A stretch of DNA of 64,000 nucleotides from Dehalococcoidia bacterium (GTDB taxonomy: Bacteria; Chloroflexota; Dehalococcoidia; Lucifugimonadales; CAZENU01), in the NCBI GenBank assembly GCA_965117035.1, contig OZ220748.1, positions 2,351,992-2,415,991 of the forward strand. Direction: 5' to 3'. How positions within the stretch are numbered: the first letter of the stretch is position 1; every line of letters begins with the position of its first letter. The position numbers were made by a program, and so were the translations under genes. Of the stretch, positions 1 through 64,000 are shown one piece after another. The notes below the pieces were generated by a model, which was not told the origin of the DNA, did no database searches, and saw only the letters and a program-made list of their open reading frames with translations.

Positions 1-56
1 TGCCGGGACGATGTGGGGATGATCTGTGTTTTGGAGGTTGGCGTCCTCGGGAGCCG

Positions 57-302
57 CTAGCCTGTTGCCGCGGCCTCCAGGGCTGCGTCGAGCTTCGCCG
101 GGCTGTAGCCCACGACCTTCTCGTCGCCGATCACGGTCACCGGCGTAGTCCGGTAGCCCATGCCGACGAGGCTCTTCAGCGAGTCGACGCTCTGCGATAT
201 GTTGTGCTCGGTGAAGGGCACGCCCTTTCGTGAAAGATACACTTTCACCATATGGCACGGCCCTCAGCCGTTCGACGTGTATACCAGTATTTCGCTGCTC
301 AC
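57..302 (-). CDS. glutaredoxin/NrdH-like thioredoxin-fold protein, candidate selenoprotein (active site U-G-P-C; in-frame TGA at 266..264)
   Basis: Reading the - strand through the TGA at 266..264 gives VSSEILVYTSNG[TGA]GPCHMVKVYLSRKGVPFTEHNI...TTPVTVIGDEKVVGYSPAKL. This is a glutaredoxin/NrdH layout with the TGA at the first Cys of the CxxC. The GTG start at 302..300 overlaps the upstream stop (GTGA), with GAGGA 9 nt upstream. The ORF track shows only the 64 aa after the TGA. Confidence 0.6.
230..248 (-). promoter_or_regulatory. candidate SECIS-like hairpin downstream of TGA 266..264
   Basis: The mRNA reads GUGAAAG-UGUAU-CUUUCAC: a perfect 7-bp stem and a 5-nt loop with G at loop position 2. 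The loop begins 22 nt after the UGA, inside the spacing range described for bacterial SECIS elements. Confidence 0.4.
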
Positions 303-766
303 TCCGACTCGTCCTCCGGCGTCTTCTTCGACTTCGGCCGCTTCGTCGACGCCTTCCTTCTCTCTCTATTGTACTCCCGTTTGCCGCCGGTGTTGTCGAA
401 CAGCTCCTCGCCGACCTGCACCGCCTCGCCTATCGTCTGCTCGACCGCTCCCTCTTCCTCTTCGTACTTGCGAAGAAACTCTTCGCTCACGAAGAACAGT
501 CATATGCAGAACCCGTCCCTCTGGATGTCCTCGTGATGCCGTTCGCACGGGCATATTTTCTTGCGGTCCTCCACGGGATCGCCGCTGAGAGGCATTCAGG
601 GGCAGTACCGGTACCCGTGGACGCGCTCGTTTTCTCCCAGGCCTTCCTGGACGATTCGGACGACCTCGGCGTCCGGGAAGAACTCGTACGGCCCACGGTC
701 GACGTAGCGCTCCGAGAACGCCTTCGCCCTGTCGAACGCCTCCGACTCGCTCAGCTCTCTCGGCAT
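299..766 (-). CDS. ferredoxin:thioredoxin reductase catalytic-subunit-like Fe-S protein, candidate selenoprotein (in-frame TGA at 598..596 and 502..500)
   Basis: One frame is interrupted only by two TGAs: MPRELSESEAFDRAKAFSERYVDRGPYEFFPDAEVVRIVQEGLGENERVHGYRYCP[TGA]MPLSGDPVEDRKKICPCERHHEDIQRDGFCI[TGA]LFFVSEEFLRKYEEEEG...ESE. The layout CP[U]-X14-CPC-X12-CI[U]-LF parallels the FTR catalytic chain CPC-X16-CPC-X8-CHC-LF. ATG at 766 follows a GAGGAA motif. The ORF track reports only the last 63 aa. Confidence 0.65.
471..496 (-). promoter_or_regulatory. candidate SECIS-like hairpin(s) downstream of TGA 502..500
   Basis: There are two mutually exclusive hairpins: UUCUUCG-UGAG-CGAAGAG (496..479) and CGAAGA-GUU-UCUUCG (485..471). 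The second places a G-first apical loop 20 nt after the UGA. Confidence 0.35.
568..592 (-). promoter_or_regulatory. weak candidate SECIS-like structure downstream of TGA 598..596
   Basis: The lower stem CCUCU (592..588) pairs with GGAGG (572..568, one G.U). The upper stem CGG/CCG carries the loop CGAUC (581..577). It is short and interrupted, so support is low. Confidence 0.2.
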
Positions 767-1126
767 CTATTCCTCTTCACTCTTCCCAGCCGGCGCCGCC
801 GGCCCCATTCGCATCCTCGCGTGCATCTCGCACGGCATCCGGTGGAACGACTTCGCCTGCAGCATCAGCCGCCGCGCCAGCTCCGGCGCGGCCTTCCTCA
901 GATCGTCCATGCCCTTGTCCGGCGCCACCTCGACGCTCAGCAGGCCCGCCGTGCCGCAGTCGCACCGGACCGCGAAGAAGACCTTTTCGAAGCCCGGGTT
1001 CGCCGTCAGGTCCAGCTTGAACCCCGCCAGCGGTCTCAGGCCCGAGTCCTCGGGAAGAGCGTCGGAAATGACCGCGCGGATCTCGCTGACCGAGGGCCGC
1101 CGCCCGACGTCCGCTACGCTATCGAT
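767..1126 (-). CDS. hypothetical Cys-containing protein, open frame without a canonical start codon
   Basis: The coding-looking frame reads ...HIDSVADVGRRPSVSEIRAVISDALPEDSGLRPLAGFKLDLTANPGFEKVFFAVRCDCGTAGLLSVEVAPDKGMDDLRKAAPELARRLMLQAKSFHRMPCEMHARMRMG... It ends at TAG 769..767, directly abutting the ATG at 766. No ATG/GTG/TTG occurs before the internal GTG/ATG near 925-910. A GAGGTG motif lies 4 nt upstream of an in-frame ATC at 1126..1124. The 5' limit is uncertain. Confidence 0.35.
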   Translation of the reverse strand: MDSVADVGRRPSVSEIRAVISDALPEDSGLRPLAGFKLDLTANPGFEKVFFAVRCDCGTAGLLSVEVAPDKGMDDLRKAAPELARRLMLQAKSFHRMPCEMHARMRMGPAAPAGKSEEE

Positions 1127-1151
1127 ATGCCACCTCGCCGTGTCGAGGTCC

Positions 1152-1228
1152 TGGTGGGCGGTAAAGGATTTGAACCTATGACCTCTGCGATGTCAACGCA
1201 GCGCTCTAAACCACTGAGCTAACCGCCC
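1152..1228 (-). tRNA. tRNA-Val (anticodon GAC), CCA encoded
   Basis: Cloverleaf read by hand. Acceptor GGGCGGT/ACCGCCC, D stem GCUC/GAGC, anticodon stem CUGCG/CGCAG with loop UUGACAU, T loop UUCAAAU (one U.U in the T stem), discriminator A plus CCA. Confidence 0.9.
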
Positions 1229-1265
1229 TCCACTCCGCCTCGAGCCGCCGCATCGGCGGATCTGA

Positions 1266-1295
1266 AGTTTAGCAAGGCGACGAAGAGGCGGTCAA
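1266..1295 (-). promoter_or_regulatory. putative sigma70-type promoter upstream of tRNA-Val
   Basis: On the - strand: TTGACC (1295..1290), 18 nt, TAAACT (1271..1266). A CCGCCG-AUG-CGGCGG hairpin lies between it and the tRNA 5' end. Confidence 0.35.
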
Positions 1296-1372
1296 CACGA
1301 CTCAGGTGGGTCGCCGACTCGCTGGGCGCGCGCAACTCGCTCCTCCTGCATGCAGCAGATGATCTGCGTGGT

Positions 1373-2482
1373 TCATGGCAGATTCGCGTCAACCCAGTAT
1401 TCCATGTCGTCAAGGAACGAGGGATCGTACGCTTCGTCGACATGGTTATTGTTCCAGAGGCCGGACAGGCGAACCCGCTCCCGGTCGCTGAATCGGCCAA
1501 GCCATTCTCCGGACGGCCCGTCTATTGCGGGGCGGCCATAGCCACTCAGGATTGCTATAGCATTGCGCTCGATGAATCCGCGGCTGGAGTTGGGGCCGGG
1601 CTCATCGTCCACGCTCATCCACACAAAGGGCATCTGTCCGATATACTCGCTGACCGAGGCTTCGATGTCCGCTTCCGCACTACTGTCGGCAGTTCCGGCA
1701 ACGCCCCACGACTCTGGTAGCAGTACATCCCCCCGGCTGGCCAACGCAACACCTACGAGCAACCGAAAAACCGACCCTCGGTGGTTACCCAGGCCAGACC
1801 GGGACGTGCCGCGATGCTGAGAGAGCCGGCCCCACAGGGTACTTCGAGAGCCATGTCTCAGCGCATGAGCGCCGACGCGAACGACTCTGGGCCCGCCCCC
1901 CGAGCCTGATCTGGACTCACCATTCTCGTAGAAGAAATACACCCCGCGCCGCGGCCAGCTCATGCCGGCGCTGCAGCTTCGCAAGAATCTGGGGCCACCG
2001 ACCCGATCCGCAAGGTGATCGAGAAGCTCATAGAAGCGTACGGTGTCGCCCAACCGATCAGCCGCGCACATCCCAGTCAACCATCTCAATTGCTCCCCGA
2101 TCCTCATACCTTCCATCGGGACGCAGACGGCCAGACCACGACCTCGCAAAGATGGCTCCAAGAACTCTCGGTAGCGTCGACCAGCCAAAATCACTACCGA
2201 ATCGACACCATCCAAATGCGGCCCCAATTGTGCAAGCACTCTGCTGGCCCATTCACATCGGCCCGGCTTTGGAATGGCGTTCAGGGTGAGATCGTAAGGC
2301 GCGACTACTTGATCTGGATGTACAAGGCCGTGTTTGGCAGACAGTACGAACCAAGGCTGCCCGGTGCTATCTGCATAGTTGCGGGCCTTGCGGAACCAGG
2401 AAGACGTGTAAAGGTCTCTGGCAGGTGCTGGAACCGACCGCTTCCGCCCTACGCAAGACAGCAACTGGACTTGACGGAACAC
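1373..2482 (-). CDS. two-domain protein: N-terminal DUF6884-like domain fused to a GIY-YIG-type nuclease domain
   Basis: The N-terminus LLSCVGRKR...PARDLYTSSWF...WFVLSAKHGLVHPDQVVAPYDLTL resembles the DUF6884-type SCSxxK...ILSAKyGL...PYD pattern. The C-terminal half has GVYFFYENGE...RVVRVGAHAL...GNHRGSVFR...IERNAIAIL, which is GIY-YIG-like. GTG start with GGGGAG 5 nt upstream. Domain names are from memory and were not searched. Confidence 0.6.
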   Translation of the reverse strand: MFRQVQLLSCVGRKRSVPAPARDLYTSSWFRKARNYADSTGQPWFVLSAKHGLVHPDQVVAPYDLTLNAIPKPGRCEWASRVLAQLGPHLDGVDSVVILAGRRYREFLEPSLRGRGLAVCVPMEGMRIGEQLRWLTGMCAADRLGDTVRFYELLDHLADRVGGPRFLRSCSAGMSWPRRGVYFFYENGESRSGSGGGPRVVRVGAHALRHGSRSTLWGRLSQHRGTSRSGLGNHRGSVFRLLVGVALASRGDVLLPESWGVAGTADSSAEADIEASVSEYIGQMPFVWMSVDDEPGPNSSRGFIERNAIAILSGYGRPAIDGPSGEWLGRFSDRERVRLSGLWNNNHVDEAYDPSFLDDMEYWVDANLP

Positions 2483-2524
2483 GACCGCTCCCCAACCTGA
2501 AGGACCGAATATCTTCCGGGTGAT

Positions 2525-2561
2525 GCACGGTTGTGCGTATCGAAGACACGCACAACCGTGC
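2525..2561 (-). terminator. perfect 14-bp inverted repeat downstream of rpoC (possible terminator or processing hairpin)
   Basis: GCACGGTTGTGCGT (2525-2538), a 9-nt loop, then ACGCACAACCGTGC (2548-2561). It sits 61 nt after the rpoC stop. No U-tract follows, so it is not a textbook intrinsic terminator. Confidence 0.45.
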
Positions 2562-2621
2562 CGCCAGCCTCCGGGTCTCTGACAGGCACAAGGACCGGTC
2601 CGCGCGCCCCCTCGGACGCGT

Positions 2622-6848
<4,227 letters not shown>

Positions 6849-6924
6849 CTCCTGAGATAGCTGTCAGGCCGTCCATTCCGGGCTTGCCTGTGCGGCGAGG
6901 TCGCGCCCGCCGCGGGGCGCGGAC

Positions 6925-10695
<3,771 letters not shown>

Positions 10696-10897
10696 TCGTT
10701 CCTCACTCCTGAATACTGGTGACTGTTAGAACGCGGAGGAGAGAGCCCGCGGGCGGGGTGAAAAATGGCGCATTTATAGCAGGGTGCAGAAACCGCGGAA
10801 TACGCCGTGGGGAGAGGCTGTGGACATAATCCAACATCGTAAGCCTAGCAAAGCCCAGCGCCGCCGTCAAGGCCATTTCGCCCCAATCTGAACAGTC

Positions 10898-10926
10898 TTG
10901 ACGCTACTTTGGACGAGCCATAGAAT
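10898..10926 (+). promoter_or_regulatory. putative promoter giving a leaderless NUDIX mRNA
   Basis: TTGACG (10898-10903), 17 nt, TAGAAT (10921-10926). The ATG at 10933 lies 6 nt after the -10 hexamer and there is no Shine-Dalgarno sequence. Confidence 0.45.
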
Positions 10927-10932
10927 GGCCCA

Positions 10933-11370
10933 ATGGCAAACAAGGGGCCCCCCGTCGAGCTCGTTTCGGCGGGCGGCGTCGTCGTCAGGAAGGGCCGCGG
11001 AGGCAACGAGGTCGTGCTGTGCGGCCGCACGGACCCGCTCCGGTGGGCGCTGCCGAAAGGCACGCCAGACCCGGGTGAAACCCGAGAGCAGACCGCCCTC
11101 CGAGAGGTGAGGGAGGAGACCGGCCTCGACGTCGAAATCGTCCGGCGCCTCGAAAGCATCCAGTACTGGTTCCTGAGGCCATCGGACGGCGCTCGATGCC
11201 ACAAGACCGTCCACTACTACCTCATGTCACCCACCGGAGGCGACACCTCGCGCCACGACGACGAGTTCGACGTCGTCGAGTGGTTTCCGCTCGCCCAGGC
11301 TGTGGAGACGATGACCTACCCGAACGAGGCCAGAATTGTTGAAAAGAGCGCTGCCGTGGCTGCGCAATAG
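10933..11370 (+). CDS. NUDIX hydrolase
   Basis: NUDIX box: LPKGTPDPGETREQTALREVREETGL. Confidence 0.85.
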   Translation: MANKGPPVELVSAGGVVVRKGRGGNEVVLCGRTDPLRWALPKGTPDPGETREQTALREVREETGLDVEIVRRLESIQYWFLRPSDGARCHKTVHYYLMSPTGGDTSRHDDEFDVVEWFPLAQAVETMTYPNEARIVEKSAAVAAQ

Positions 11371-11971
11371 GCGCGAGCCGGCACTGGCTGCAACGGTCGA
11401 GATCAGGGGACGCAAGGTCGTCATCCGCGAGAAGCGGCTCGACGACGTCGCCGACGACTACGCCTGGCGCACCGACGAAGAGCTCTCAAAACTCGACGCG
11501 ACCCAACCGCTCAGGATGTCGTTCTCCGACTTCGCCAGGTTCTCCCGCGAGGAGATCCTCTTCAGCAGCCCCGCGTCGAAGCGGCTGGCCATCGACACGT
11601 TCGACGGCCTCCACATCGGCAACTGCATGTACTACGACATCGACCTGAGGCGCGGCGAAGCCGAGCTCGGGATCATGATCGGCAACCGCGAATACTGGGA
11701 CATGGGCTACGGGACCGACTCGGTCGACGCGCTGCTCGAGCACATCTTCAACACCACCACCCTCGACAGGATCTACCTCCACACGTTGGAGTGGAACCTC
11801 CGCGCCCAACGCTCCTTCGCCAAGTCGGGCTTCCGCGAGGTCAAGAAGGTCCGGCGTAGCGGGCTCGACTTCCTCCGGATGGACATCCGCCGCGAGGACT
11901 GGGACAGCCGCCACAACGGCGCCGGGCCGGAGCCCGGGCCGGGCGAACCCGGCCCCGCGGGCAGCGAGTAG
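11336..11971 (+). CDS. GNAT family N-acetyltransferase (RimJ/RimL-like)
   Basis: Acetyltransferase core: GIMIGNREYWDMGYGTDSVDALLEHIF...RSFAKSGFRE. TTG start, and the 5' end is uncertain. Confidence 0.75.
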   Translation: MLKRALPWLRNRREPALAATVEIRGRKVVIREKRLDDVADDYAWRTDEELSKLDATQPLRMSFSDFARFSREEILFSSPASKRLAIDTFDGLHIGNCMYYDIDLRRGEAELGIMIGNREYWDMGYGTDSVDALLEHIFNTTTLDRIYLHTLEWNLRAQRSFAKSGFREVKKVRRSGLDFLRMDIRREDWDSRHNGAGPEPGPGEPGPAGSE

Positions 11972-11991
11972 CAGCCAGCGGGAGGGGCCAG

Positions 11992-12339
11992 ATGTACTGC
12001 GGGGGCTGCGGCGCCGAGCGCGAGGACAGGGCGCGGTTCTGCAAGCGCTGCGGCAGAGCCCTGGACGCCCCGCCGGACCCCCGGGTCGACGCCCCGGAAC
12101 CTCCTCAGCGCGTGGACAACTACCTCGTGCCCGCCATTCTCGTGACGGTCTTCTGCTGCCTGCCCTTCGGGATCGTGTCCATCGTCTACGCGGCGCAGGT
12201 CAACGGGAAGCTGGAGGCCGGAGACATCGAGGGCGCCCGGCGGACCTCCGAAAGGGCGAAGATGTGGGCGTGGATTGCGTTCGGGACCGGCCTGGTCGTT
12301 CCCGCGTTCCTGCTGTCGGCGTTCGTCTCCGCGCTGTGA
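11992..12339 (+). CDS. zinc-ribbon + CD225/dispanin family membrane protein
   Basis: N-terminal CGGCG...CKRCG zinc ribbon. The C-terminal part is CD225-like: NYLVPAILVTVFCCLPFGIVSIVYAAQV. Confidence 0.7.
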   Translation: MYCGGCGAEREDRARFCKRCGRALDAPPDPRVDAPEPPQRVDNYLVPAILVTVFCCLPFGIVSIVYAAQVNGKLEAGDIEGARRTSERAKMWAWIAFGTGLVVPAFLLSAFVSAL

Positions 12340-12346
12340 GCCCGCG

Positions 12347-12778
12347 ATGACCGGGGTCCTGACAACGCCGCGCCTGTCGATATCGCCGAGGCTCGCGTAC
12401 GCCGGGCTGGCTCTCGCCGGGGTCGCGGCGCTCGCGATGCTGTACGCCATCGACCCCCGGGACCCCGGCAGCTACCCCGTATGCCCGTTCCTGGGCCTGA
12501 CCGGGTGCTACTGCCCCGGCTGCGGCACGCTGCGCGCCCTGCACCGGCTGATGTTCGGCGACGTGTCGGGCGCGCTCGGGTACAACGCCCTCACCGTGAT
12601 GTCGCTGCCCTTCGTCGCCTACTCCCTCGCGGCGGGAGCCCTGAGAGCGTACGGCCTCCCGTCGCCGCGCCCGGTCTTCCTGCGCTCGCGCTGGATATGG
12701 GCGCTGCTCGCCGGCGTCGTCGCCTTCTGGGCGCTCAGGAACATACCCGTAGGCCCACTCACCACCCTCGCGCCGTAG
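12347..12778 (+). CDS. DUF2752 domain membrane protein
   Basis: CPFLGLTGCYCPGCGTLRAL motif. I chose the ATG at 12347 rather than the longer track ORF. DUF2752 genes often sit next to CD225 genes. Confidence 0.7.
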   Translation: MTGVLTTPRLSISPRLAYAGLALAGVAALAMLYAIDPRDPGSYPVCPFLGLTGCYCPGCGTLRALHRLMFGDVSGALGYNALTVMSLPFVAYSLAAGALRAYGLPSPRPVFLRSRWIWALLAGVVAFWALRNIPVGPLTTLAP

Positions 12779-12789
12779 CGCCGGGGGGC

Positions 12790-12968
12790 AACTGTTCAGA
12801 GTTGAGCGGACACCTAACCCGTTCGCCCCGAGTGCCCCGACGCTTCGTCGGGGTGTATCGAGGGGCCGCCACGAAGAGCGGGCGAGGCTCAGCACCAAAT
12901 CATCCCCATCATCAGAATCCCACGAATCACAGTTCAAACGTTCCGCCTCACCTACTCTGAACAGTTAC
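12790..12968. mobile_element. MITE-like repeat unit (about 179 bp) with terminal inverted repeats
   Basis: AACTGTTCAGAG (12790-12801) and CTCTGAACAGTT (12955-12966) are perfect inverted repeats. The interior is about 90% identical by eye to 17221-17396. More repeat fragments and hairpins continue to about 13190. Confidence 0.6.
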
Positions 12969-13241
12969 GCCGGCGGAGCACCTCGGCGACGACCCTTCGC
13001 GGCACGTCCGCGCCCTGTCGTCCCGAGCGCAGAGAGCGACCTGGGGCGGCCCCCCGATCCGGGCCGCTGCACGACCGCACCACCCCAGGCCCTTCACGCC
13101 GTTCAGGGCGACATTCTCCTGGAACTCGGGCATCCCAAATCTGCGAGCCGTCACCTCGTGGGGGTGGGTTTCCAACCCACCCGGTCCCTGCAATACGGCG
13201 CCCTCACCATAGGGTCGGCAATACGGGCATGCGCCCCCCTT

Positions 13242-13271
13242 TTGACGCCCCGGCGGGGCGCTGAGTATAAT
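13242..13271 (+). promoter_or_regulatory. putative rpmH promoter
   Basis: TTGACG (13242-13247), 18 nt, TATAAT (13266-13271). GAGGT precedes the GTG start at 13291. Confidence 0.55.
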
Positions 13272-13290
13272 CGTACGCGGTGAGGTTGAA

Positions 13291-13428
13291 GTGCCCAAGA
13301 GAACGTACCAGCCCAAGAAGCGCAGGCGGAGCCGTGTCCACGGCTTCCGAGGCCGCATGCGGACACGCGGCGGCCGCGCCGTGATCAAACGCCGCATGTT
13401 CAAGGGACGGAGTCGACTCTCCGTCTAG
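13291..13428 (+). CDS. rpmH: 50S ribosomal protein L34
   Basis: Below the ORF-track size cutoff. GTG start. Translation: [45 protein letters not shown]. Confidence 0.95.
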
Positions 13429-13457
13429 CCCACGCGCGACCGAGAGGCCCGCGCCCG

Positions 13458-13805
13458 ATGGCCCATGCCCAGCGCCTCACCAGACAGGCCGACTTCGCCG
13501 CTACGCGCCGCGACGGCCGCCCCTGGTCGGACCGCCTCCTCGTACTCGTAGCCCGGCCCAACGGCCTGTCCGCAAGCCGCGCCGGCTACTCCGTCAGCAA
13601 GCGCGTCGGCAACGCGGTCGTGCGCAACCGTGTCAAGCGCCTGCTGCGCGAGTCCGTGCGCCACATCCCCCTGCGGGAGGGCTGGGACCTCGTCTTCATC
13701 GCCCGCAACGGCGCCTCCGACGCCGACTTCCACGCCGTCGATCGCTCGGTGACACGGTTGGTCCGCCGCGCCGGCATCGCCGCGCGGGCGGGTGACGGGG
13801 AGTAG
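13458..13805 (+). CDS. rnpA: ribonuclease P protein component
   Basis: Position after rpmH. Contains the RNase P protein motif [20 protein letters not shown]. Confidence 0.9.
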
Positions 13806-13807
13806 CC

Positions 13808-14017
13808 GTGCGCACCGCCGTCCTGCTCGCCATCAGGCTCTACCAGAGGGCCATCTCGCCCTACATGGCGGGCCTCTGCCGCCACACCCCGACATGCTCG
13901 CGCTACACCTACGAGGCCGTATCGCGCCACGGCGTCCTCAGGGGGACCTGGCTCGGCGTCAAACGCCTCGCACGCTGCCAGCCCTTCGGCACCAGCGGCT
14001 ACGACCCCGTCCCGTAG
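13808..14017 (+). CDS. yidD: membrane protein insertion efficiency factor YidD
   Basis: Motif: [31 protein letters not shown]...RCQPF. Confidence 0.9.
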
Positions 14018-14069
14018 CCGTCGCGACCGGGCCTCGTCGCGCCCCCTTCCCAACCGGGGCAGCCGCATG

Positions 14070-14614
14070 CCTGTTCAGCGTTGCTGAGACGACCGGAGCC
14101 GGACCCTGTGGGTTCCCGATTACGGAGACCCTTGCATAATCGTCGTTCCCGCCAAGAGCCCGCCCCCGTGGAGACGGGGGGAGACCTTTGCACAATCGTC
14201 ATTCCCGCGAAGAGCCTGCCCCCGTGCAGACGGGGGCGGGAATCCAGGGGCGGGGCCTTCCAGGTACGAAATCGACGTACGGCCACCACTGTTCGCCGCA
14301 ACCAAGGGGGTTACGCAGAGGTCTGATTTTCGCGGACATGACGGCGCGGTGGCCATCGACGTCCAGGCAGGGGTGGGGCCGCTTCGCCACGCGACCCGTT
14401 CGCCCCGAGTGCCCCGACGCTTCGTCGGGGCGTATCGAGGGGCCCGCGACAGTCCAGTCCCTGGGGCGTGGCCTGCGCCAGCCACCGGGTCTGCGCTGTT
14501 TGTGCGCTCGCACCTGTCGCCTCCCAATCATCTCAATCGCAGAATCCCACGAATCACAGTTCAGACGCTCCCCGGCGACAGGATCGCGCCCGCCCTTCAA
14601 CTCCGAACAGCTAC
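14070..14614. repeat. composite cluster of the modular intergenic repeat family
   Basis: Degenerate end CTGTTCAGCGTTGCTGAGAC at the left and CTCCGAACAGCTAC at the right. Two tandem 56-nt units at 14124-14235 (GGAGACCYTTGCAYAATCGTCRTTCCCGC..AGAGCCYGCCCCCGTGSAGACGGGG). Also hairpins TTCCCGCG-N-CGGGAA and CCCCGACGCTTCGTCGGGG. Confidence 0.7.
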
Positions 14615-14664
14615 ACACCCGCGACACGAAGACACGAGGCGTCCCGTTCAGGCATAATCTACCA

Positions 14665-15840
14665 ATGCGTTTTCGACTCTGGCCTCTGCTGCTGCTCGCC
14701 GGACTTGTGCTGATCGGCTGCGCGCGTCTCCCGACCCCGGAGGGTTGGTCGGGCGGCGCCGTCGTGGAAGACGTCACCTACCGTGGCGACGTCTACGGCA
14801 GCGTCCTCTATGTCGGCACCCGGGAGGGAGACCTCAGGGCGCTCGTCGCCGGGGACCAGGCCGGACCCAATGCCAGCGGCGGCGAGGAGCTCTGGAGCTT
14901 CCCACTGCGAGGCGACGTCGAGGCCGACCTCGTCATCTACGGCACGCCCGTCGTGGCCCGCGACACCATCTTCTTCGCCTCCTACCACGGCTTCCTCTAC
15001 TCCCTCAGCCTCGACGGCGAGGAGCTCTGGGACACCAGGGTCGGCGACGGAGACCACGTCGTGGGCGGCGTCGCGGTCGCCGACAACCTCGTGCTGGTCG
15101 GATCGAACGACGGCAACGTCTACGCCTACGAGTACGACTTCGATAGCCATGCCGCCGCGCTGCGGTGGACGTTCTCGACGGGCGGCCAGGTCTGGTCCAC
15201 CCCAGCCGTCCACGACGGCGTCGCCTACTTCGGATCGCTCGACCAGCACGTCTACGCGGTCGACGTCGCCACCGGCGCCCAGGTATGGAGGTTCAGGACC
15301 GAGGGCGGCGTGGTCGCCGGCACGGTCGTCGCCGACGGCAAGGTGCTCGTCGGCTCCTTCGACAGCACCTTCTACGCCATCGACGCGGAGACCGGCGCCG
15401 CCGCGTGGACGTTCGAGGGCGCCGACAGGTGGTACTGGGCACGAGCGGCCGTCAAGGGCGACACCGTCTACGCGCCGTCCCTGGACGGCAACGTCTACGC
15501 CATAGGCCTCCAGGACGGCCTCAGGCGCTGGACGCTCGAGACCGAGGGGCCGATCATCGGAGGGCCCGCCGTCATCGGCGACAGGCTCGCCGTGCCGTCC
15601 AAGGACGGCGGCGTCTACCTGGTCGGCGTCGCCGACGGAGCCCAGGAGGACCAGTGCGGCCTCGACGACCACCTCAGGGCGTCGCTGACCGTGCACGGAA
15701 GCTCGATATACCTGTCCGACTCGGGCCGCTCCGTGCGCGAGCTCATCGTCAAGGCCAACGGCAAGTTCGACGAGGGATGGTCCCACAAGACCAACGCCGG
15801 CCAGGACGAGCCGGAGTCGGGAAACTGGAACTGCGGCTAG
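14665..15840 (+). CDS. PQQ-like beta-propeller repeat lipoprotein (BamB-like fold)
   Basis: Signal peptide with lipobox LVLIGC. Repeated motifs: ...G.VYA.D..TG...W.F. The ATG at 14665 was chosen because the track ORF's N-terminal extension only translates repeat DNA. Confidence 0.75.
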   Translation: MRFRLWPLLLLAGLVLIGCARLPTPEGWSGGAVVEDVTYRGDVYGSVLYVGTREGDLRALVAGDQAGPNASGGEELWSFPLRGDVEADLVIYGTPVVARDTIFFASYHGFLYSLSLDGEELWDTRVGDGDHVVGGVAVADNLVLVGSNDGNVYAYEYDFDSHAAALRWTFSTGGQVWSTPAVHDGVAYFGSLDQHVYAVDVATGAQVWRFRTEGGVVAGTVVADGKVLVGSFDSTFYAIDAETGAAAWTFEGADRWYWARAAVKGDTVYAPSLDGNVYAIGLQDGLRRWTLETEGPIIGGPAVIGDRLAVPSKDGGVYLVGVADGAQEDQCGLDDHLRASLTVHGSSIYLSDSGRSVRELIVKANGKFDEGWSHKTNAGQDEPESGNWNCG

Positions 15841-15856
15841 GCCCGGGGAGGTAGAC

Positions 15857-17185
<1,329 letters not shown>

Positions 17186-17198
17186 CAGCCCCACGCGG

Positions 17199-17590
17199 CG
17201 AACAGTTACCATCGCAGGTGACTGTTCAGAGTTGAGGGGACACCTGGCCTGTTCGCTCCGAGTGCCCCGACGCTTCGTCGGGGTGTATCGAGGGGCCGCC
17301 GCGAAGAGTGCGCGAGGCTCAGCACCAAATCATCCCCATGATCAGAATCCCACGAATCACAGTTCAGACGTTCCGCCTCATCTGCTCTGAACAGTTACCA
17401 CCGCAGGTAACTGTTCAGACTTGCTGAGAGGAACGCCACCACTACCGTCATTCCCGCGAAGGCGGGAACCCAGAGACGGAGGCGCGGGGATGGGTCCCCG
17501 TCGCCGCGGAACGTCTGAATTGTGATTCGTGTGATTGGGGTGACTGGAAGGCGACGGGTGCACGTTCGTCCAGGCGCCTCTGAACAGATG
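17199..17590. repeat. repeat cluster: one complete MITE-like unit (17221-17396) flanked by partial or inverted copies
   Basis: TIRs ACTGTTCAGAG (17221-17231) and CTCTGAACAGT (17385-17395). Junction hairpins GAACAGTTAC-N8-GTRACTGTTC occur at about 17200 and 17390. An inverted partial copy lies at about 17500-17590. Confidence 0.65.
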
Positions 17591-17645
17591 CGAGCGCCCG
17601 CCTGCCTGACATGCCGGCCGTAAACGGCTACCATAGCCCCCTGAC

Positions 17646-20600
17646 ATGCCGGGCCACCTGTTCGCCAGCTACTTCCTGACCGACGGCATCCGGGACACAC
17701 CGGAGTGGAAGGCCTCGCTCGCCGACCCGGAGCGGTTCGCCGCCTTCGAGGAGGACATCCGCCGGCGCTACGAGGTCCTCGACGCCGCCGCCGACCCCAA
17801 CGAGGCGGTCACCGAGCAGGAGCTGGTCCGCCCCGTGCTCGAGCTGCTGGGATGGGAACACTACCTGCCGCAGCAGGGCGCCGCCCGCAATGAGGACATC
17901 CCCGACCACCTGCTCTTCCCCGACGCCGAAGCCAAGGCCCGCGCCGCCGCGAAACCCAACCCCGAGGCGAGATATCCGGACGCCATCGTCGTCGAAGAGA
18001 GCAAGCGGTTCGACCTGAACCTCGACGCCCGCGACCCCGACGCCCGCCAGCGCTCACGGACGCCGCACGGGCAGATACTCCGCTACCTGTCGACCGCCGA
18101 CGTCGAGTCGGAGAGCCGCATCCGCTGGGGCATCCTGACCAACGGCCGCGTGTGGCGCCTCTACGACTACCGCGCCCGCCCTCGCGCTTCCGGCTACTTC
18201 GAGACCGACCTGGGCGAGGCGCTGCAACCGGACAACGAGGACGACCTGCGCCTCTTCTGGCTGCTGCTGCGCCGGAGCTCCTTCACGCCGCAGGACGGCG
18301 CGACCTTCAGCTTCCTGGAGGCGGCGCTGGCGGAGGGCCGCCGACACGAACAGCAGGTAGCCCAGGACATCTCCGCCGTGGTGTTCGAGCGTGTCTTCCC
18401 GACCCTCGTCCGGGCCCTGGCAGCAGCCACGGACGAGGATCTCCCGGCCGTCCGCGAGGCCGCTCTCATCTTCCTGTACCGGCTGCTCTTCGTGCTCTAC
18501 GCCGAGGACCGGGGCCTGCTCCCCGTCAACGACTCGCGGTACGAGGACTACGGTCTGCGCAAGCCGGTGCGAGAGGACGTCGCGCGCCGGATGGACGCCG
18601 GCGCCACCTTCTCCTACACCGCCTCGAAATACTACGGCCACTTGGAGACGCTCTTCGGATTGATCGACCAGGGCGACCCGTCCATCGGCCTCCCGCCCTA
18701 CAACGGCGGCCTCTTCTCCCGGGACGCCGCGCCGCTGCTGGAACGTCCGCCTCTCGGACGCGGCCGTCGCCTTCATGGTCTACGACCTCAGCCACGCCGA
18801 GACCGCCGGCGGCAGGCGCTTCATCAACTACCGCGACATGTCCGTGCAGCAGCTCGGCTCGATCTACGAGCGCCTGCTGGAGCGGGAGCCCGTCAGGGAC
18901 GAGCTGGGCATGATCGTCGTGCGTCCCAACAGCTACGCCCGCAAGGACAGCGGCAGCTTCTACACGCCCCAGGAGCTCGTCGACCTGATCGTCGACCGCA
19001 CCCTGAAGCCACTTGCCGATGAGCGTCTGGCCGCCTTCGAGAAGAAGTCCAAGGAGCTGAAGCGCGACCATAGGCCGAAGGACGTGCGGGAGGCCGAGCT
19101 GCGCGATCTGGACCCGGCTGAGGCCGTGCTCGACCTGAAGGTGCTCGACCCGGCGATGGGCAGTGGCCACTTCCTCGTCACCGCCGTCGACTTCCTGTCC
19201 GACTATGTCGCCGAGCTGGTCGAGTACGTGCCCGCGGTGCCCGAATGGCTCGCCGGCGAGTACGCGTCGCCGCTCGTGGAGCGCATCGCCGCAATCAGGC
19301 GCGACATCCTCGAACGGGCGCGGCAGGCCGACTGGGTGATCGACGAGGCGCAGCTCACCGACGAGGCCATCGTCCGTCGGATGGTGCTGAAGCGCTGCAT
19401 CTACGGCGTCGACAAGAACCCGCTCACCGTCGAGCTCGCCAAGGTCTCGCTGTGGCTGCACAGCTTCACCGTCGGCGCGCCGCTGTCGTTCCTCGACCAC
19501 CACCTGCGCACAGGCGACTCGCTCGTCGGTATGCGCGTGCTGGAGGCGACACAAGAGCTGAACCGCCTTGGCGGACTGTTTGCGAGCTCGGCCATTTCCG
19601 GCGCCGAGAAGGCAACATGCGGCATGCAGCGCATCGAGGAGATGTCGGACGCCGACGTGTCCGAGGTCCGAGAGTCCGCCTCGCTGTTCCAGAACGTCGA
19701 GGAGACGACCGCCGATCTGCGCGGTCTGCTCGACTTCATGTGCGGCCTCCGCTGGCTGACCGCAGGAATGGGGAAGAATGAGCGGGAGTCCTTCGAGTCG
19801 CCGATTATGGACGCGTTGGGCTGGGAACTGGACGACGCGTTCAACCTGTTGGCCAATGGTCCGGAGGTCTTCATATACGAAGATTCACTTGAAGCGACCT
19901 TCGAGTCGCTGTGGCTCGAGGTCAAGTCGGTCGCCAAGCGCGAGAGCTTCCTGCACTGGGAGGTCGCATTCCCCGGCGTCTGGCACGGATGGCAGGACGC
20001 GCACCCGGCTGGGGGCTTCGACGCCGTGATCGGCAACCCGCCCTGGGACCGTATCGAACAACAGGAAGTGGAGTGGTTCGCCATGCGCGACGAAGAGATC
20101 GCGCTGGCAAGCACTGGAGCCGCGCGCAAGGCGATGATCCAAAGGCGCCTGCGCCAAGGCGATAGACTCGCTCTTGAGTACGAGCAGGTGCGGGCAAGAG
20201 CGGCGACGTTGCGCGCACTGGTTCGAGACTCGGACGAGTATCCGCTCCTGAGCGGGGGGCGCATCAACCTCTACTCGCTCTTCGTCGAGCGCGCGATGGG
20301 CCTCGTCAAGCCCGACGGCTTCGTCGGCCTGCTCACGCCGTCCGGCATATACGCCGACAAGACGGCGGCGAAGTTCTTTCGGTCGATCTCGACCGGCGGG
20401 CGCGTGTCAGGCCTGTTCGACTTCGAGAACCGGCGGCTCGGAACTGGGCTGCCGCCGTTCTTCCCAGACGTCGACTCGCGCTTCAAGTTCTGCGCGTTCG
20501 TCCTCGGCGGCGATGAGCGGCGCTTCAACGAGACGGCTTGCGCCTTCTTCCTCCCCGATACCGAGACCATCGACGACCCGGACCGCTGCTTCCCGCTGAC

Positions 20601-21682
20601 GCCCGACGACTTCGCCCGCGTCAACCCGAACACCGGCACTGCGCCCGTCTTCCGCACGCGACGCAGAGATCACCCGCCGCATCTACGAGCGGCATCCCGT
20701 CCTGGTCAACCGCTCAGGCAGCAAGATACGCCGCGCATGGCCGGTGAGGTTCATGCAGGGGCTGTTCAACATGACGTCCGACTCCAATCTGTTCAGGACG
20801 TCGGAGCAACTCGACTCCATGGGCTTCTACCCCGTCCAGGGCAACCGATGGAAGAGAGGAGGGAAACTGTATCTGCCGTTGTACGAAGGAAAAATGGTGC
20901 AACTGTATGATCACCGCGCCGCAGGCGTATTGGCAAATCCTGAGAACCTAAACCGTCCGAATCAGCCTCTCGAGGCCCGAACTGATGAACACGCTGATCC
21001 CAACTGGTTGCCGACACCCCTGTATTGGGTCGACGAGGGATCGTTCGACTGGCCAAATCACCTAGGCTGGACAATAGCGTTCAAGGATGCAACCGCCCCT
21101 ACGAATGCACGAACCATGATCGCCGCACTAGTATCGGCTCAAAGCTTCGGCAACACTCTCCCCATCCTGATGCCCAATTCATCTGAACTAGACACCTACA
21201 AGAAACGGGCATGGCTACTGGTTGGCTGCCTCAATTCAATGGCGTACGACTTCGTGGCCCGACAGAAGGTTCAAGGCCAACATCTCAACTGGTTCATCGT
21301 GGAGCAGCTTCCCGTCGTCGCGGCCGACGACTACGGCCGGCGGTTCGGCGACACGACCGCCCGCGAGCTCGTCCGCGACCATGTGCTGCGGCTCACCTAC
21401 ACGGCGCACGACATGGCGCCGTTCGCGCGCGACCTCGGGTACGACGGCCCGCCGTTCACCTGGGACGAGGAGGAGCGCCGGCACCTGAGAGCGCGGCTCG
21501 ACGCGCTCTACTTCCACCTCTACGGCCTCTCGCGCGACGACGCCGACTACGTCCTGGGCACCTTCCCCATCGTCCGCCGCGAGGACGAGAAGGAGTTCGG
21601 CAGCTACCGCACCCGCGACCTCATCCTCGCCTACATGAACGCCCTCGCCGCCGGCGACACCGAAACGGTCGTCTCGGCCTAG
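17646..21682 (+). pseudogene. type IIG restriction-modification enzyme (PD-(D/E)xK nuclease + N6-adenine methyltransferase + specificity region) disrupted by two frameshifts
   Basis: Three consecutive ORFs (17646.., 18775.., 20744..) read as one protein. The N-terminus has PDHLLF...VVEESKR. The methylase motifs are VLDPAMGSGHFLV and VIGNPPWDRI. The C-terminal part has LYEGKMVQLYDHRAA... The frame changes by +1 near 18745 (LLER|RLSDAAVAF) and near 20660 (VFRTR|AEITRRIYE). Confidence 0.75.
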
Positions 21683-21700
21683 CGCAGGCCTCCCAGGCTC

Positions 21701-22060
21701 TCAGCTCCAGGCGTAGACCTCGGCGTTCTCGGCTATGAATCGCTTCAGCGGGCCGTCGGCGGTCTTCGCGCCCGTAGTCGGGCGGGGACTGACGTAGCTC
21801 ACGACCGAACCCGAGCTTCCGGCCCACGACAGACCGGCCTCGACATACGCCGGCGACGCTTTCGCCACGGCCGCCTCCCTGAGGAACTGCGACGTGCTGA
21901 GCCCGGCCTCTTGCGCCGCCGCCGCGACTACCTGGAACACGTCGCTCGGCAGCGACACGGAGACGACCGTCCTACGGTTCCTGACCGGCCCCGACCTCTC
22001 CGGGTCGTCCAGGTCCCAGCTCCGCGCGTCCTCCATCTCCGCCGTTTCTCGTTCGGTCAT
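21701..22060 (-). CDS. ribbon-helix-helix (CopG-like) domain protein
   Basis: The RHH pattern is TVVSVSLPSDVFQVVAAAAQEAGLSTSQFLREAAVAKA. The C-terminal half is uncharacterised. Confidence 0.6.
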   Translation of the reverse strand: MTERETAEMEDARSWDLDDPERSGPVRNRRTVVSVSLPSDVFQVVAAAAQEAGLSTSQFLREAAVAKASPAYVEAGLSWAGSSGSVVSYVSPRPTTGAKTADGPLKRFIAENAEVYAWS

Positions 22061-22109
22061 CTATATTCGCTCCCTCTCGAGCCGGGCTTCGTCGTCAATG
22101 GGATGCAGC

Positions 22110-22316
22110 CCCCAACCGCCCTTGGGTTCCCGCCTTCGGAGACCTTTGCGTAACTCCTCGCGGGGGAGCCCGACAGGGCGGACATCCGTCGATTTCGTAC
22201 GTGATCCCCCACCCCCTGGGTTCCCGCCTGCGCGGGAATGACGGTTATGCAAGGGTCTCCCCCCGTCTCCACGGGGGCGGGCTCTTCGCGGGAAAGACGA
22301 TTGTGCAAAGGCCTCC
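22110..22316. repeat. modular intergenic repeat cluster (inverted orientation)
   Basis: Reverse complements of the GGAGACCTTTGCA...CGTCATTCCCGCG...GCGGGAACCCAGGG and CCCCCGTGGAGACGGGGG modules. Confidence 0.65.
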
Positions 22317-22467
22317 CTCCGCGGACCTGACCGGTGAGGACGCGTCCCACCACACGGCGTAGCCGGCAGTCGTCGAACACGAAGGTGCGGATCGTCGGTC
22401 TTGACACGGAGCCGCGGCCCTCCTACTCTTGTAGTAGAGTATACTACAGCCGTAGGAGAACAGCCAC

Positions 22468-22881
22468 ATGGACGTCGAATGGCTGATTATCGCTGACGCC
22501 GCGCAGGTCGTCGGCGGCAAGCTGTACCTGATGGGCGGCGGGTACGACCGCGTCACGCTGCCCAACGAGCCGCCCGCGCAGCACAACATGGCCGTCGCCG
22601 TCGCATTCCGCGTGTCCTGGCACGAGACGAACGTCAAGCACGACTTCGAGCTCGAGGTCCTGGACGGCGACGGGCACCGGATCGTCCGCGGCAACGGCCA
22701 GTTCGAGGTCGGCCGGCCCCTCGGCATCCCGCCGGGACAGGACCAGCGCGCACAGATGGCAATGAACCTCGGCTGGAGCGTCAAGAGCCTCGGCTCGTAC
22801 GAGGTCGTCGCCCGCGTCGGAGAGGCGGAGCGCCGGTTCCCCTTCCACGTCGTCGCCAGCGGCAAGGGCGCCACCGGCTAG
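22468..22881 (+). CDS. hypothetical protein
   Basis: 137-aa ORF with AGGAG 9 nt upstream and plausible composition. I do not recognise a family with confidence. Confidence 0.55.
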   Translation: MDVEWLIIADAAQVVGGKLYLMGGGYDRVTLPNEPPAQHNMAVAVAFRVSWHETNVKHDFELEVLDGDGHRIVRGNGQFEVGRPLGIPPGQDQRAQMAMNLGWSVKSLGSYEVVARVGEAERRFPFHVVASGKGATG

Positions 22882-22943
22882 ACAGCGCACCCCTGTGCGC
22901 CGGGCCGTGCCCGCGACGAGCCTGCCACGAGGTGGGGGGGGCA

Positions 22944-23090
22944 GGGATGGGTTCCCGCCTGCGCGGGAATGACGGTTACGCAAAGGTCTCCCCCCGTCTC
23001 CACGGGGACGGGCTCTGCGCGGGAATGACGAGCGTGTGTGGCGTGGGTTCCCGCCCGCACGGGCATGACGGTTGAGCAAGACTCTCGGCC
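22944..23090. repeat. modular intergenic repeat cluster
   Basis: GGGTTCCCGCCTGCGCGGGAATGACGGTTACGCAAAGGTCTCC and following degenerate units. Confidence 0.65.
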
Positions 23091-23175
23091 ACGGGGACGA
23101 CGGTCTGCGGCGGGCCTGCCATTATCCCCCCGGCGAGGTCCGATATCTGCTACGGTTAGCCCCACTGACGCTGTC

Positions 23176-24054
23176 ATGAAAATACACCTGGTCGACGGCA
23201 CCTACGAGCTCTTCCGGGCGCACTTCGGCGCCCCGCCGGCCACCGCGCCCGACGGCCGGCCGGTCGGCGCCGTGCGCGGCCTGGTGCAGACCCTGCTCTC
23301 CCTGCTGCGGCAGGACGACGTGACACACGCCGCAATCGCCTTCGACACGGTGATCGAGTCGTTCCGCAACGACCTCTTCGACGGCTACAAGACCGGCGAG
23401 GGCGTTCCCGAAGAGCTGCAGGCGCAGTTCGAGCCCGCGGAGCGCGCTGCCGCCGCGCTGGGCATCGTCGTCTGGCCGATGGTCGAGTTCGAGGCCGACG
23501 ACGCCATCGCCACCGCCGCCGCGCGATGGGCCCGCGAGCCGGACGTCGACCAGGTCGTCATCTGCTCCCCGGACAAGGACCTGGCCCAGCTCGTGACCGG
23601 CGACAGGATCGTCTGCCTCGACCGCCGGAGGAACATCACGCTCGACGAGGCGGGCGTCCGCGACAAGTTCGGCGTCGCCGCCGAGTCGATTCCCGACTAC
23701 CTGGCGCTGGTGGGCGACTCGGCCGACGGCATCCCCGGCGTGCCGCGATGGGGCGCCAAGTCGACGGCGACCATGCTCGCCCGGTACACCCACATCGAGA
23801 GAATCCCGGACGGCGTCGACGACTGGGACGTGACGCCGAGGGGCGCACGCGCGATGGCCGACAGCCTGCGGCAGCACGCCGGCGCCGTGGAGCTGTACCG
23901 CCGGCTCGCCACCCTCCGCCTCGACGTCCCCCTGCCCGAGTCCCTCGCGGACCTCGAGTGGCGCGGGGCGCGCCGGGCCGGGTACGAGGCGCTCTGCGCC
24001 GAGCACGGCCTCGAAGGTCTGCTGGACGCGCCCCACGAGTGGGCGGCGGATTGA
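23176..24054 (+). CDS. 5'-3' exonuclease (flap endonuclease, Pol I N-terminal-domain-like)
   Basis: MKIHLVDGTYELFRAHF...FEADDAIAT...PDKDLAQL...LVGDSADGIPGVPRWGAKSTA. The ATG at 23176 was chosen because upstream ORF sequence is repeat DNA. Confidence 0.85.
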   Translation: MKIHLVDGTYELFRAHFGAPPATAPDGRPVGAVRGLVQTLLSLLRQDDVTHAAIAFDTVIESFRNDLFDGYKTGEGVPEELQAQFEPAERAAAALGIVVWPMVEFEADDAIATAAARWAREPDVDQVVICSPDKDLAQLVTGDRIVCLDRRRNITLDEAGVRDKFGVAAESIPDYLALVGDSADGIPGVPRWGAKSTATMLARYTHIERIPDGVDDWDVTPRGARAMADSLRQHAGAVELYRRLATLRLDVPLPESLADLEWRGARRAGYEALCAEHGLEGLLDAPHEWAAD

Positions 24055-24112
24055 CCCCGCGCCGTGTATCATGCCGCAAGACGACCACGGTGAGCGGTAA
24101 GGAGCTGCGAGA

Positions 24113-25591
24113 ATGACCGGACGAGACCTGCGGACCGCCAGGCGCGAGGCGGCTTGGCGCCGGCGGCGAATCATCCTCGACGACGATGGCGACCTCTGCT
24201 TCTCCGACGACGCGAAGAAGGGTCCCGAGCCCTTCCTCGCCCAGCGCTTCTACCCCGTCCTGGGGCGCCCTGTAGACTCGATCGCCTGGTGCATCATGTG
24301 GGGCATCGCCGTCGGCCGGGGCGAGACCAGCTACTGGCGGGCGCAGCAGCGCGGCGAGCCGCTCAACGACGCCATCGCCGACCCGACGCCCGTCATGGCG
24401 GACGCCGCCCGGAGCAAGGGCATCGAGATCTTCGGCTCCATTCGCATGAACGACAGCCACGACGCCTTCGGGAAGCCGCACAGGCGTCTCGACTACCACC
24501 TCAAGACCGACCATCCCGAGTGGCTCATCGGGCGCGAGGGAATGCGGGGCGACATAACCACCTCGGCGCCCGCGCTGTACTGGTCCGGGCTCGACTACGC
24601 CGTGCCCGAGGTGCGCGACGACCGCCTCTGGTGGATACGCAACACCGCCGCGAGCTACGACCTCGACGGCATCGACCTCAACTTCTTCCGCATGCCCTAC
24701 TACTTCAAGCCCGGCGCGGAGCGCGACGGCATCCCGCTCATGACCGAGCTCGTGCGGACCGCCCGGCGCATAGTCGACGAGGCGGCCTCGCGCAGGGGCC
24801 GCCTCATGCTTCTCGGCGTCAGGACGCCCGGCACGGTCGAGACCTGCCTGACCATCGGCCTGGACGTCGAGACCTGGCTGAAGGAGGGCCTGGTGGACCG
24901 GCTGCTGATCGGCGGCGGATACATGCCGCTGACCAGCCCCGCCGAGGAGCTCGTGCGCCTGGGCCACCGGTACGACGTCCCGGTGTACCCCTGCATCAAC
25001 TGCGGCGCTCCGACGCAGGGCACCGGCGACGAGCTGCGCGCCGCCGCGTCCAACATCCTGTGGGCCGGCGCCGACGGCATCTACCTGTGGAACTACCAGT
25101 ACGGCAGCGTCGAGATGCTCGGCTACGGCAGACCGGTCGACGAGGCCTATGAGATGCTCGAACAGCTCGGCTCCGCCCCGGCGCTCAGGTACGCCGACAA
25201 GAGCTTCAGCATCGAGCACCGGGTGGGCGTCGAGTCCTACGTCCGCGCCTGCCATCCCGCCCAGCTCCCGGCGCGGGTCGACGGCTTCAGCGGCGTCGCC
25301 CTCAGGCTCCGGGTCGGCGACGACCTGCGGGCCGCGGACGACGTGGGACGCGTCGAGGGCACGACGCTCAGGCTGGACCCCTACGGCATCTCTCCCGGGG
25401 CCCGCGTCCACGTGGAGCTGAACGGACTCCAGCTCGCCCCGGAGAGCCCGGACAGCCCCAACACCGCGTTCGCCGTGCCTGCCCCGGCCGTCCGGCGCGG
25501 CGACAACGATGTCCAGGTCCACGTCACGGGGCAGACGGTGGGCAGCGTCTCCCTGCGCGAGGTCGCGCTCGACGTCGTGTACAGGAGGTAG
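24113..25591 (+). CDS. hypothetical protein (possibly glycoside-hydrolase-like TIM barrel)
   Basis: 492-aa ORF with good coding character. The function guess rests on a weak resemblance (IEIFGSIRMNDSHD..., DGIDLNFFR) and was not verified. Confidence 0.5.
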   Translation: MTGRDLRTARREAAWRRRRIILDDDGDLCFSDDAKKGPEPFLAQRFYPVLGRPVDSIAWCIMWGIAVGRGETSYWRAQQRGEPLNDAIADPTPVMADAARSKGIEIFGSIRMNDSHDAFGKPHRRLDYHLKTDHPEWLIGREGMRGDITTSAPALYWSGLDYAVPEVRDDRLWWIRNTAASYDLDGIDLNFFRMPYYFKPGAERDGIPLMTELVRTARRIVDEAASRRGRLMLLGVRTPGTVETCLTIGLDVETWLKEGLVDRLLIGGGYMPLTSPAEELVRLGHRYDVPVYPCINCGAPTQGTGDELRAAASNILWAGADGIYLWNYQYGSVEMLGYGRPVDEAYEMLEQLGSAPALRYADKSFSIEHRVGVESYVRACHPAQLPARVDGFSGVALRLRVGDDLRAADDVGRVEGTTLRLDPYGISPGARVHVELNGLQLAPESPDSPNTAFAVPAPAVRRGDNDVQVHVTGQTVGSVSLREVALDVVYRR

Positions 25592-25594
25592 CCG

Positions 25595-26353
25595 ATGATC
25601 GATCTCACCGGCAGGGTCGCGCTGATAACCGGCTCGTCGCGCGGCATCGGCCGCGGCTGCGCCGAGGAGATGGCCCGCGCCGGCGCAGGGATCACCGTCA
25701 ACTACAACAGCCACCGGGAGGACGGCGAGGAGGTCGCCGACGCGGTCCGCGCGCTCGGCGCCGACGCCATCGTCGTCCAGGCCGACGTCTCCGACCGCGA
25801 CGCCGTCGACGCCATGGTCGCCGAGACGGTCGACCACTTCGGCCGGCTCGACATAGTCGTCGCCAACGCCTACTACAGCCGCCGCGAGCCCTTCCTCGAC
25901 ATGTCCGCCGAGGGCATGCGGCGGACGGTCGACGTCAGCCTGTTCGGCGCGTTCCACGCCGCGCAGGCGGGCGCCCGGCAGATGGTCGCACAGGGCGGCG
26001 GCGGCGCCATACTGTTCATCAGCTCGATCCACGCCATCATCCCGGTCCCGACCTCGCTCGCCTACAACGCCGCCAAGGCGGGCATGGACCACATGGCCGC
26101 GACGATGGCCCGGGAGCTGGCCGCGCAGCGCATCCGCGTCAACGTGATCGAGCCGGGCTGGACCGACACCCCCGGCGAGCGCCAGTACTCGACCGACGAG
26201 GAGATCCGCGAGGGCGCGTCCCGCATGCCCTGGGGCAGGCTGGGCACCATCCAGGACATCGGCCGCGCCGCCGCCTTCCTGTGCTCCGACGCCGCCGACT
26301 ACGTGACCGGCTCCGTCCTCAAGGTCGACGGCGGCCTCTCCCTCGAGATGTAG
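25595..26353 (+). CDS. SDR family oxidoreductase (FabG-like)
   Basis: TGSSRGIG cofactor motif, NAY, YNAAK catalytic motif. Confidence 0.85.
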   Translation: MIDLTGRVALITGSSRGIGRGCAEEMARAGAGITVNYNSHREDGEEVADAVRALGADAIVVQADVSDRDAVDAMVAETVDHFGRLDIVVANAYYSRREPFLDMSAEGMRRTVDVSLFGAFHAAQAGARQMVAQGGGGAILFISSIHAIIPVPTSLAYNAAKAGMDHMAATMARELAAQRIRVNVIEPGWTDTPGERQYSTDEEIREGASRMPWGRLGTIQDIGRAAAFLCSDAADYVTGSVLKVDGGLSLEM

Positions 26354-26390
26354 CGGCTTCCAATAGCCGTCGTCCGCTCGACGGGAGGCC

Positions 26391-26640
26391 GTTACCCAAC
26401 CGTCATTCCCGCGCAGAGCCCGCCCCCGTGGAGACGGGGGCGGGAACCCAGGGGCGGGGGGCTTCCAGCTACGAAATCGCCGCATGTCCGCCAGGTCGGT
26501 CTCCCGCAAGCGGGGTTAACGCAAGGTCTCCGACGGCGGAGAGGCATATCCGTCCACTCAAGCCCCGCCCCGGGGTCGAAACGCGGCCCAGGTCTTGACG
26601 ACCCCGCCCCAGGTCCTTCGCGTTGCCCAGGACGACATTC
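26391..26640. repeat. modular intergenic repeat cluster ending in a 39-nt unit also found at 27898-27936
   Basis: CGTCATTCCCGCGCAGAGCCCGCCCCCGTGGAGACGGGGGCGGGAACCCAGGGG..., then CGACCCCGCCCCAGGTCCTTCGCGTTGCCCAGGACGACA (26599-26637). Confidence 0.65.
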
Positions 26641-26700
26641 ACCGCTCACCGCACGCCGCCGCGGGACGGGTGGGGCGGGCGGGTCTCCAACGGCTCGCCG

Positions 26701-27768
26701 TCAGGCGAGGCCGGCGCGTTGGGCGAGCCACCGCCGGGCGATGGCGCCCTGGGCGTCCTGGAAGGCGCGGACCGTGGGCAGGCCGGGCGGCGGGGGCTGC
26801 GCGGCGTGGTAGGTGAAGAAGCCGGCGAGCCCGGCGACGGCCGTCGTGACGGCGTCCGGGTCGGCGGCCCGGTACGCGGAGTGCCTGCACGCGACCTCCT
26901 CCGGGGGCGGCCCGCCCTGCATCGTCACGCTGGGCGCGAAGGCGACCACGTCCAGCCATGGAGGGCCGAGGCATGCGTGTGGCCAGTCCACGAACCAGGT
27001 GCGGTCCGGCGTGAGCAGGATGTTGTCGGCGCGCACGTCGTAGTTCACTAGCGTGTCGCCGGACACGGCGTCGCCGATGGAGGCCTCGATCTCGACCAGC
27101 GTGTCCAGGTGGCGCCGCGTCCAGCCGTCCACGCGGTCGAGCCGGGAGGGCCGTTCGTCCCGGAGGCGGCGCCAGACCCGGAGGCCCAGGAAGCGCTCGC
27201 CCGCCGTGCCCACGGCGGACGCGGGCAGCGGCGACGGCGTCAGCGTCTCGGCGAGCTGCTCCGTCGCCGCGACGACGCGGTCGAGCTCGTCGAGGCGCCA
27301 GGGCTGGGCGGGATGGCGGCCGTCGACGTCCTCGAAGACGAGGAGCACCCAGCCGTGGTCGGGCTCGTGGGGCCCCCCGGCCCCTGGGTTCCCGCCTTCG
27401 CGGGAATGACGGTTGTGTGAGGGTTCGCCTTCGCTGGTATAGCGGTTGGGCGGAGGGCCCTCGTCGCAGGACCAGAGCAGGCGCGGGACCGGGGTGGAAG
27501 CGGGCAGGCTGGCGGCGATGGAGATCTCGCGGCGGTGGATCGCCGGCGCGTCGGCGTTGGGCTCGGGACCGACCGCCTTGGCGAAGACGCGACGGCCGTC
27601 GGCCGCGGTCAGCCGCGCGGCCACGCCGGGCGAGAAGCCGGTGGGCTGCGTTACGGCGCTGACGACCGGGCTGCCGAGCCAGCGGTCGACCTCGTCCCGG
27701 ACGCGCCGGGGCATGTCGGCCCAGGCGAGCCTGGCGCCGCGGTCGGGCGGTGGCTGTCGATCTGGCAT
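26701..27768 (-). CDS. phosphotransferase (APH/choline-kinase-like) family protein carrying an in-frame repeat insertion
   Basis: Kinase-like motifs: LVNYDVRADNILLTPDRTWFVDWPHA. The N-lobe loop contains ...SHNRHSREGGNPGAGG..., which is encoded by a repeat module. Confidence 0.75.
   Translation of the reverse strand: MPDRQPPPDRGARLAWADMPRRVRDEVDRWLGSPVVSAVTQPTGFSPGVAARLTAADGRRVFAKAVGPEPNADAPAIHRREISIAASLPASTPVPRLLWSCDEGPPPNRYTSEGEPSHNRHSREGGNPGAGGPHEPDHGWVLLVFEDVDGRHPAQPWRLDELDRVVAATEQLAETLTPSPLPASAVGTAGERFLGLRVWRRLRDERPSRLDRVDGWTRRHLDTLVEIEASIGDAVSGDTLVNYDVRADNILLTPDRTWFVDWPHACLGPPWLDVVAFAPSVTMQGGPPPEEVACRHSAYRAADPDAVTTAVAGLAGFFTYHAAQPPPPGLPTVRAFQDAQGAIARRWLAQRAGLA
27381..27450. repeat. repeat module(s) inside the phosphotransferase CDS
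   Basis: CCCCTGGGTTCCCGCCTTCGCGGGAATGACGGTTGTG (27381-27417) is the canonical module. A degenerate second copy, GGGTTCGCCTTCGCTGGTATAGCGGTTGGG, follows. The reading frame is preserved. Confidence 0.7.
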
Positions 27769-27854
27769 CAGAGTCTTGGTTTCGAGGCTGGTTGGGTCAA
27801 CGCGATGCTACCGAGGGACGCGGCCCAACCAGGCGAGTGTCGCCCCGAACGAAG

Positions 27855-27936
27855 TGAGGGGACTGGGGCGGGGTTGGCACGCTGTCGAAGTCGCGGCGAC
27901 CCCGCCCCAGGTCCTTCGCGTTACTCAGGACGACAG
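27855..27936. repeat. repeat unit, direct copy of 26599-26637, plus a partner arm forming a long hairpin
   Basis: CGACCCCGCCCCAGGTCCTTCGCGTTACTCAGGACGACA (27898-27936) has 2 mismatches to the copy at 26599. GACTGGGGCGGGGT at about 27861 is its near-complement. Confidence 0.6.
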
Positions 27937-27973
27937 CTATCCGCACACGCTGAGACTCGCCGGCGCGGGACGG

Positions 27974-28996
27974 CTACAGGGGGAAACTGACCGTCTGGCC
28001 GGTCTCGCCCGACTTGCGCATGGCGAGCGCGGCCTCGATCGACGCGCGGCCGTCGTGCCCGTCCGACTTGGGCGGGCGCCCCTCGTTGATGCTGGCGATG
28101 AACTCCTGGAACTCGGTCAGGAACCCCTGGTAGTGTGTCGCCCCGCTGAGCCGCTCGAACCCCTCGACCGGCGGGTCGTCCCGGTGCGGGTAGTCGACCT
28201 CGACCCAGTCGCCCTTGCCGAGCCTGACCCTGCTGCCTGTGAGCTCGATCATGCCCTTCGTGCCGCCTATCCGCCAGTCGGAGTAGCTCCCTCCGGGGTC
28301 GGACTTGGCGTCGATGAGCGCGGCGAAGGCGCCGTTTTTGAAGGTGAAGCCGCCGATGATGACGTCCTCGCCGTCGCCGCCGGAGGCGTACCGCCCCATC
28401 CCGATGGCCGTTGCGGTCTCGTAGTCGCTGCCGGCCAGCCAGCGGAGCTGGTCGGTGTAGTGCGGGCCCTCGTAGGTGAGCGTGCCCCCGCCGGTCTCCC
28501 TCCACCGGTGCCACCTGTTCGACGTGGGGTCGCCGCTGCCGGTGCGGGTGAAGGTGACCCAGACCACGGCGCCGATCTCCCCGGCGTCGATCATGCTCTT
28601 GATCTTGACGTTGAAGGGATAGTACCGGTGGGTCTGGGCGTACATGAGGTTGACGCCCGCCTTGTCGGTGGCCTCGATCATCCGGTCGCACTCCTCCAGG
28701 GTCACCGCGAAGGGCACCTCGACGAGGCAGTGCTTGCCGGCCTTGGCCGCCGCGATCACCGGCGGGGCGTGCGACCCTGAGTTGACCGCGTTGATGGCCT
28801 GGACCCGGTCGTCGTTCACGAGGTCTTCGATGCTGGCGAACGCCTCGACCCCGTGGCGCCTGGCCACGAGCTGGGCCGCCTCCGGGATCAGGTCGTAGAC
28901 GCCGATCAGCTCCGTCTCGTCCATCGCGTTGTACAGCTCCGCGTGCCGCCTGCCGTTGCCGCCGCAGCCGACCACTCCGACACCTACCTTGGCCAT
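27974..28996 (-). CDS. Gfo/Idh/MocA family oxidoreductase
   Basis: MAKVGVGVVGCGGNGRRHAELY Rossmann N-terminus with a strong GGAGGAGGG RBS. The track ORF extends further upstream in-frame, but that part is off-frame sequence of the neighbouring gene. Confidence 0.85.
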   Translation of the reverse strand: MAKVGVGVVGCGGNGRRHAELYNAMDETELIGVYDLIPEAAQLVARRHGVEAFASIEDLVNDDRVQAINAVNSGSHAPPVIAAAKAGKHCLVEVPFAVTLEECDRMIEATDKAGVNLMYAQTHRYYPFNVKIKSMIDAGEIGAVVWVTFTRTGSGDPTSNRWHRWRETGGGTLTYEGPHYTDQLRWLAGSDYETATAIGMGRYASGGDGEDVIIGGFTFKNGAFAALIDAKSDPGGSYSDWRIGGTKGMIELTGSRVRLGKGDWVEVDYPHRDDPPVEGFERLSGATHYQGFLTEFQEFIASINEGRPPKSDGHDGRASIEAALAMRKSGETGQTVSFPL

Positions 28997-29034
28997 CGTT
29001 TCCCTCCTCCGAGGACTGCCGACAGATTGTCCGC

Positions 29035-30672
29035 CTACCTGAACAGGATGTCCAGCTTCTCCATCGCCTCGCCGGATACGTCGATCAGGACGGGCCGCTG
29101 CGCGTCGACCGCGCGCATGACCACGTCGGGCAGGTCGTCGAGCCTGTCCGCCCTGAGCCCCAGCACGCCGAAGGACTCGGCCAGCGCCACCAGGTTCGGG
29201 TTGCGCAGGTCGGTCCCGACGACGCGGCCGCCGAACCGGCCCTCCTCCTGGTCGTACTGGGACGCGCCGAACTTGCCGTTGTTGAAGACGAGCGTGACCA
29301 GGCCGATGTCGTACTGGGCCGCCGTCGCGAGGTCGCCGACGGCGTACATGAAGCCGCCGTCGCCGGAGAGCGAGATCACGGGCGCGTCCGGGTTGCCGAC
29401 CTTCGCCCCAAGTCCGGTGGGAAAGGCGTAGCCGAGCGTCGTCATGTAGGACGAGGTGAGCATGCCGCCGGGCCTGACCGCGTCGATGCCGGCCATGAAC
29501 CATCTCGAGCCGACCGTGACGCCGGCCACGTAGACCGTCTCGTCGGGCAGCCTGGCGCCGAGCTCGGCGATCGCGGCCATCTGCGCCGGATACGTCCGCT
29601 CCAGGTCGCGGCGCCTCTTCCCGTGGACCTCGGCGAGCAGGTCGGCGTTCCAGGCCGACGCTGTCCGGCGTCCATCGAGCTCGGCGGCGAGGGCCGACAG
29701 CGCCGACCGGGCGTCGGCCTCGACGGTCAGCGCCGGGTCGAAGGCCGTCTCCAGCCGCGACCGGTCGATGTCGACGTGGACCCAGGTCTGCCCCGGCTCG
29801 ACGCCCATGAGCTCGGCCGCGCTCTCGTTGACCCGGCCGCCCACTACCATGACGACGTCGGCGTCGCGGAGCAGGCGCAGCGTCTCCCGGTCCGAATACG
29901 GGGTGTGCGGCGACGTGAAGGCGAGCGGATGGCTGTCCGGCATGGCTCCGCGCGCGTCGGTGCTGAACAGCACGGGCGCCCCGAGCGCCTCGGCCACGCG
30001 CCGCAGGTCCCGGCCCGCGTCGGCGCGCACGACGCCGTCCCCGGCGACGATGGCCGGCCTCTCCGCGCCGGCGAGCATCGACGCGGCGCGCGCCATCAGC
30101 GCGGGGTCGGACGGCGGCGCGGGGTAGCTCTCGGCCTCGATCACGTCGAAGTCCCGAGTCTCGGCCAGGAAGTCCTGCGGCACCTCGACCTCGACGGGCT
30201 GCGGACGCCCCGTCTTGAGCTGCCTGAAGGCCTCGTGCAGCAACGCGGGCACCTCGTCCGGCGACTCGGCCCGTCGGAGCCACTTCGCGACCGGGCTCAT
30301 GAAGTCGAGCTGGTCGTTGATCTCGTGCAGCGCGCCATGCTTGCGGGCGATCTCGACCGAGGACATCTGGCCGGACACGAGGAGCACGGGCGAGCTGCTG
30401 GCGTAGGCGGTGGCCATCGCCGCGCCCGCGTTGTAGGCGCCCGGTCCCGGGACCACCAGCGCGACGCCGGTCTTGCCCGTCGTGCGGGCGTAGCCGTCGG
30501 CGGCGAAGACCGCCGTCTGCTCGTGGCGGCAGGTGATCAGGCGGATTTCGGGCGAGTCGTGGAAGCCGTCGTAGATGTGCATCACCTGGTAGCCGGGGAC
30601 AGCGAAGACGGTGTCCACGCCCTCGGCCACGAGCTGCCTGACCACGGCGTGGCCGGCGGTCATGCGCGTCAT
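29035..30672 (-). CDS. thiamine-pyrophosphate-dependent enzyme (acetolactate synthase large-subunit-like)
   Basis: N-terminal TPP pyrimidine-binding region (GVDTVFAVPG) and C-terminal GDGGFMY TPP motif. Start at MTRMTAGH, with GAGGTG 6 nt upstream. Confidence 0.85.
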   Translation of the reverse strand: MTRMTAGHAVVRQLVAEGVDTVFAVPGYQVMHIYDGFHDSPEIRLITCRHEQTAVFAADGYARTTGKTGVALVVPGPGAYNAGAAMATAYASSSPVLLVSGQMSSVEIARKHGALHEINDQLDFMSPVAKWLRRAESPDEVPALLHEAFRQLKTGRPQPVEVEVPQDFLAETRDFDVIEAESYPAPPSDPALMARAASMLAGAERPAIVAGDGVVRADAGRDLRRVAEALGAPVLFSTDARGAMPDSHPLAFTSPHTPYSDRETLRLLRDADVVMVVGGRVNESAAELMGVEPGQTWVHVDIDRSRLETAFDPALTVEADARSALSALAAELDGRRTASAWNADLLAEVHGKRRRDLERTYPAQMAAIAELGARLPDETVYVAGVTVGSRWFMAGIDAVRPGGMLTSSYMTTLGYAFPTGLGAKVGNPDAPVISLSGDGGFMYAVGDLATAAQYDIGLVTLVFNNGKFGASQYDQEEGRFGGRVVGTDLRNPNLVALAESFGVLGLRADRLDDLPDVVMRAVDAQRPVLIDVSGEAMEKLDILFR

Positions 30673-30760
30673 CTGCTCACCTCGGTCAATGTCACCCTCA
30701 CCCCAGCCCTCTCCCGTCAAGGAAGAGGGGGTTCAATGGCTCGATTATACGACTGGGCCG

Positions 30761-31057
30761 TCATCCCAGGTAGACCGCCACCTGGGCGTGCGGGAAGAGG
30801 ACCTCCAGGCTGCCGCCCCTGTCCCGCTGGAGCTGGAGCACGTAGTCGACGTGTCCCGGGTCGTCGGCGGGCAGCCGGTGCGGGCATGGCTGCATGCGCT
30901 CCTCCTGCGGGCAGAGGTGCATGTCCGCCCGCGTGTCCCAGAAGCCGACCAGCCGCATGGGGAAGTAGAGCGTCTCGGCCGCGTTGCGCAGGTCCGCCAC
31001 CGTCTCGGTGGCCCTGTAGTCGCCGCCGGTCGTTATCTCTACTACGACGCGTTCCAA
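30761..31057 (-). CDS. hypothetical small protein
   Basis: Open frame after thiL with a possible TTG start. Translation: LERVVVEITTGGDYRATETVADLRNAAETLYFPMRLVGFWDTRADMHLCPQEE... No family recognised. Confidence 0.4.
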   Translation of the reverse strand: MERVVVEITTGGDYRATETVADLRNAAETLYFPMRLVGFWDTRADMHLCPQEERMQPCPHRLPADDPGHVDYVLQLQRDRGGSLEVLFPHAQVAVYLG

Positions 31058-31083
31058 CTCCTCTAGACCTCTCGTACAGCCTG

Positions 31084-32112
31084 TCAGCGTGACCGGAAGT
31101 GGTCCCAGCCGCCGGTGTCGACGACCAACGGCTGGCCGCGCTCGTCGATGACGGTGACGCCGGCGTCTTTGTGCACTATCTCCCCGATGACGGACAGCGG
31201 CGCGCCACCCTCTCGGGCGACCTTCTCCAGCGTGTCCACGGTCGCCGCCGCCAGGAGCTCGTAGTCCTCGCCGCCGGCGAGTACCAGCGACAGCCAGTCG
31301 TCCGGGTAGGCGGAGCGCAGGAAGGCGTCCGCGGGCAGTTGGTCCGCCAGGACGACGGCGCCGACGCCGCTGGCGCCGCACAGCTTCCCGAGGTCGTCCA
31401 GCAGCCCGTCGCTGACGTCGATTGCGGCGTGGGCGCCGTAACGGGCGAGCGCCTGGCCCTCGGACAGCCGCGGCTCCGGACGGACGTGCGCGGCACGGAG
31501 ATGGGCGGCGGTCTCGCCGTCGAGCCTGTGCCGCTCAGCCATCATCTTCAGTCCGCCGGCCGAGCGGCCGAGGTATCCGGTGACCACGACGAGGTCGCCG
31601 AGGCGCGCGCCGTGCCGGGAGAGCAGGGGCTGGCCGGCTGTGCCGTCGCCGTCGGCCTGCGCCACGCCGGTGAGGGCCACGGAGACGAAGAAGGTCGGGC
31701 TGCGGACGATGTCGCCGCCGACGAGCGCGCATCCGTACCGTTCGCACGCGTCGAGCATGCCCTCGTACATCTCTACGAGATCGTCCTCCCTCAGGCCGTA
31801 GGGCAGGCCGAGGCCGACCACGGCGGAGACGGGCAGGCAGCCCATCGCCGCCACGTCGCTCAGGTTGACGGCGATGGACTTCCAGCCCAGGTCGCGCCAG
31901 CCCGTCGAGGCGAGATCGAAGTGGATGCCCTCGACCAGCACGTCGTTGGTGATCACGTCTACGCCGGCCGGTCTCTCCCAAGCCGCGGCGTCGTCGCCCA
32001 GGCCGATCTTGAGGCGATGCCCGTCGGCGGCCGGCCGGTCGAGCCCGCGCCGCTCGATCAGCCCGGTCAGCACGCGAATAAGGTCGAACTCCCCGATGTC
32101 CTCTACGCGCAT
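31084..32112 (-). CDS. thiL: thiamine-monophosphate kinase
   Basis: MRVEDIGEFDLI...GDDAA...DVLVEGIHF...GGDI AIR-synthase-like pattern. An internal ATG at 32112 was chosen. Confidence 0.85.
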   Translation of the reverse strand: MRVEDIGEFDLIRVLTGLIERRGLDRPAADGHRLKIGLGDDAAAWERPAGVDVITNDVLVEGIHFDLASTGWRDLGWKSIAVNLSDVAAMGCLPVSAVVGLGLPYGLREDDLVEMYEGMLDACERYGCALVGGDIVRSPTFFVSVALTGVAQADGDGTAGQPLLSRHGARLGDLVVVTGYLGRSAGGLKMMAERHRLDGETAAHLRAAHVRPEPRLSEGQALARYGAHAAIDVSDGLLDDLGKLCGASGVGAVVLADQLPADAFLRSAYPDDWLSLVLAGGEDYELLAAATVDTLEKVAREGGAPLSVIGEIVHKDAGVTVIDERGQPLVVDTGGWDHFRSR

Positions 32113-32282
32113 GCCGCAGATTATACCCGCGCGGACGCCACTCCGGCGCCGCCCCATGACGACGGGAACCCGCCGGCGCCGCGATTGCATCAAATCGTAT
32201 AGGATGGACTGGACGGCCGGTGTCCCCGCCGCTTCAGCAGTCCACGATGGGTCCGCCGTACGCAATCGAAACGGGAGCGAAA

Positions 32283-32924
32283 ATGCTCAAGAAGCTGGGC
32301 AAGATCACTAAGGTCAAGCAGAACGACCAGGGCCGAAAGGCGCCTCCGGGGCAGTACGTCACCACGAAGTTCCCGGTGCTCTCCTTCGGCCCGACGCCGA
32401 AGATCGACCTGGCCGCGTGGCGGTTCCGGGTCTTCGGCCTCGTCGACCAGGAGGTCGAGCTCGACTGGCGGCAGTTCACGCAGCTGCCGAAGGTGACCGT
32501 CGACGCCGAGTTCCACTGCGTCACGCAGTGGAGCCGGCTGGACAACACGTGGGAGGGCGTGCCGTTCTCCGAGGTCCTGAAGCTGGCGCCGCCGAAGCCG
32601 GAGGCGAAGTTCGTCATGGCCCACTGCTACGGCGGCTACACGACCAACGTCGGCCTCGACGTGCTTGGCGATTCGGACGTGCTGTTCGCCTACGGGCACG
32701 ATGGCGAGCCGCTGGAGCCCGACCACGGCGGCCCGCTGAGACTGGTCGTCCCGAAGCGCTACGGCTGGAAGTCTGCGAAGTGGATCAACGGCATCGAGTA
32801 CCTGGCCGAGGACGCCCCCGGGTTCTGGGAGCTGAGGGGCTACCACATGGAGGGCGACCCGCTGAAGGAGCAGCGCTTCTGGGAGCGCCCGCCCCTGCGC
32901 CAGGCCGCCGGTCCCGGCCGGTAG
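32283..32924 (+). CDS. molybdopterin-dependent oxidoreductase (sulfite oxidase-like / YedY-MsrP-like)
   Basis: FHCVTQWSRLDNTWEGVPFSEVL...PLRLVVPKRYGWKSAKWI. GGGAG RBS before the ATG at 32283. Confidence 0.8.
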   Translation: MLKKLGKITKVKQNDQGRKAPPGQYVTTKFPVLSFGPTPKIDLAAWRFRVFGLVDQEVELDWRQFTQLPKVTVDAEFHCVTQWSRLDNTWEGVPFSEVLKLAPPKPEAKFVMAHCYGGYTTNVGLDVLGDSDVLFAYGHDGEPLEPDHGGPLRLVVPKRYGWKSAKWINGIEYLAEDAPGFWELRGYHMEGDPLKEQRFWERPPLRQAAGPGR

Positions 32925-32976
32925 AGCACCGGGCCCAGCCCGCTACCGCCGTGCGCGGGTGGGAATGGGATCCACG

Positions 32977-33165
32977 TCAGCGTCGAGGTCGCTTGCCGCC
33001 CTTGTCACCGCAATCGACGGGCCGTCGGAAGACACCGCGCCTGGCGTCGGACCAGTCTGGAATCTCCGGGGCGTCAGTCGTGTCGATCTGATCGTCGGGC
33101 AGAGCCTTCAACGCCCGTATCTGTTCCTGGACGTCTGGCGGCTGCTCAGTAATGTCCTTCTTCAT
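32977..33165 (-). CDS. small BrnA/DUF4415-like protein
   Basis: MKKDITEQ...DDQIDTTDAPEIPDWSDARRGVFRRP resembles the DUF4415 antitoxin-type pattern. GAGGGAGG RBS. No partner toxin gene seen. Confidence 0.35.
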   Translation of the reverse strand: MKKDITEQPPDVQEQIRALKALPDDQIDTTDAPEIPDWSDARRGVFRRPVDCGDKGGKRPRR

Positions 33166-33383
33166 GGGCCTCCCTCTCATGCCTCGTCGCCCTGGCCGGG
33201 GGCTGGACCACCCAGGGCAACCGGGCCGTGCTATGGCGAGCGTCGCGACGCCCTGGACAGAGCGGGCTCTCTGCCCCTACCTCGCACAACCCGGTCACCC
33301 CGAGTGTCGGTAGAGAGGGACGATAATTTCTGGTAGCGGCTTTCGATTACCTCTCGTAGAGGGTTGTTTGTGCCGCGGCGCGG

Positions 33384-33578
33384 CTAGGCGACCTTCTTCG
33401 CCTCAGCCTTCTGCTCCGCGGCCTCCGTGCGCTCTCGCACGATCGAGGCAAGGATGTCGTCCACCCGTTCGATGTCGACGACCATGCCGCACTGCAGGCA
33501 CTGCTTGTAGTCGCCGTAGAAGTCGCTGCCTATCTGCATGTCGCCGTGGCACTTTGCGCAAGCCTTGAAGAGTAGCAT
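33384..33578 (-). CDS. small zinc-ribbon protein
   Basis: MLLFKACAKCHGDM...YKQCLQCGMVV. Strong GAGGAGGTG RBS. Divergent from hspR. Confidence 0.55.
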   Translation of the reverse strand: MLLFKACAKCHGDMQIGSDFYGDYKQCLQCGMVVDIERVDDILASIVRERTEAAEQKAEAKKVA

Positions 33579-33751
33579 CGTCGGGCACCTCCTCTCGTCC
33601 ATTCGGGCCCTTTCTCGCCCGTGCGGCCCGGTTGCGGGCCATTCACTCTTGTGATGTTGCTGTATATATACGTAAGATGCGCCGATTTGGATTTCGGTTT
33701 GGCCCACGGATTTGAGATTCAGGAACAAAATTGGAATGCCGTAGTATACCA

Positions 33752-33781
33752 CTTGACACACTGCGTATCAAGTGCTACCCT
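33752..33781 (+). promoter_or_regulatory. putative heat-shock promoter overlapped by a HAIR-like inverted repeat
   Basis: TTGACA (33753-33758), 17 nt, TACCCT (33776-33781). CTTGACA-N7-TATCAAG (33752-33772) resembles the HspR operator consensus CTTGAGT-N7-ACTCAAG. Confidence 0.5.
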
Positions 33782-33799
33782 TCGTCATGACGCAGGGAG

Positions 33800-34231
33800 A
33801 TGCCGGAAGCCCGGCGTTCTCCCGAGACGGCCCGACGGACGGAGCCCATGAGACAGAGAAGGTTCACGACGCGCGTTCCCCAGGACCCGGACGCCGGCAG
33901 CGGGGTCTACATCATCAGCGTGGCCGCCCGCATCCTGTCGATGCACCCGCAGACGTTGCGGAAGTACGAGCGGGCCGAGCTGGTGAGGCCCTCGCGGACG
34001 CAGGGCAAGCTGCGCCTGTACTCCGAGGAGGACATCGCCCGACTCAGGCTGATCAAGCACCTGGTGGACCGGGGGCTGAACCTGGCGGGCGTGCGGCTCG
34101 TGCTCGACCTGTTCAACCGCCTGCTGGAGATGCGAGGCTCGATGAACGCCGTCAGCGACGACGAGTTGAGACGCCACATCGCGGACAGCATGGACGAGGT
34201 CTTCGCCCTGCTCGACGTGCGCTGGCGCTAG
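33800..34231 (+). CDS. hspR: MerR-family heat-shock repressor HspR
   Basis: YIISVAARILSMHPQTLRKYERAELVRPSRTQGKLRLYSEEDIARLRLIKHLV. An alternative start at 33848 is possible. Confidence 0.8.
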   Translation: MPEARRSPETARRTEPMRQRRFTTRVPQDPDAGSGVYIISVAARILSMHPQTLRKYERAELVRPSRTQGKLRLYSEEDIARLRLIKHLVDRGLNLAGVRLVLDLFNRLLEMRGSMNAVSDDELRRHIADSMDEVFALLDVRWR

Positions 34232-34253
34232 ACCGACACGGAGACCGACAGCA

Positions 34254-34835
34254 ATGAGCCAACCGGAGCAACCACAGGAGCCGCCCTGCCCCGAAGAGAA
34301 CGAGGACGGGCGCGACGACGCCGACCTGCGGCAGCGCCTGGAGGAGGCCGAACGGGAGACGGGCCAGTTCCGCAAGCTGGCGCAGCGCGCCCAGGCCGAC
34401 CTGACCAACTACAGGAAGCGGGCCGCGGAGGAGGTCGAGGAGGCGAGGCGCCAGACGGCGGCCGGCCTGCTGCTGAGAATCGTCGCCACCAGGGACGACA
34501 TACAGCGCGCGCTCGACCTCGTCCCGGAGGACGGCGCCTCCGAGGGCTGGGCCGAGGGCCTCGCTCTGGTGATGAGGAACATCGACAGAGCCCTCGAGGC
34601 CGAGGGCGTTACCCGGACCGACGCGCTCGGCAAGCCGTTCGAGCCCTGGGAGTGCGAGGCGGTGCAGTATGAGGAGACGAACGAGGCCGCCGACGGGACC
34701 GTCGTGAGCGTGTTCAGGGACGGATTCAGCCACCGCGGGCGCGTGCTCCGGGCCGCGCAGGTGGTGGTGGCCAAGAGACCGGAAACAACCGAAGCGGCAC
34801 AGCCGCAGAACGAGAACGCTGAGGAGACTCACTAG
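34254..34835 (+). CDS. grpE: nucleotide exchange factor GrpE
   Basis: Position before dnaK. GrpE pattern: DLTNYRKRA...ALGKPFEPWECEAV. Confidence 0.9.
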   Translation: MSQPEQPQEPPCPEENEDGRDDADLRQRLEEAERETGQFRKLAQRAQADLTNYRKRAAEEVEEARRQTAAGLLLRIVATRDDIQRALDLVPEDGASEGWAEGLALVMRNIDRALEAEGVTRTDALGKPFEPWECEAVQYEETNEAADGTVVSVFRDGFSHRGRVLRAAQVVVAKRPETTEAAQPQNENAEETH

Positions 34836-36734
<1,899 letters not shown>

Positions 36735-36796
36735 GCCGCTGGCGGGGACTACCCGTGGGCGGCCATGGCCGTCTCTGGGTCGGGCGACGCTTTACA

Positions 36797-36877
36797 ATGG
36801 TCACCCATGGCGAGCTCAAGATCGGGACCTTCCACGGTATGCTGAAGCAGTTGGGGATCAGGCAGGAGGAGTTCTGA
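36797..36877 (+). pseudogene. hicA toxin remnant (C-terminal 26 codons only)
   Basis: MVTHGELKIGTFHGMLKQLGIRQEEF matches only the C-terminal strand/helix of HicA. The N-terminal dsRBD-like part is absent. Its stop abuts the hicB ATG. Confidence 0.5.
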
Positions 36878-37306
36878 ATGCGGTACTCATATCCCTGCGT
36901 CCTTTCGCCTGAAGAGGATGGTGGATTCTCCGTCTCCTTTCCCGATGTACCGGAAGCCATCACCTGCGGGGATGATCGGTCGGACGCTATCGCGATGGCG
37001 GAGGATGCCCTGGCCGGCGCCCTGGCCGGTTATGTCCAGGAGCAGTGGGACATACCGCATCCGGGGCCGGTGTCGGAGGGACAGGATGTTGTTGCCGTTC
37101 CACCGATCGCAGCGGCCAAGGTCGCGCTCTATCTGGCCATGCGCGAGCAGGGTATCTCCAAAGGAGACCTCGGCACGCGCCTGGGACTGAGTGAGACGTC
37201 CATCGACAGGCTCGTAAATCCCGACCATAGGTCCCATATCAGCCAGCTGCAAGAGGCCCTGAGAGCAGTTGGCCGCACCCTGGTCATAGAGGACAGGGCG
37301 GCATAG
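36878..37306 (+). CDS. hicB: HicB family antitoxin with C-terminal HTH
   Basis: MRYSYPCVLSPEEDGGFSVSFPDVPEAITCGDD...AEDAL, the HicB N-terminal fold pattern, plus an HTH segment (ISKGDLGTRLGLSETSIDRL). Confidence 0.75.
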   Translation: MRYSYPCVLSPEEDGGFSVSFPDVPEAITCGDDRSDAIAMAEDALAGALAGYVQEQWDIPHPGPVSEGQDVVAVPPIAAAKVALYLAMREQGISKGDLGTRLGLSETSIDRLVNPDHRSHISQLQEALRAVGRTLVIEDRAA

Positions 37307-37570
37307 CGGGCGCCGCAAGCCGATCGGACAAGCAGCGGAGATACTATGTCCGCCCGAGGCCGGAGACCCGGGATGCGCCGGTGATGGTGCGGCGCCGTGA
37401 GCCGGACGGGCAACGTTGGCCGGGTTTCTGCTAGAATGATTGGGCGCATGTGACCAGCGCGCCCCGGCTTATACAGCGACTGACTGTCCTCCGCCCCACC
37501 GTCTCGCCCTATCCGCCCGCGCCGGCCCCATTACTCCACCGCACCAGTCAGTAGAGGTACGCTCTTCAGT

Positions 37571-38959
37571 ATGTCATCCAGACCCACGACCACCCGCGCC
37601 CGTCGATCCGACCGCACACGGCGCCACCCGGCGGTATGCGCCGCCTGCAATGCGTCCACGACCGTTCCCTTCGTGCCGAGTCCTGGCAGGCAGGTGTACT
37701 GCGGCCCGTGCTTCCAGTCCCGTCGCCACCGTCCGCCAGCCGCGGCCAGGGCGCACGTGAACGATCCGGCAACGGGCGACGCACGCCCAGGCGACGCCGC
37801 CGACGCCGATGAGCCCGTGTTTCCCGGAATGGCCCTGGAGGCCGCGACCAGGCGGGCGATTGCCGAGATGGACATATCGGAACCCACACCTGTCCAGGCG
37901 AAGTCCATCCCGCACCTGCTGGAGGGCCGCGACCTGATCGGTCAGGCGCGCACCGGGTCCGGCAAAACGCTCGCGTTCGCCGTTCCGATGGTGGAGCGGT
38001 GCGACCCGTCGGTCCGGCGGGTCCAGGCGCTTGTCCTGGTGCCCACGCGCGAGCTGGCCATCCAGGTGGCCGAAGTCACGGAGGCGCTGGCATCATCGCA
38101 CCGCCTTCGCGTGACGTTGCTGTACGGCGGCCGGTCGTTGAAGCCGGAGCACGCGGCGTTGAGGAACGGGGCCCAGATCGTCATCGGCACGCCGGGCCGG
38201 ACGCTGGACCACATACGCCAGGGCAGCCTCGACCTGCGGTCGGTGCGCTTCGCGGTGCTGGACGAGGCCGACGAGATGCTGGATAGAGGCTTCGCCCGCG
38301 ACGTCGAGGCGATCCTCGGCGCGACTCCCCAGGCGCGCCAGACGGCGCTCCTGTCGGCCACCATGCCGGAGTGGGTGGCCAGCACGGCCGCGAAGCACCT
38401 GAAGGACCCCGTAACGGTCGCGGTGGACGCGGAGCTGCAATCCCTGCCCACGGTGGAACACCTCGTGTACACCATCCGCAAGAGCGACAAGATCGAGGTC
38501 CTCCGAGACCTGCTGAACGAGCGGCGCGGCGCCCCGGTCATCGTCTTCGGCAGGACCAAGCACGGCGTCAAGAGGCTGGCGAAACAGCTCTACGGAATGG
38601 GCTATCCCGTCGGCGCGCTCCAGGGTAACCTCAGTCAGAACGCCCGCGAGCGCGTGATGAAGGACTTCCGCTCCGGCGAAGCCCCAATCCTGGTCGCGAC
38701 GAACGTCGCCGCCAGGGGCCTGGACATAGAGGGCATCGAACAGGTCATCAACTATGACCTGCCGGACACGGAGCTGCTCTTCACACACCGCGTCGGACGG
38801 ACCGGCCGCATGGGCCGCTCCGGCGAGGCCGTGACGTTGATCACGCCGGACGAAGAGGGGAAGTGGCGGGAGATCGAGCGGGGCCTCGGGCGCCGGTTCA
38901 AACGCCTGACCTGGAGTTTCACCCGCCAGAAGGCGCAGTCTGGCGAGAGCTACGCATAG
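37571..38959 (+). CDS. DEAD-box ATP-dependent RNA helicase with N-terminal CxxC...CxxC extension
   Basis: Q motif PTPVQ, AQTGSGKT, DEAD, SAT, HRVGRTGR. The N-terminal region contains CAACN...VPFVPSPGRQVYCGPC. Confidence 0.9.
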   Translation: MSSRPTTTRARRSDRTRRHPAVCAACNASTTVPFVPSPGRQVYCGPCFQSRRHRPPAAARAHVNDPATGDARPGDAADADEPVFPGMALEAATRRAIAEMDISEPTPVQAKSIPHLLEGRDLIGQARTGSGKTLAFAVPMVERCDPSVRRVQALVLVPTRELAIQVAEVTEALASSHRLRVTLLYGGRSLKPEHAALRNGAQIVIGTPGRTLDHIRQGSLDLRSVRFAVLDEADEMLDRGFARDVEAILGATPQARQTALLSATMPEWVASTAAKHLKDPVTVAVDAELQSLPTVEHLVYTIRKSDKIEVLRDLLNERRGAPVIVFGRTKHGVKRLAKQLYGMGYPVGALQGNLSQNARERVMKDFRSGEAPILVATNVAARGLDIEGIEQVINYDLPDTELLFTHRVGRTGRMGRSGEAVTLITPDEEGKWREIERGLGRRFKRLTWSFTRQKAQSGESYA

Positions 38960-39261
38960 GGCTTCCGGCCCCTGGGCCGAGCGTCGCGAGGGCCACCGCC
39001 TGTGGGCGGGCCGGCCGTCGGCGCATCGGTTGTGATGGCGTGGCCTCCTCGACGATGGGGATGAGCCGCGTGCGGATGATGTGCTGGAAAGCGCGGCGCT
39101 CGCGAGGCTTGAAGGGGCGACTCGGTCGGGCTGCCTTCCCTGAATGGGTAACGCTGTCAGTCCCTTATGTACACGGGGACATATATCGTAGGGTCATAAC
39201 TTCCGATGGGCGGAGCAATAGTCACCCTCTGATATCCTATATGGTATATTGAGGGCGAGTT

Positions 39262-40131
39262 ATGACCTATTCCAAGGGAAATTCTCTGTCTGCAATATAT
39301 CACGAGAGTGGTTCGTTCGCTGGCGTGACCGGCCAGCGTCGGAGGCAACTGGGGACGCTCCATCGGGCGTTCCCCGGCCCATTCGACGCCCGCCAAGCCG
39401 CATCCGTGCTTGGCATCGATCTCGCTCGTACACGCCGCCTCCTCGCGGCGCTTGCCGCCGGTGGCTGGCTTGCCCGTGTGCGCAAGGGCTGGTATATCGG
39501 GGTGCCCCTCGACGCGTCCGAGCCGGGGGAGTGGCGTGAAGACCCGTGGGTGGTCGCGGAGACGCTGTTCTCTCCCGGCTACATCGGCGGGTGGAGCGCT
39601 GTTGAGCACTGGGAGCTGACCGACCAGATATTCAACGTGATCTACGTCATCGCGGGACGCAAGGTCGCGCCAACGCGGCAGACCGTCCAAGGGACCGACT
39701 TCTTGATCCGAACCGTGCCGGAACGCGACCTGTTCGGGACGCGCCGCGTCTGGCGCCAGCGCGTGGCGGTGAACGTTTCAGACCCCCATCGTACGGTGAT
39801 TGATGTACTCGACGTTCCCGCCTCGGCAGGCGGTATACTCCACGCGTCCGACGTCGTCGAGGCGTACCTGGAGGGCGAGTACGGCGATCCGGCGAAGCTC
39901 CTGCAGTATGGCGAACGGCTCGGCCGGGGCACGGTGTTCAAGCGGCTGGGATACCTCGCGGAACGAGCCGGGCTCGCCGGCGACCACTTCTTGGAGGCAT
40001 GTCGCAGCCGAATCACGAAGGGCGTAAGCCGTCTCGATCCCGACGGGCCGATGAAGGGGCGGATCGTATCCAGGTGGAACCTGCGCGTGAACACTCAGAG
40101 GCTCGCTCCTGACCGAGGAACCGGGTCGTGA
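39262..40131 (+). CDS. type IV toxin-antitoxin AbiEi-family antitoxin / transcriptional regulator
   Basis: N-terminal wHTH (FDARQAASVLGIDLARTRRLLAALAAGGWLARVRKGWY) and AbiEi C-terminal region. It overlaps the next ORF by 4 nt. Confidence 0.7.
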   Translation: MTYSKGNSLSAIYHESGSFAGVTGQRRRQLGTLHRAFPGPFDARQAASVLGIDLARTRRLLAALAAGGWLARVRKGWYIGVPLDASEPGEWREDPWVVAETLFSPGYIGGWSAVEHWELTDQIFNVIYVIAGRKVAPTRQTVQGTDFLIRTVPERDLFGTRRVWRQRVAVNVSDPHRTVIDVLDVPASAGGILHASDVVEAYLEGEYGDPAKLLQYGERLGRGTVFKRLGYLAERAGLAGDHFLEACRSRITKGVSRLDPDGPMKGRIVSRWNLRVNTQRLAPDRGTGS

Positions 40132-40547
40132 TCACGCGCGCCGACATCGACGACCGTGTTCGGCTCTGGGGGCTTCGTGAAGACGTGGTCGAGAAAGACT
40201 ACGTACTCGGATGGGTCCTCTGGGGCATAGGAACGGATCAGCAACTGGACCGCAGCTGGGTGTTCAAAGGCGGGACGTGCCTGAAGAAATACTATATCGA
40301 AACGTATCGCTTCTCTCTAAGGCGGACGAGGTCCGGCGACATTCTCCTCCACGCCATTCGTGCAGACGATGGGGAGAACCGCACATATCGGATCGATCGT
40401 ATCCAGTCCGTCGCGGTGACTACCCACCCGTTCAGGCCGCGATTCGTGGTCGAATTCCCTGTAGCCGGCGCGATTCCTACCCCGCCCTCACGGAGGCGAA
40501 GCGTCTCGCGTAGACGAAGGGTAAGGCGGGCGAGACGTCGCCGGTAG
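40128..40547 (+). pseudogene. truncated AbiEii nucleotidyltransferase toxin fused to a WYL-like fragment
   Basis: The first ~62 codons (EKDYVLGWVLWGI...WVFKGGTCLKKYYIETYRFS) match the AbiEii N-terminus and stop before the expected catalytic region. From about 40317 the frame continues as ...LLHAIRADDGENRTYRIDRIQSVAVTTHPFRPRF (WYL-domain-end-like), then an Arg-rich tail. Confidence 0.5.
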
Positions 40548-40622
40548 GAGCCATCTTCGTTCCCGCCGCTTAACAACGCCGAGGGACCTGCTCCAATTGT
40601 GGGTCAAGTCTCCGCCACGGAC

Positions 40623-41795
40623 TCACGGGCCCTCTTCGTTGTGGTGGCGGATGGCGCGGGGCGGCTGCTCGACGTAGGGGTTGGCGAGCAGGGCCTGCTC
40701 GTCGAGGTCGAGTCCGAGGCCCGGGCGGTCTGGGAGCGTGACGTAGCCGTTCTCGACCGTGAGCGGCTCTACGGATATCTCGTTGCCGGTCTCCTCGAAG
40801 TTGACGAAGTACTCGGTGATCAGGAAGTTGGGCATCGTCGCGGCGGCCTGGACGGTCGCGGCCAAGGCGACCGTCGTGCTGTTGTAGTTGTGCGGCGAGA
40901 CTGCGACGTAGTACGGCTCCGCCATCGCCGCGATCTCCTTCAGCTCCAGGATGCCGCCGCAGTTGGCCACGTCCGGGTTGATGATGTCGGCGGCCCGCCG
41001 CTCGAACACCTCCCTGAACGCGGCCTTCGTGTATAGCGTCTCGCCCGTGACGACGGGGACGCGCGTCCGGGCGCGCACCTCGGCCAGCGCGGGGATGTTC
41101 TCGGCCGGCACCGGCTCCTCGTACCAGAACGGCCTGAACCGCTCCAGCTCGCGGCCGAAGCGGACCGCGTTCATCGGCGACAGCCGGCGGTGGCCCTCGA
41201 TCAGCAGGTCGATCTCCGGGCCGACGGCCTCGCGCACGGCGCCGACGACCTCGATGGCCGACCGCTCGACCTCCTTCGAGACGAACGACCGCCACGGCCT
41301 CGGGAACGGGTCGAACTTCATGGCGGTGAAGCCGCGGGAGACCGTCTCGGCGGCCCTCTCGGCGAACTCGTCGGGGCGCGACGATCCGGCGTACCAGCCG
41401 TTGGCGTAGACGCGGACGCGGTCCCGGCACGGCCCGCCGAGCAGCCGGTGGACGGGCACGCCCAGCGTCTTGCCGACGACGTCCCACAGCGCCTGCTCGA
41501 TGCCGCTGAGCGCGCAGTAGAGGTCCATCGAGCCGCGGCGGCTGCTGAAGTCGTCGTAGACGATGGCGCTGAAGTGCTTGATGGCGAACGGGTCGCGGCC
41601 GACCAGGTACCGGGCCATCTCGCGGACGTGCTCCTCGATGGCGCGGTCGCGGTCGAGCTGCGTGTAGGCCTCTCCCCAGCCCTCGGTCCCATCGTCCGTC
41701 TCGACCTTGACGAAGAGCCAGTTCTTGGCCCCGACCACGCCGGCCCTCTTGGCCGACGGCGTCACGAGAAATGTCTTCACCGCGGTGGTTTTCAT
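40623..41795 (-). CDS. enolase-superfamily enzyme (mandelate racemase/muconate lactonizing family, galactonate-dehydratase-like)
   Basis: WLFVKVETDDGTEGWGEA...ALWDVVGK..GVPVHRLLGG... Confidence 0.85.
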   Translation of the reverse strand: MKTTAVKTFLVTPSAKRAGVVGAKNWLFVKVETDDGTEGWGEAYTQLDRDRAIEEHVREMARYLVGRDPFAIKHFSAIVYDDFSSRRGSMDLYCALSGIEQALWDVVGKTLGVPVHRLLGGPCRDRVRVYANGWYAGSSRPDEFAERAAETVSRGFTAMKFDPFPRPWRSFVSKEVERSAIEVVGAVREAVGPEIDLLIEGHRRLSPMNAVRFGRELERFRPFWYEEPVPAENIPALAEVRARTRVPVVTGETLYTKAAFREVFERRAADIINPDVANCGGILELKEIAAMAEPYYVAVSPHNYNSTTVALAATVQAAATMPNFLITEYFVNFEETGNEISVEPLTVENGYVTLPDRPGLGLDLDEQALLANPYVEQPPRAIRHHNEEGP

Positions 41796-41828
41796 GCTGG
41801 ATCTCCGGTCGGGGACTTGCAGCGGGCG

Positions 41829-42956
41829 TTATCCGAGTCGATGCGTCGGGAAGACGGCGCGCTGGACCTCCAGCACGCTGCGCTCGGCGAAGGTGCGCGC
41901 GTCGTCCAGCACCTGCCGCCTGATCGGTAGCTCGTCGGCGTCCCGCAGCGCGGAGACGCCGTGGGCGTCGCGGTAAGACGGGGCGATCTCGTCGGGAAGC
42001 TCCTGTTCGGACAGCACGCCGAAGGCGAGCGTCCAGGCGCGGGCGACGGCCTGCAGGTCGTAGCCGCCGCCGCCGAGCGTCAGCCAGAGCGGCGCGACGC
42101 CCGCGAACCCGGCCACGGCCTCCGCGAAGCCCTGCACCGTCAGCGCCAGGTGCGTGATCGGGTCGCGGTAGTGGGAGTCGATGCCGACCTGGGTGACCAG
42201 CGCGTCGGGACGGAACGCGTCCAGCAGCGGGACGACCGTCTCCCGGAACGCCCACAGGTACGTCTCGTCGGTCGTGTAGGGGTAGAGCGGGACGTTGACG
42301 GAGTAGCCGGCGCCGCTGCCGGCGCCCGTCTCGTTGGTGAAGCCGGTGCCGGGGAAGATGAACTGGCCCGACTCGTGGACGGAGATCGTCAGCACCTCGT
42401 CGGTGTCGTAGAAGGCGGCCTGCACGCCATCGCCGTGGTGGCAGTCGATGTCGACGTAGGCGACGCGCATGCCCGCCCTCGTCAGCGCCATGATCGCCAG
42501 CACCGGGTCGTTGAAGACGCAGAAGCCGGAGGCGCGGTCGGCCCAGGCGTGGTGGAGCCCGCCCGATATGCTCATCGCGGCGTCGGCCTCGCCCGCCAGC
42601 AGCATGTCGGCGGCCTTCAGCGACGCGCCGGTCGACCATAGCGCGGCCTCGTACATCCCCTCGTAGATCGGGTTGTCTCCCGCGCCCAGGTTGAAGGTGC
42701 TGGGGTAGCCGGGGAGCAGACCCGCGCTGAAGCTGCGAACCGCCTCGACGTACTCACGGACGTGGAAGGCAAGCACCTCCTCCTCAGCCGCCATCCGCGG
42801 CTGCACGAGCGACGCGTTCGGGGCCGCGAAGGCGTCGTAAGACTCGAGCAGCTCGTAGACGTACCTCAGCCGCACGGGCTTCATCGGGTGCTCGGGGCTC
42901 AATTCGTGGCGCGACAGTACGTCGCTGTAGACGAATGCTGCCTTCCTGGCGGTCAC
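41829..42956 (-). CDS. histone deacetylase-family enzyme (AcuC / acetylpolyamine amidohydrolase-like)
   Basis: GGLHHAWADRASGFCVFND...DIDCHHGDGVQ...SVH. GTG start at 42956 with GAGGT 5 nt upstream, 2 nt after the FIST gene stop. Confidence 0.85.
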   Translation of the reverse strand: MTARKAAFVYSDVLSRHELSPEHPMKPVRLRYVYELLESYDAFAAPNASLVQPRMAAEEEVLAFHVREYVEAVRSFSAGLLPGYPSTFNLGAGDNPIYEGMYEAALWSTGASLKAADMLLAGEADAAMSISGGLHHAWADRASGFCVFNDPVLAIMALTRAGMRVAYVDIDCHHGDGVQAAFYDTDEVLTISVHESGQFIFPGTGFTNETGAGSGAGYSVNVPLYPYTTDETYLWAFRETVVPLLDAFRPDALVTQVGIDSHYRDPITHLALTVQGFAEAVAGFAGVAPLWLTLGGGGYDLQAVARAWTLAFGVLSEQELPDEIAPSYRDAHGVSALRDADELPIRRQVLDDARTFAERSVLEVQRAVFPTHRLG

Positions 42957-42958
42957 GG

Positions 42959-44140
42959 CTACCTCGTGCGGAAGATCCCGAAGGAGCTGGTGTAGCCGTG
43001 CAGGAAGGTCGTGCCGCCTACCGGGCCGATCTCGCCGTTGCAGAAGAAGCCGGTGAGAGGCATCGCGTTGACCTTCTCGCGGAACATGTCCGTGTCGTGG
43101 TCGGCGCGGCCGAACAGGCTCTGGCCCCGGCCCAGGCACGAAAACAGCAGCGCGCCCGTCTCCTCGTAGAGCGGGCGCTCCGTCGAGTAGCGGCCGAGCA
43201 TGGCGTCGAGGTCCTCCGTAGACGTCTGCGCGTCGCGCAGGTGGAACTGCACGATCTGCCCCTCGGACGGCAGCTCGCCGACGGCGAGGAAGCCCTTGGA
43301 CTGGTCGACGCCGATGATGTTGCGGATGAGGAAGTCGCCCATCGACGGCGTCTCGTTGAGCCGGTCCATGGCGATGCCCAGGAAGAGCGAGTGGCGCGCC
43401 AGGCTCCGGTCTCGCTCGTCGAGCCGTCCGACGACGTCCATCAGCGCCTGCACGGGGGTCTTTCCGTCCAACTCGAGGAGCCAGTTGCCCGAGCACGACG
43501 TGATTTGCATCGTCCCGCCTATCGGGCGGCACCCCTGGGCGACGACGGTGTCTATGGTGACCGAGCCCGCCACGGCGACGCCGACCGCGCCCGACGTCCG
43601 GACGTCGCCGCCGACGTACAGTGCGTTGCCACCCGGCGCGTGCGCGCCGCTCGCCAGCCCGCCTATGGTCGCGCTCCCCGGGTACGCGTAGTCGAGACCG
43701 GCGATGAGCCTGTCGCACGCGAAGCTGAACGGGTCCGCGAGCAGCACGAAGTCGGGCTTGCCGTCAGGATGGCTGCCAACGAGGTCCCACCAACGCTCAG
43801 GCGGCGAGTCCTGGTCGGGCAGGTCGTCGTTCTCGACGTGGAACAGCGACAGGTCCGCCTCGGGCAGCGCGGCCGCGGCGAGCGCGAATCCGGGGCCGCC
43901 CTCCACCTCGCGGCCGGCGCCTATGACGCCGCCGCCCGAGCATCCCAGCAGCGGGCAGTCGCCGAGAGCGCGGCGGACCAGGGCGGGCACGTCGCCGTAG
44001 CCGCCCGCGTGGGCCGCGGAGGGGAACACGAACGCGAGGTCGGTGCGCCGGCCCTCGAGGCCTTCGAGGACGCTCGCGGCGCACTCGTCGACGGCGCCCT
44101 CCAGCGAGGGGTCGCCCGAAACGGCCGAGCTCCACTTCAT
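42959..44140 (-). CDS. FIST (N and C) sensory-domain protein
   Basis: 393-aa ORF. N-terminal ...DLAFVFPSAAH...LLGCSGGGVIG and C-terminal ...LLFSCLGRG..LFG...D are typical of FIST_N/FIST_C. Confidence 0.7.
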   Translation of the reverse strand: MKWSSAVSGDPSLEGAVDECAASVLEGLEGRRTDLAFVFPSAAHAGGYGDVPALVRRALGDCPLLGCSGGGVIGAGREVEGGPGFALAAAALPEADLSLFHVENDDLPDQDSPPERWWDLVGSHPDGKPDFVLLADPFSFACDRLIAGLDYAYPGSATIGGLASGAHAPGGNALYVGGDVRTSGAVGVAVAGSVTIDTVVAQGCRPIGGTMQITSCSGNWLLELDGKTPVQALMDVVGRLDERDRSLARHSLFLGIAMDRLNETPSMGDFLIRNIIGVDQSKGFLAVGELPSEGQIVQFHLRDAQTSTEDLDAMLGRYSTERPLYEETGALLFSCLGRGQSLFGRADHDTDMFREKVNAMPLTGFFCNGEIGPVGGTTFLHGYTSSFGIFRTR

Positions 44141-44144
44141 GCGT

Positions 44145-44429
44145 CTACTCCCACCCGTCGTCCTCCTCTTCCCGCGGCTCGAAGCCTAGCGCCCGCAGGT
44201 CCTCCATGAGGCTGGGCAGCCAGTCCCGCGTCGGGACCGCGGCGGGCGCCGTGATCTCCAGGCCGCCGTCCGGGGCGCGTACCACGCGGCCGTTGCCCTT
44301 TTTCTCCAGCGGCACGCTGATCGTCTCGCGGTCGATGCCGAACAGGTCGGTCACCTCGTAGACGGCCATCATGTCGTCCATGCCGATGATCTGCTCGGAC
44401 ACCGCAGACTCCGTGGCGCCGCTACTCAA
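44145..44429 (-). CDS. hypothetical small acidic protein
   Basis: 94-aa ORF, 4 nt upstream of the FIST gene on the same strand. No family recognised. Confidence 0.5.
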   Translation of the reverse strand: MSSGATESAVSEQIIGMDDMMAVYEVTDLFGIDRETISVPLEKKGNGRVVRAPDGGLEITAPAAVPTRDWLPSLMEDLRALGFEPREEEDDGWE

Positions 44430-44516
44430 CCACCGCGGCGCGGGCTAGAATGACCGTCCGGGCACATTGTAACCGCTTGGGATGGCGCGCACGACCGAAG
44501 CGCTCTGAATACCAGA

Positions 44517-45050
44517 ATGATGACACTGCCTGACTACCTGGCTCCCGGCCTCGACGTCGTGTTCGTCGGGATCAATCCCGGCGCGTACTCGGCCGAGGTC
44601 GGCCACTACTTCGCGACGCCGGCGAACCGGTTCTGGCCGGCCGTCAACCGGTCGGGCCTCTTCCCGGAGCCGCTGACGGCCGAGGACGACCATCGCGTCC
44701 TGGAGTTCGGCGTTGGACTGACCGACGTGGTGAAGCGGCCGTCGAACAGCGCGTCGAAGCTGCGGGCGGCCGACTACCGCCAATGGGCGCCGGTGCTCAG
44801 GGACAAGCTGGAGCGCTTCGCGCCGGCCATCGTGTGCTTCCACGGCGTCACCGCGTACAGGGGCTACCTGAAGTACGCCGAGGGCGTCGACGTGCGCCCC
44901 GAATTGGGCCTCCAGGACCGGCCGATAGGGGCATCCCGGGTGTTCGTCGTGCCGAATCCGAGCCCGGCGAACGCGGTCTACTCGGTCGACGACCTCGCGG
45001 CCTGGTACCGGCGGCTCAAAGAGCTGAGAGACGGGCTGGGGGAGACGTGA
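44517..45050 (+). CDS. mug: G/U mismatch-specific DNA glycosylase (Mug/TDG family)
   Basis: VVFVGINPGAYSAEVGHYFATPANRFWPAV...VVPNPSPAN. Confidence 0.85.
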   Translation: MMTLPDYLAPGLDVVFVGINPGAYSAEVGHYFATPANRFWPAVNRSGLFPEPLTAEDDHRVLEFGVGLTDVVKRPSNSASKLRAADYRQWAPVLRDKLERFAPAIVCFHGVTAYRGYLKYAEGVDVRPELGLQDRPIGASRVFVVPNPSPANAVYSVDDLAAWYRRLKELRDGLGET

Positions 45051-45649
45051 GCGAGTCGGTCCGGGCGTTCGTGGCGGTGGAGCTGCCGCCGGGGGTGAAG
45101 CAGGCGCTGTCGGCCGTCGCGCGGCACCTGGACGGCCACGGGATCGCGGGACTGCGCACCGTCGACCCGGCGTCCGCCCACCTGACGCTGAAGTTCCTGG
45201 GCAATGTTCCGGCGGCGCGGGTTGATGCCATCCAGGAGGCGCTGGTCGATGCAGTGTCGCGGTCGGCGCCGTTCATGCTGAGGCTCGGAGAGACGGGGAC
45301 GTTTCCCGAGCGCGGGGCGCCCCGTGTGTTGTGGGTCGGGCTGGCCGGGGACACCGACGCGCTGGCCGCGCTGCGGGGCCGGATCGAGGAAGCGCTCGAG
45401 TTGTTGGGATTCACGCCTGAGAGCCGCCCCTTCCGGCCTCATCTCACGCTGGCCCGCATGGCAGACCGGAGCGCGCGGTCAGAGCGCAACCGGGCGCGGA
45501 AGGCGCTGTCGTCGGCGCCGTTCGAGCCGGGGTTGGCGTTCGACGTGGGCAGCGTGAGCCTGATGCGGAGCATCCTCCGGACCGAGGGGGCACGCTACGT
45601 TCGCCTGGCGTCGGCCCCGCTCCGGGGTCCGGCGAACATGGAAGCATGA
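45047..45649 (+). CDS. thpR: RNA 2',3'-cyclic phosphodiesterase (2H family, ThpR/LigT-like)
   Basis: Two HxTx motifs (HLTLKF, HLTLAR). The GTG start overlaps the mug stop (GTGA). Confidence 0.8.
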   Translation: MSESVRAFVAVELPPGVKQALSAVARHLDGHGIAGLRTVDPASAHLTLKFLGNVPAARVDAIQEALVDAVSRSAPFMLRLGETGTFPERGAPRVLWVGLAGDTDALAALRGRIEEALELLGFTPESRPFRPHLTLARMADRSARSERNRARKALSSAPFEPGLAFDVGSVSLMRSILRTEGARYVRLASAPLRGPANMEA

Positions 45650-45651
45650 GC

Positions 45652-46001
45652 AACTGTTCAGACTTGCTGAGAGGAACGCCACCACCGTCGTTCCCGCGAA
45701 GGGAGACCCTTGAATAACCGTCATTCCCGCGCAGGGAGACGTTTGCACAATCGTCGTTCCCGGGCAGGGAGACCCTTGTACAACCGTCATTCCCGCGCAG
45801 GCGGGAACCCAGGGGGTGGCGGCTCAGCTACGAGATCGACGGATGTCCGCCCTGTCGGCTCCCCTGCGCGGAGTCATGCAAAGGTCTCCGAAGGCGGGAA
45901 TCCATCCCCGGCCGGGTGCGTCGCCGTCACTCGGGAAAACAGCCGGTTTCATCGGGCCGTCGGGTTGTGTGTTGTTTGGCCCCTTGACTCTGAACAGTTA
46001 C
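45652..46001. mobile_element. composite MITE-like element: TIRs enclosing tandem 33-nt modules
   Basis: AACTGTTCAGA (45652-45662) and TCTGAACAGTT (45989-45999) are perfect inverted repeats. The interior holds three in-phase 33-nt units (45701-45733, 45734-45766, 45767-45799), then GGCGGGAACCCAGGGG and the about 75-nt module also seen at 14250, 26455 and (inverted) 22140. Confidence 0.65.
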
Positions 46002-46087
46002 AAGCATGAGATTGCCTTGGCGGGGGTTGGAACGCGGTGCTATACTTGCCGCGTTTTTTGAATCTGGCGGTATGTGAGGAGGGTCAA

Positions 46088-46300
46088 GTGGGGAACGACA
46101 ACTGGCCGGTGTGCCAGGCATGCGAGCGGGGCAGCCTGTTGCCCCTGTCCGACTTCGGAGGGCAGGGCGCCCCCATTCACTACAAGGCCTGGGTGTGCAG
46201 CTCCCCGGGCTGTGGATTCAACATCAAGATCCGCAACGGCGACGTCTATCTCAACGAGCCGATCGGCAGCGGCGCCTCGCACGCCCCGCGCGTTCGCTGA
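46088..46300 (+). CDS. small zinc-ribbon protein
   Basis: GTG start with GAGGAGG 5 nt upstream. Two Cys pairs: CQAC...CSSPGC. Confidence 0.5.
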   Translation: MGNDNWPVCQACERGSLLPLSDFGGQGAPIHYKAWVCSSPGCGFNIKIRNGDVYLNEPIGSGASHAPRVR

Positions 46301-46404
46301 TCGCCCCACGCTGGAAACCGCATTCGCGTCTCACGGGACGCGCGAGCGCTCCAATCGCCCGGCCGCCGTCACGCGGCGACGGGTCATCCTGAGGACAGCC
46401 CCCG

Positions 46405-47352
46405 ATGCTCGGCTTTCTGCGCCGCGTAACCCAGGAGAAGACCGACCGGGCCGTCGCAAAGACACGCGGCGCCTGGTTCGGGCACATCACGTCCCTGTTT
46501 GCCGGCGGACGCCTCGACGACGAGACCTGGGAGGAGCTGGAGGAGCTGCTGGTAGCGTCGGACGTCGGCGCCGCCACCGCGCGGGACCTGCTCGGCCGCG
46601 TCAGGCAACTGGTACGTGACGAGGGGGCGGAGGGACCCGAGGGCGCCTTCGCCGTCCTGAAGCGAGAGATGGCCGCCATGCTCTCGATCGACGCCGGCCG
46701 GGACCCCATGCGGACGGACGCGAACGGCCCCCATGTCGTGCTGCTGGTCGGCGTGAACGGCGCCGGCAAGACGACGAGCGCCGCCAAGCTGGCGCGGCTC
46801 TATCTAGAACAGGACAGGACGGTGCTGCTCGCCGCCGCGGACACCTTCCGCGCCGCCGCAATCGACCAGCTGCAGGAGTGGGGCCGGCGGCTGGACCTGG
46901 ACGTGATCGCCCACCGGCCCGGCTCCGACGCAGGGGCCGTCGCGTTCGACGCCGTGGAGGCCGCCGCCGCGCGGGGGGCCGACGTGGTCATCGTGGACAC
47001 GGCGGGCCGCCTTCACACGAAGTTCAACCTCATGGAGGAGATCAAGAAGGTCCGCCGGGTCGTCTCCCGGCGCGTCCCCGAGCAGGCGCAGACTGTCGTG
47101 CTCGCGCTCGACGCGACCTCCGGCCAGAACGGCCTCCTGCAGGCCCGCGCCTTCACCGAAGCGCTCGAGTGCGACGGCGTGTTTCTCGCCAAGCTCGACT
47201 CTTCGGCGAAGGGCGGGATCGTATTCGCCATAGCCGCCGAACTCGGTCTCCCCGTGCTCTTCATCGGCACCGGCGAGCAGCCGGACGACATAGCCCCGTT
47301 CGACGCGGAGACGTTCGTGGAGTCCCTCTTCTCCAGGGCCGGCCCGGACTGA
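46405..47352 (+). CDS. ftsY: signal recognition particle receptor FtsY
   Basis: [34 protein letters not shown]. Confidence 0.95.
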
Positions 47353-47383
47353 CGCCCGACGGCCGTTTTCACGTATCATCTAC

Positions 47384-49747
47384 GTGATGTCCAGCTTCAT
47401 TCTGTGGCTCGCGGCCGTCGAGGTCATCGGACTGGCGGCATTCCCGATCTGCCACTTCCTGTTCCCCCGGCTCCGAGACAGGGGCTACGCCGTGAGCAAG
47501 GTCTTCGGGCTGCTGCTCATCGGCTACGTGTCGTGGGTGCTGAGCGCGCTGCACCTTGTCCCCAGCGTGCGGCTCACCATCTTCGGACTGCTCCTCCTGA
47601 TGGCGGCCGTATCGGCCTGGTACGCGTGGGGCCGACGACGCGAGCTGGCCGAGTTCTTCCGCCGCGAGCGGGACGGCATCCTGCTGGCCGAGGGCGCGTT
47701 CCTGGTCGTCCTCATCGCCTGGACCGTCTACCGCGCCTACGATTCGGCCATCACCCACACCGAGCAGCCGATGGACTTCGCGTTCCTGAACGCGTCGGTC
47801 CGCAACGTATTCGGCCAGCCGGAGGACCCCTGGCTGCGCGGCGAGTCGATCAGCTACTACTACTTCGGCTACTGGGTCATGGGCGTCCTGAGCGAGCTGA
47901 CGGCACTGCCGTCGAACGTCAGCTACAACCTGTCCCTGGCGCTGGTGCCCGCGCTCGCGGCGTCCGGCATCGTCGGGCTCGTGTACGGGATGGTGCGCTC
48001 CGAGTCCCGCGGGCTGTACTACGCGGCGGCCGCGGGAGTCGCCGCGGCCGTGCTCGTCGGCTTCGTCGCCAACCTGGAGGGCGTGCTCGAGTTCATGCAC
48101 GTCAACCGGATGGGCTCCGGCGGCTTCTGGGAGTGGCTGCGCATCGCCGGCCTCGACGCCCCGGCTGCCGACGCCTCGGACTCGTGGAGGCCGACGCAGC
48201 ACTGGTGGTGGTGGAAGGCGACCCGCGTCATCGGCTCGTTCGACGGCGCCACGCAGGTCGACTACACCATCCACGAGTTCCCGTTCTTCAGCTTCATCCT
48301 CGGCGACCTCCACCCGCACGTGATGTCGCTGCCGTTCGTCGTGCTCTTCGTGACGATGTGCTGGAACCTGTTGCAGTCGCCCGTGCACGTCTGGTCGGAC
48401 CTCAGCTTCCGTCCCTACGCCGGGCTGCTGGTCCTGGCCGTCGCGCTCGGCGGGGTCGCGTTCACGAACATGTGGGACCTGCCCATCATGGTGGCGCTGC
48501 TGGTCGGCGTGCTCGCAGTCAGGTCGTACGTCGCCAGGGGCGGCGACGTCGTGACCATGGCCGGGGACTCCCTGCCCGTGGCCGGCGCCGTCCTCGGCGC
48601 GGCCGCCCTGCTGATCCTGCCGTACCTGCTCTCGTTCACGTCCCAGGTGTCGGGCATAGGCCCGGTCGGCCACTACGACGACGTCAGGGTCGCGACGACC
48701 CGGCCGGTCCACAGCTTCATCGTCTGGGGGCTGCTGTTGACGGCGGTCGCGCCGTTCGTCGTCGTCGAGTTCTGGCGCACGACGGTGACGAGGGAGTGGG
48801 TCACGGTCACGGCGGTATCGGTGGGCTCGGTGGCGGCGCCAGTCGCGCTCTGGGCCGTGCTGCACCTGGACAGGGACGGTGGCATTGACGAAGTGATCGG
48901 CAGGGCGATACACGTCCTGCCCTACGCCCTGCTGATCGTCATGGCCGTCTACACCGCGCTGTGGCTGGCCAGGCGCCCCCGCCCGCCGATGGGGCGCCTG
49001 TTCGCGCTGGCGCTCACCGCCCTGGGGCTGCTGCTCGTCATGGGGCCGGAGCTGCTCTACGTCGACGACTCGTTCGGCGGCGCGTCGGAGCGTATGAACA
49101 CGGTCTTCAAGCTGTACTACGCGGGGTGGCTGCTCCTCGGCATCGGGGCAGGCTTCTCCGTCTACTACTGGGCCGCGCTGAGGGACCGGCTGGGAGGATG
49201 GAAGCGGTTCCTGACCGGCGTCTGGTCGGTCGCGTTCGTCGCCCTGCTCCTCGGCAGCGCCTACTACCCGCTCGCCGCCGTGGCCAGCAAGGGCGGGTTC
49301 GACGGCCCCCCAACGCTCGACGGGCTGGCGTTCATCGGCCGGGACAGCGCCGAGTACAGGGCCATCGAGCGTATACGCGCCGAGGCGGGGAGCGACTCGG
49401 CCGTACTCGAGGCGTCCGACTCCGCCAGCTACTACACCAACGGGCCCTTCGGCCGCGTGTCGTCCAGCACGGGCGTGCCCACGGTGCTCGGCTGGCCGGG
49501 GCACGAGAGCCAGTGGCGCGGCTCGGACGCCGCGTACGCGGGCAGGCCGGAGGACGTCGAGACGATCTACAAGACCCGGGACGTCGAGCTCGCCAAAAAC
49601 CTTTTGGCCAGGTACGACGTAGAATATGTATACGTCGGTCCCCTCGAGCGCCGGCAGTACGGCGAGGAGAGGCTCGACAAGTTCGAGACGTTCATGGAGG
49701 TCTTCTTCGACCAGGATGGCGTCAGGGTCTACCGGTGGAATCGATGA
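47384..49747 (+). CDS. large polytopic membrane protein of the 'YYY' (TIGR03662/DUF2298-like) family
   Basis: Many TM segments. Contains the signature ESISYYYFGYW. Confidence 0.75.
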   Translation: MMSSFILWLAAVEVIGLAAFPICHFLFPRLRDRGYAVSKVFGLLLIGYVSWVLSALHLVPSVRLTIFGLLLLMAAVSAWYAWGRRRELAEFFRRERDGILLAEGAFLVVLIAWTVYRAYDSAITHTEQPMDFAFLNASVRNVFGQPEDPWLRGESISYYYFGYWVMGVLSELTALPSNVSYNLSLALVPALAASGIVGLVYGMVRSESRGLYYAAAAGVAAAVLVGFVANLEGVLEFMHVNRMGSGGFWEWLRIAGLDAPAADASDSWRPTQHWWWWKATRVIGSFDGATQVDYTIHEFPFFSFILGDLHPHVMSLPFVVLFVTMCWNLLQSPVHVWSDLSFRPYAGLLVLAVALGGVAFTNMWDLPIMVALLVGVLAVRSYVARGGDVVTMAGDSLPVAGAVLGAAALLILPYLLSFTSQVSGIGPVGHYDDVRVATTRPVHSFIVWGLLLTAVAPFVVVEFWRTTVTREWVTVTAVSVGSVAAPVALWAVLHLDRDGGIDEVIGRAIHVLPYALLIVMAVYTALWLARRPRPPMGRLFALALTALGLLLVMGPELLYVDDSFGGASERMNTVFKLYYAGWLLLGIGAGFSVYYWAALRDRLGGWKRFLTGVWSVAFVALLLGSAYYPLAAVASKGGFDGPPTLDGLAFIGRDSAEYRAIERIRAEAGSDSAVLEASDSASYYTNGPFGRVSSSTGVPTVLGWPGHESQWRGSDAAYAGRPEDVETIYKTRDVELAKNLLARYDVEYVYVGPLERRQYGEERLDKFETFMEVFFDQDGVRVYRWNR

Positions 49748-49752
49748 TGAGT

Positions 49753-49850
49753 GGGCAAGGGATGGGTTCACGCTTTCGGAGACCCTTGCAGAATCGTCGT
49801 TCCCGCGAAGGCGGGAATCCAGGGGTGGTGCAAGGGTCGCCCTCCGCGCG
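49753..49850. repeat. single repeat module between the two membrane-protein genes
   Basis: GGAGACCCTTGCAGAATCGTCGTTCCCGCGAAGGCGGGAATCCAGGGG. Confidence 0.65.
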
Positions 49851-49868
49851 AACGACTGAGGCAGGGAA

Positions 49869-52199
49869 TTGACGACGGAACAGGCAGCACTCGAAGAGAA
49901 CGCCGGCCCCTCGCCGCGGTGGGCCGGCTGGGCGCGGCGTCTGCGGCTCCCCGTAGACGCCGACTCCTCGTGCTCGCTGCCGCTGCGTACCTGGGAGCTG
50001 CCGGGCTACGGGCTGCTGGTCCTCATCGGCGCCGTAATGCGCCTGTGGGACCTGGGCTCGCGCGCGATGCACCACGACGAGAGCCTCCACGCGCTGTACT
50101 CGTGGAACTTCGCCGAGGGCCGCGGCTACGCCCACGACCCGATGATGCACGGGCCGTTCCAGATGGAGGCGACCGCCGCGGTCTTCTACGTCCTCGGCGA
50201 CGGCGAGGTGACGGCCAGGCTGCTGTACGCCATCGCGGGCACGGTGCTCATCGCCCTGCCGTTCTTCCTCCGATACCGCCTCGGCCGCATCGGCGCGATG
50301 CTCGTCGCGGTCATGCTGACCTTCTCGCCGGCGATGCTCTACTTCAGCCGGTTCGCCCGCAACGACATCCTGATGTCCGTCTGGGTGCTCGGCCTCGTGA
50401 TCGCCATGTGGCGATACCTCGACTCCGGCAGGAGCCGATACCTGTACGTGGCCTCGGCGCTGCTGGCGCTCGCGTTCGCCACCAAGGAGAACGCCTACTT
50501 CATCTCCGGCTGCCTGGGGCTGTTCCTCCTCATCGTGGCGGTGTCGCGGAACTGGCGCCCGGTCGTCAGCGGCGTCGAGATCGGCCGGACGTCGACGCCG
50601 GCGGCGATCGGCAGGCTCGTCAGGGGCGTGTGGGGCGCGATACCGTTCGGGGCCCGGCTGGCGACCGTCGGCCGGCCGGCCGACTTCTTGATCGTGCTCT
50701 TCACGCTCTCCATGCCGCTCGGCGCCGCCTTCGTCGGCTGGCTGCACGACGAGCTGCTCCTGGGATGGACGAGGCTTCTGCTGATCACGCCGGACGTCGC
50801 GGGCGACCCGCGGGTGATATTCGATCCCGGCAACCCCGGCTACGACGCGCGACTCGTCGACCTGCGCTACGAGGGGCTGAACCTGGCCGAGCCGATGGGA
50901 GCGCCCGCCGGCGGAGGACTGGTCGTCGCGTTCCTGATCGCTGCCGCCCTGCTGGCAGGCGCCATCTACATCGGCATGAGATGGAGACCGGGCGTGTGGT
51001 GGCGATGCGCCGTCATCTTCGGCGCGATCTGGACGCTGGCCTACAGCAGCTTCTTCACCAACTGGGCCGGCATCGCGTCCGGCGGCTGGCGCTCCGCCGG
51101 CTACTGGCTCGCGCAGCAGCAGCTTCCCATCGCGAGGGGCAACCAGCCCACCTACTACTACGTCATACTGACGACGGTCTACGAGTTCCTGCCGCTCATA
51201 CTCGCCGTCGCCGGGGCCTTCTACTACGTCCGCCGCCGGGACTTCTTCGGCGTATTCCTCGTCTTCTGGGCCGGCCTGACGTTCCTGCTCTACACGATGG
51301 CCGGCGAGAAGATGCCCTGGCTGCTCGTGAACGTCGCGCTGCCCCTGATCGTCCTCGGCGGCCGGTTCCTCGGCGACATGGTGGAGCGCGTCGAATGGAG
51401 GCGCCTGGTGTCCGGCGACGGGCTGTACCTCGTCGGCGGCGTGCCCGTGACCCTCCTGCTGCTCTACGCCCTCGTCTTCCTTGAGGTCTCGGCCGACGAC
51501 CCCTTCAGCCTCGTCCTGCTCGCGGCGTCGCTCGGGTCGCTCGCGGCCATCGCCGTATCCGGCTACTGGATCGCCAGGCGCGTCGGCCCACGGACCTTCT
51601 TCGCGTTCGCGACCATACCGCTCGCCGTCTTCCTCTTCGCGCTGACCGTGCGGACCTCCTGGAACGCCGCCTACGAGAACGGCGACATCCCCGTCGAGAT
51701 GCTCGTCTACACGCAGACCACGCCCCACATTTCGGGACTCTACCGGCACGTGGGACAGGCGCGCACGCGGGAGTCCGAGCCGGTGCTGCTCACGGTCGAC
51801 GACACCAGCGGCTTTTCGTGGCCCTGGGCGTGGTACCTGAGAGACCCGGACAACTTCGCCGTCAGCTACAACTCGTTCGCGGCCGCCGACCTCCCGAGCT
51901 ACGCGTCCGACTCGTCGGTGCTCCTCGTCCACCGGAACAACCGCCAGGAGGCCGACCCGAAGATCGGCGATGAGTTCGGCGAGGGCACGCTCGTCAGGCA
52001 CCGCTGGTGGTTCCCGGAGCACAAGTACCGCGACCTGACGCTGGGCAAGCTGGTCCGGGGCGTCCTCGACCGGTCGCTGCTGCGAGGCGGTCTCGAGTAC
52101 TTCCTGGACCGCGACGTCGTGTTCGACGAGATCGGCAGCGAGGACTCCTACGTCTACTTCCGCGACGGCTTCCCGGCCAACTTCACCCCACGCCCGTAA
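49869..52199 (+). CDS. TIGR03663-like membrane glycosyltransferase (GT39/ArnT-like fold)
   Basis: LWDLGSRAMHHDESLHALYSWNF...HGPFQ plus many TM segments. TTG start, and the 5' end is uncertain. Confidence 0.7.
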   Translation: MTTEQAALEENAGPSPRWAGWARRLRLPVDADSSCSLPLRTWELPGYGLLVLIGAVMRLWDLGSRAMHHDESLHALYSWNFAEGRGYAHDPMMHGPFQMEATAAVFYVLGDGEVTARLLYAIAGTVLIALPFFLRYRLGRIGAMLVAVMLTFSPAMLYFSRFARNDILMSVWVLGLVIAMWRYLDSGRSRYLYVASALLALAFATKENAYFISGCLGLFLLIVAVSRNWRPVVSGVEIGRTSTPAAIGRLVRGVWGAIPFGARLATVGRPADFLIVLFTLSMPLGAAFVGWLHDELLLGWTRLLLITPDVAGDPRVIFDPGNPGYDARLVDLRYEGLNLAEPMGAPAGGGLVVAFLIAAALLAGAIYIGMRWRPGVWWRCAVIFGAIWTLAYSSFFTNWAGIASGGWRSAGYWLAQQQLPIARGNQPTYYYVILTTVYEFLPLILAVAGAFYYVRRRDFFGVFLVFWAGLTFLLYTMAGEKMPWLLVNVALPLIVLGGRFLGDMVERVEWRRLVSGDGLYLVGGVPVTLLLLYALVFLEVSADDPFSLVLLAASLGSLAAIAVSGYWIARRVGPRTFFAFATIPLAVFLFALTVRTSWNAAYENGDIPVEMLVYTQTTPHISGLYRHVGQARTRESEPVLLTVDDTSGFSWPWAWYLRDPDNFAVSYNSFAAADLPSYASDSSVLLVHRNNRQEADPKIGDEFGEGTLVRHRWWFPEHKYRDLTLGKLVRGVLDRSLLRGGLEYFLDRDVVFDEIGSEDSYVYFRDGFPANFTPRP

Positions 52200-52212
52200 C
52201 GGCGACCAACCC

Positions 52213-52761
52213 ATGTTCGAGACAACGCAGCCAACCACCGCGGACGAGCTTCTCCAAATGCCGGACGACGGCTTTCGATACGAGCTCGTGAGAGGAAAGC
52301 TGAGAAGGAGGCCCTACATGGGCCAGCGGGAGAGAAGCGTCGCTGGCTCGATGGCCGTCTGGCTGGGCGGATACGTGAGCCGGAACGGCCTCGGCGTCGC
52401 TACCTCGGCGTCGGGCTACAGGTTGGAATCCGACCCCGATCACGTCCTCGCTCCCGCCGTGGGCGTTGTGTTGCGGGAAAGGGCGGAAGCGTTGGGGCGG
52501 GCGGACGACTACTTCCCGGGTGCGCCCGACGTCGCCGTAGAGGTGATATCGTCCAGCGACCGCTACACGGACGTCGAGGACAAGACCCGCGACTACCTCT
52601 CCGCCGGAACGGTCGCCGTCATACTGGTGGATCCCCGCGAGCGGACCGCAACCGTCCATCGCCCTGACTCCGGCCCAGACGTGCTGACCGAGGACGACAC
52701 GTTGGCCATCGAACACGCCATCCCCGGCTGGCGGCTGCCCGTCAGGGATATCTTCGAGTAG
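52213..52761 (+). CDS. Uma2 family (DUF820) endonuclease
   Basis: ELLQMPDDGFRYELVRGKL...PDVAVEVISSSDR...K...Y...G restriction-endonuclease-like pattern. Confidence 0.8.
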   Translation: MFETTQPTTADELLQMPDDGFRYELVRGKLRRRPYMGQRERSVAGSMAVWLGGYVSRNGLGVATSASGYRLESDPDHVLAPAVGVVLRERAEALGRADDYFPGAPDVAVEVISSSDRYTDVEDKTRDYLSAGTVAVILVDPRERTATVHRPDSGPDVLTEDDTLAIEHAIPGWRLPVRDIFE

Positions 52762-52825
52762 GTGCACCGCGGAGGCCCTCCAGCCTCGTCCGCCGTTCGG
52801 GTCCGGCGACATCCCCTCCAGCCGT

Positions 52826-54001
52826 ATGGTACGTCGGCGTACGCCGCCCTCCGCAGCCGTTGCTTCCTGGGCGCCGGCCGCGGTCTTGTATCATGGTACC
52901 GGGAGTCTTCATTTGCCCGGCAGCGCCAAGTTCTGGATTGGAATCGCCGTCAGCGTCGTCTTCCTGGCGCTGTTCGTCTTCACCGTAGACCTGGAGCGCT
53001 TTCTCGACGCGCTCTCGCGGGCCGACTACGCCCTCCTCGCCCCCGCGACCGCGCTCTACCTGGTGTCGCTGCTGTTCAGGACCCTGCGCTGGCAGCGGCT
53101 GCTGAGACACCTCAAGCGCGTGAGCGTCGTCCGCCTGTATCCGGTCGTCGTCGTCGGGTACATGGCGAACAACCTGCTGCCGATGCGCATCGGCGAGCTC
53201 GTGCGCAGCTACTACGTCGGCGAGCGGGAGGGCGTCAGCAAGACGACGGCGCTGATGACGATCGTCGTCGAGCGCCTGCTGGACGCGCTGACGCTGCTGG
53301 CCATGGTCGCCGTGGTCGCCCTCTTCGTCCCCGTGCTCGGAGTGGCCGAGGGGCTCGGACGGCTCTCCAGCGTTCCGTGGCCGCTGCTCGTCGCCGCGGT
53401 GACGCTGCCGTTCATCGCCGGGTTCACCGTCCTCGTGCTGACGGCGCTGGCGCCCGACAGGGCGGGACGGTGGGCGAAGACCGCCCTGCGTCCCCTTCCA
53501 CGTGGCCTGGAGTCGCGCGGCGCCGACACGGTCGACATGCTGCTCGGCGGCCTCATCTCGCTGCGAAGCCCCCGGAGCGTCGTCGTGCTCTTCCTGCTGT
53601 CGGTGCCGGTCTGGCTGTTCGAGGCGGGGCTGTTCATGGTCATCGCCTACTCGTTCGACCTTGACCTCGCCTTCGACAACGTCTACGAGATGGTGGCCGC
53701 CATCGTGCTCGTGATGGCCATCGCCAATATCGGCGCCTCCGTGCCGGCCGCGCCCGGCGGCATCGGCCTGTTCGAGCTGATCGCCCGCGAGACGCTCGTG
53801 CTGCTCCCGCTGGCCGCCGTGGACAGGGCCGACGCCGGGGCGTACGCCGCTGTCGTGCACGCCGTCCTGCTGGTCCCGATGATCGTGCTCGGGCAGGTCT
53901 TCCTGTGGACGCAGAACGTCTCCCTCGGCAGCCTGTCGCGGGCGGGCCGGTCGATGGCGTCCGAGCGCGCCGCGGTCGCCGGGGCTGAGGAGGCGTCGTG
54001 A
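52826..54001 (+). CDS. flippase-like / lysylphosphatidylglycerol-synthase TM-region (UPF0104) membrane protein
   Basis: RWQRLL...YPVVVVGYMANNLLPMRIGELVRSYY. Confidence 0.7.
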   Translation: MVRRRTPPSAAVASWAPAAVLYHGTGSLHLPGSAKFWIGIAVSVVFLALFVFTVDLERFLDALSRADYALLAPATALYLVSLLFRTLRWQRLLRHLKRVSVVRLYPVVVVGYMANNLLPMRIGELVRSYYVGEREGVSKTTALMTIVVERLLDALTLLAMVAVVALFVPVLGVAEGLGRLSSVPWPLLVAAVTLPFIAGFTVLVLTALAPDRAGRWAKTALRPLPRGLESRGADTVDMLLGGLISLRSPRSVVVLFLLSVPVWLFEAGLFMVIAYSFDLDLAFDNVYEMVAAIVLVMAIANIGASVPAAPGGIGLFELIARETLVLLPLAAVDRADAGAYAAVVHAVLLVPMIVLGQVFLWTQNVSLGSLSRAGRSMASERAAVAGAEEAS

Positions 54002-55398
54002 GGGTCGGCGTAGTCGGCGGCGGCGCGGCGGGGCTGACAGCCGCGCACGAGCTGGCGAAGGCCGGCGTGCCGGTCTCGGTCTACGAGCGCGCGCCGTTCC
54101 TCGGAGGGCAGGCCTCGACGTTCGACGTCGCCGGCGCACGGCTGGAGCGCGGCTACCACCACCTGTTCAACAGCGACACCGACATCATCTCGCTGATGGA
54201 GGAGATCGGGCTCGGCGACCGCGTGCGGTACATCGAATCGAAGGTCGGCACGCTGTACGACGGCCGGATCTACAACTTCGTCACCCCCATCGACCTGCTC
54301 AAGTTCACCCCGCTCGGACTGGTCGACCGGTTCCGCCTCGGCCTCGTCACGCTGATGCTGCAGCGGATGAAGAACTGGCGCCGCCTGGAGGACGTCACCG
54401 CGAACGAGTGGCTGCGCGGCAAGGCGGGCCGGCGCGCCTACGACGTCTTCTGGGGGCCGATGCTACGCGGCAAGTTCGGGGAGAGCTACTACGACCAGGT
54501 GACCATGGCCTGGATCTGGGGCAAGGTGCATACCCGGTTCGCGTCACGCGGCAGAGGGCTGTCGAAGGAGATGCTCGTCTACCCCGAGGGCAGCTTCGGC
54601 GAGGTCTTCGACGTCCTCGGCGAGAGGGTCTCGGAGCTCGGCGGCGAGAGTTTTCTGTCCCGCCTGGTCACGGAGGTCGCTGTAGACGGTGGCCGCGTTG
54701 CCGGTCTGAACGTCGCCGAGGCGCCGGCCACGTGGACCTCCCCCCAGCCGCTGGCCGACCCGGAGGAGGGCGGGGACAACGTCCCGGACGCCGTGGGGGA
54801 GCCGGTCTTCGAGCCGTTCGACGCGGTGATCGCCACCGTACCGTCCTACTCCTTCGCGCGGCTACTGCCGTCGCTGCCGGACGACTACATGGACAAGCTG
54901 ACCGGCGTCCGCTACATGTCCGCGGTGCTGCTCATCCTGGTGCTCGACAGGCCGCTGTCGCACGTCTACTGGCTCAACGTGGCCGACCGCTCCATCCCCT
55001 TCGTCGGCGTCATCGAGCAGACAAACCTGCTCGGCCCCGAGCACTACGGCGGCAAGCACATCGTCTACCTCTCCAACTACCTGGACAGGGACCACCCGAT
55101 GTACCGGATGGAGCACGGGGAGCTGCTCGACGCGTACGTCCCGCACCTGCGGAAGATCAACCCGGAGTTCGACCCGTCGTGGATCGAGGAGAGCTACCAC
55201 CACCGTGTCGACGCGGCGCAGCCGATCATCGGCACCGGCTACTCCCGGCGCGTCCCCGAGCACCGCACTCCGGTGAAGGGCGTCTACCTGGCGAACACGA
55301 CGCAGGTCTACCCCGAGGACCGGGGCACCAACTACAGCGTCCGCATAGGCAAGCGCGTAGCGGCGATGTTGCTGGAGGACCTCCGGACAACCCGCTGA
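53998..55398 (+). CDS. NAD(P)/FAD-dependent oxidoreductase (amine oxidase / phytoene desaturase-like)
   Basis: MRVGVVGGGAAGLTAAHELAKAG dinucleotide fold. The GTG start overlaps the upstream stop (GTGA). Confidence 0.8.
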   Translation: MRVGVVGGGAAGLTAAHELAKAGVPVSVYERAPFLGGQASTFDVAGARLERGYHHLFNSDTDIISLMEEIGLGDRVRYIESKVGTLYDGRIYNFVTPIDLLKFTPLGLVDRFRLGLVTLMLQRMKNWRRLEDVTANEWLRGKAGRRAYDVFWGPMLRGKFGESYYDQVTMAWIWGKVHTRFASRGRGLSKEMLVYPEGSFGEVFDVLGERVSELGGESFLSRLVTEVAVDGGRVAGLNVAEAPATWTSPQPLADPEEGGDNVPDAVGEPVFEPFDAVIATVPSYSFARLLPSLPDDYMDKLTGVRYMSAVLLILVLDRPLSHVYWLNVADRSIPFVGVIEQTNLLGPEHYGGKHIVYLSNYLDRDHPMYRMEHGELLDAYVPHLRKINPEFDPSWIEESYHHRVDAAQPIIGTGYSRRVPEHRTPVKGVYLANTTQVYPEDRGTNYSVRIGKRVAAMLLEDLRTTR

Positions 55399-55605
55399 GG
55401 CGTGAATCAAGGCGCCTTTGCGGCCGAATTCACGCTTTATTGCTCCACTGGGGTGAACATTCCCCGAGACCGTACCCTCGCGTCCTCCCGGCGAGCAATC
55501 GGTATCCGTTACCTCAACCGCCCCAATATCCCGTGAATTCCGGTTCGTTTATCCCTCTATTCACGGAATATTGACTGTACAGCATGAATCCAGTATGATA
55601 TAGAC

Positions 55606-56496
55606 ATGGCGACGCCACAGCCGATACGGGACCGCATCGGGGCCCTCAAGCGCGAGTACGACACCCTGAAGCAGGGCAAGGACTCGCTGCTGTCGATGAT
55701 CGACGAGGTGGAGGCGCCCGAGAGCGTGTACAACTCGAACGCGATCGAGAACTCGACTCTCACGCTGCGGGAGACGGAGCAGGTGCTGCTGGAGCAGATG
55801 CTGGCCCGGAACGTCGCGGTGAGGGAGGTCTTCGAGGCGAAGAACCTCGCCCGCGTCATCGAGTTCGAGCGCGACAAGGTTGCCGACGGCGAGCTGACCA
55901 GGGACCTGATACTTCTCATGCACGGAATGCTGCTCGTCGGCATCGACGACTCTATTGCGGGCCGCTTTCGCCGGCCGGGCGAGTACGTGCGCGTCGGAAC
56001 GCACATCGCCCCGGCGCCCGAGCTCGTGGAGCGCATGATCGACAACACGATGCTCGCCTACTCCAGCGACCTGGACTCCTACTTCCTGGACAAGATCGCC
56101 CGGTTCCACCTCGACTTCGAGAGCATCCACCCCTTCTGCGACGGCAACGGTCGCATCGGCCGCGTCATCATCGACTTCCAGCTTCTCAGGCTAGGACTGC
56201 CGCCGCTCGTCGTCCGCAACTCGGACAAGCACAGCCTCTACTACCCTGCGTTCCAGGAGTACGAGTACGGCGGCGGCACCAGGACGATGGAGCGGATCCT
56301 GGCGCTGGCCCTGACGGAGGCCCTGCACAAGAGGCTGGCCTACCTGCGCGGCGATGAGATCGTCAGGCTGTCGGACTACATAAGGCGCAACGGGCTCTCG
56401 GCGCCCGGCGTGACCAACGCCGCCCGGCGCCAGACCGTCCCCGCGTTCCGCGAGAAGGGCGTGTGGAAAATCGGCCAGCAGCTCACCCCCGCGTAA
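55606..56496 (+). CDS. Fic family protein (class II, N-terminal inhibitory motif)
   Basis: Fic motif HPFCDGNGRIGR. An N-terminal SNAIEN matches the (S/T)xxxE(G/N) inhibitory helix motif. Confidence 0.85.
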   Translation: MATPQPIRDRIGALKREYDTLKQGKDSLLSMIDEVEAPESVYNSNAIENSTLTLRETEQVLLEQMLARNVAVREVFEAKNLARVIEFERDKVADGELTRDLILLMHGMLLVGIDDSIAGRFRRPGEYVRVGTHIAPAPELVERMIDNTMLAYSSDLDSYFLDKIARFHLDFESIHPFCDGNGRIGRVIIDFQLLRLGLPPLVVRNSDKHSLYYPAFQEYEYGGGTRTMERILALALTEALHKRLAYLRGDEIVRLSDYIRRNGLSAPGVTNAARRQTVPAFREKGVWKIGQQLTPA

Positions 56497-56555
56497 CCGG
56501 CGACGGGTAGCCGCCGCGGGCGCGATGTCCGGGCACAGTTGGAAGACGGTTCTGT

Positions 56556-57611
56556 CTACCATTCAGGTCGGTGGGGCGTGTACTTCACCGATCGGATGAG
56601 ATGGCGATCAGTGGAGGCGCCCGTGGCCCCGATGAACCCGAAGTATGCGTACGATGGGTCGAAGCCCTCGATGGTGTGGTCTACCAGCAGGGTTCTGCCC
56701 ATACCGCTCCCTTCGTTTGACAGGTAGACTCTGACATTGCCGTCGAGACCGAGAACGACCTCGGCTTCGAAGGGCCCGGAATCCCTGAGATCCACACTGA
56801 GGTCCCTGGTCGCCAGGTGGTCCATGTCAAAGACATCGCCCCCCGCTCCCAATTCGATCAGAGCGACGAAGTTCCCGGATGGATCGGCAACGGGAGAATG
56901 GAAGTCGCGCCCTCCCAGGCTCCAGCGACCTGCCCGGTTGAAGAAGGTGTCGAAGGCGACGACGTAGCCTTCCAGGTATCGGGAGCCCCAGCCACCGCCG
57001 GCGTGATAAGTGGGTTCGATCCGGCTGAAGTCCGGCATGGACTGCAGCAGCAGCAGGCCAAGCCCATCAGCCCCGGTTCCTCCGCCTATCTCGAACGAGA
57101 ACTCGATGCTGGACCCGTGAAGGCGAACAGGTCGTCTCAGCATGAGGAAGCCCAGTTGATTTCGTTGGGCCTCGGTCAACCGTATCGATCCCTCCGACGG
57201 CAAGTGATCGGCTGATCCGTACAACAACCAACGATCGGTATCGAGGGTTCGAAAGAAGCTCTCCGTGAACCCGGCCATCGGTCGCCCGGTATCGGCAGGG
57301 GCCGCTACTTCGACGTTGATCCACGCCCCTGCGCCTCCGGCATGGACGGAGATGACCGCTTCGCCAGGGGCGACGCCGGTAACGACTCCATCCCGGGAAA
57401 CGGTGGCGATCTCCGGGGCGCTGCTGCTCCAATCGAAGCCCCAACGGCCGGCGTCATGGCCCGAACGCGTCGTGGCGCTGGCCCGGAGCCCCTCGATCTC
57501 GCCCGGCGCGAGGGTGAGGGCTCCCGAGAAGCGGGGACGTCCGGTACGGGCGCAGCCGCGGTCGTTTCCGGCCGCAAGGTCCTGCGACCCCCGACCGTAG
57601 ATGCTCCGCAT
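56556..57611 (-). CDS. Big_2 Ig-like + lectin/LamG-like domain protein (probable C-terminal part of a larger surface protein)
   Basis: LTLAPGEIEGL...WSSSAPEIATVSRDGVVTGVAPGEAVISV (Big_2), then a concanavalin-like region (SIEFSFEIGGGTGADGLGLLLLQ). This frame stays open upstream to about 57770. Confidence 0.6.
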   Translation of the reverse strand: MRSIYGRGSQDLAAGNDRGCARTGRPRFSGALTLAPGEIEGLRASATTRSGHDAGRWGFDWSSSAPEIATVSRDGVVTGVAPGEAVISVHAGGAGAWINVEVAAPADTGRPMAGFTESFFRTLDTDRWLLYGSADHLPSEGSIRLTEAQRNQLGFLMLRRPVRLHGSSIEFSFEIGGGTGADGLGLLLLQSMPDFSRIEPTYHAGGGWGSRYLEGYVVAFDTFFNRAGRWSLGGRDFHSPVADPSGNFVALIELGAGGDVFDMDHLATRDLSVDLRDSGPFEAEVVLGLDGNVRVYLSNEGSGMGRTLLVDHTIEGFDPSYAYFGFIGATGASTDRHLIRSVKYTPHRPEW

Positions 57612-58654
57612 GGCGGTCGCGCCACGGTCCGTTCCATCTGCCGATCCATAGAGCCGCGTCGCGCGGCCGTCGTCAGCACTGATGCAGTAGTCGGCCGGAC
57701 TGAAGCGGCGGTTCCGTTCATCGCCCCCGGTAGCACTTCGATGAGGACATCGTTCTCCTCCTCAGAGTGAGTGGGGCGTCGCTGTTCGTATGTCCCTTCG
57801 ATCCGGGCGTCGGCGCCGACAGAGCGACGGCCGTCGCGTCCAACCGTCACTGTGGCCGAGGGAGTGGCCACCTTCTCGTCGGTCCCCGGCGACGCCCAGA
57901 AGACCCTGCAGTAGACGCGGTACTCTCCGGGCTCGGTCAGCGCTGTCTGGTACGTCAACTCGAAGCTGTCGCCCCAGCCAACAGCCGTGACGTCGGTGCG
58001 GACCGAGGACCCACCGGTGACAACGACGCCATCAGCCCGGGCCAATGCCGGCGCCATGTAGATGCCGATTGCTCCCAACGTGAAGCTCGTGCCCGTCGAG
58101 ATCACCCTCAGCGTCTGTCCCGCTTCGACTTCGCCCGGCGACGCTGTGCATGAAGCCTCGACGTTCACCGAAAGCGAGGAGAATAGCGTCAGCCGATCCG
58201 TCGTCACGGCTATCGTGCGAGCGTATTCGTCGACCAGGCCCGGAACGGGCTCCCACCAGCCTCTTTCTTCGTCCCAGTGGAGCGCGCGTACCGACGCCGC
58301 GTCCTGGCCCGGATTCAACTCGAATGGGATGTGGACCGTCACCGGTCCCAGCAACTGGGAACCGTTCACTGAGAAGTCGAAGGCACGACGGACGTCCAGG
58401 GGGCTCGACGGGGGGTTCACCTGCGCGATCGAGACCGTCGTCCGCCCTTCGGTCGCCCCCTTGGGGACATCGATCCGCGCCCCGCTGTCGTGCTCTACCC
58501 GGCCGGCCTGCCCCGCTGGCAGCCGCAATGTGATGGGCGGCGAAGCCACGATACTGTGCGGTCGCGGTTCCAGGGCCTCCTCTGAGCTCCGGTCGGAGAC
58601 GACGCGAACGAGGATGCATCCACCCGATACGACCGCGACGAGGACCGCAACCAT
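57305..58654 (-). CDS. membrane-anchored or lipoprotein surface protein, N-terminal part (only about 57730-58654 looks coding)
   Basis: N-terminal hydrophobic anchor: MVAVLVAVVSGGC. It reads well to ...EENDVLIEVLPG (about 57730). The remaining about 140 codons are Arg/Pro/Ala/Ser-rich and off-frame-looking, and they overlap the next ORF. Confidence 0.55.
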   Translation of the reverse strand: MVAVLVAVVSGGCILVRVVSDRSSEEALEPRPHSIVASPPITLRLPAGQAGRVEHDSGARIDVPKGATEGRTTVSIAQVNPPSSPLDVRRAFDFSVNGSQLLGPVTVHIPFELNPGQDAASVRALHWDEERGWWEPVPGLVDEYARTIAVTTDRLTLFSSLSVNVEASCTASPGEVEAGQTLRVISTGTSFTLGAIGIYMAPALARADGVVVTGGSSVRTDVTAVGWGDSFELTYQTALTEPGEYRVYCRVFWASPGTDEKVATPSATVTVGRDGRRSVGADARIEGTYEQRRPTHSEEENDVLIEVLPGAMNGTAASVRPTTASVLTTAARRGSMDRQMERTVARPPCGASTVGGRRTLRPETTAAAPVPDVPASREPSPSRRARSRGSGPAPRRVRAMTPAVGASIGAAAPRRSPPFPGMESLPASPLAKRSSPSMPEAQGRGSTSK

Positions 58655-58933
58655 GACGGCGAAGTAGCCTGTCGCGTTGGTAGTGATGGTAGGCCCCCGA
58701 TGTTGGTTCGCCCGCTATCCCGGTTTGGCGGGTCGCGGAACAGGCCTCGGCTGATGCAAGGCCTGCACGACTATATATACGACGCAAGTGCGCGATCGGA
58801 TTCGTCCGCCGTGTTATGCGGGCCGTTGAACGCTGAACGGCTGCCGCGCCCGCCAGGTCATTTCGGCGGGACACCTGCTCTGATACAATCGCCCCCGGCG
58901 GCTGCCGGAGCGGCCGGGGCGCGGGAGGAGCGC

Positions 58934-59302
58934 ATGGAGATCGAACGGGGCGACTTCGTTGGCGCGGTGTCCAGGCTGGGCGACAGCGTCTACTCCTTCC
59001 ACGACCGTTTCGGGATTCCGACCCTGGACGACGCGGACAGGGACACCGTGCTCGAGACGCTGCGGCGACGGCTCTCGCTGCTTTCCGAGGAGGTCGGCGA
59101 GCACGCCCGGGAGCTGAATCGGGGCAACATCGACGACGCCGTCTCGGAGGCGGTCGACATCGCCTATGTCGCGCTCGGGACGGTGCTCACGCTGGGCAAC
59201 GCGGGCCGCGACTCCTGCTACGCGATTTCCGACAAGAACGACGCCAAGACGCTCAGCACCCACGGCAACCGGAGCGCCACGGGCAAGGTGGTCGCGCGGT
59301 AG
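58934..59302 (+). CDS. MazG-like nucleotide pyrophosphohydrolase domain protein
   Basis: LSEEVGEHARE...DDAVSEAVDIAYVALG (EExxE...D pattern). GGGAGGAG RBS before the ATG at 58934. Confidence 0.6.
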   Translation: MEIERGDFVGAVSRLGDSVYSFHDRFGIPTLDDADRDTVLETLRRRLSLLSEEVGEHARELNRGNIDDAVSEAVDIAYVALGTVLTLGNAGRDSCYAISDKNDAKTLSTHGNRSATGKVVAR

Positions 59303-59306
59303 CACG

Positions 59307-60086
59307 ATGGACGGCGAGGTCTGCATAGTCACCGGCGCGGGCAGCGGCATCGGCCGCGCCACGGCCCTCAAGCTGGCGGACGCCGGCGCGCTCCCGGTGC
59401 TGGTGGGACGCACCGCCACCAAGCTGTGCGACGTCGCCGCCGAGATCGGCGCCGGCGGCGGGACCTGCGACATCGAGCTGGCCGACGTCACCGACTACGA
59501 CGCGGTGCGCGCGCTGGCCGAGTCGGTGCTGGGCAGGCACGGCAGGATCGACGCGATCGTCAACAACGCCGGCTTCACCAGCCGGAACCGCTACCTGCTC
59601 GACACGACCCACCGGGAGGCGGAGGACGTCGTCAGGGTCAACCTGCTCGGGCCGTTCTTCCTGGTACAGGCGGCGCTGCCGTCGATGCTCGAGCGCCGCT
59701 CCGGGACGATCGTGAACGTCTCGTCGCGCGCGGGCCTCGATCCGGTGCTGCTCGGTGGCGCGATGTACAGCGCTTCCAAGGCGGCCATCATCAACCTGAC
59801 CAAGTACATCAACGTCGAGCTCAAGAACACGGGAATCAGGGCCTGCAACATCATCCCCGGCGAGACCGACACGCCCGTCCTCCAGACGCGCCTGGTCCCT
59901 CCGGGGCCCGATCAGCTCGCCGTGATGCTACAGCCCGAGGACGTCGCGGACGCTATCCTGCTGGCCATCGCCAGCCCGGGCCGCGTGCTCATCGACGAGG
60001 TGATCGTCAAGCCGCGGTTCCAGAGGGATGTCTCCGGCGAGGTCCCGGACCCGATTCCGCCCGACCTGCGGCAGCCGCCAGTGTAG
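59307..60086 (+). CDS. SDR family oxidoreductase
   Basis: TGAGSGIG, NNAG, YSASK motifs. ATG at 59307. Confidence 0.85.
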   Translation: MDGEVCIVTGAGSGIGRATALKLADAGALPVLVGRTATKLCDVAAEIGAGGGTCDIELADVTDYDAVRALAESVLGRHGRIDAIVNNAGFTSRNRYLLDTTHREAEDVVRVNLLGPFFLVQAALPSMLERRSGTIVNVSSRAGLDPVLLGGAMYSASKAAIINLTKYINVELKNTGIRACNIIPGETDTPVLQTRLVPPGPDQLAVMLQPEDVADAILLAIASPGRVLIDEVIVKPRFQRDVSGEVPDPIPPDLRQPPV

Positions 60087-60141
60087 CCCAGCCTCCCGCC
60101 GCAGGCCGCGGCGGGCCAACCACCGCACGCGAGGTGACCCG

Positions 60142-60975
60142 ATGAGACTGTCCCTGTCCGTCCGCGTGGCGGAGCAGTACTACGACAAGCGCCAGACGTC
60201 GATGACGCTGGAGGAGCTGGCGCCCATCGCCGCCGAGGTCGGCTACAGCGCCCTGTGCATGCGGGCGTCGCAGCTCGGCTTGGAGACGCCGCCGGACGTG
60301 GTGCGCCGGAAGCGCGCCGAGCTGGCCGACATGGGCCTGGCGGTCTCGATGTCGACGGGCGACTTCCCGATACCGGAGAACTCCTTTGAGTCCACCGCGG
60401 CGCTGCGAAACATCACGCCCTACCTCGACCTCGCCGATCTGCTCGAGTGCGACCTGATACGCGTGTCGCTGAAGAAAGACGAGGACGTCGAGTGGGCCCA
60501 ACGGGCCGCCGACGAGGCCCGTGAGCGGGGCATACGGCTTGCGCAGCAGTGCCACGTCGCCAGCCTGTTCGAGCGGGTGGATGACACGCTGGACGTGCTG
60601 CGGCGCATAGGCCGTACGAACTTCGGCGTCACCTACGAGCCGGCCAACCTGGAGGCGTGCGGGGAGGACTACGGGCCGGAGACGATCGAGCGCCTGTCGC
60701 CGCACATGGTGAACGTCTACGTGCAGAACCAGCGGCTGGGCCCGATCGGCAAGGACACGCTGAGCACCTGGGTGCGCGGCGAGATGAGGGTCGACCACAT
60801 ACCGATCTCCGCCCCCGGCGGCCTCGACTTCCCGCCGATACTGGAGACGCTGGAACGGATCGGCTACTCCGGCTACGTCACGGTGCACCAGGCGTCCACC
60901 GGCTCGGAGACGCCGGTGGAGACGATCAGGAACAGCGCCCGCTACCTGAAGACGCTGGCCGACTTCGGAGACTAG
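60142..60975 (+). CDS. sugar phosphate isomerase/epimerase (xylose-isomerase-like TIM barrel)
   Basis: Family-typical pattern (...IRLAQQCH...NFGVTYEPANL...VHQ). GAGGTG RBS before the ATG at 60142. Confidence 0.7.
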   Translation: MRLSLSVRVAEQYYDKRQTSMTLEELAPIAAEVGYSALCMRASQLGLETPPDVVRRKRAELADMGLAVSMSTGDFPIPENSFESTAALRNITPYLDLADLLECDLIRVSLKKDEDVEWAQRAADEARERGIRLAQQCHVASLFERVDDTLDVLRRIGRTNFGVTYEPANLEACGEDYGPETIERLSPHMVNVYVQNQRLGPIGKDTLSTWVRGEMRVDHIPISAPGGLDFPPILETLERIGYSGYVTVHQASTGSETPVETIRNSARYLKTLADFGD

Positions 60976-62027
60976 CCGGCGACTACGATGTCGCTCCGGC
61001 GGACGTCGGCCGGGGTGGCGCGGCCGCTGAATGCGAGCACACGGTCGAGCTCAGCGCGAAGTATCTCCAGCGCCCTGCGCACGCCATCCTCGCCGCCCCA
61101 AGCGAGGCCCCAGTGGACGGGCCGTCCGACGAACACGGCGCGCGCCCCCATCGCCAGCACCCTGAAGACGTCCAGGCCGGAGCGGACGCCGGAGTCCATG
61201 TAGACCTCCAGCCGGTCGCCGACCGCGTCGGATATCTCCGGCAGCAGCTCGATGGCCGACAGGCCTCCGTCGAACTGCCTGCCGCCGTGGTTGGAGACGA
61301 CGATGCCGTCGACGCCGTGCTCGACGCACAGGGCCGCGTCCTCGACGTTCCTGATGCCCTTCAGGACCAGCGGCAGGTCGCCCGAGAGCGTCCTGAGCCA
61401 GTCGAGCCTGTCCCAAGTGATGTTCGGCGGCGCCCAGCGCACGGCGCCGTCCTCGCCCAGCAGGTCGGGCCTGTCGCGCAGGCTGCCGAACATCGGGCCC
61501 ACGTCCGCCGGCTTCGGCGACGCGTGCGCCTCGAGCGGGAACGGCCCGAGCACGTCGACCGTCAGTACGACGGCCGCGTACCCGGCCGGCTTCAGCCGGG
61601 GCAGCAGCTCCTCGCTGACGCCGTCGTTGTAGTGGATGTGCTGGAACCAGATCGGCCCGGACGCCGCGTCGGCTACCTCCTCCAGGCCGTAGCCGGAGCC
61701 TACGGGAAGCGCCATCAGCGTGCCCGCGGCGCCCGCCGCCCGCGCGGTCGCCAGCTCGCCGTCCGGGTGGCTTCCGCACTGGCCGCCGGCGGGCGCGCAC
61801 ATCACCGGAAAGCTTATCCGCTGTCCGAGCACCGTCGTCGACAGCTCGCGGTCGGCGACGGAGACGAGAAGCCGCGGGTCGAGGGCTATCTCGTCGAGCT
61901 TTGCCCTGTTGCGGTCGCGGGTCCAGTTGCCGCCCCAGCCGCGCCGGACGAAGTCGCGCTGCGTGGGCGACATCCCGGCCTCGGCGAGCCGCTGCAGCTC
62001 GGCTATGGTTGTCGGCTCTGCTGTCAA
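60972..62027 (-). CDS. FMN-dependent alpha-hydroxy-acid dehydrogenase/oxidase (LldD / glycolate oxidase family)
   Basis: LVLKGI...GIVVSNHGGRQFDG...DSGVRSG. The TTG start at 62027 overlaps the upstream stop (TTGA). Confidence 0.8.
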   Translation of the reverse strand: MTAEPTTIAELQRLAEAGMSPTQRDFVRRGWGGNWTRDRNRAKLDEIALDPRLLVSVADRELSTTVLGQRISFPVMCAPAGGQCGSHPDGELATARAAGAAGTLMALPVGSGYGLEEVADAASGPIWFQHIHYNDGVSEELLPRLKPAGYAAVVLTVDVLGPFPLEAHASPKPADVGPMFGSLRDRPDLLGEDGAVRWAPPNITWDRLDWLRTLSGDLPLVLKGIRNVEDAALCVEHGVDGIVVSNHGGRQFDGGLSAIELLPEISDAVGDRLEVYMDSGVRSGLDVFRVLAMGARAVFVGRPVHWGLAWGGEDGVRRALEILRAELDRVLAFSGRATPADVRRSDIVVAG

Positions 62028-63223
62028 CGTGCGCCGACTTCCGCCCGCAGGGCGTCGATGAGCCGGCCGACCTCTTCCTCGTCGTTGAAGGCGGCCACGG
62101 ATATGCGCATGCCGGTCCGCTCCAGGTCGAGCGGCGCGGTCAGCCACTGGAACTTGACCACGGCGTTGTGCCGCTCGTAGACGCGCGCCACGAGCCGCTG
62201 CAGGTCCTCGGCGCTGTGGCCGTCGAAGGTCAGCGTCGTGATGCCGGCGGAGCGTCCGGGCTCCGTCGGCGTCAGCACCTCGACGCCGCCGATCCGCGAC
62301 GCCTCCTCCCTGAGAGTGCGGGAGAGTCCGGCGACCCTGGCGGCTATCGCGTCCGTGCCGAGCTCGTCGATGATCTCGACGGCCCTGCCGAGCCCGATGG
62401 CCATAGCCGCGTTGTGCGTCCCTCCCTCGGCGCGGTCGTGCGCCGTCGGGGCGGGAACGGGTGCGTCCGGCATGCTCCAGGGCCCGCGGTCGGGCAGCGG
62501 GTCCGGCATGAAGTCGGCGAGCGCGTCGGGGGAGACCCACAGGATGCCGACGCCCATAGGTCCCAGCAACCACTTGTGGCCGGAGCCCACCATGAAGTCG
62601 CACCCCAGGGCGGGCACGTCGACCGGGAGCTGCCCCAGCGACTGCGCCGTGTCTACGACGACGGGCACGCCGCGCTCGTGGGCAAGCGCGGAGGCCTCGG
62701 CGACCGGGAGTATCCTGCCGTCCGGCGACGCCACGTGGCTGACGCACAGCAGCCGTGTGCGGTCGGTGATGGCCGATTTCAGCGCCTCCAGGAACTCCGC
62801 GTCTCCCTGGTCCGCCTCGACGACGCGGAGCCGCGCGCCGGCCGTCTTCTCGAGGCCGGTGCCGAGGGTGACGGTGCTGACGTGCTCCAGCGACGTGATC
62901 AGCAGCTCGTCGCCGTCCCTCCAGTCGATGCTGCGGGACACGAGCCGCATAGCCTGGGTCGTGTTGGGCGTCAGCGCGACCTCGTCTGCGCCCGCCCCGA
63001 TGAACGACGCCACGCGCGCCCTGGCCGCCGTCTCTCGCCTTGCCTGCTCCGCCTTGACCGACGGCACGGAGTGGTAGTGGGCCTCCAGCGCCATCTCGTC
63101 CCGGACCGCGTCCAGCACAGGGTCGGGAGTCGGGCCGTGGCTGCCGACCTGGAAGTAGGCGACGTTCCTGGTGATCGGCAGATCATCCCTGAGCTTCTCG
63201 AACGTCATCCGGTCAGGCGGCAT
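62024..63223 (-). CDS. class V aminotransferase (cysteine desulfurase / isopenicillin-N-epimerase-like)
   Basis: ...VSHVASPDGRILPV...VDTAQSLG...GSGHKWLLGP (PLP lysine motif). GAGGAGAAG RBS before the ATG at 63223. Confidence 0.8.
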   Translation of the reverse strand: MPPDRMTFEKLRDDLPITRNVAYFQVGSHGPTPDPVLDAVRDEMALEAHYHSVPSVKAEQARRETAARARVASFIGAGADEVALTPNTTQAMRLVSRSIDWRDGDELLITSLEHVSTVTLGTGLEKTAGARLRVVEADQGDAEFLEALKSAITDRTRLLCVSHVASPDGRILPVAEASALAHERGVPVVVDTAQSLGQLPVDVPALGCDFMVGSGHKWLLGPMGVGILWVSPDALADFMPDPLPDRGPWSMPDAPVPAPTAHDRAEGGTHNAAMAIGLGRAVEIIDELGTDAIAARVAGLSRTLREEASRIGGVEVLTPTEPGRSAGITTLTFDGHSAEDLQRLVARVYERHNAVVKFQWLTAPLDLERTGMRISVAAFNDEEEVGRLIDALRAEVGAR

Positions 63224-63267
63224 CTTCTCCTCACCATGGCAGGCGCCGGGTGTCGGTGTCGGGATTG

Positions 63268-63330
63268 CCGCGCGCCCCTCGGTACACGCCGACGAAGCGT
63301 CGGCGCTACTCGGGGTAAACGGGTAGCAGA
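63268..63330. repeat. fragment of the intergenic repeat family
   Basis: CCTCGGTACACGCCGACGAAGCGTCGGCGCTACTCGG is an inverted, diverged copy of the CCGAGTGCCCCGACGCTTCGTCGGGGTGTATCGAGG core of the MITE-like unit. Confidence 0.5.
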
Positions 63331-63405
63331 GAACGCGACCACGCCTCCCGCCATTGTGGAAGCAGCGACCGGCCGAATCACGACGTTGGCTTCGGCCGGC
63401 GGCCG

Positions 63406-63978
63406 TCAGCTCTCGTTGATGATGATCGTCGCGATGGCGTCGCCCGGCCCTCTCGCCGTCTGCGGGTCCCGGATCGAGATGCCGTTGACTACGTCCATGC
63501 CCTCGGTCACCTTGCCGAACACCGTGTGACACGACCCTTGCGTGCAGTCCTTCGCGGTACCGTCCGGGTTGTAGCCGTCCAGGAACGGCGTCTCGACGAA
63601 GGTGATGAAGAACTGGCTGCCGTTGGTTCCCCGGCCGCCCTTGATTCCGCTGTTCGCCATAGACAGGATGCCGGGGCTGTCGTGCCGCCGCTCGGGGCTC
63701 AGCTCGTTGTCGAACTTGTAGCCCGGGCCCCCGGTGCCGGTGCCCGTGGGGTCTCCTCCCTGCGCCATGAAGTTCTCGATGACCCTGTGGAAGGTCACGC
63801 CGTTGTAGAAGCCCTCGCGGGCCAGGAAGACGAAGCTGTTCACCGTGTTCGGGGCCTCTTTCGCGTAGAGCTCGGCGGTGAACTGCCCGCCCTTCTCCAG
63901 GCAGAAGGTCGCGGTGTAGCTCTTGTTCGGGTCGATCGTCATCGCCGGGGGCGCGCTGTAAGTCTTGCTTGTGCTCAT
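63406..63978 (-). CDS. peptidyl-prolyl cis-trans isomerase, cyclophilin type
   Basis: [25 protein letters not shown]...MANSG...GSQFFI. Confidence 0.92.
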
Positions 63979-64000
63979 CGGAATGTCGTCCTCGCAACTC

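What the first reader, a model, noticed from the sequence alone, without database searches (positions are those of the whole stretch)
299..766. FTR catalytic-subunit homologue with both redox-active cysteines encoded by in-frame TGA (candidate diselenide site)
Seen: a single - strand frame runs 766..299, interrupted only by TGA at 598..596 and TGA at 502..500. The ORF track therefore reports just the last 63 aa.

Seen: the translation parallels the ferredoxin:thioredoxin reductase catalytic chain throughout. AFSERYVDRGPYEFFPDAEVVRIVQEGL...GYRYCP[TGA]-X14-CPC-X12-CI[TGA]LFF matches the canonical ...CPC-X16-CPC-X8-CHC-LF.

Established (Synechocystis FTR structure): Cys1 of motif 1, both Cys of motif 2 and Cys1 of motif 3 ligate the 4Fe-4S cluster. 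Cys2 of motif 1 and Cys2 of motif 3 form the redox-active disulfide.

Seen: the two TGAs fall exactly on that disulfide pair, and all four cluster ligands are normal Cys codons. Hairpins follow both TGAs (479-496/471-485 and 568-592). TGA is an ordinary stop elsewhere in the window (ftsY, thiL, mug and this gene itself).

Inference: the TGAs encode selenocysteine, giving a Sec-Sec (diselenide) centre next to the Fe-S cluster. Natural diselenide sites are very rare. I do not recall FTR-type proteins among the usual lists of bacterial selenoprotein families, but I cannot search. The motif-3 His is Ile here.
Basis: partly seen in the sequence, partly recalled or inferred. Interest (0 to 1): 0.9.

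Follow-up and report, generated by a model that had tools for sequence, protein, structure and literature searches.

The report
Known double-selenocysteine ferredoxin-thioredoxin-reductase homologue
This gene encodes an iron-sulfur disulfide reductase whose two redox-active cysteines are both replaced by selenocysteine; the reading is correct, but the family was described in 2008 and NCBI already has a curated model for it, so only its conserved gene neighbours may be new.

Summary
A single minus-strand frame, 766..299, is interrupted only by TGA at 598..596 (codon 57) and 502..500 (codon 89).

The two TGAs align without gaps to the second Cys of motif 1 (CPC) and motif 3 (CxC) in solved FTR-family structures. 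All four cluster-ligand cysteines are ordinary Cys codons. TGA occupies both columns in 23 of 24 intact orthologues, all from Dehalococcoidia; one has TGC/TGA and a distant homologue has Cys/Cys. Synonymous sites are frozen in a hairpin 13 nt after each TGA. TGA is the normal stop for 10 other genes in the window.

It is not new. The protein scores 217 bits (cutoff 160) against NCBIfam NF041072, "FtrB family double-selenoprotein". It is 77% identical to the two-Sec FTR of Zhang & Gladyshev 2008.

Beyond the finding, the gene sits in a conserved three-gene module:
- an orphan protein with an invariant Cys3His signature, with no family or fold match;
- FtrB(U,U) itself;
- a glutaredoxin/NrdH-like selenoprotein with the motif U-GPC.

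I found no report of this module. No Sec-decoding genes lie in the window. Selenium insertion and the diselenide remain untested.

The parts
299..766 (-). FtrB family double-selenoprotein gene: 155 codons, ATG at 766..764, stop TGA at 301..299. Cluster ligands are Cys55, Cys72, Cys74 and Cys87; the redox pair is Sec57/Sec89. The C-terminus is a Lys/Glu-rich tail.
   Evidence: sequence. Pfam PF02943, 75.7 bits. NCBIfam NF041072, 217 bits against a cutoff of 160, model positions 2-121 of 121; alignment to 4TPU, 7PWE, 7BZK and 1DJ7; 77% identity to the 2008 GOS sequence.
596..598 (-). In-frame TGA 1 (codon 57, predicted Sec). It aligns with the second Cys of motif 1 (CPC), the solvent-exposed nucleophile of FTR.
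   Evidence: TGA in 23 of 24 orthologues and TGC in L002. Cys in L025.
563..582 (-). SECIS-like hairpin 1: GCGAUCC / loop CGUGGA / GGACCGC, starting 13 nt after TGA 1. In the window it carries one A.C mismatch.
   Evidence: coordinates; 94.6% of cells paired against 14-48% when the partner is slid; stem codons have entropy H=0-0.7 and loop codons H=1.3-1.6. On its own, the window sequence does not fold better than shuffles (z=-0.04).
500..502 (-). In-frame TGA 2 (codon 89, predicted Sec). It aligns with the second Cys of motif 3 (CHC/CYC), the cluster-interacting Cys of FTR.
   Evidence: TGA in 24 of 24 orthologues. Cys in L025.
470..486 (-). SECIS-like hairpin 2: GCGAAGA / loop GUU / UCUUCGC, starting 13 nt after TGA 2.
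   Evidence: 98.6% paired, and the only changes are wobble-compatible. AGC GAA GAG UUU CUU CGC have H=0-0.5, against H=1.9-2.1 for Arg codons elsewhere.: -20.3 kcal/mol, z=-2.45.
57..302 (-). Glutaredoxin/NrdH-like selenoprotein gene of 81 codons. Its GTG start at 302..300 overlaps the FtrB stop as GTGA, and its stop is TAG at 59..57. The active site is U13-G-P-C16. It is the probable substrate of FtrB(U,U).
   Evidence: Pfam Glutaredoxin, 47.6 bits against a cutoff of 22.9; below all NCBIfam cutoffs; closest solved structures are 7C10 and then the NrdH redoxins; linked to FtrB(U,U) in 23 of 24 loci.
264..266 (-). In-frame TGA 3 (codon 13 of the Grx-like gene), at the N-terminal nucleophilic Cys position of CxxC.
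   Evidence: TGA in all 23 linked Grx-like genes.
230..248 (-). SECIS-like hairpin 3: GUGAAAG / loop UGUAU / CUUUCAC, starting 15 nt after TGA 3.
   Evidence: 98.8% paired, wobble-only changes.: -24.5 kcal/mol, z=-3.43, and 0 of 200 shuffles fold as well.
767..1126 (-). Orphan small protein gene directly upstream of FtrB(U,U), with stop TAG at 769..767 abutting the FtrB ATG. Its invariant residues form CxCGT...C..H (a Cys3His signature). The start is uncertain: there is no ATG/GTG/TTG upstream of the conserved core, and ATC at 1126..1124 follows GAGGUGG. It may be a metal or Fe-S partner or electron donor.
   Evidence: present in 23 of 24 loci; no NCBIfam or Pfam family. AlphaFold2 pLDDT 85, pTM 0.73; no PDB fold match; 80 clusters among 1.84 billion representatives; invariant C55, C57, F94, C99, H102; the same module at 43% identity; start-codon analysis.

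Best explanation
The gene at 766..299 (minus strand) encodes a member of the FtrB family of double selenoproteins. This is an FTR/FDR-type [4Fe-4S] disulfide reductase of a Dehalococcoidia bacterium. Both UGA codons are recoded to selenocysteine by SelB acting on a short hairpin 13 nt downstream of each.

Shown:
- the frame and the positions of the TGAs;
- membership of the curated family;
- the Cys/Sec column correspondence;
- purifying selection across and after the TGAs;
- RNA-level constraint on the hairpins;
- normal use of TGA as a stop in other genes.

Inferred by analogy with FTR and FDR chemistry:
- Cys55, Cys72, Cys74 and Cys87 hold a [4Fe-4S] cluster.
- Sec57 and Sec89 form a diselenide in the oxidised enzyme.
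- One electron from a low-potential donor cleaves that bond. Sec89 then bonds to a cluster iron and the exposed Sec57 selenolate attacks the substrate. A second electron releases the product.
- The likely substrate is the co-transcribed Grx/NrdH-like protein with a U13-GPC16 site, giving a selenium-to-selenium relay.
- The conserved orphan Cys3His protein upstream is a candidate subunit or electron donor.
For: - NCBIfam NF041072 FtrB_double_U (equivalog): 217 bits against a cutoff of 160, full model length.
- 77% identity to the published two-Sec GOS sequence.
- Gapless alignment to 4TPU (E=6.3e-13) and 7PWE, and alignment to 7BZK and 1DJ7, puts the TGAs on the second Cys of CPC and of CxC.
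- 23 of 24 orthologues are TGA/TGA, one is TGC/TGA, and all frames are intact. L025 is Cys/Cys.
- Codons with a conserved amino acid but varying synonymous sites lie between and after the TGAs: Arg +19 and +26 with H about 1.9-2.1, and Thr +53 with 4 codons.
- Synonymous sites are frozen in the stems and free in the loop. Pairing is 94.6-98.8% in the three hairpins against much lower values when the partner is slid.
- TGA terminates 10 other family-supported genes in the window.
- The three TGAs rank first to third in a window-wide TGA-plus-hairpin scan.
- Dehalococcoidia MAGs carry up to 46-49 selenoproteins.
- The Grx(U) gene is linked in 23 of 24 loci.
- A Sec-Grx (U13xxC16) reducing a Sec enzyme has a published precedent.
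Against: - No tRNA-Sec, selA, selB or selD was found in the 64 kb window. The one AIR-synthase-fold gene is thiL, not selD.
- No two-sided compensatory covariation supports any of the three hairpins. Support comes from invariance and wobble-only changes.
- In the window, hairpin 1 has an A.C mismatch and does not fold better than shuffles (z=-0.04).
- No experiment anywhere, as far as I could find, shows selenium in this protein, a diselenide, or the Fe-S cluster.
- The substrate and electron-donor assignments rest on gene linkage only.
Confidence: 0.9

Rival explanations
1. The gene is a decaying pseudogene and the TGAs are inactivating nonsense mutations.
For: Mechanical ORF calling splits the gene into fragments. 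Public gene callers truncate it in the same way (P0010-P0013; a 56-aa FeThRed_B call).
Against: The same two TGAs occur at the same two catalytic columns in 23 of 24 independent loci, with no other disruption. Amino-acid conservation with synonymous variation persists after both TGAs. The protein matches the curated family above its cutoff over the full model length.
Confidence: 0.01
2. TGA is reassigned genome-wide, for example to Trp as in code 4/25, or is generally read through, so the residues are not selenocysteine.
For: Nine database homologues are deposited with W at both columns.
Against: Those W residues are gene-caller artefacts; the DNA in L001 is TGA. TGA ends 10 other family-supported genes in the window, including rpoB and thiL, as well as this gene itself. 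Trp at both redox-active positions would abolish the chemistry that defines the fold. Cys, not Trp, is the alternative residue in homologues.
Confidence: 0.01
3. The TGAs are sequencing or assembly errors for TGC/TGT.
For: A single-base change would restore Cys. L002 does have TGC at column 1.
Against: Identical TGAs are present in 24 independent assemblies from different projects and technologies, including long-read complete chromosomes, and in 2008 Sanger reads.
Confidence: 0.005
4. Only the second TGA is efficiently recoded as Sec. The first is poorly decoded in this organism, or is decoded differently (partial termination, or Cys insertion), so the active site is often a selenenylsulfide or the protein is truncated. 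Output would then depend on selenium supply.
For: In the window, hairpin 1 has an A.C mismatch and a fold no better than shuffles. 7 of 21 distinct sequences carry a mismatch in the two central A-U pairs of that stem. Natural C/U variants exist (L002, P0010 and P0011).
Against: TGA at column 1 is retained in 23 of 24 orthologues. Stem codons after TGA 1 show frozen synonymous sites: GGC, GAG and CGC have H=0. The hairpin starts at exactly the same 13-nt offset and begins with the same GCGA as hairpin 2.
Confidence: 0.06

Closest known systems
FtrB family double-selenoprotein (NCBIfam NF041072), i.e. the Sec-containing FTR catalytic-subunit homologue of Zhang & Gladyshev 2008 (GOS read JCVI_READ_1093012271142)
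   Same: The family is the same. The score is 217 bits against a cutoff of 160. Identity to the published sequence is 77% over 101 aa, with an identical core GYRYCPUMPLSGDPVEDRKKICPCERHHEDI.RDGFCIU.FFVSEE. Both Sec fall at the redox-active pair.
   Different: Nothing essential differs. Here the full-length gene is seen with its charged C-terminal tail, a taxonomic assignment to Dehalococcoidia, and its genomic context. The 2008 read was partial and had no context.
Archaeal/bacterial ferredoxin:disulfide reductase (FDR), e.g. Methanosarcina acetivorans FDR (PDB 4TPU), and PDB 7PWE
   Same: These are the closest solved structures (E=6.3e-13 and 2e-10). The alignment is gapless through all three Cys motifs with the same spacing, and motif 3 has a non-His residue. 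FDRs are Fe-S enzymes related to FTRc that reduce atypical thioredoxins. From my own memory of Wei et al. 2015, which I could not read here, an FDR also reduces an NrdH-like redoxin for class III ribonucleotide reductase.
   Different: FDR has Cys, not Sec, at both redox positions and Tyr rather than Ile in motif 3. 4TPU carries a rubredoxin domain, for which the window protein gave no Pfam hit. 7PWE has an extra N-terminal region of about 100 aa.
Plant/cyanobacterial ferredoxin:thioredoxin reductase catalytic subunit (PDB 1DJ7, 2PVO, 7BZK)
   Same: It shares the FeThRed_B domain and the six-cysteine CPC...CPC...CxC scheme, with four cluster ligands and a redox pair beside the cluster. The assignment of the disulfide and the ligands is established knowledge from Dai et al. 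2000 and 2007, and cites it.
   Different: The sequence match is only E of about 1e-4 and needs gaps. The motif spacings are X16/X8 against X14/X12. Motif 3 is CHC against CIU. The classical enzyme is a heterodimer with a variable subunit, and no homologue of that subunit was detected next to this gene.
Clostridium oremlandii selenoprotein Grx1 (U13xxC16) reducing selenoprotein MsrA ('tandem use of selenocysteine', Kim et al. 2011)
   Same: The downstream gene is a Grx-fold protein with Sec at residue 13, the first position of CxxC. Its closest solved structure is the glutaredoxin 7C10; that this entry is the C. oremlandii protein is my inference, not something I checked. A Sec redoxin partnering a Sec enzyme is the same logic.
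   Different: The active site is UGPC (thioredoxin-like) rather than the motif CPHC seen in 7C10. Here the Sec enzyme would sit upstream as the reductase of the redoxin, not downstream as its client. No biochemistry exists for this pair.
Natural diselenide proteins such as SelL (UxxU)
   Same: Two Sec are placed so as to form a redox-active Se-Se bond. The precedent is cited as reference 40.
   Different: SelL is a thioredoxin-fold UxxU protein of aquatic eukaryotes. Here the two Sec are 32 residues apart and would sit against a [4Fe-4S] cluster.

Membership tests
NCBIfam NF041072 FtrB family double-selenoprotein | Whole-protein score above the curated equivalog cutoff, over the full model length | tested here: met
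   217 bits against a cutoff of 160, E=4.2e-65, model positions 2-121 of 121.
NCBIfam NF041072 FtrB family double-selenoprotein | In-frame TGA at both redox-active Cys columns | tested here: met
   TGA at codons 57 and 89. These align to the second Cys of CPC and of CxC in solved structures. The published family member has the same columns.
NCBIfam NF041072 FtrB family double-selenoprotein | Selenium actually incorporated at both positions | not testable with these tools
   This needs 75Se labelling or mass spectrometry. I found no published experiment.
Pfam PF02943 FeThRed_B (FTR catalytic chain fold) | Domain hit above the gathering score, with the four cluster-ligand cysteines present | tested here: met
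   75.7 bits against 22. Cys55, Cys72, Cys74 and Cys87 align to the ligand cysteines.
Classical plant/cyanobacterial FTR | His in motif 3 (CHC) | tested here: not met
   Motif 3 is C-I-U in the window and in all 24 orthologues. The nearest solved relatives have CYC.
Classical plant/cyanobacterial FTR | Heterodimer with a variable subunit (FeThRed_A) | tested here: inconclusive
   The conserved upstream gene has no Pfam match at E up to 10 except a chance-level hit, and no PDB fold match, although the variable-subunit chain of the heterodimer structures should be in that library. The rest of the genome is not available.
FDR (ferredoxin:disulfide reductase, 4TPU type) | Closest sequence relationship, with the same motif spacing | tested here: met
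   E=6.3e-13, gapless over query residues 11-109.
FDR (ferredoxin:disulfide reductase, 4TPU type) | Fused rubredoxin domain | tested here: not met
   FeThRed_B was the only Pfam hit. The C-terminus is a Lys/Glu-rich tail.
Bacterial selenoprotein gene (SelB/SECIS-dependent UGA recoding) | Cys in homologues at the TGA column, with conservation on both sides of the TGA | tested here: met
   L002 has TGC at column 1. L025 is Cys/Cys. PDB homologues have Cys. Synonymous variation with conserved amino acids continues downstream of both TGAs.
Bacterial selenoprotein gene (SelB/SECIS-dependent UGA recoding) | Stem-loop shortly downstream of the UGA with G/U in the apical loop | tested here: met
   There are 7-bp stems starting 13, 13 and 15 nt after the three UGAs, with loops CGUGGA, GUU and UGUAU. 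Pairing is 94.6-98.8% across relatives and synonymous sites are frozen. Caveats: there are no compensatory changes, hairpin 1 has an A.C mismatch in the window, and no bacterial SECIS predictor was available. Rfam gave no hit.
Bacterial selenoprotein gene (SelB/SECIS-dependent UGA recoding) | selA, selB, selD and tRNA-Sec present in the genome | tested here: inconclusive
   None was found in the 64 kb window: the only tRNA is tRNA-Val, 20 large ORFs were scanned, and the AIR-synthase-fold gene is thiL. The remainder of the genome was not available. The class Dehalococcoidia includes very selenoprotein-rich MAGs.
Glutaredoxin / NrdH-like UxxC selenoprotein (downstream gene) | Glutaredoxin fold hit, with the TGA at the first Cys of CxxC | tested here: met
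   Pfam PF00462, 47.6 bits against 22.9. The TGA aligns to the first Cys of CPHC in 7C10.
NCBIfam YruB / NrdH / UXX-star (seleno)protein equivalogs (downstream gene) | Score above the curated cutoff | tested here: not met
   YruB 64.7 against 88.55; NrdH 56.8 against 85.75; UXX-star families about 40 against 66-100.

The most novel reading that the evidence does not exclude
The unit of function is not the FtrB(U,U) gene alone. It is a conserved three-gene module that I did not find described: an orphan Cys3His small protein, FtrB(U,U), and a Grx/NrdH-like U-GPC protein. On this reading the orphan protein is a new metal or Fe-S subunit or dedicated electron donor. Electrons would pass from it through the [4Fe-4S]/diselenide centre to a selenenylsulfide redoxin, a relay that carries three selenocysteines and is confined to a Dehalococcoidia lineage.
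Probability: 0.35. Interest if true: 0.55.

Novelty: already known. Interest (0 to 1): 0.3.

Why it matters
The family is among the few predicted natural diselenide sites. As far as I could find, it would be the only one placed against an iron-sulfur cluster. In the FTR mechanism one redox residue bonds directly to a cluster iron, so this enzyme would form an Fe-Se bond during turnover. That chemistry has been predicted since 2008 and appears never to have been tested.

The family was already known, so this window adds three practical things:
- full-length genes from a defined lineage, with many orthologues including complete chromosomes;
- a probable physiological substrate, the linked Sec-glutaredoxin;
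- a candidate partner protein of unknown fold.

Together these give a concrete set of genes to express for biochemical work. The analysis also exposes an annotation problem: public gene calls for this family are mostly truncated at the TGAs or mistranslated with Trp.

Tried and rejected
- **GC3-based scan for other TGA-interrupted genes.** It was swamped by off-frame noise in this 68% GC window and I abandoned it.
- **First strict TGA-plus-hairpin scan.** It returned nothing because its length and coding thresholds excluded even the three true positives. I relaxed them, where the three TGAs ranked first to third and nothing else was credible. The hit at 53986 is an ordinary stop that overlaps the next gene's start.
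- **selD candidate.** The AIR-synthase-fold gene at 31084..32265 turned out to be thiL (TIGR01379, 279.7 bits against a cutoff of 184; selD 60 against 125).
- **Covariation tests.** None of the three hairpins shows a two-sided compensatory change. I therefore do not claim covariation support.
It is less conserved than the stem at 582..563 (79.9% against 94.6% paired).
- **Rfam.** Only the tRNA was found in 1..1300. As far as I know its SECIS models are of the eukaryotic type, so this result is uninformative.
- **Orphan upstream protein.** It has no Pfam, NCBIfam or PDB fold match.
- **Papers not held.** Wei et al. 2015 (PMC4697749) and Prakash et al. 2018 (PMC6005431) could not be read. No paper mentioning 7PWE was found.
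- **An NCBIfam call containing the letter U was rejected by the tool.** I repeated it with C.
Full report
**1. The observation**

On the minus strand, one frame runs from ATG at 766..764 to TGA at 301..299. It has 155 sense codons and is interrupted only by TGA at 598..596 (codon 57) and TGA at 502..500 (codon 89). The mechanical ORF list shows only fragments of 56 and 63 aa. With the two TGAs written as Cys, Pfam FeThRed_B matches at 75.7 bits against a cutoff of 22, E=3.5e-21, over profile positions 3-103 of 106.

**2. Do the TGAs fall on the redox-active pair?**

A search of all PDB sequences aligns the protein without gaps to 4TPU (E=6.3e-13) and 7PWE (E=2e-10). It aligns with small gaps to plant and cyanobacterial FTR catalytic chains (7BZK, 1DJ7, 2PVO; E about 1e-4). 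In every case codon 57 lies on the second Cys of the first CPC and codon 89 on the second Cys of motif 3, which is CYC or CHC. By established knowledge of Synechocystis FTR (Dai et al. 2000, 2007), these are the Cys57-Cys87 disulfide, and the other four cysteines ligate the [4Fe-4S] cluster. The 2008 paper quoted below says the same. The protein is closer to the archaeal/bacterial FDR type than to photosynthetic FTR. It shares the FDR motif spacing, and motif 3 has a non-His residue in both.

**3. Comparative evidence that the TGAs are decoded**

The first protein search returned nine homologues with W at both columns, two with Cys at column 1 that end at column 2, one that ends at column 1, and one that starts after column 2. 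The underlying DNA shows these are gene-calling artefacts. In L001 both W codons are TGA. In L002 the codons are TGC and TGA, and the frame continues to a proper stop.

A scan of one genome per species found 22 close relatives. All are Dehalococcoidia MAGs and several are complete chromosomes. Across 24 family members, including the window, every frame is intact. Column 2 is TGA in all 24. Column 1 is TGA in 23 and TGC in one. A distant homologue from Aegiribacteria (30% identity) is Cys/Cys.

Codon-level analysis shows protein-level purifying selection between and after the TGAs. Arg +19 and Arg +26 are invariant as amino acids but use 5-6 codons (H about 1.9-2.1). Thr +53, Ile +54 and Asp +55, after the second TGA, behave the same way. 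TGA is the normal stop of 10 other family-supported genes in the window, including rpoB and thiL, and of this gene itself. These results exclude a pseudogene, a sequencing error and a genome-wide reassignment of TGA.

**4. Recoding signals**

After each TGA there is a 7-bp stem that starts 13 nt downstream:
- TGA 1: GCGAUCC / CGUGGA / GGACCGC, at 582..563.
- TGA 2: GCGAAGA / GUU / UCUUCGC, at 486..470.

Synonymous sites in the stems are nearly frozen. The CGC (Arg) and CUU (Leu) codons have H=0 even though each amino acid has six codons. The two loop codons after TGA 1 vary freely, with H=1.3 and 1.6. The stems are paired in 94.6% and 98.6% of cells across relatives, against 14-71% when the partner is slid.

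There are three caveats. No pair shows a two-sided compensatory change. In the window, stem 1 has an A.C mismatch and the local fold is no better than shuffles (z=-0.04). The apical loops all contain GU about 21-24 nt after the UGA. From my own knowledge this resembles the E. coli fdhF SECIS. No bacterial SECIS predictor was available, and Rfam gave nothing here.

**5. Is it known?**

Yes. Zhang & Gladyshev (PLoS Genet 2008, PMC2398784) reported Sec-containing FTR catalytic-subunit homologues in the GOS metagenome. [quoted passage not shown] Their Dataset S2 sequence has the same core and is 77% identical to the window protein over 101 aa. The family is listed in the 2022 and 2026 selenoproteome reviews, the latter giving NCBIfam NF041072 with 2 Sec. 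Scanning NCBIfam directly, the window protein matches NF041072 "FtrB family double-selenoprotein" (an equivalog model) at 217 bits against a cutoff of 160, over the whole model. BSepDB lists Dehalococcoidia MAGs among the most selenoprotein-rich bacteria, with 46-49 selenoproteins each. I found no experimental characterisation of the family.

**6. What surrounds it**

*Downstream gene.* The next gene (302..57) starts with a GTG that overlaps the FtrB stop as GTGA. It carries its own in-frame TGA at 266..264: VSSEILVYTSNG-U-GPCHMVKVYL.... It is a glutaredoxin-fold protein (Pfam 47.6 bits against 22.9) but falls below every NCBIfam cutoff; YruB and NrdH score best. Its TGA lies on the first Cys of CxxC, and the closest solved structures are the glutaredoxin 7C10 and then the NrdH redoxins. 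A strong hairpin follows the TGA (z=-3.43; 98.8% paired). This U-GPC gene is linked to FtrB(U,U) in 23 of 24 loci. It is either immediately downstream or divergently placed about 0.5 kb upstream of the module.

*Upstream gene.* Directly upstream of FtrB(U,U), on the same strand, 23 of 24 loci have a gene of 100-120 aa (window 769 to about 1126).
- It has no Pfam or NCBIfam match.
- Its AlphaFold2 model is confident (pLDDT 85, pTM 0.73), but it has no fold match in the PDB (best E=0.16, TM at most 0.31).
- The family is small: 80 clusters at 50% identity among 1.84 billion representatives.
- Its only invariant residues across members down to 26% identity are C55, C57, F94, C99 and H102. This is a Cys3His pattern, typical of a metal or Fe-S site.
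- A member at 43% identity sits in the same three-gene arrangement on contigs of 39-140 kb whose other neighbours differ.
- In the window, no canonical start codon precedes the conserved core. ATC at 1126..1124, after GAGGUGG, is a possible start.

The selenoproteome papers I could read do not mention this pairing. The 2008 paper lists only Prx/SelW-type neighbouring selenoprotein genes.

**7. Mechanism**

Shown: family membership, the column correspondence, the recoding context and the gene linkage.

Inferred by analogy with FTR and FDR: Cys55, Cys72, Cys74 and Cys87 bind a [4Fe-4S] cluster, and Sec57-Sec89 form a diselenide in the oxidised state. One-electron reduction cleaves that bond, with Sec89 bonding to a cluster iron and Sec57 attacking the substrate. 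A second electron completes the cycle.

The linked U13-GPC16 redoxin is the most likely substrate. The precedents are FDR reducing atypical thioredoxins and the selenoprotein Grx1 (U13xxC16) of Clostridium oremlandii serving a selenoprotein MsrA, described as "tandem use of selenocysteine". The orphan Cys3His protein may be a subunit or electron donor, but this rests on linkage and the conserved residues only.

**8. Sec machinery**

The window holds only tRNA-Val(GAC). I scanned 20 large ORFs and none is selA, selB or selD. The AIR-synthase-fold gene is thiL. None of the 24 related loci carries a tRNA-Sec within 10 kb. A 64 kb window cannot decide this question, so it remains the main open test.

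**9. Verdict**

However, the feature is a member of a selenoprotein family that was described in 2008 and has a curated NCBI model, so its novelty is nil at the family level. The remaining interest lies in two things: the lack of any biochemistry for a predicted diselenide beside an Fe-S cluster, and the conserved three-gene module with an orphan Cys3His protein, for which I found no report.

Noticed in passing
window 57..302 (- strand); TGA at 266..264: A third in-frame TGA lies in the gene immediately downstream. This is a glutaredoxin/NrdH-like protein with active site U13-GPC16. Its GTG start overlaps the FtrB stop, a strong hairpin follows the TGA, and it is linked to FtrB(U,U) in 23 of 24 loci. 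It falls below all NCBIfam family cutoffs.
   Followed up: yes
window 767..~1126 (- strand): An orphan gene of about 100-120 aa lies directly upstream of FtrB(U,U) in 23 of 24 loci. It has an invariant CxCGT...C..H (Cys3His) signature, a confident AlphaFold2 model, and no Pfam, NCBIfam or PDB fold match. The family has only about 80 clusters at 50% identity. In the window no ATG/GTG/TTG precedes the conserved core, so the start may be ATC at 1126..1124.
   Followed up: partly
window 1152..1228 (- strand); L003-L005, L024 about 9460-9630 and 10810-11030; L001 1576..1652; L006 10748..10824: In the closest relatives the three-gene module is bracketed by tRNA-Val(GAC) upstream and tRNA-Asp(GTC) downstream. 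The window shows the tRNA-Val and ends before the position where a tRNA-Asp would be expected.
   Followed up: no
P0001-P0013; L026-L028 10358..10528 and 10837..11028: Public gene calls for this family are systematically wrong. Some are translated with Trp at both TGAs, as under code 4/25. Others are cut into fragments: a 56-aa FeThRed_B, 88-aa proteins ending at TGA 2, and a 63-aa glutaredoxin that starts after its TGA.
   Followed up: yes
L002 397..834; P0010, P0011: A natural variant has Cys (TGC) at column 1 and Sec (TGA) at column 2, which would give a selenenylsulfide rather than a diselenide. On that contig there is no adjacent Grx(U) or orphan gene, and a Desulfoferrodoxin N-terminal domain gene lies nearby.
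   Followed up: partly
window 31084..32265 (- strand): An AIR-synthase-fold gene could be mistaken for selD. It is thiL (TIGR01379, 279.7 bits against a cutoff of 184; selD 60 against 125).
   Followed up: yes
window 62024..63997 (- strand): A SufS-like class-V aminotransferase ORF (the cysteine desulfurase / selenocysteine lyase superfamily) scores below all NCBIfam equivalog cutoffs. It has an apparent N-terminal extension of about 270 aa that may be an artefact of ORF extension in high-GC DNA. The ORF runs to within a few bases of the window end.
   Followed up: no
window 1373..2482 (- strand): A 369-aa protein with an N-terminal DUF6884 domain (E=8.9e-49) and an uncharacterised C-terminal half lies between rpoC and the tRNA-Val.
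   Followed up: no
window 17646..21682 (+ strand): Several large ORFs here (458, 711 and 312 aa) gave no Pfam hit or were not scanned. Their GC3 is lower than that of neighbouring genes (0.78-0.83 against about 0.95), which hints at foreign or mobile DNA.
   Followed up: no

What the first reader, a model, noticed from the sequence alone, without database searches (positions are those of the whole stretch)
57..302. Adjacent glutaredoxin/NrdH-like gene with TGA at the first position of its CxxC motif (U-G-P-C)
Seen: the 64-aa track ORF lacks the N-terminal strand and the first active-site Cys of a glutaredoxin fold. Reading upstream in the same frame through TGA 266..264 restores them: VSSEILVYTSNG[TGA]GPCHMVKVYL... 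A GTG start at 302..300 overlaps the FTR-like stop (GTGA). A perfect 7-bp hairpin with a UGUAU loop (230-248) starts its loop 22 nt after the UGA.

Established: Sec-for-Cys substitution at the N-terminal (nucleophilic) position of CxxC redox motifs is the classic pattern in bacterial thioredoxin-fold selenoproteins. Bacterial SECIS hairpins lie just downstream of the UGA with a G-containing apical loop.

Inference: this is the Sec-containing disulfide (selenosulfide) acceptor of the upstream FTR-like reductase.
Basis: partly seen in the sequence, partly recalled or inferred. Interest (0 to 1): 0.75.

Follow-up and report, generated by a model that had tools for sequence, protein, structure and literature searches.

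The report
Selenocysteine glutaredoxin paired with seleno-FTR
The short "glutaredoxin" gene is really an 81-residue selenoprotein whose in-frame TGA encodes selenocysteine at the active site. It sits in a conserved operon with a double-selenocysteine ferredoxin-thioredoxin-reductase-like enzyme in marine SAR202 bacteria, so it is a new, widely mis-annotated member of a known selenoprotein class.

Summary
On the minus strand, 302..57 reads VSSEILVYTSNG-[TGA 266..264]-GPCHMVKVYL...ATG*. The GTG start overlaps the upstream stop as GTGA. A 7-bp hairpin with a UGUAU loop lies at 248..230, and its loop starts 22 nt after the UGA.

- **Conservation:** the TGA is present in all 80 species-level relatives found, all Dehalococcoidia/SAR202 genomes. 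None has TGC or TGT. The in-frame peptide before the TGA is under protein-level selection.
- **Hairpin:** it stays base-paired in 560 of 560 cells. It shows one compensatory GC-to-UA change and frozen synonymous sites, and it meets all four criteria of the bacterial SECIS model.
- **Position:** the TGA column is the first Cys of the CxxC motif. It is also residue 13 of Clostridium oremlandii Grx1 (PDB 7C10), which is natively selenocysteine.
- **Partner:** the upstream gene is the known FtrB double-selenoprotein (NF041072). It lies next to the glutaredoxin gene in 80 of 80 species, together with a conserved uncharacterised Cys3-His protein.

This is a new, generally mis-annotated member of the known Sec-glutaredoxin kind. 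That the FTR-like enzyme reduces it is inferred from synteny, not shown. No selenocysteine machinery was found in the window, and the rest of the genome could not be checked.

The parts
57..302 (-). Full-length Sec-glutaredoxin-like gene. It encodes 81 residues including Sec13, from GTG start 302..300 to TAG stop 59..57.
   Evidence: Translation. Pfam PF00462 scores 47.6 bits with U read as C. It aligns over residues 1-74 with PDB 7C10. The frame is conserved in 87 distinct relatives.
264..266 (-). In-frame TGA, read as selenocysteine 13. This is the first, nucleophilic position of the U-G-P-C motif.
   Evidence: TGA in 95 of 95 loci and 80 of 80 species representatives, with no TGC or TGT. 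It aligns with the first Cys of CxxC and with the native Sec13 of cGrx1.
255..257 (-). TGC codon for Cys16, the resolving position of U-G-P-C.
   Evidence: Cys in 87 of 87 sequences: TGC 79, TGT 8.
230..248 (-). Apical hairpin of the SECIS element: GUGAAAG-UGUAU-CUUUCAC. Its loop starts 22 nt after the UGA.
   Evidence: z = -4.2 for the 35-nt core. 560 of 560 cells pair, with 9 wobble changes and 2 sequences carrying a compensatory GC-to-UA change. Synonymous sites are frozen. It meets the bacterial SECIS criteria.
57..251 (-). The 64-aa ORF starting at ATG 251..249. Gene callers and public databases annotate this piece. It lacks strand beta-1 and the active-site nucleophile.
   Evidence: 118 of the best 120 database relatives are 63-71 aa fragments. 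Pfam scores only 24.8 bits.
312..317 (-). GGAGGA Shine-Dalgarno-like sequence, 9 nt upstream of the GTG start and inside the 3' end of the FtrB gene.
   Evidence: Read directly from the sequence.
299..766 (-). FtrB-family double-selenoprotein gene (FTR catalytic-subunit-like). It has in-frame TGAs at 598..596 (C-P-U) and 502..500 (C-I-U). Its stop TGA 301..299 overlaps the glutaredoxin start.
   Evidence: NCBIfam NF041072 scores 217 bits against a cutoff of 160. Pfam PF02943. Both TGAs are conserved in relatives.
470..486 (-). Candidate SECIS hairpin for the second FtrB UGA: GCGAAG-AGUUU-CUUCGC.
   Evidence: Alifold consensus and frozen codons: Leu CTT 74/74, GAG 74/74, TTT 71/74. Window fold z = -2.4.
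563..582 (-). Candidate SECIS hairpin for the first FtrB UGA: GCG.UCC...GGA.CGC.
   Evidence: Alifold consensus with constrained codons: GAT 77/79, GAG 79/79, CGC 71/79. It is weak in the window's single-sequence fold.
767..1120 (-). Third cassette gene, here called X. It encodes a conserved protein of about 100-135 aa with invariant C-x-C...C-x-x-H and unknown function. The start codon in this window is unclear, so the 5' end is approximate.
   Evidence: Conserved upstream of FtrB in the relatives. 31 homologues, none named. No Pfam family. Confident AlphaFold2 model with no PDB match. No ATG, GTG or TTG start in the window copy.
1152..1228 (-). tRNA-Val(GAC), immediately upstream of the cassette. 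It is the only tRNA in the window and is not tRNA-Sec.
   Evidence: ARAGORN and Rfam.

Best explanation
The gene at 302..57 (minus strand) encodes an 81-residue NrdH/YruB-like glutaredoxin-fold redoxin. UGA 266..264 is decoded as selenocysteine, giving a U-G-P-C active site with Sec as the attacking nucleophile and Cys16 as the resolving residue.

Decoding is directed by a bacterial SECIS hairpin embedded in the coding sequence (GUGAAAG-UGUAU-CUUUCAC, 248..230). Presumably a SelB-type elongation factor binds it through the loop G-U. This dual use explains why the peptide MVKVYLSR and its codons are nearly invariant.

The gene is translationally coupled (GTGA overlap) to the upstream FtrB double-selenoprotein, an FTR-catalytic-subunit-like iron-sulfur enzyme in which both redox-active cysteines are Sec.

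Inferred, not shown: FtrB, reduced by a ferredoxin-type donor, reduces the oxidised selenenylsulfide of this redoxin, probably through an intermolecular Se-Se intermediate. The redoxin then reduces so far unknown client proteins. The conserved Cys3-His protein X is a third component of unknown role.

Shown here: the reading frame, the fixed TGA, selection on the hairpin, homology to a verified Sec-glutaredoxin, and the synteny. Inferred: actual Sec insertion, SelB binding, and the direction and partners of electron flow.
For: 1. **Frame across the TGA.** Codons -8 to -1 are conserved as I-x-V-[YF]-[TS]-S-x-G while their third positions vary freely. Val-6 is GTA 31, GTC 31, GTT 22, GTG 3, and Ser-3 uses all four TCN codons.
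2. **Fixed TGA.** It is present in 95 of 95 loci and 80 of 80 species representatives, all Dehalococcoidia/SAR202/Chloroflexota. The four other assemblies found to carry the identical 64-aa ORF, one of them from TARA, also have TGA.
3. **Active-site column.** The TGA aligns with the first Cys of CxxC in 7C10, 1H75 and 4HS1. 7C10 is C. oremlandii Grx1, natively U-P-H-C. The Grx UxxC class is listed as a verified selenoprotein family.
4. **SECIS.** The stem pairs in 560 of 560 cells. Eight sequences change AU to GU, one changes UA to UG, and two carry a compensatory GC-to-UA change (GTG to TTG together with CTT to ATT). Stem codons are frozen: Val+6 GTG 87/87, Val+8 GTG 85/85 (the loop G is its third base), Leu+10 CTT 85/85, Ser+11 TCA 86/87. 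Other sites in the same gene vary: Leu+32 is CTT in 11 of 83, Ser-3 is TCA in 7 of 87. The loop codon Tyr is free, TAT 53 and TAC 34. All four published criteria are met: a 5-nt loop on a 7-bp stem, G at loop position 2 followed by U, 22-nt spacing, and a fold energy of -12.7 kcal/mol.
5. **Rare codons.** Five A/T-ending codons across the hairpin and its 3' flank (two in the arms, one in the loop, two spanning an arm's edge) are each rare in this GC3 0.95 genome, joint p = 5.6e-8.
6. **TGA is otherwise a stop here.** It ends 12 of 35 confident genes, and rpoB and rpoC are intact under table 11.
7. **Partner.** FtrB scores 217 bits on NF041072. FtrB with both TGAs is adjacent in 80 of 80 species, co-directional in 77 and divergent in 3, in at least four different flanking contexts. 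Both FtrB UGAs are followed by constrained hairpins, and the second has an N-G-U loop like the glutaredoxin one.
8. **Precedent.** FTR-like ferredoxin:disulfide reductases reduce Trx-like and NrdH-like redoxins in Methanosarcina.
Against: - No tRNA-Sec, selA, selB or selD was found in the 64-kb window. The only tRNA is tRNA-Val. The one AIRS-family ORF is ThiL, not SelD. The rest of the genome could not be examined.
- No Cys-containing orthologue of this subfamily was recovered, so the Sec/Cys pairing rests on more distant homologues. One of the two search patterns (MVKVYLSRK) coincides with the SECIS-encoded peptide, which biases against finding Cys forms.
- Rfam reports no SECIS family here.
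- There is no protein-level evidence for Sec insertion.
- The reductase-substrate relationship is based on synteny only. A divergent FtrB lineage lacks an adjacent glutaredoxin, so FtrB does not strictly need this partner to be encoded next to it.
Confidence: 0.85

Rival explanations
1. The TGA is a genuine stop. The real product is the 64-aa protein starting at ATG 251..249, as annotated in public databases, and the upstream in-frame stretch is non-coding.
For: 118 of the best 120 database relatives are called as 63-71 aa proteins starting at MVKVYLSRKG. TGA followed by GGN always creates a GAGG Shine-Dalgarno-like sequence about 10 nt before that ATG, which explains why gene callers pick it.
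Against: - The 12 codons before the TGA are conserved at the amino-acid level while synonymous positions vary. This is not expected for a spacer.
- They supply strand beta-1 and the nucleophile of the fold. The Pfam score doubles when they are included.
- They align residue for residue with 7C10 from position 1.
- A 64-aa fragment lacks the catalytic residue.
Confidence: 0.03
2. The TGA is an assembly or sequencing error, or a pseudogene lesion, of an ordinary TGC (Cys) glutaredoxin gene.
For: It differs from TGC by a single base. The window is a metagenome-type assembly.
Against: The same TGA is found in 95 of 95 loci from many independent assemblies and in 80 species-level genomes, with none carrying TGC or TGT. 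The rest of the gene is under purifying selection.
Confidence: 0.01
3. The UGA is read through, but not as selenocysteine. Possibilities are Trp or Cys from near-cognate tRNAs, Cys delivered by a SelB/tRNA-Sec-like system, or an alternative genetic code.
For: No Sec machinery was identified in the window. Some public gene calls already translate these TGAs as W. Natural recoding of Sec sites to Cys through Sec-like tRNAs has been reported; this is from my own knowledge and was not checked here.
Against: - TGA terminates 12 of 35 confident genes in the window, and the long housekeeping genes contain no in-frame TGA. A genome-wide reassignment is therefore excluded.
- All three recoded UGAs in the cassette sit exactly at redox-active Cys positions, and each has a constrained hairpin at SECIS spacing.
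- The closest solved homologue is a proven Sec protein at the same residue.
Confidence: 0.07
4. The conserved hairpin is not a SECIS. It is a regulatory RNA structure, for example one that occludes or exposes the internal ATG, or a pause site, and the UGA is bypassed by another route.
For: The hairpin begins 1 nt after the internal ATG 251..249. Rfam has no matching family.
Against: Its loop size, stem length, G-U loop motif and 22-nt spacing all fit the bacterial SECIS model. Analogous constrained hairpins follow both FtrB UGAs, where no internal start exists.
Confidence: 0.04

Closest known systems
Clostridium (Alkaliphilus) oremlandii glutaredoxin 1 (cGrx1; PDB 7C10/7C12), an experimentally studied selenoprotein glutaredoxin
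   Same: It is the best solved-structure match, E = 1.9e-12 over residues 1-74, with no gaps. It has the same length class and the same position of the recoded residue, Sec13 in a U-x-x-C motif. The Grx UxxC class is listed as verified.
   Different: The motif is U-G-P-C (thioredoxin-like) rather than U-P-H-C. The phylum is different (Chloroflexota rather than Firmicutes). cGrx1 is proposed to be the reductant of the selenoprotein MsrA, whereas this gene is coupled to an FTR-like enzyme. The SECIS sequence is unrelated.
NrdH-redoxin and YruB-family glutaredoxin-like proteins (TIGR02194, TIGR02196; for example E. coli NrdH, PDB 1H75)
   Same: These are the best NCBIfam matches, at 64.7 and 56.8 bits. 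They share the small glutaredoxin fold. By inference, they are reduced by a protein reductase rather than by glutathione.
   Different: Both scores fall below the curated cutoffs of 88.55 and 85.75. The motif is U-G-P-C, not C-V-Q-C. Sec replaces Cys. No ribonucleotide reductase genes lie nearby.
FtrB family double-selenoprotein (NCBIfam NF041072), the FTR selenoprotein first predicted from Global Ocean Sampling data (Zhang and Gladyshev 2008, PMC2398784)
   Same: The adjacent gene is a member, scoring 217 bits against a cutoff of 160. Sec occupies both redox-active Cys positions, as described in 2008.
   Different: This is the neighbour, not the finding itself. The papers I could read do not mention an obligatory Sec-glutaredoxin partner or the X gene.
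Ferredoxin:disulfide reductase (FDR) with Trx-like or NrdH-like redoxins in Methanosarcina, and the plant and cyanobacterial ferredoxin/FTR/thioredoxin system
   Same: An FTR-catalytic-subunit-like [4Fe-4S] enzyme passes electrons from ferredoxin to a small thioredoxin-fold redoxin encoded nearby. Details of the M. barkeri operon are from my own knowledge of Wei et al. 2015, which is not in the held library.
   Different: Those systems use only cysteine. Here all three exchanging residues that face each other are Sec. There is no rubredoxin domain or FTR variable subunit, and an unrelated protein X is present instead.
UXX-star glutaredoxin-like selenoprotein families (NF041114, NF041211, NF041212)
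   Same: They share a distant glutaredoxin-like fold and are selenoproteins. The NCBIfam hits are weak, at 17-40 bits.
   Different: In those families Sec lies three residues from the C-terminus. Scores are far below the cutoffs of 66-100 bits. This gene is not a member.

Membership tests
Glutaredoxin fold (Pfam PF00462) | Whole-protein score at or above the gathering threshold of 22.9 bits. | tested here: met
   47.6 bits for the 81-aa read-through with U read as C. The 64-aa fragment scores 24.8 bits.
Bacterial selenoprotein glutaredoxin (UxxC class) | In-frame TGA aligned with the first Cys of the CxxC motif of Cys-containing homologues. | tested here: met
   Aligns with the first Cys in 7C10, 1H75 and 4HS1, and with the native Sec13 of cGrx1.
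Bacterial selenoprotein glutaredoxin (UxxC class) | TGA-containing orthologues in other organisms, with coding conservation on both sides of the TGA. | tested here: met
   80 of 80 species representatives. Codons -8 to -1 and +1 to +65 are conserved at the amino-acid level.
Bacterial selenoprotein glutaredoxin (UxxC class) | A bacterial SECIS element downstream of the UGA: 3-9 nt loop, 4-16 bp stem, G in the first two loop positions, 16-37 nt spacing, and fold energy of -7.5 kcal/mol or lower. | tested here: met
   5-nt loop UGUAU, 7-bp stem, G at loop position 2 followed by U, 22-nt spacing, -12.7 kcal/mol. The stem is maintained by selection.
Bacterial selenoprotein glutaredoxin (UxxC class) | Sec-decoding machinery (tRNA-Sec, SelA, SelB, SelD) in the same genome. 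| not tested
   Absent from the 64-kb window.
Bacterial selenoprotein glutaredoxin (UxxC class) | Selenium actually incorporated at the UGA position. | not testable with these tools
   Requires 75Se labelling or mass spectrometry.
NrdH-redoxin (TIGR02194) | Score at or above the curated cutoff of 85.75 bits, and a C-V-Q-C active site. | tested here: not met
   56.8 bits. The motif is U-G-P-C.
YruB-family glutaredoxin-like protein (TIGR02196) | Score at or above the curated cutoff of 88.55 bits. | tested here: not met
   64.7 bits. It is the best NCBIfam hit but is below the cutoff.
UXX-star selenoprotein families (NF041114, NF041211, NF041212) | Score at or above the cutoff, and Sec three residues from the C-terminus. 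| tested here: not met
   17-40 bits against cutoffs of 66-100. Sec is at residue 13 of 81.
FtrB double-selenoprotein (NF041072), for the neighbouring gene | Score at or above 160 bits, with two in-frame TGAs at the redox-active Cys positions (C-P-U and C-x-U). | tested here: met
   217 bits. CP* and CI* in the window and in the relatives.
Ferredoxin-dependent FTR/redoxin couple (functional system) | The reductase reduces the redoxin using ferredoxin electrons. | not testable with these tools
   Only synteny (80 of 80 species), the 4-nt gene overlap and literature precedent.

The most novel reading that the evidence does not exclude
The cassette X-FtrB(U,U)-Grx(U) is a self-contained, ferredoxin-driven redox relay that runs on selenium throughout. 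FtrB's active-site diselenide is reduced through its [4Fe-4S] cluster. It then attacks the redoxin's selenenylsulfide to form an intermolecular Se-Se intermediate, something not described for any FTR/Trx-type system. The fold-orphan Cys3-His protein X would be a new obligatory subunit, electron donor or client. Because the cassette is fixed across SAR202, selenium would be a required micronutrient for thiol redox control in one of the most abundant bacterial groups of the deep ocean.
Probability: 0.3. Interest if true: 0.6.

Novelty: new member of a known kind. Interest (0 to 1): 0.4.

Why it matters
Selenoprotein glutaredoxins and the double-Sec FTR family are both already known, so the chemistry is not new. 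Three things are useful here.

1. A very widespread SAR202/Dehalococcoidia gene is systematically mis-annotated. Public protein sets carry it either as a 64-65 aa "glutaredoxin family protein" or with Trp at the Sec position, and no NCBIfam model captures it. Fixing this would correct hundreds of database entries.
2. The strict pairing with FtrB(U,U) in 80 of 80 species gives that orphan predicted selenoprotein a concrete candidate substrate. It also defines a three-selenocysteine operon that can be tested biochemically.
3. It adds a compact SECIS with good comparative support (7-bp stem, N-G-U-N-U loop) for Chloroflexota. This can be used to find further selenoproteins in these uncultured marine bacteria and to judge their dependence on selenium.

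Tried and rejected
- **Rfam** scan of the whole window found only tRNA-Val and no SECIS family. This is uninformative, because no Rfam family matched this hairpin.
- **The long lower stem** in the window's own fold was tested on 80 sequences and is not conserved (68% of cells pair). I dropped it from the model.
I therefore ran no exhaustive search for Cys-form orthologues.
- **A scan of the window for other in-frame TGA candidates** gave 164 hits, dominated by spurious ORFs typical of high-GC sequence. I abandoned it.
- **Search for Sec machinery in the window.** Pfam and NCBIfam on 31 ORFs chosen by GC3 found none. An ORF from the AIR-synthase-related (AIRS) family, to which SelD also belongs, at 31084..32265 looked like a possible SelD but is ThiL: TIGR01379 scores 279.7 bits, against 60 bits for selD, which is below its cutoff.
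- **Divergent FtrB lineage** (P0129, P0130; L096, L097). I checked it for a Cys-type FtrB-glutaredoxin operon. There is no glutaredoxin or X next to it. It does give a Cys/Sec pair at FtrB site 1.
- **Protein X.** It has no Pfam family and no PDB fold match despite a confident model, so I could assign no function.
- **Papers not in the held library:** Kim 2011, Haft 2023, Haft and Tolstoy 2025, Wei 2015 and Prakash 2018. I therefore cannot exclude that Haft and Tolstoy 2025 already describes this neighbourhood. The 2026 review that cites it does not list it.
Full report
**1. What is in the sequence**

- On the minus strand, GTG 302..300 opens a frame reading VSSEILVYTSNG-*-GPCHMVKVYLSRKGVPFTEHNISQSVDSLKSLVGMGYRTTPVTVIGDEKVVGYSPAKLDAALEAAATG-*. 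The internal stop is TGA 266..264 and the terminal TAG is at 59..57.
- The mechanical ORF list contains only the 64-aa piece starting at ATG 251..249.
- The upstream gene (766..299) ends with TGA 301..299, so its stop and the GTG overlap as GTGA. GGAGGA lies 9 nt before the GTG.
- The 35-nt core folds at -12.7 kcal/mol, z = -4.2, and 0 of 200 shuffles fold as well.

**2. The N-terminal extension belongs to the protein**

- With U read as C, the 81-residue product scores 47.6 bits on Pfam Glutaredoxin. The 64-aa fragment scores 24.8.
- The best NCBIfam matches are the YruB family (64.7 bits) and NrdH (56.8 bits). Both are below their curated cutoffs.
- Against solved structures, the best hit is 7C10 (E = 1.9e-12), aligned without gaps from residue 1 to 74. 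E. coli NrdH (1H75) and other NrdH structures follow. In all of them the TGA column is the first Cys of CxxC.
- 7C10 is Clostridium oremlandii glutaredoxin-1, a native selenoprotein whose catalytic Sec (U-P-H-C) was replaced by Cys for crystallography (PMC7642778). The recoded residue is therefore at the same position, residue 13, as in an experimentally studied Sec-glutaredoxin.
- A 2026 review lists Grx (PF00462, UxxC) among verified prokaryotic selenoproteins.

**3. Comparative evidence for read-through**

- A protein search returned 229 relatives. Of the best 120, 118 are 63-71 aa fragments beginning MVKVYLSRKG. The two "full-length" entries carry W at the TGA column, meaning they were called with a table in which TGA encodes Trp.
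- A scan of one genome per species returned 80 loci, all from Dehalococcoidia, SAR202 or Chloroflexota genomes.
- In all 80, and in 15 further metagenomic loci, the column is TGA. None has TGC or TGT (L040 has the variant G-*-GPCR).
- The four other assemblies found to carry the identical 64-aa ORF, including a TARA scaffold, also have TGA. This rules out a sequencing error.
- The codons before the TGA are conserved as amino acids (I/V-8, V-6, Y/F-5, T/S-4, S-3, G-1) while their third positions vary freely. Val-6 is GTA 31, GTC 31, GTT 22, GTG 3, and Ser-3 uses all four TCN codons. This is the signature of a translated region.
- TGA is otherwise a normal stop in this genome. It ends 12 of 35 confident genes, and rpoB and rpoC are intact.

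**4. The hairpin is under RNA-level selection**

- In 80 distinct sequences the 7-bp stem pairs in 560 of 560 cells. Eight sequences change A-U to G-U, one changes U-A to U-G, and two carry a compensatory G-C to U-A change (GTG to TTG together with CTT to ATT, changing V to L and L to I).
- Synonymous sites inside the stem are frozen: Val+6 GTG 87/87, Leu+10 CTT 85/85, Ser+11 TCA 86/87. The loop G is the third base of Val+8, which is GTG in 85 of 85.
- The same amino acids elsewhere in the gene use all their codons. Leu+32 is CTT in 11 of 83 and Ser-3 is TCA in 7 of 87. The loop codon Tyr+9 varies freely, TAT 53 and TAC 34.
- In the window itself, real genes have GC3 of about 0.95. The codons AAA, TAT, CTT, TCA and CGA have usage of 2-5.5% each, so the joint probability of this run is 5.6e-8.
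- The element meets all four constraints of the published bacterial SECIS model: a 3-9 nt loop with a 4-16 bp stem, G in the first two loop positions followed by G or U, 16-37 nt spacing, and fold energy of -7.5 kcal/mol or lower.
- The longer lower stem in the window's own fold is lineage-specific and not part of the conserved element.

**5. Context: a three-gene cassette**

- The upstream gene is a member of NCBIfam NF041072, the FtrB family double-selenoprotein (217 bits against a cutoff of 160). It reads C-P-U ... C-P-C ... C-I-U.
- This family was predicted from Global Ocean Sampling data in 2008, with the two Sec at the two redox-active Cys positions of FTR.
- FtrB with both TGAs lies next to the glutaredoxin gene in 80 of 80 species. 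By regular-expression search, 76 have it 0.3-0.7 kb upstream and co-directional. One more is visible through N-masking, and three are divergently oriented.
- The flanking genes differ between lineages, so the pairing itself is what is conserved.
- Both FtrB UGAs are followed by hairpins with the same kind of synonymous-site freezing. At site 2 the hairpin is GCGAAG-AGUUU-CUUCGC, with Leu CTT in 74 of 74. Site 2 shares the N-G-U loop start with the glutaredoxin hairpin, as expected if one SelB reads both.
- A third gene, X, precedes FtrB in the relatives. It encodes about 100-135 aa with invariant C-x-C...C-x-x-H. It has no Pfam family. A confident AlphaFold2 model (pLDDT 86) has no significant PDB match.
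- A more divergent FtrB lineage has Cys at site 1 and TGA at site 2, with neither a glutaredoxin nor X beside it.

**6. Mechanism**

Shown here:
- the reading frame across the TGA;
- the fixed TGA at the nucleophilic position;
- a selected hairpin of SECIS type;
- homology to a verified Sec-glutaredoxin;
- obligatory synteny and start/stop overlap with FtrB(U,U).

Inferred:
- SelB-dependent insertion of Sec;
- FtrB, reduced by a ferredoxin-type donor through its [4Fe-4S] cluster, reduces the redoxin's Sec13-Cys16 selenenylsulfide;
- in FTR the exposed redox-active residue attacks the N-terminal residue of the thioredoxin motif (established FTR mechanism, from my own knowledge), so the intermediate here would be an intermolecular Se-Se bond.

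The U-G-P-C motif and the NrdH/YruB-like sequence fit reduction by a protein reductase rather than by glutathione. I did not compare glutathione-binding motifs. FTR-like ferredoxin:disulfide reductases that reduce Trx-like and NrdH-like redoxins are known in Methanosarcina. The clients of the redoxin and the role of X are unknown.

**7. Weak points**

- No tRNA-Sec, selA, selB or selD lies in the window. The only tRNA is tRNA-Val, and the single AIR-synthase-related (AIRS-family) ORF is ThiL. I could not scan the whole genomes.
- No Cys-form orthologue of this subfamily was recovered. One of the two search patterns coincides with the SECIS-encoded peptide, which biases against finding such forms.
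- There are no protein-level data.
- Several key papers were not available. I cannot exclude that the neighbourhood has already been described, although the 2026 review does not list it.

**8. Verdict**

It is a new, widely mis-annotated member of the known Sec-glutaredoxin class. It forms a conserved three-selenocysteine operon with the known FtrB double-selenoprotein in marine SAR202 bacteria. Interest is moderate: the chemistry and both families are known, but the strict pairing, the third orphan gene and the SECIS with comparative support are useful and testable.

Noticed in passing
window 767..~1120 (-): Cassette gene X is a conserved protein of about 100-135 aa with invariant C-x-C...C-x-x-H. 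It always lies upstream of FtrB. It has no Pfam family, and its confident AlphaFold2 model (pLDDT 86) has no significant PDB fold match. In this window the ORF has no ATG, GTG or TTG start between the tRNA-Val gene and codon 928, so its initiation codon is unclear.
   Followed up: partly
window 299..766 (-), TGAs at 598..596 and 502..500: In the FtrB double-selenoprotein gene, each UGA is followed by a conserved hairpin with frozen synonymous sites. The site 2 hairpin is GCGAAG-AGUUU-CUUCGC at 486..470. Its loop starts N-G-U, like the glutaredoxin hairpin, which suggests a lineage-specific SECIS consensus.
   Followed up: partly
window 1373..2482 (-): A 369-aa ORF with an N-terminal DUF6884 domain lies between rpoC and tRNA-Val. 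Its GC3 is 0.65, against about 0.95 for its neighbours. A closely related contig (L012) has a much shorter rpoC-to-FtrB gap (about 0.7 kb against about 1.9 kb). It looks like a strain-variable, foreign insertion next to the tRNA gene.
   Followed up: partly
L096 397..840 and L097 52..480: A divergent FtrB lineage (about 62% identical) has Cys at the first redox site and TGA at the second in L096, and TGA at both in L097. This gives a Cys/Sec pair within the FtrB family. Its neighbour is a 47-aa desulforedoxin-like gene, and there is no glutaredoxin or X gene.
   Followed up: partly
public protein sets (P0003, P0004, P0121-P0129): Some database entries for the glutaredoxin and for FtrB are full-length but carry Trp at every Sec column. 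They were evidently called with a genetic code in which TGA encodes Trp. Most other entries are truncated fragments. Both kinds are annotation artefacts.
   Followed up: yes
window 18775..20910 (+): An Eco57I-like restriction-modification methylase gene (PF07669 and PF02384), with somewhat lower GC3 (0.83) than the surrounding genes.
   Followed up: no
window 31084..32265 (-): This AIR-synthase-family ORF could be mistaken for SelD. It is thiamine-phosphate kinase ThiL: TIGR01379 scores 279.7 bits, against 60 bits for selD, which is below its cutoff.
   Followed up: yes

Follow-up and report, generated by a model that had tools for sequence, protein, structure and literature searches.

A putative selenoprotein redox operon within a tRNA transcription unit of a Dehalococcoidia bacterium

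The classical ferredoxin:thioredoxin reductase (FTR) of cyanobacteria and chloroplasts is made of a catalytic and a variable chain and acts on thioredoxin. Co-transcription of a protein gene with tRNAs is exemplified by the thrU-tyrU-glyT-thrT-tufB operon of E. coli, and initiation at AUU, AUA or AUC under discrimination by IF3 by the infC and pcnB genes of the same species. To our knowledge, since 2008 the FTR carrying two selenocysteines has existed as a curiosity of bioinformatics that no biochemical study has taken up. A selenoprotein form of FTR was first predicted in GOS metagenomes (Zhang & Gladyshev 2008, PMC2398784), where both redox-active Cys of JCVI_READ_1093012271142 are replaced by Sec, as in the FtrB described here, and the double-Sec FTR family is also listed in PMC9312934. 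Within the portions of the literature covered by our search, diselenide FTR operons and SAR202 selenoproteins were represented only by this 2008 prediction and a 2022 table, and we found no mention of a third partner gene, a non-canonical start or a tRNA-operon context for the double-Sec FtrB. The literature searched likewise gave no report of AUC or AUA as the start codon of the leading gene in a selenoprotein operon.

We analyzed a window of 64,000 nucleotides from a Dehalococcoidia (SAR202-type) bacterium, in which a three-gene redox cassette sits between two essential tRNA genes. On the minus strand, a promoter-like site is followed by tRNA-Val(GAC), a 25-nt spacer with a Shine-Dalgarno sequence, ORF1, ftrB and grx (Table 1), with two UGA codons in ftrB and one in grx. 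The ATG of ftrB abuts the stop codon of ORF1, and the stop of ftrB overlaps the start of grx (302..300) in a GTGA, for which we give corrected coordinates; apart from this small fix, every feature of the preliminary description of this DNA was found where it had been placed. The tRNA-Asp(GTC) gene is located outside the window, 44-120 nt past its start (G000:C1:2351872-2351948) and about 100 nt after the Grx stop.

Table 1. Coordinates of the features of the cassette and its flanks, in positions of the window
Feature	Position	Strand	Details
Sigma-70-type promoter-like site TTGACC-N18-(TG)CTAAACT	1266..1295	-	upstream of tRNA-Val; consensus scan
tRNA-Val(GAC), CCA encoded	1152..1228	-	ARAGORN; Rfam RF00005, 70.5 bits
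Spacer/leader, 25 nt, with Shine-Dalgarno GAGGTG at 1136..1131	1127..1151	-	
ORF1, 119 aa, Cys3-His	767..1126	-	proposed start AUC 1126..1124; stop TAG 769..767
ftrB, double-selenoprotein, 155 aa	299..766	-	start ATG 766; stop TGA 301..299
SECIS-like hairpin after second FtrB UGA	470..486	-	GCGAAGA-GUUU-CUUCGC
Weaker candidate SECIS hairpin after first FtrB UGA	563..582	-	5 consensus pairs
grx, glutaredoxin/NrdH-like selenoprotein, 81 aa	57..302	-	GTG start; stop TAG 59..57
SECIS-like hairpin after Grx UGA	230..248	-	GUGAAAG-UGUAU-CUUUCAC
Initial part of the ~100-nt spacer toward tRNA-Asp(GTC)	1..56	-	without promoter-like site

The order and strand of the three genes were the same in all 77 loci that we fetched, a recurrence by which the layout exceeds chance as judged from locus comparison. 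We retained 67 distinct loci for all conservation counts, and in each of them ORF1 lies beside a double-Sec FtrB and a glutaredoxin-like gene with a UGPC motif. Among 61 related genomes, ORF1 was present in 18, exactly those with a double-U FtrB above the cut-off, and in none of the 43 others; it was also absent from all 5 genomes with a Cys-type FTR. At locus L099 the arrangement is divergent, with ORF1 opposite ftrB-grx and the genes still adjacent. The proposal of a single, dedicated selenium-based module of three genes, for which conservation of gene order in related genomes had been suggested as a check, is thus borne out by strict synteny in the loci examined, the 18/18 phyletic match and the adjacency kept in L099.

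The genome encodes SelA (446 bits), SelB (341 bits), SelD (383 bits) and a tRNA-Sec(UCA), which by these matches make up the full Sec-insertion machinery. The in-frame TGA codons of ftrB are codons 57 (598..596) and 89 (502..500), giving the motifs C-P-U57, C72-P-C74 and C87-I-U89, and that of grx is codon 13 (266..264), giving U13-G-P-C16. Both ftrB TGA codons, as well as the G-U-G-P-C motif of Grx, are retained in 67/67 loci. The hairpin located 16 nt after the U89 codon can form 6 pairs in 60/60 distinct sequences, among which we observed one C-G to U-A change, and the hairpin located 18 nt after the Grx UGA has 7 pairs in 55-56 of 56 distinct sequences; after U57, where the structure is less clear, 5 pairs are formed in 57-59 of 59 sequences.

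Against NCBIfam NF041072 (curated cut-off 160 bits), FtrB reached 216.9 bits across positions 2-121 of 121, and 207.5 bits in a six-frame search of the genome. It also matched Pfam FeThRed_B with 75.7 bits, and its family profile matched the FTR catalytic chains 7bzk_A and 1dj7_A from the PDB. The double-Sec FtrB is therefore a member of an already known, curated family, without any difference in the gene itself. In alignments with a Cys-type FTR (L027) and with 7bzk_A, U57 falls on the second Cys of CPC and U89 on that of CHC. The Grx UGA takes the place of the first Cys of the Grx CxxC, and all three positions agree with the earlier claim that the recoded residues are redox cysteines. C-I-U replaces C-H-C, whose catalytic His is next to the cluster, in 67/67 loci, and the predicted [4Fe-4S] ligands C55, C72, C74 and C87 are invariant in our alignment (A5). 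This is the only FTR homologue in the genome, and the FTR variable-subunit family (PF02941, FeThRed_A) had no match either in ORF1 at E<=1 or anywhere in the 96.9%-complete genome. In other families, a Cys-type FTR and a thioredoxin fill the same slot between tRNA-Val and tRNA-Asp.

Grx scored 47.6 bits against the Pfam Glutaredoxin profile PF00462 (cut-off 22.9), and fell below the cut-offs of the NCBIfam profiles for YruB (TIGR02196, 64.7 vs 88.55), NrdH (TIGR02194, 56.8 vs 85.75) and UXX-star (NF041211, 40.5 vs 100; NF041212, 40.4 vs 66). By profile it is a glutaredoxin-fold protein with a CxxC-type site near its N-terminus, belonging to no named NCBIfam subfamily tested.

ORF1 is a real, conserved and previously undescribed protein-coding gene. 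Its frame, which contains RCDCG and MPCEMH, has no stop between the tRNA 3' end and the TAG and stays open in 67/67 distinct loci. We retrieved 31 homologues sharing 48-77% identity with it and, in a set of 1.84 billion proteins, 81 clusters; C55, C57, C99 and H102 are invariant, and dN/dS is 0.07-0.24 upstream of the first canonical start, which settles in favor of coding the doubt raised initially. The HMM and structure prediction proposed for the product gave an AF2 model (pLDDT 88, alpha-beta3-alpha2), with the CxC at the tip of a beta-hairpin and the CxxH at a helix N-terminus, but assigned it to no known family or fold: ORF1 matched neither Pfam nor NCBIfam, its profile matched no PDB sequence, and a Foldseek search against the PDB gave nothing significant (best E 0.16, TM 0.24-0.34). 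Nearly all matches among the 1.84 billion proteins were stand-alone proteins of 50-170 aa, with no informative fusions. A few ribosome-hibernation-factor chains occurred in the non-significant Foldseek noise. We also considered ORF1 as a degenerate FtrB paralogue, given the resemblance of MPCEMH to CPCERHH, and rejected this at an hhalign probability of 0.3%.

The ORF had been described as startless, with an ATC 4 nt after GAGGTG, and is so: no ATG, GTG or TTG precedes GTG 928. The 4 species of the window's genus share GAGGTGG(C/A)ATATC amid varying flanking codons, and the 3' end of the genome's 16S rRNA reads ...GGATCACCTCCTTTCT. Other families have AGGACGCC(A/C)-ATC-GAC-AGC, and still others ATA after GAGG. 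Of the 67 loci, 17 lack a canonical start for ORF1, but only 1 lacks one for FtrB and none for Grx. Within a SAR202-like clade, the homologous codon near the Shine-Dalgarno sequence is ATT in 9 loci, CTT in 3, GTT in 1 and AAT in 1, the last three not being credible as starts. In the window's genus the candidate is thus an AUH codon at proper Shine-Dalgarno distance, conserved across species and with no canonical alternative, and GAGGTG-N4-ATC likely marks the start of ORF1. The CTT, GTT and AAT codons of the SAR202-like clade count against this, as does the very poor initiation at AUC in model bacteria. The infC gene of the same genome also has no nearby canonical start, with ATC/ATA after GGGGAG. 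GTG 1133..1131 was discarded as an out-of-frame start: it runs into a TAG after 4 codons and is unconserved outside the genus.

To characterize the transcription unit, we scanned for promoter and terminator consensus sequences. The site upstream of tRNA-Val, which carries a TG before its -10 (TTGACC-18-TAAACT), was the sole minus-strand match in 2.7 kb; both strands together had 2 matches, with 0.5 expected in shuffles. TTGACC-N17/18-TGCTAAACT occurs upstream of tRNA-Val in 19/19 distinct tRNA-Val-adjacent loci, and the motif TTGACC-N14-17-TTGCTA[A/C]ACT is found there 12-47 nt upstream of tRNA-Val in 19/19 distinct loci and nowhere else in these loci. This tRNA is the only one in the genome with its anticodon (whole-genome ARAGORN), and across loci the spacer between it and the ORF1 start measures 20-58 nt. 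As the preliminary description had it, no further promoter-like element lies between the tRNA and the genes; the scans found no terminator there either, nor did the 25-nt spacer contain a terminator-like hairpin or U-run. Folding energies of the leader equaled those of shuffles (z about 0), giving no sign of a regulatory or terminator structure, and a small CCUCG...CGAGG hairpin spotted by eye over the Shine-Dalgarno sequence folded no better than shuffles. Co-transcription of the three ORFs with tRNA-Val is consistent with these patterns. Downstream, no promoter-like site was found before tRNA-Asp in 4 species of the window's genus, so that a single tRNA-Val-ORF1-ftrB-grx-tRNA-Asp transcript is likely there, and a terminator-like hairpin lies about 110 nt downstream of tRNA-Asp. 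TTGACC-N18-TAnAAT precedes tRNA-Asp in 21/30 relatives, and with such a strong promoter read-through to tRNA-Asp would be no general requirement.

We slightly favor the reading that this is a selenoprotein redox operon embedded in a tRNA unit, combining one transcript, an AUC start, an electron chain and a partner role for ORF1. A primary transcript would start at the tRNA-Val promoter, span the cassette and reach tRNA-Asp, the mRNA ends being defined by tRNA 3' trimming at one side and RNase P cleavage at the other. ORF1 would be translated from the conserved AUC, a weak start discriminated by IF3, which may also throttle ftrB and grx because the TAG-ATG and GTGA junctions couple the genes. 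The [4Fe-4S] cluster in FtrB would take up electrons delivered by ferredoxin and hand them to a Sec57-Sec89 diselenide; the Grx-like protein would receive them at its Sec13-Cys16 selenenylsulfide and transfer them to target disulfides. ORF1 would be a small metal-binding partner of Sec-type FtrB, in place of the variable subunit of cyanobacteria and plants or of the fused rubredoxin domain of archaeal FDR.

On the side of translation, it has to be weighed whether ORF1 yields only a 53-aa product from GTG 928, or whether the stretch codes for no protein or is a gene in decay. The lack of any canonical start ahead of GTG 928 would fit, as would the truncation of close relatives by public gene callers (e.g. 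the 79-aa P0010), but the invariant CxC and a conserved N-terminal helix lie upstream of that codon, where the dN/dS is that of a constrained protein, the frame stays open in every distinct locus, and the Shine-Dalgarno sequence with ATC is shared by 4 species and recurs in other families; we regard this alternative as highly improbable. Transcription leaves somewhat more room, since the cassette mRNA might not derive from the tRNA-Val promoter if a promoter lay inside the tRNA gene or if the tRNA transcript ended before ORF1. TTGACA in the anticodon loop followed after 17 nt by TCAAAT in the T-loop can be read directly in the tRNA sequence, and in about half of the loci the cassette has no tRNA within 2.5 kb, so that it can be expressed without a tRNA promoter. 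A promoter search upstream of ORF1 in loci without a tRNA gave a site scoring at least 10/12 in 2/47, which has no bearing either way. However, the TCAAAT of the tRNA has no A at the key position 2 of a -10 and was not reported by the scan, the pattern arises as a by-product in every tRNA-Val(GAC) that has such loops, early termination finds no terminator-like element in the spacer, and separate transcripts would leave tRNA-Asp in the genus without a promoter-like site of its own. Taken together, a separate origin of the cassette mRNA appears improbable.

The role of ORF1 is where the preferred reading is most exposed. Instead of a reductase subunit, ORF1 could be a client or regulator, for instance a redox switch of the zinc-thiolate type that FtrB/Grx would reduce, its CxC...CxxH recalling the CxC...CxxC center of Hsp33. 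It could also be a small electron carrier with an Fe(Cys)3His site that supplies FtrB, or a chaperone for assembly or selenium handling. The invariant Cys3-His suits these roles, strict co-inheritance would be expected of any close functional tie, a stable complex being just one case, the divergent ORF1 of L099 implies that equimolar co-translation is not required, and the weak start codon suggests that ORF1 is scarcer than FtrB. Yet ORF1 had no Pfam match at E<=1 to the HSP33, rubredoxin or ferredoxin families and no sequence or fold match in the PDB, and within the genus its stop codon directly adjoins the ATG of ftrB, as is typical of subunits, which leaves a non-subunit role somewhat unlikely. 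Homology searches in Pfam, NCBIfam and the PDB supported no role for ORF1 of any kind. What we counted for ORF1 as a partner was the missing PF02941 homologue, the sole FTR homologue and the presence in the PDB of a rubredoxin-fused FTR-like protein (4tpu_A). A read-through ORF1-FtrB fusion (TAG as Gly), modeled from an alignment (A4) with 28 naturally in-frame paired rows, reached a pLDDT of 65.6 and a pTM of 0.64 with the FtrB half poorly modeled (40-73), and has no bearing on the interface. In its strongest form, which we consider doubtful, the preferred reading would make ORF1 a new family and the obligate third component of a diselenide ferredoxin:redoxin reductase of Dehalococcoidia/SAR202. 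A conserved AUC/AUA/AUU start in an essential tRNA-Val...tRNA-Asp transcript would set the expression of ORF1 and, by translational coupling, that of both selenoproteins, whose redox capacity would then follow the transcription of the tRNA operon and the state of IF3.

With Sec-Grx-like and Cys3-His partners in every locus examined, FtrB comes with a gene set that could be expressed jointly to reconstitute a natural diselenide/iron-sulfur reductase for the first time. Apparent initiation at AUC/AUA and the site between two single-copy tRNAs provide testable ideas on selenoprotein control in abundant marine and subsurface Chloroflexota. The locus also flags a systematic annotation error: gene callers shorten ORF1 or overlook it, and they break both selenoproteins at UGA.

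Compared with classical FTR (1dj7, 7bzk), the cassette shares the fold family of the catalytic chain, the CPC...CPC...CxC layout, a small second protein encoded alongside and a thioredoxin-fold protein as likely substrate. It differs by a predicted diselenide in place of the disulfide, by Ile in place of the His of CHC, by a Grx/NrdH-like UGPC selenoprotein as partner redoxin instead of a thioredoxin, and by an ORF1 unrelated to the variable chain (no PF02941; predicted alpha+beta fold as opposed to a beta-barrel). The archaeal FTR-like ferredoxin:disulfide reductase (4tpu_A) similarly combines an FTR-type domain with a small Cys-rich metal module, but there a rubredoxin is fused, whereas ORF1, the putative metal module here, is separate and without sequence or fold similarity to rubredoxin. 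Like infC and pcnB, ORF1 has an AUH codon near its Shine-Dalgarno sequence that is conserved across species; unlike in these E. coli genes, its AUC start is a sequence-based proposal and concerns the gene that opens a putative selenoprotein operon. As in the tufB operon, the promoter stands upstream of a tRNA and the ORF follows directly without a promoter of its own, whereas here tRNAs flank the cassette on both sides and co-transcription is read from sequence patterns.

We examined 77 loci (67 distinct), 18 from related genomes and 59 found via ORF1, the relatives being Dehalococcoidia and SAR202 MAGs. The gene order first described from the window, ORF1, ftrB (two TGA) and grx (one TGA) on one strand, held in 77/77 loci. 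Of 61 related genomes, the 18 in which ORF1 was found are exactly those with a double-U FtrB scoring above cut-off; it was found in none of the 5 genomes with a Cys-type FTR homologue, nor in any of the other 38. The three genes are co-inherited. In L099 (1-2336), a 3.2-kb contig, the distant ORF1 homologue P0085 is divergently oriented yet adjoins an FtrB interrupted by two TGA codons, with a UGPC Grx, so the linkage survives rearrangement. On the same contig a Bac_luciferase-family gene follows P0085, and no tRNA is present. ORF1 and ftrB share a reading frame in 28 of ~60 distinct loci (L031-L087, raw counts; about 1/3 expected), with 0-30 codons between them holding 1-5 stops.

Features of the cassette and of two genes outside the window (G000:C1, contig of the window's genome; other positions are window positions)
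Feature	Position	Strand	Detail
Promoter-like site, sigma-70-type	1295..1266	-	TTGACC-N18-TAAACT, TG before -10; consensus scan
tRNA-Val(GAC)	1228..1152	-	ARAGORN; Rfam 70.5 bits
Spacer, tRNA-Val to ORF1	between 1152 and 1126	-	25 nt
GAGGTG	1136..1131	-	4 nt before ATC 1126..1124
ORF1, open frame	ATC 1126..1124 to TAG 769..767	-	first canonical start GTG 928
ftrB	ATG 766 to stop TGA 301..299	-	155 codons; TGA at codons 57 and 89
grx	from GTG 302..300	-	81 codons; TGA = codon 13, giving U-G-P-C
selD (selenophosphate synthetase)	G000:C1:2641379-2642302	+	one in-frame TGA; outside window
infC	G000:C1 ~1126470-1126590	-	outside window

Reading the minus strand of window positions 1 to 2400, we recovered the promoter-like site, which a scan returned as the sole minus-strand match of its kind in 2.7 kb, and the tRNA-Val was found by both ARAGORN and Rfam. 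The other elements of the preliminary description were likewise confirmed: an ORF1 frame free of ATG, GTG and TTG before its first canonical start, the in-frame ATC behind GAGGTG, the ORF1 TAG directly adjoining the ftrB ATG, the GTGA overlap of grx start and ftrB stop, and three TGA codons in two genes. Its interpretation was supported in part: a coding ORF1 and a co-inherited cassette stood, whereas the role of ORF1 and the single transcript are what we infer.

ORF1 is a real gene, as had been proposed. A search of 5.8 billion proteins retrieved 31 homologues at 48-77% identity, and a profile run against 1.84 billion cluster representatives matched only 81, almost all of them 50-170 aa long and stand-alone. 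Within the genus, the part of the frame ahead of the first canonical start had a dN/dS of 0.07-0.24 and is therefore translated. Invariant residues include C55, C57, E66, C99 and H102 (counted from ATC 1126..1124), and the CxC...CxxH pattern is kept in the most distant members. ORF1 had no match in Pfam, NCBIfam or PDB sequences. AlphaFold2 on the family alignment gave a confident model (pLDDT 88, pTM 0.76) that runs helix, three strands, two helices; CxC falls on a hairpin turn and CxxH opens the final helix. No structure matched the model significantly (best Foldseek E 0.16). A relationship of ORF1 to FtrB was ruled out (hhalign probability 0.3%).

FtrB exceeded the 160-bit cut-off of NCBIfam NF041072, "FtrB family double-selenoprotein", with 216.9 bits, and scored 75.7 bits against Pfam FeThRed_B. 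A profile of FtrB and its relatives matched, in the PDB, 7bzk_A and 1dj7_A, both FTR catalytic chains, and 4tpu_A, which is fused to a rubredoxin. In alignments, C55, C72, C74 and C87 take the positions of the four cluster ligands, and U57 and U89 those of the second Cys in CPC and in CHC, which form the redox-active disulfide pair in established FTR structures, in agreement with the proposal that redox cysteines are recoded here. The window protein has Ile in place of the His of CHC. This FtrB is the single FTR homologue found by search of the window genome, which returned no FTR variable-subunit homologue. The FtrB selenoprotein family was predicted from GOS reads, one carrying two Sec at exactly the U57/U89 positions (Zhang and Gladyshev, 2008; PMC2398784), and is listed in a 2022 prokaryotic selenoprotein table (PMC9312934); this part of the finding is therefore already known. 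The libraries and papers searched contained no account of the obligate third gene ORF1, its AUH (ATC, ATA or ATT) starts or the tRNA embedding.

Grx has a glutaredoxin fold (PF00462, 47.6 bits) and falls below the NCBIfam cut-offs of the YruB, NrdH and UXX-star families. The window genome (3.79 Mb, one contig, 66.9% GC) encodes SelA, SelB, SelD and tRNA-Sec, SelD being itself a selenoprotein given its in-frame TGA. Stem-loops of 6-7 bp and 7 bp lie 16 nt past U89 and 18 nt past the Grx UGA, with a weaker one past U57; the stem pairs are possible in practically every one of the 56-60 distinct sequences, and single compensatory changes occur.

Judged from sequence, AUC 1126..1124 is most likely the ORF1 start. 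GAGGTGG(C/A)ATATC is common to the 4 species of the genus while flanking codons vary; other families carry AGGACGCC(A/C)-ATC-GAC-AGC, with the same first residues I-D-S, and still others GGAGGCCGC-ATC or GAGG-N6-ATA. ORF1 lacks ATG, GTG and TTG in the 36-75 codons before CxC in 17/67 distinct loci, and in ~8 more the only Shine-Dalgarno site is at an ATH codon; as a control, a canonical start stands at the aligned N-terminus of FtrB in 66/67 and of Grx in 67/67 of these loci. The 16S 3' end of the window genome is canonical. The infC (IF3) gene of this genome also has no ATG or GTG near its conserved N-terminus, with ATC/ATA after GGGGAG; infC usually starts at an autoregulated AUH codon, a pattern that this sequence fits. 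A tRNA-free, SAR202-like clade (L056-L082) conserves cAAGGA-N6-NTT-GGG-GTA-AAT ~59 codons before the ORF1 CxC. The SD-proximal codon there is ATT in 9 loci, CTT in 3, and TTG, ATG, GTT and AAT in 1 each, and an AUH start leaves CTT, GTT and AAT without explanation. A CTG 20 codons downstream of NTT would be an alternative start in this clade.

tRNA-Val(GAC) lies 20-58 nt ahead of ORF1 in 18/19 distinct loci bearing it, another gene intervening in L010. It is replaced by tRNA-Glu(CTC) in two further loci (L038, L040), so the cassette has been placed behind different tRNAs; there ORF1 begins with ATG 20 nt after the tRNA, and tRNA-Asp is absent downstream. Thirty distinct loci have tRNA-Asp(GTC) after grx. 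About half of all loci, forming the SAR202-like clade, lack a tRNA within 2.5 kb of the cassette. In the window genome tRNA-Asp lies 44-120 nt past the window start, a terminator-like hairpin follows it by ~110 nt, and both tRNAs are the sole genes for their anticodons. All 19 tRNA-Val loci carry TTGACC-N14-17-TTGCTA[A/C]ACT ahead of tRNA-Val and nowhere else. A strong TTGACC-N18-TAnAAT precedes tRNA-Asp in 21/30 relatives, with no promoter-like site there in the 4 species of the window's genus; the window's grx/tRNA-Asp spacer holds no TA dinucleotide save the stop codon. Taken together, these contexts are read most economically, in the window genome, as a single transcript, tRNA-Val-ORF1-ftrB-grx-tRNA-Asp. 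ORF1 could also be transcribed from within tRNA-Val, whose anticodon loop and T-loop spell a promoter-like TTGACA-N17-TCAAAT (1176-1204, minus strand), but TCAAAT lacks the -10 A2 and the match probably arises from the tRNA sequence itself. The tRNA-Val/ORF1 leader showed no more structure than shuffles.

The tRNA-Val(GAC)/tRNA-Asp(GTC) slot is filled in other families of the order by a Cys-type FTR (CPC...CAC...CHC) and a WCGPC thioredoxin, in one case directly after rpoC; the slot is therefore old. Such slots in L027 (500-2000, also with Grx) and L030 (1200-2700) hold no ORF1 homologue. In the window, rpoC is separated from the tRNA-Val promoter by a 369-aa gene (1373-2482, minus strand). 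The first 136 residues of its product match DUF6884 (165 bits), and the remainder has no Pfam match at E<=0.001. Since rpoC directly precedes tRNA-Val in L027, the 369-aa gene appears to have been inserted beside the tRNA.

Under the single-transcript reading, the cassette would sit in a strongly transcribed tRNA unit, where the weak AUC start, acting together with the TAG-ATG and GTGA junctions, would limit its translation. Ferredoxin would reduce the FtrB cluster, a two-electron transfer would follow from the Sec57-Sec89 diselenide to Sec13-Cys16 in the Grx-like protein, and the latter would reduce targets. ORF1 may be a small, putatively metal-binding partner of Sec-type FtrB; roles as client, regulator, electron carrier or chaperone compete with that of an FtrB subunit, and a model of the read-through ORF1-FtrB fusion was too poor in quality for judging an interface. 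As a partner of FtrB, ORF1 would play a part like that of the variable chain, or of the fused rubredoxin, in other FTR-type enzymes, without being homologous to either.
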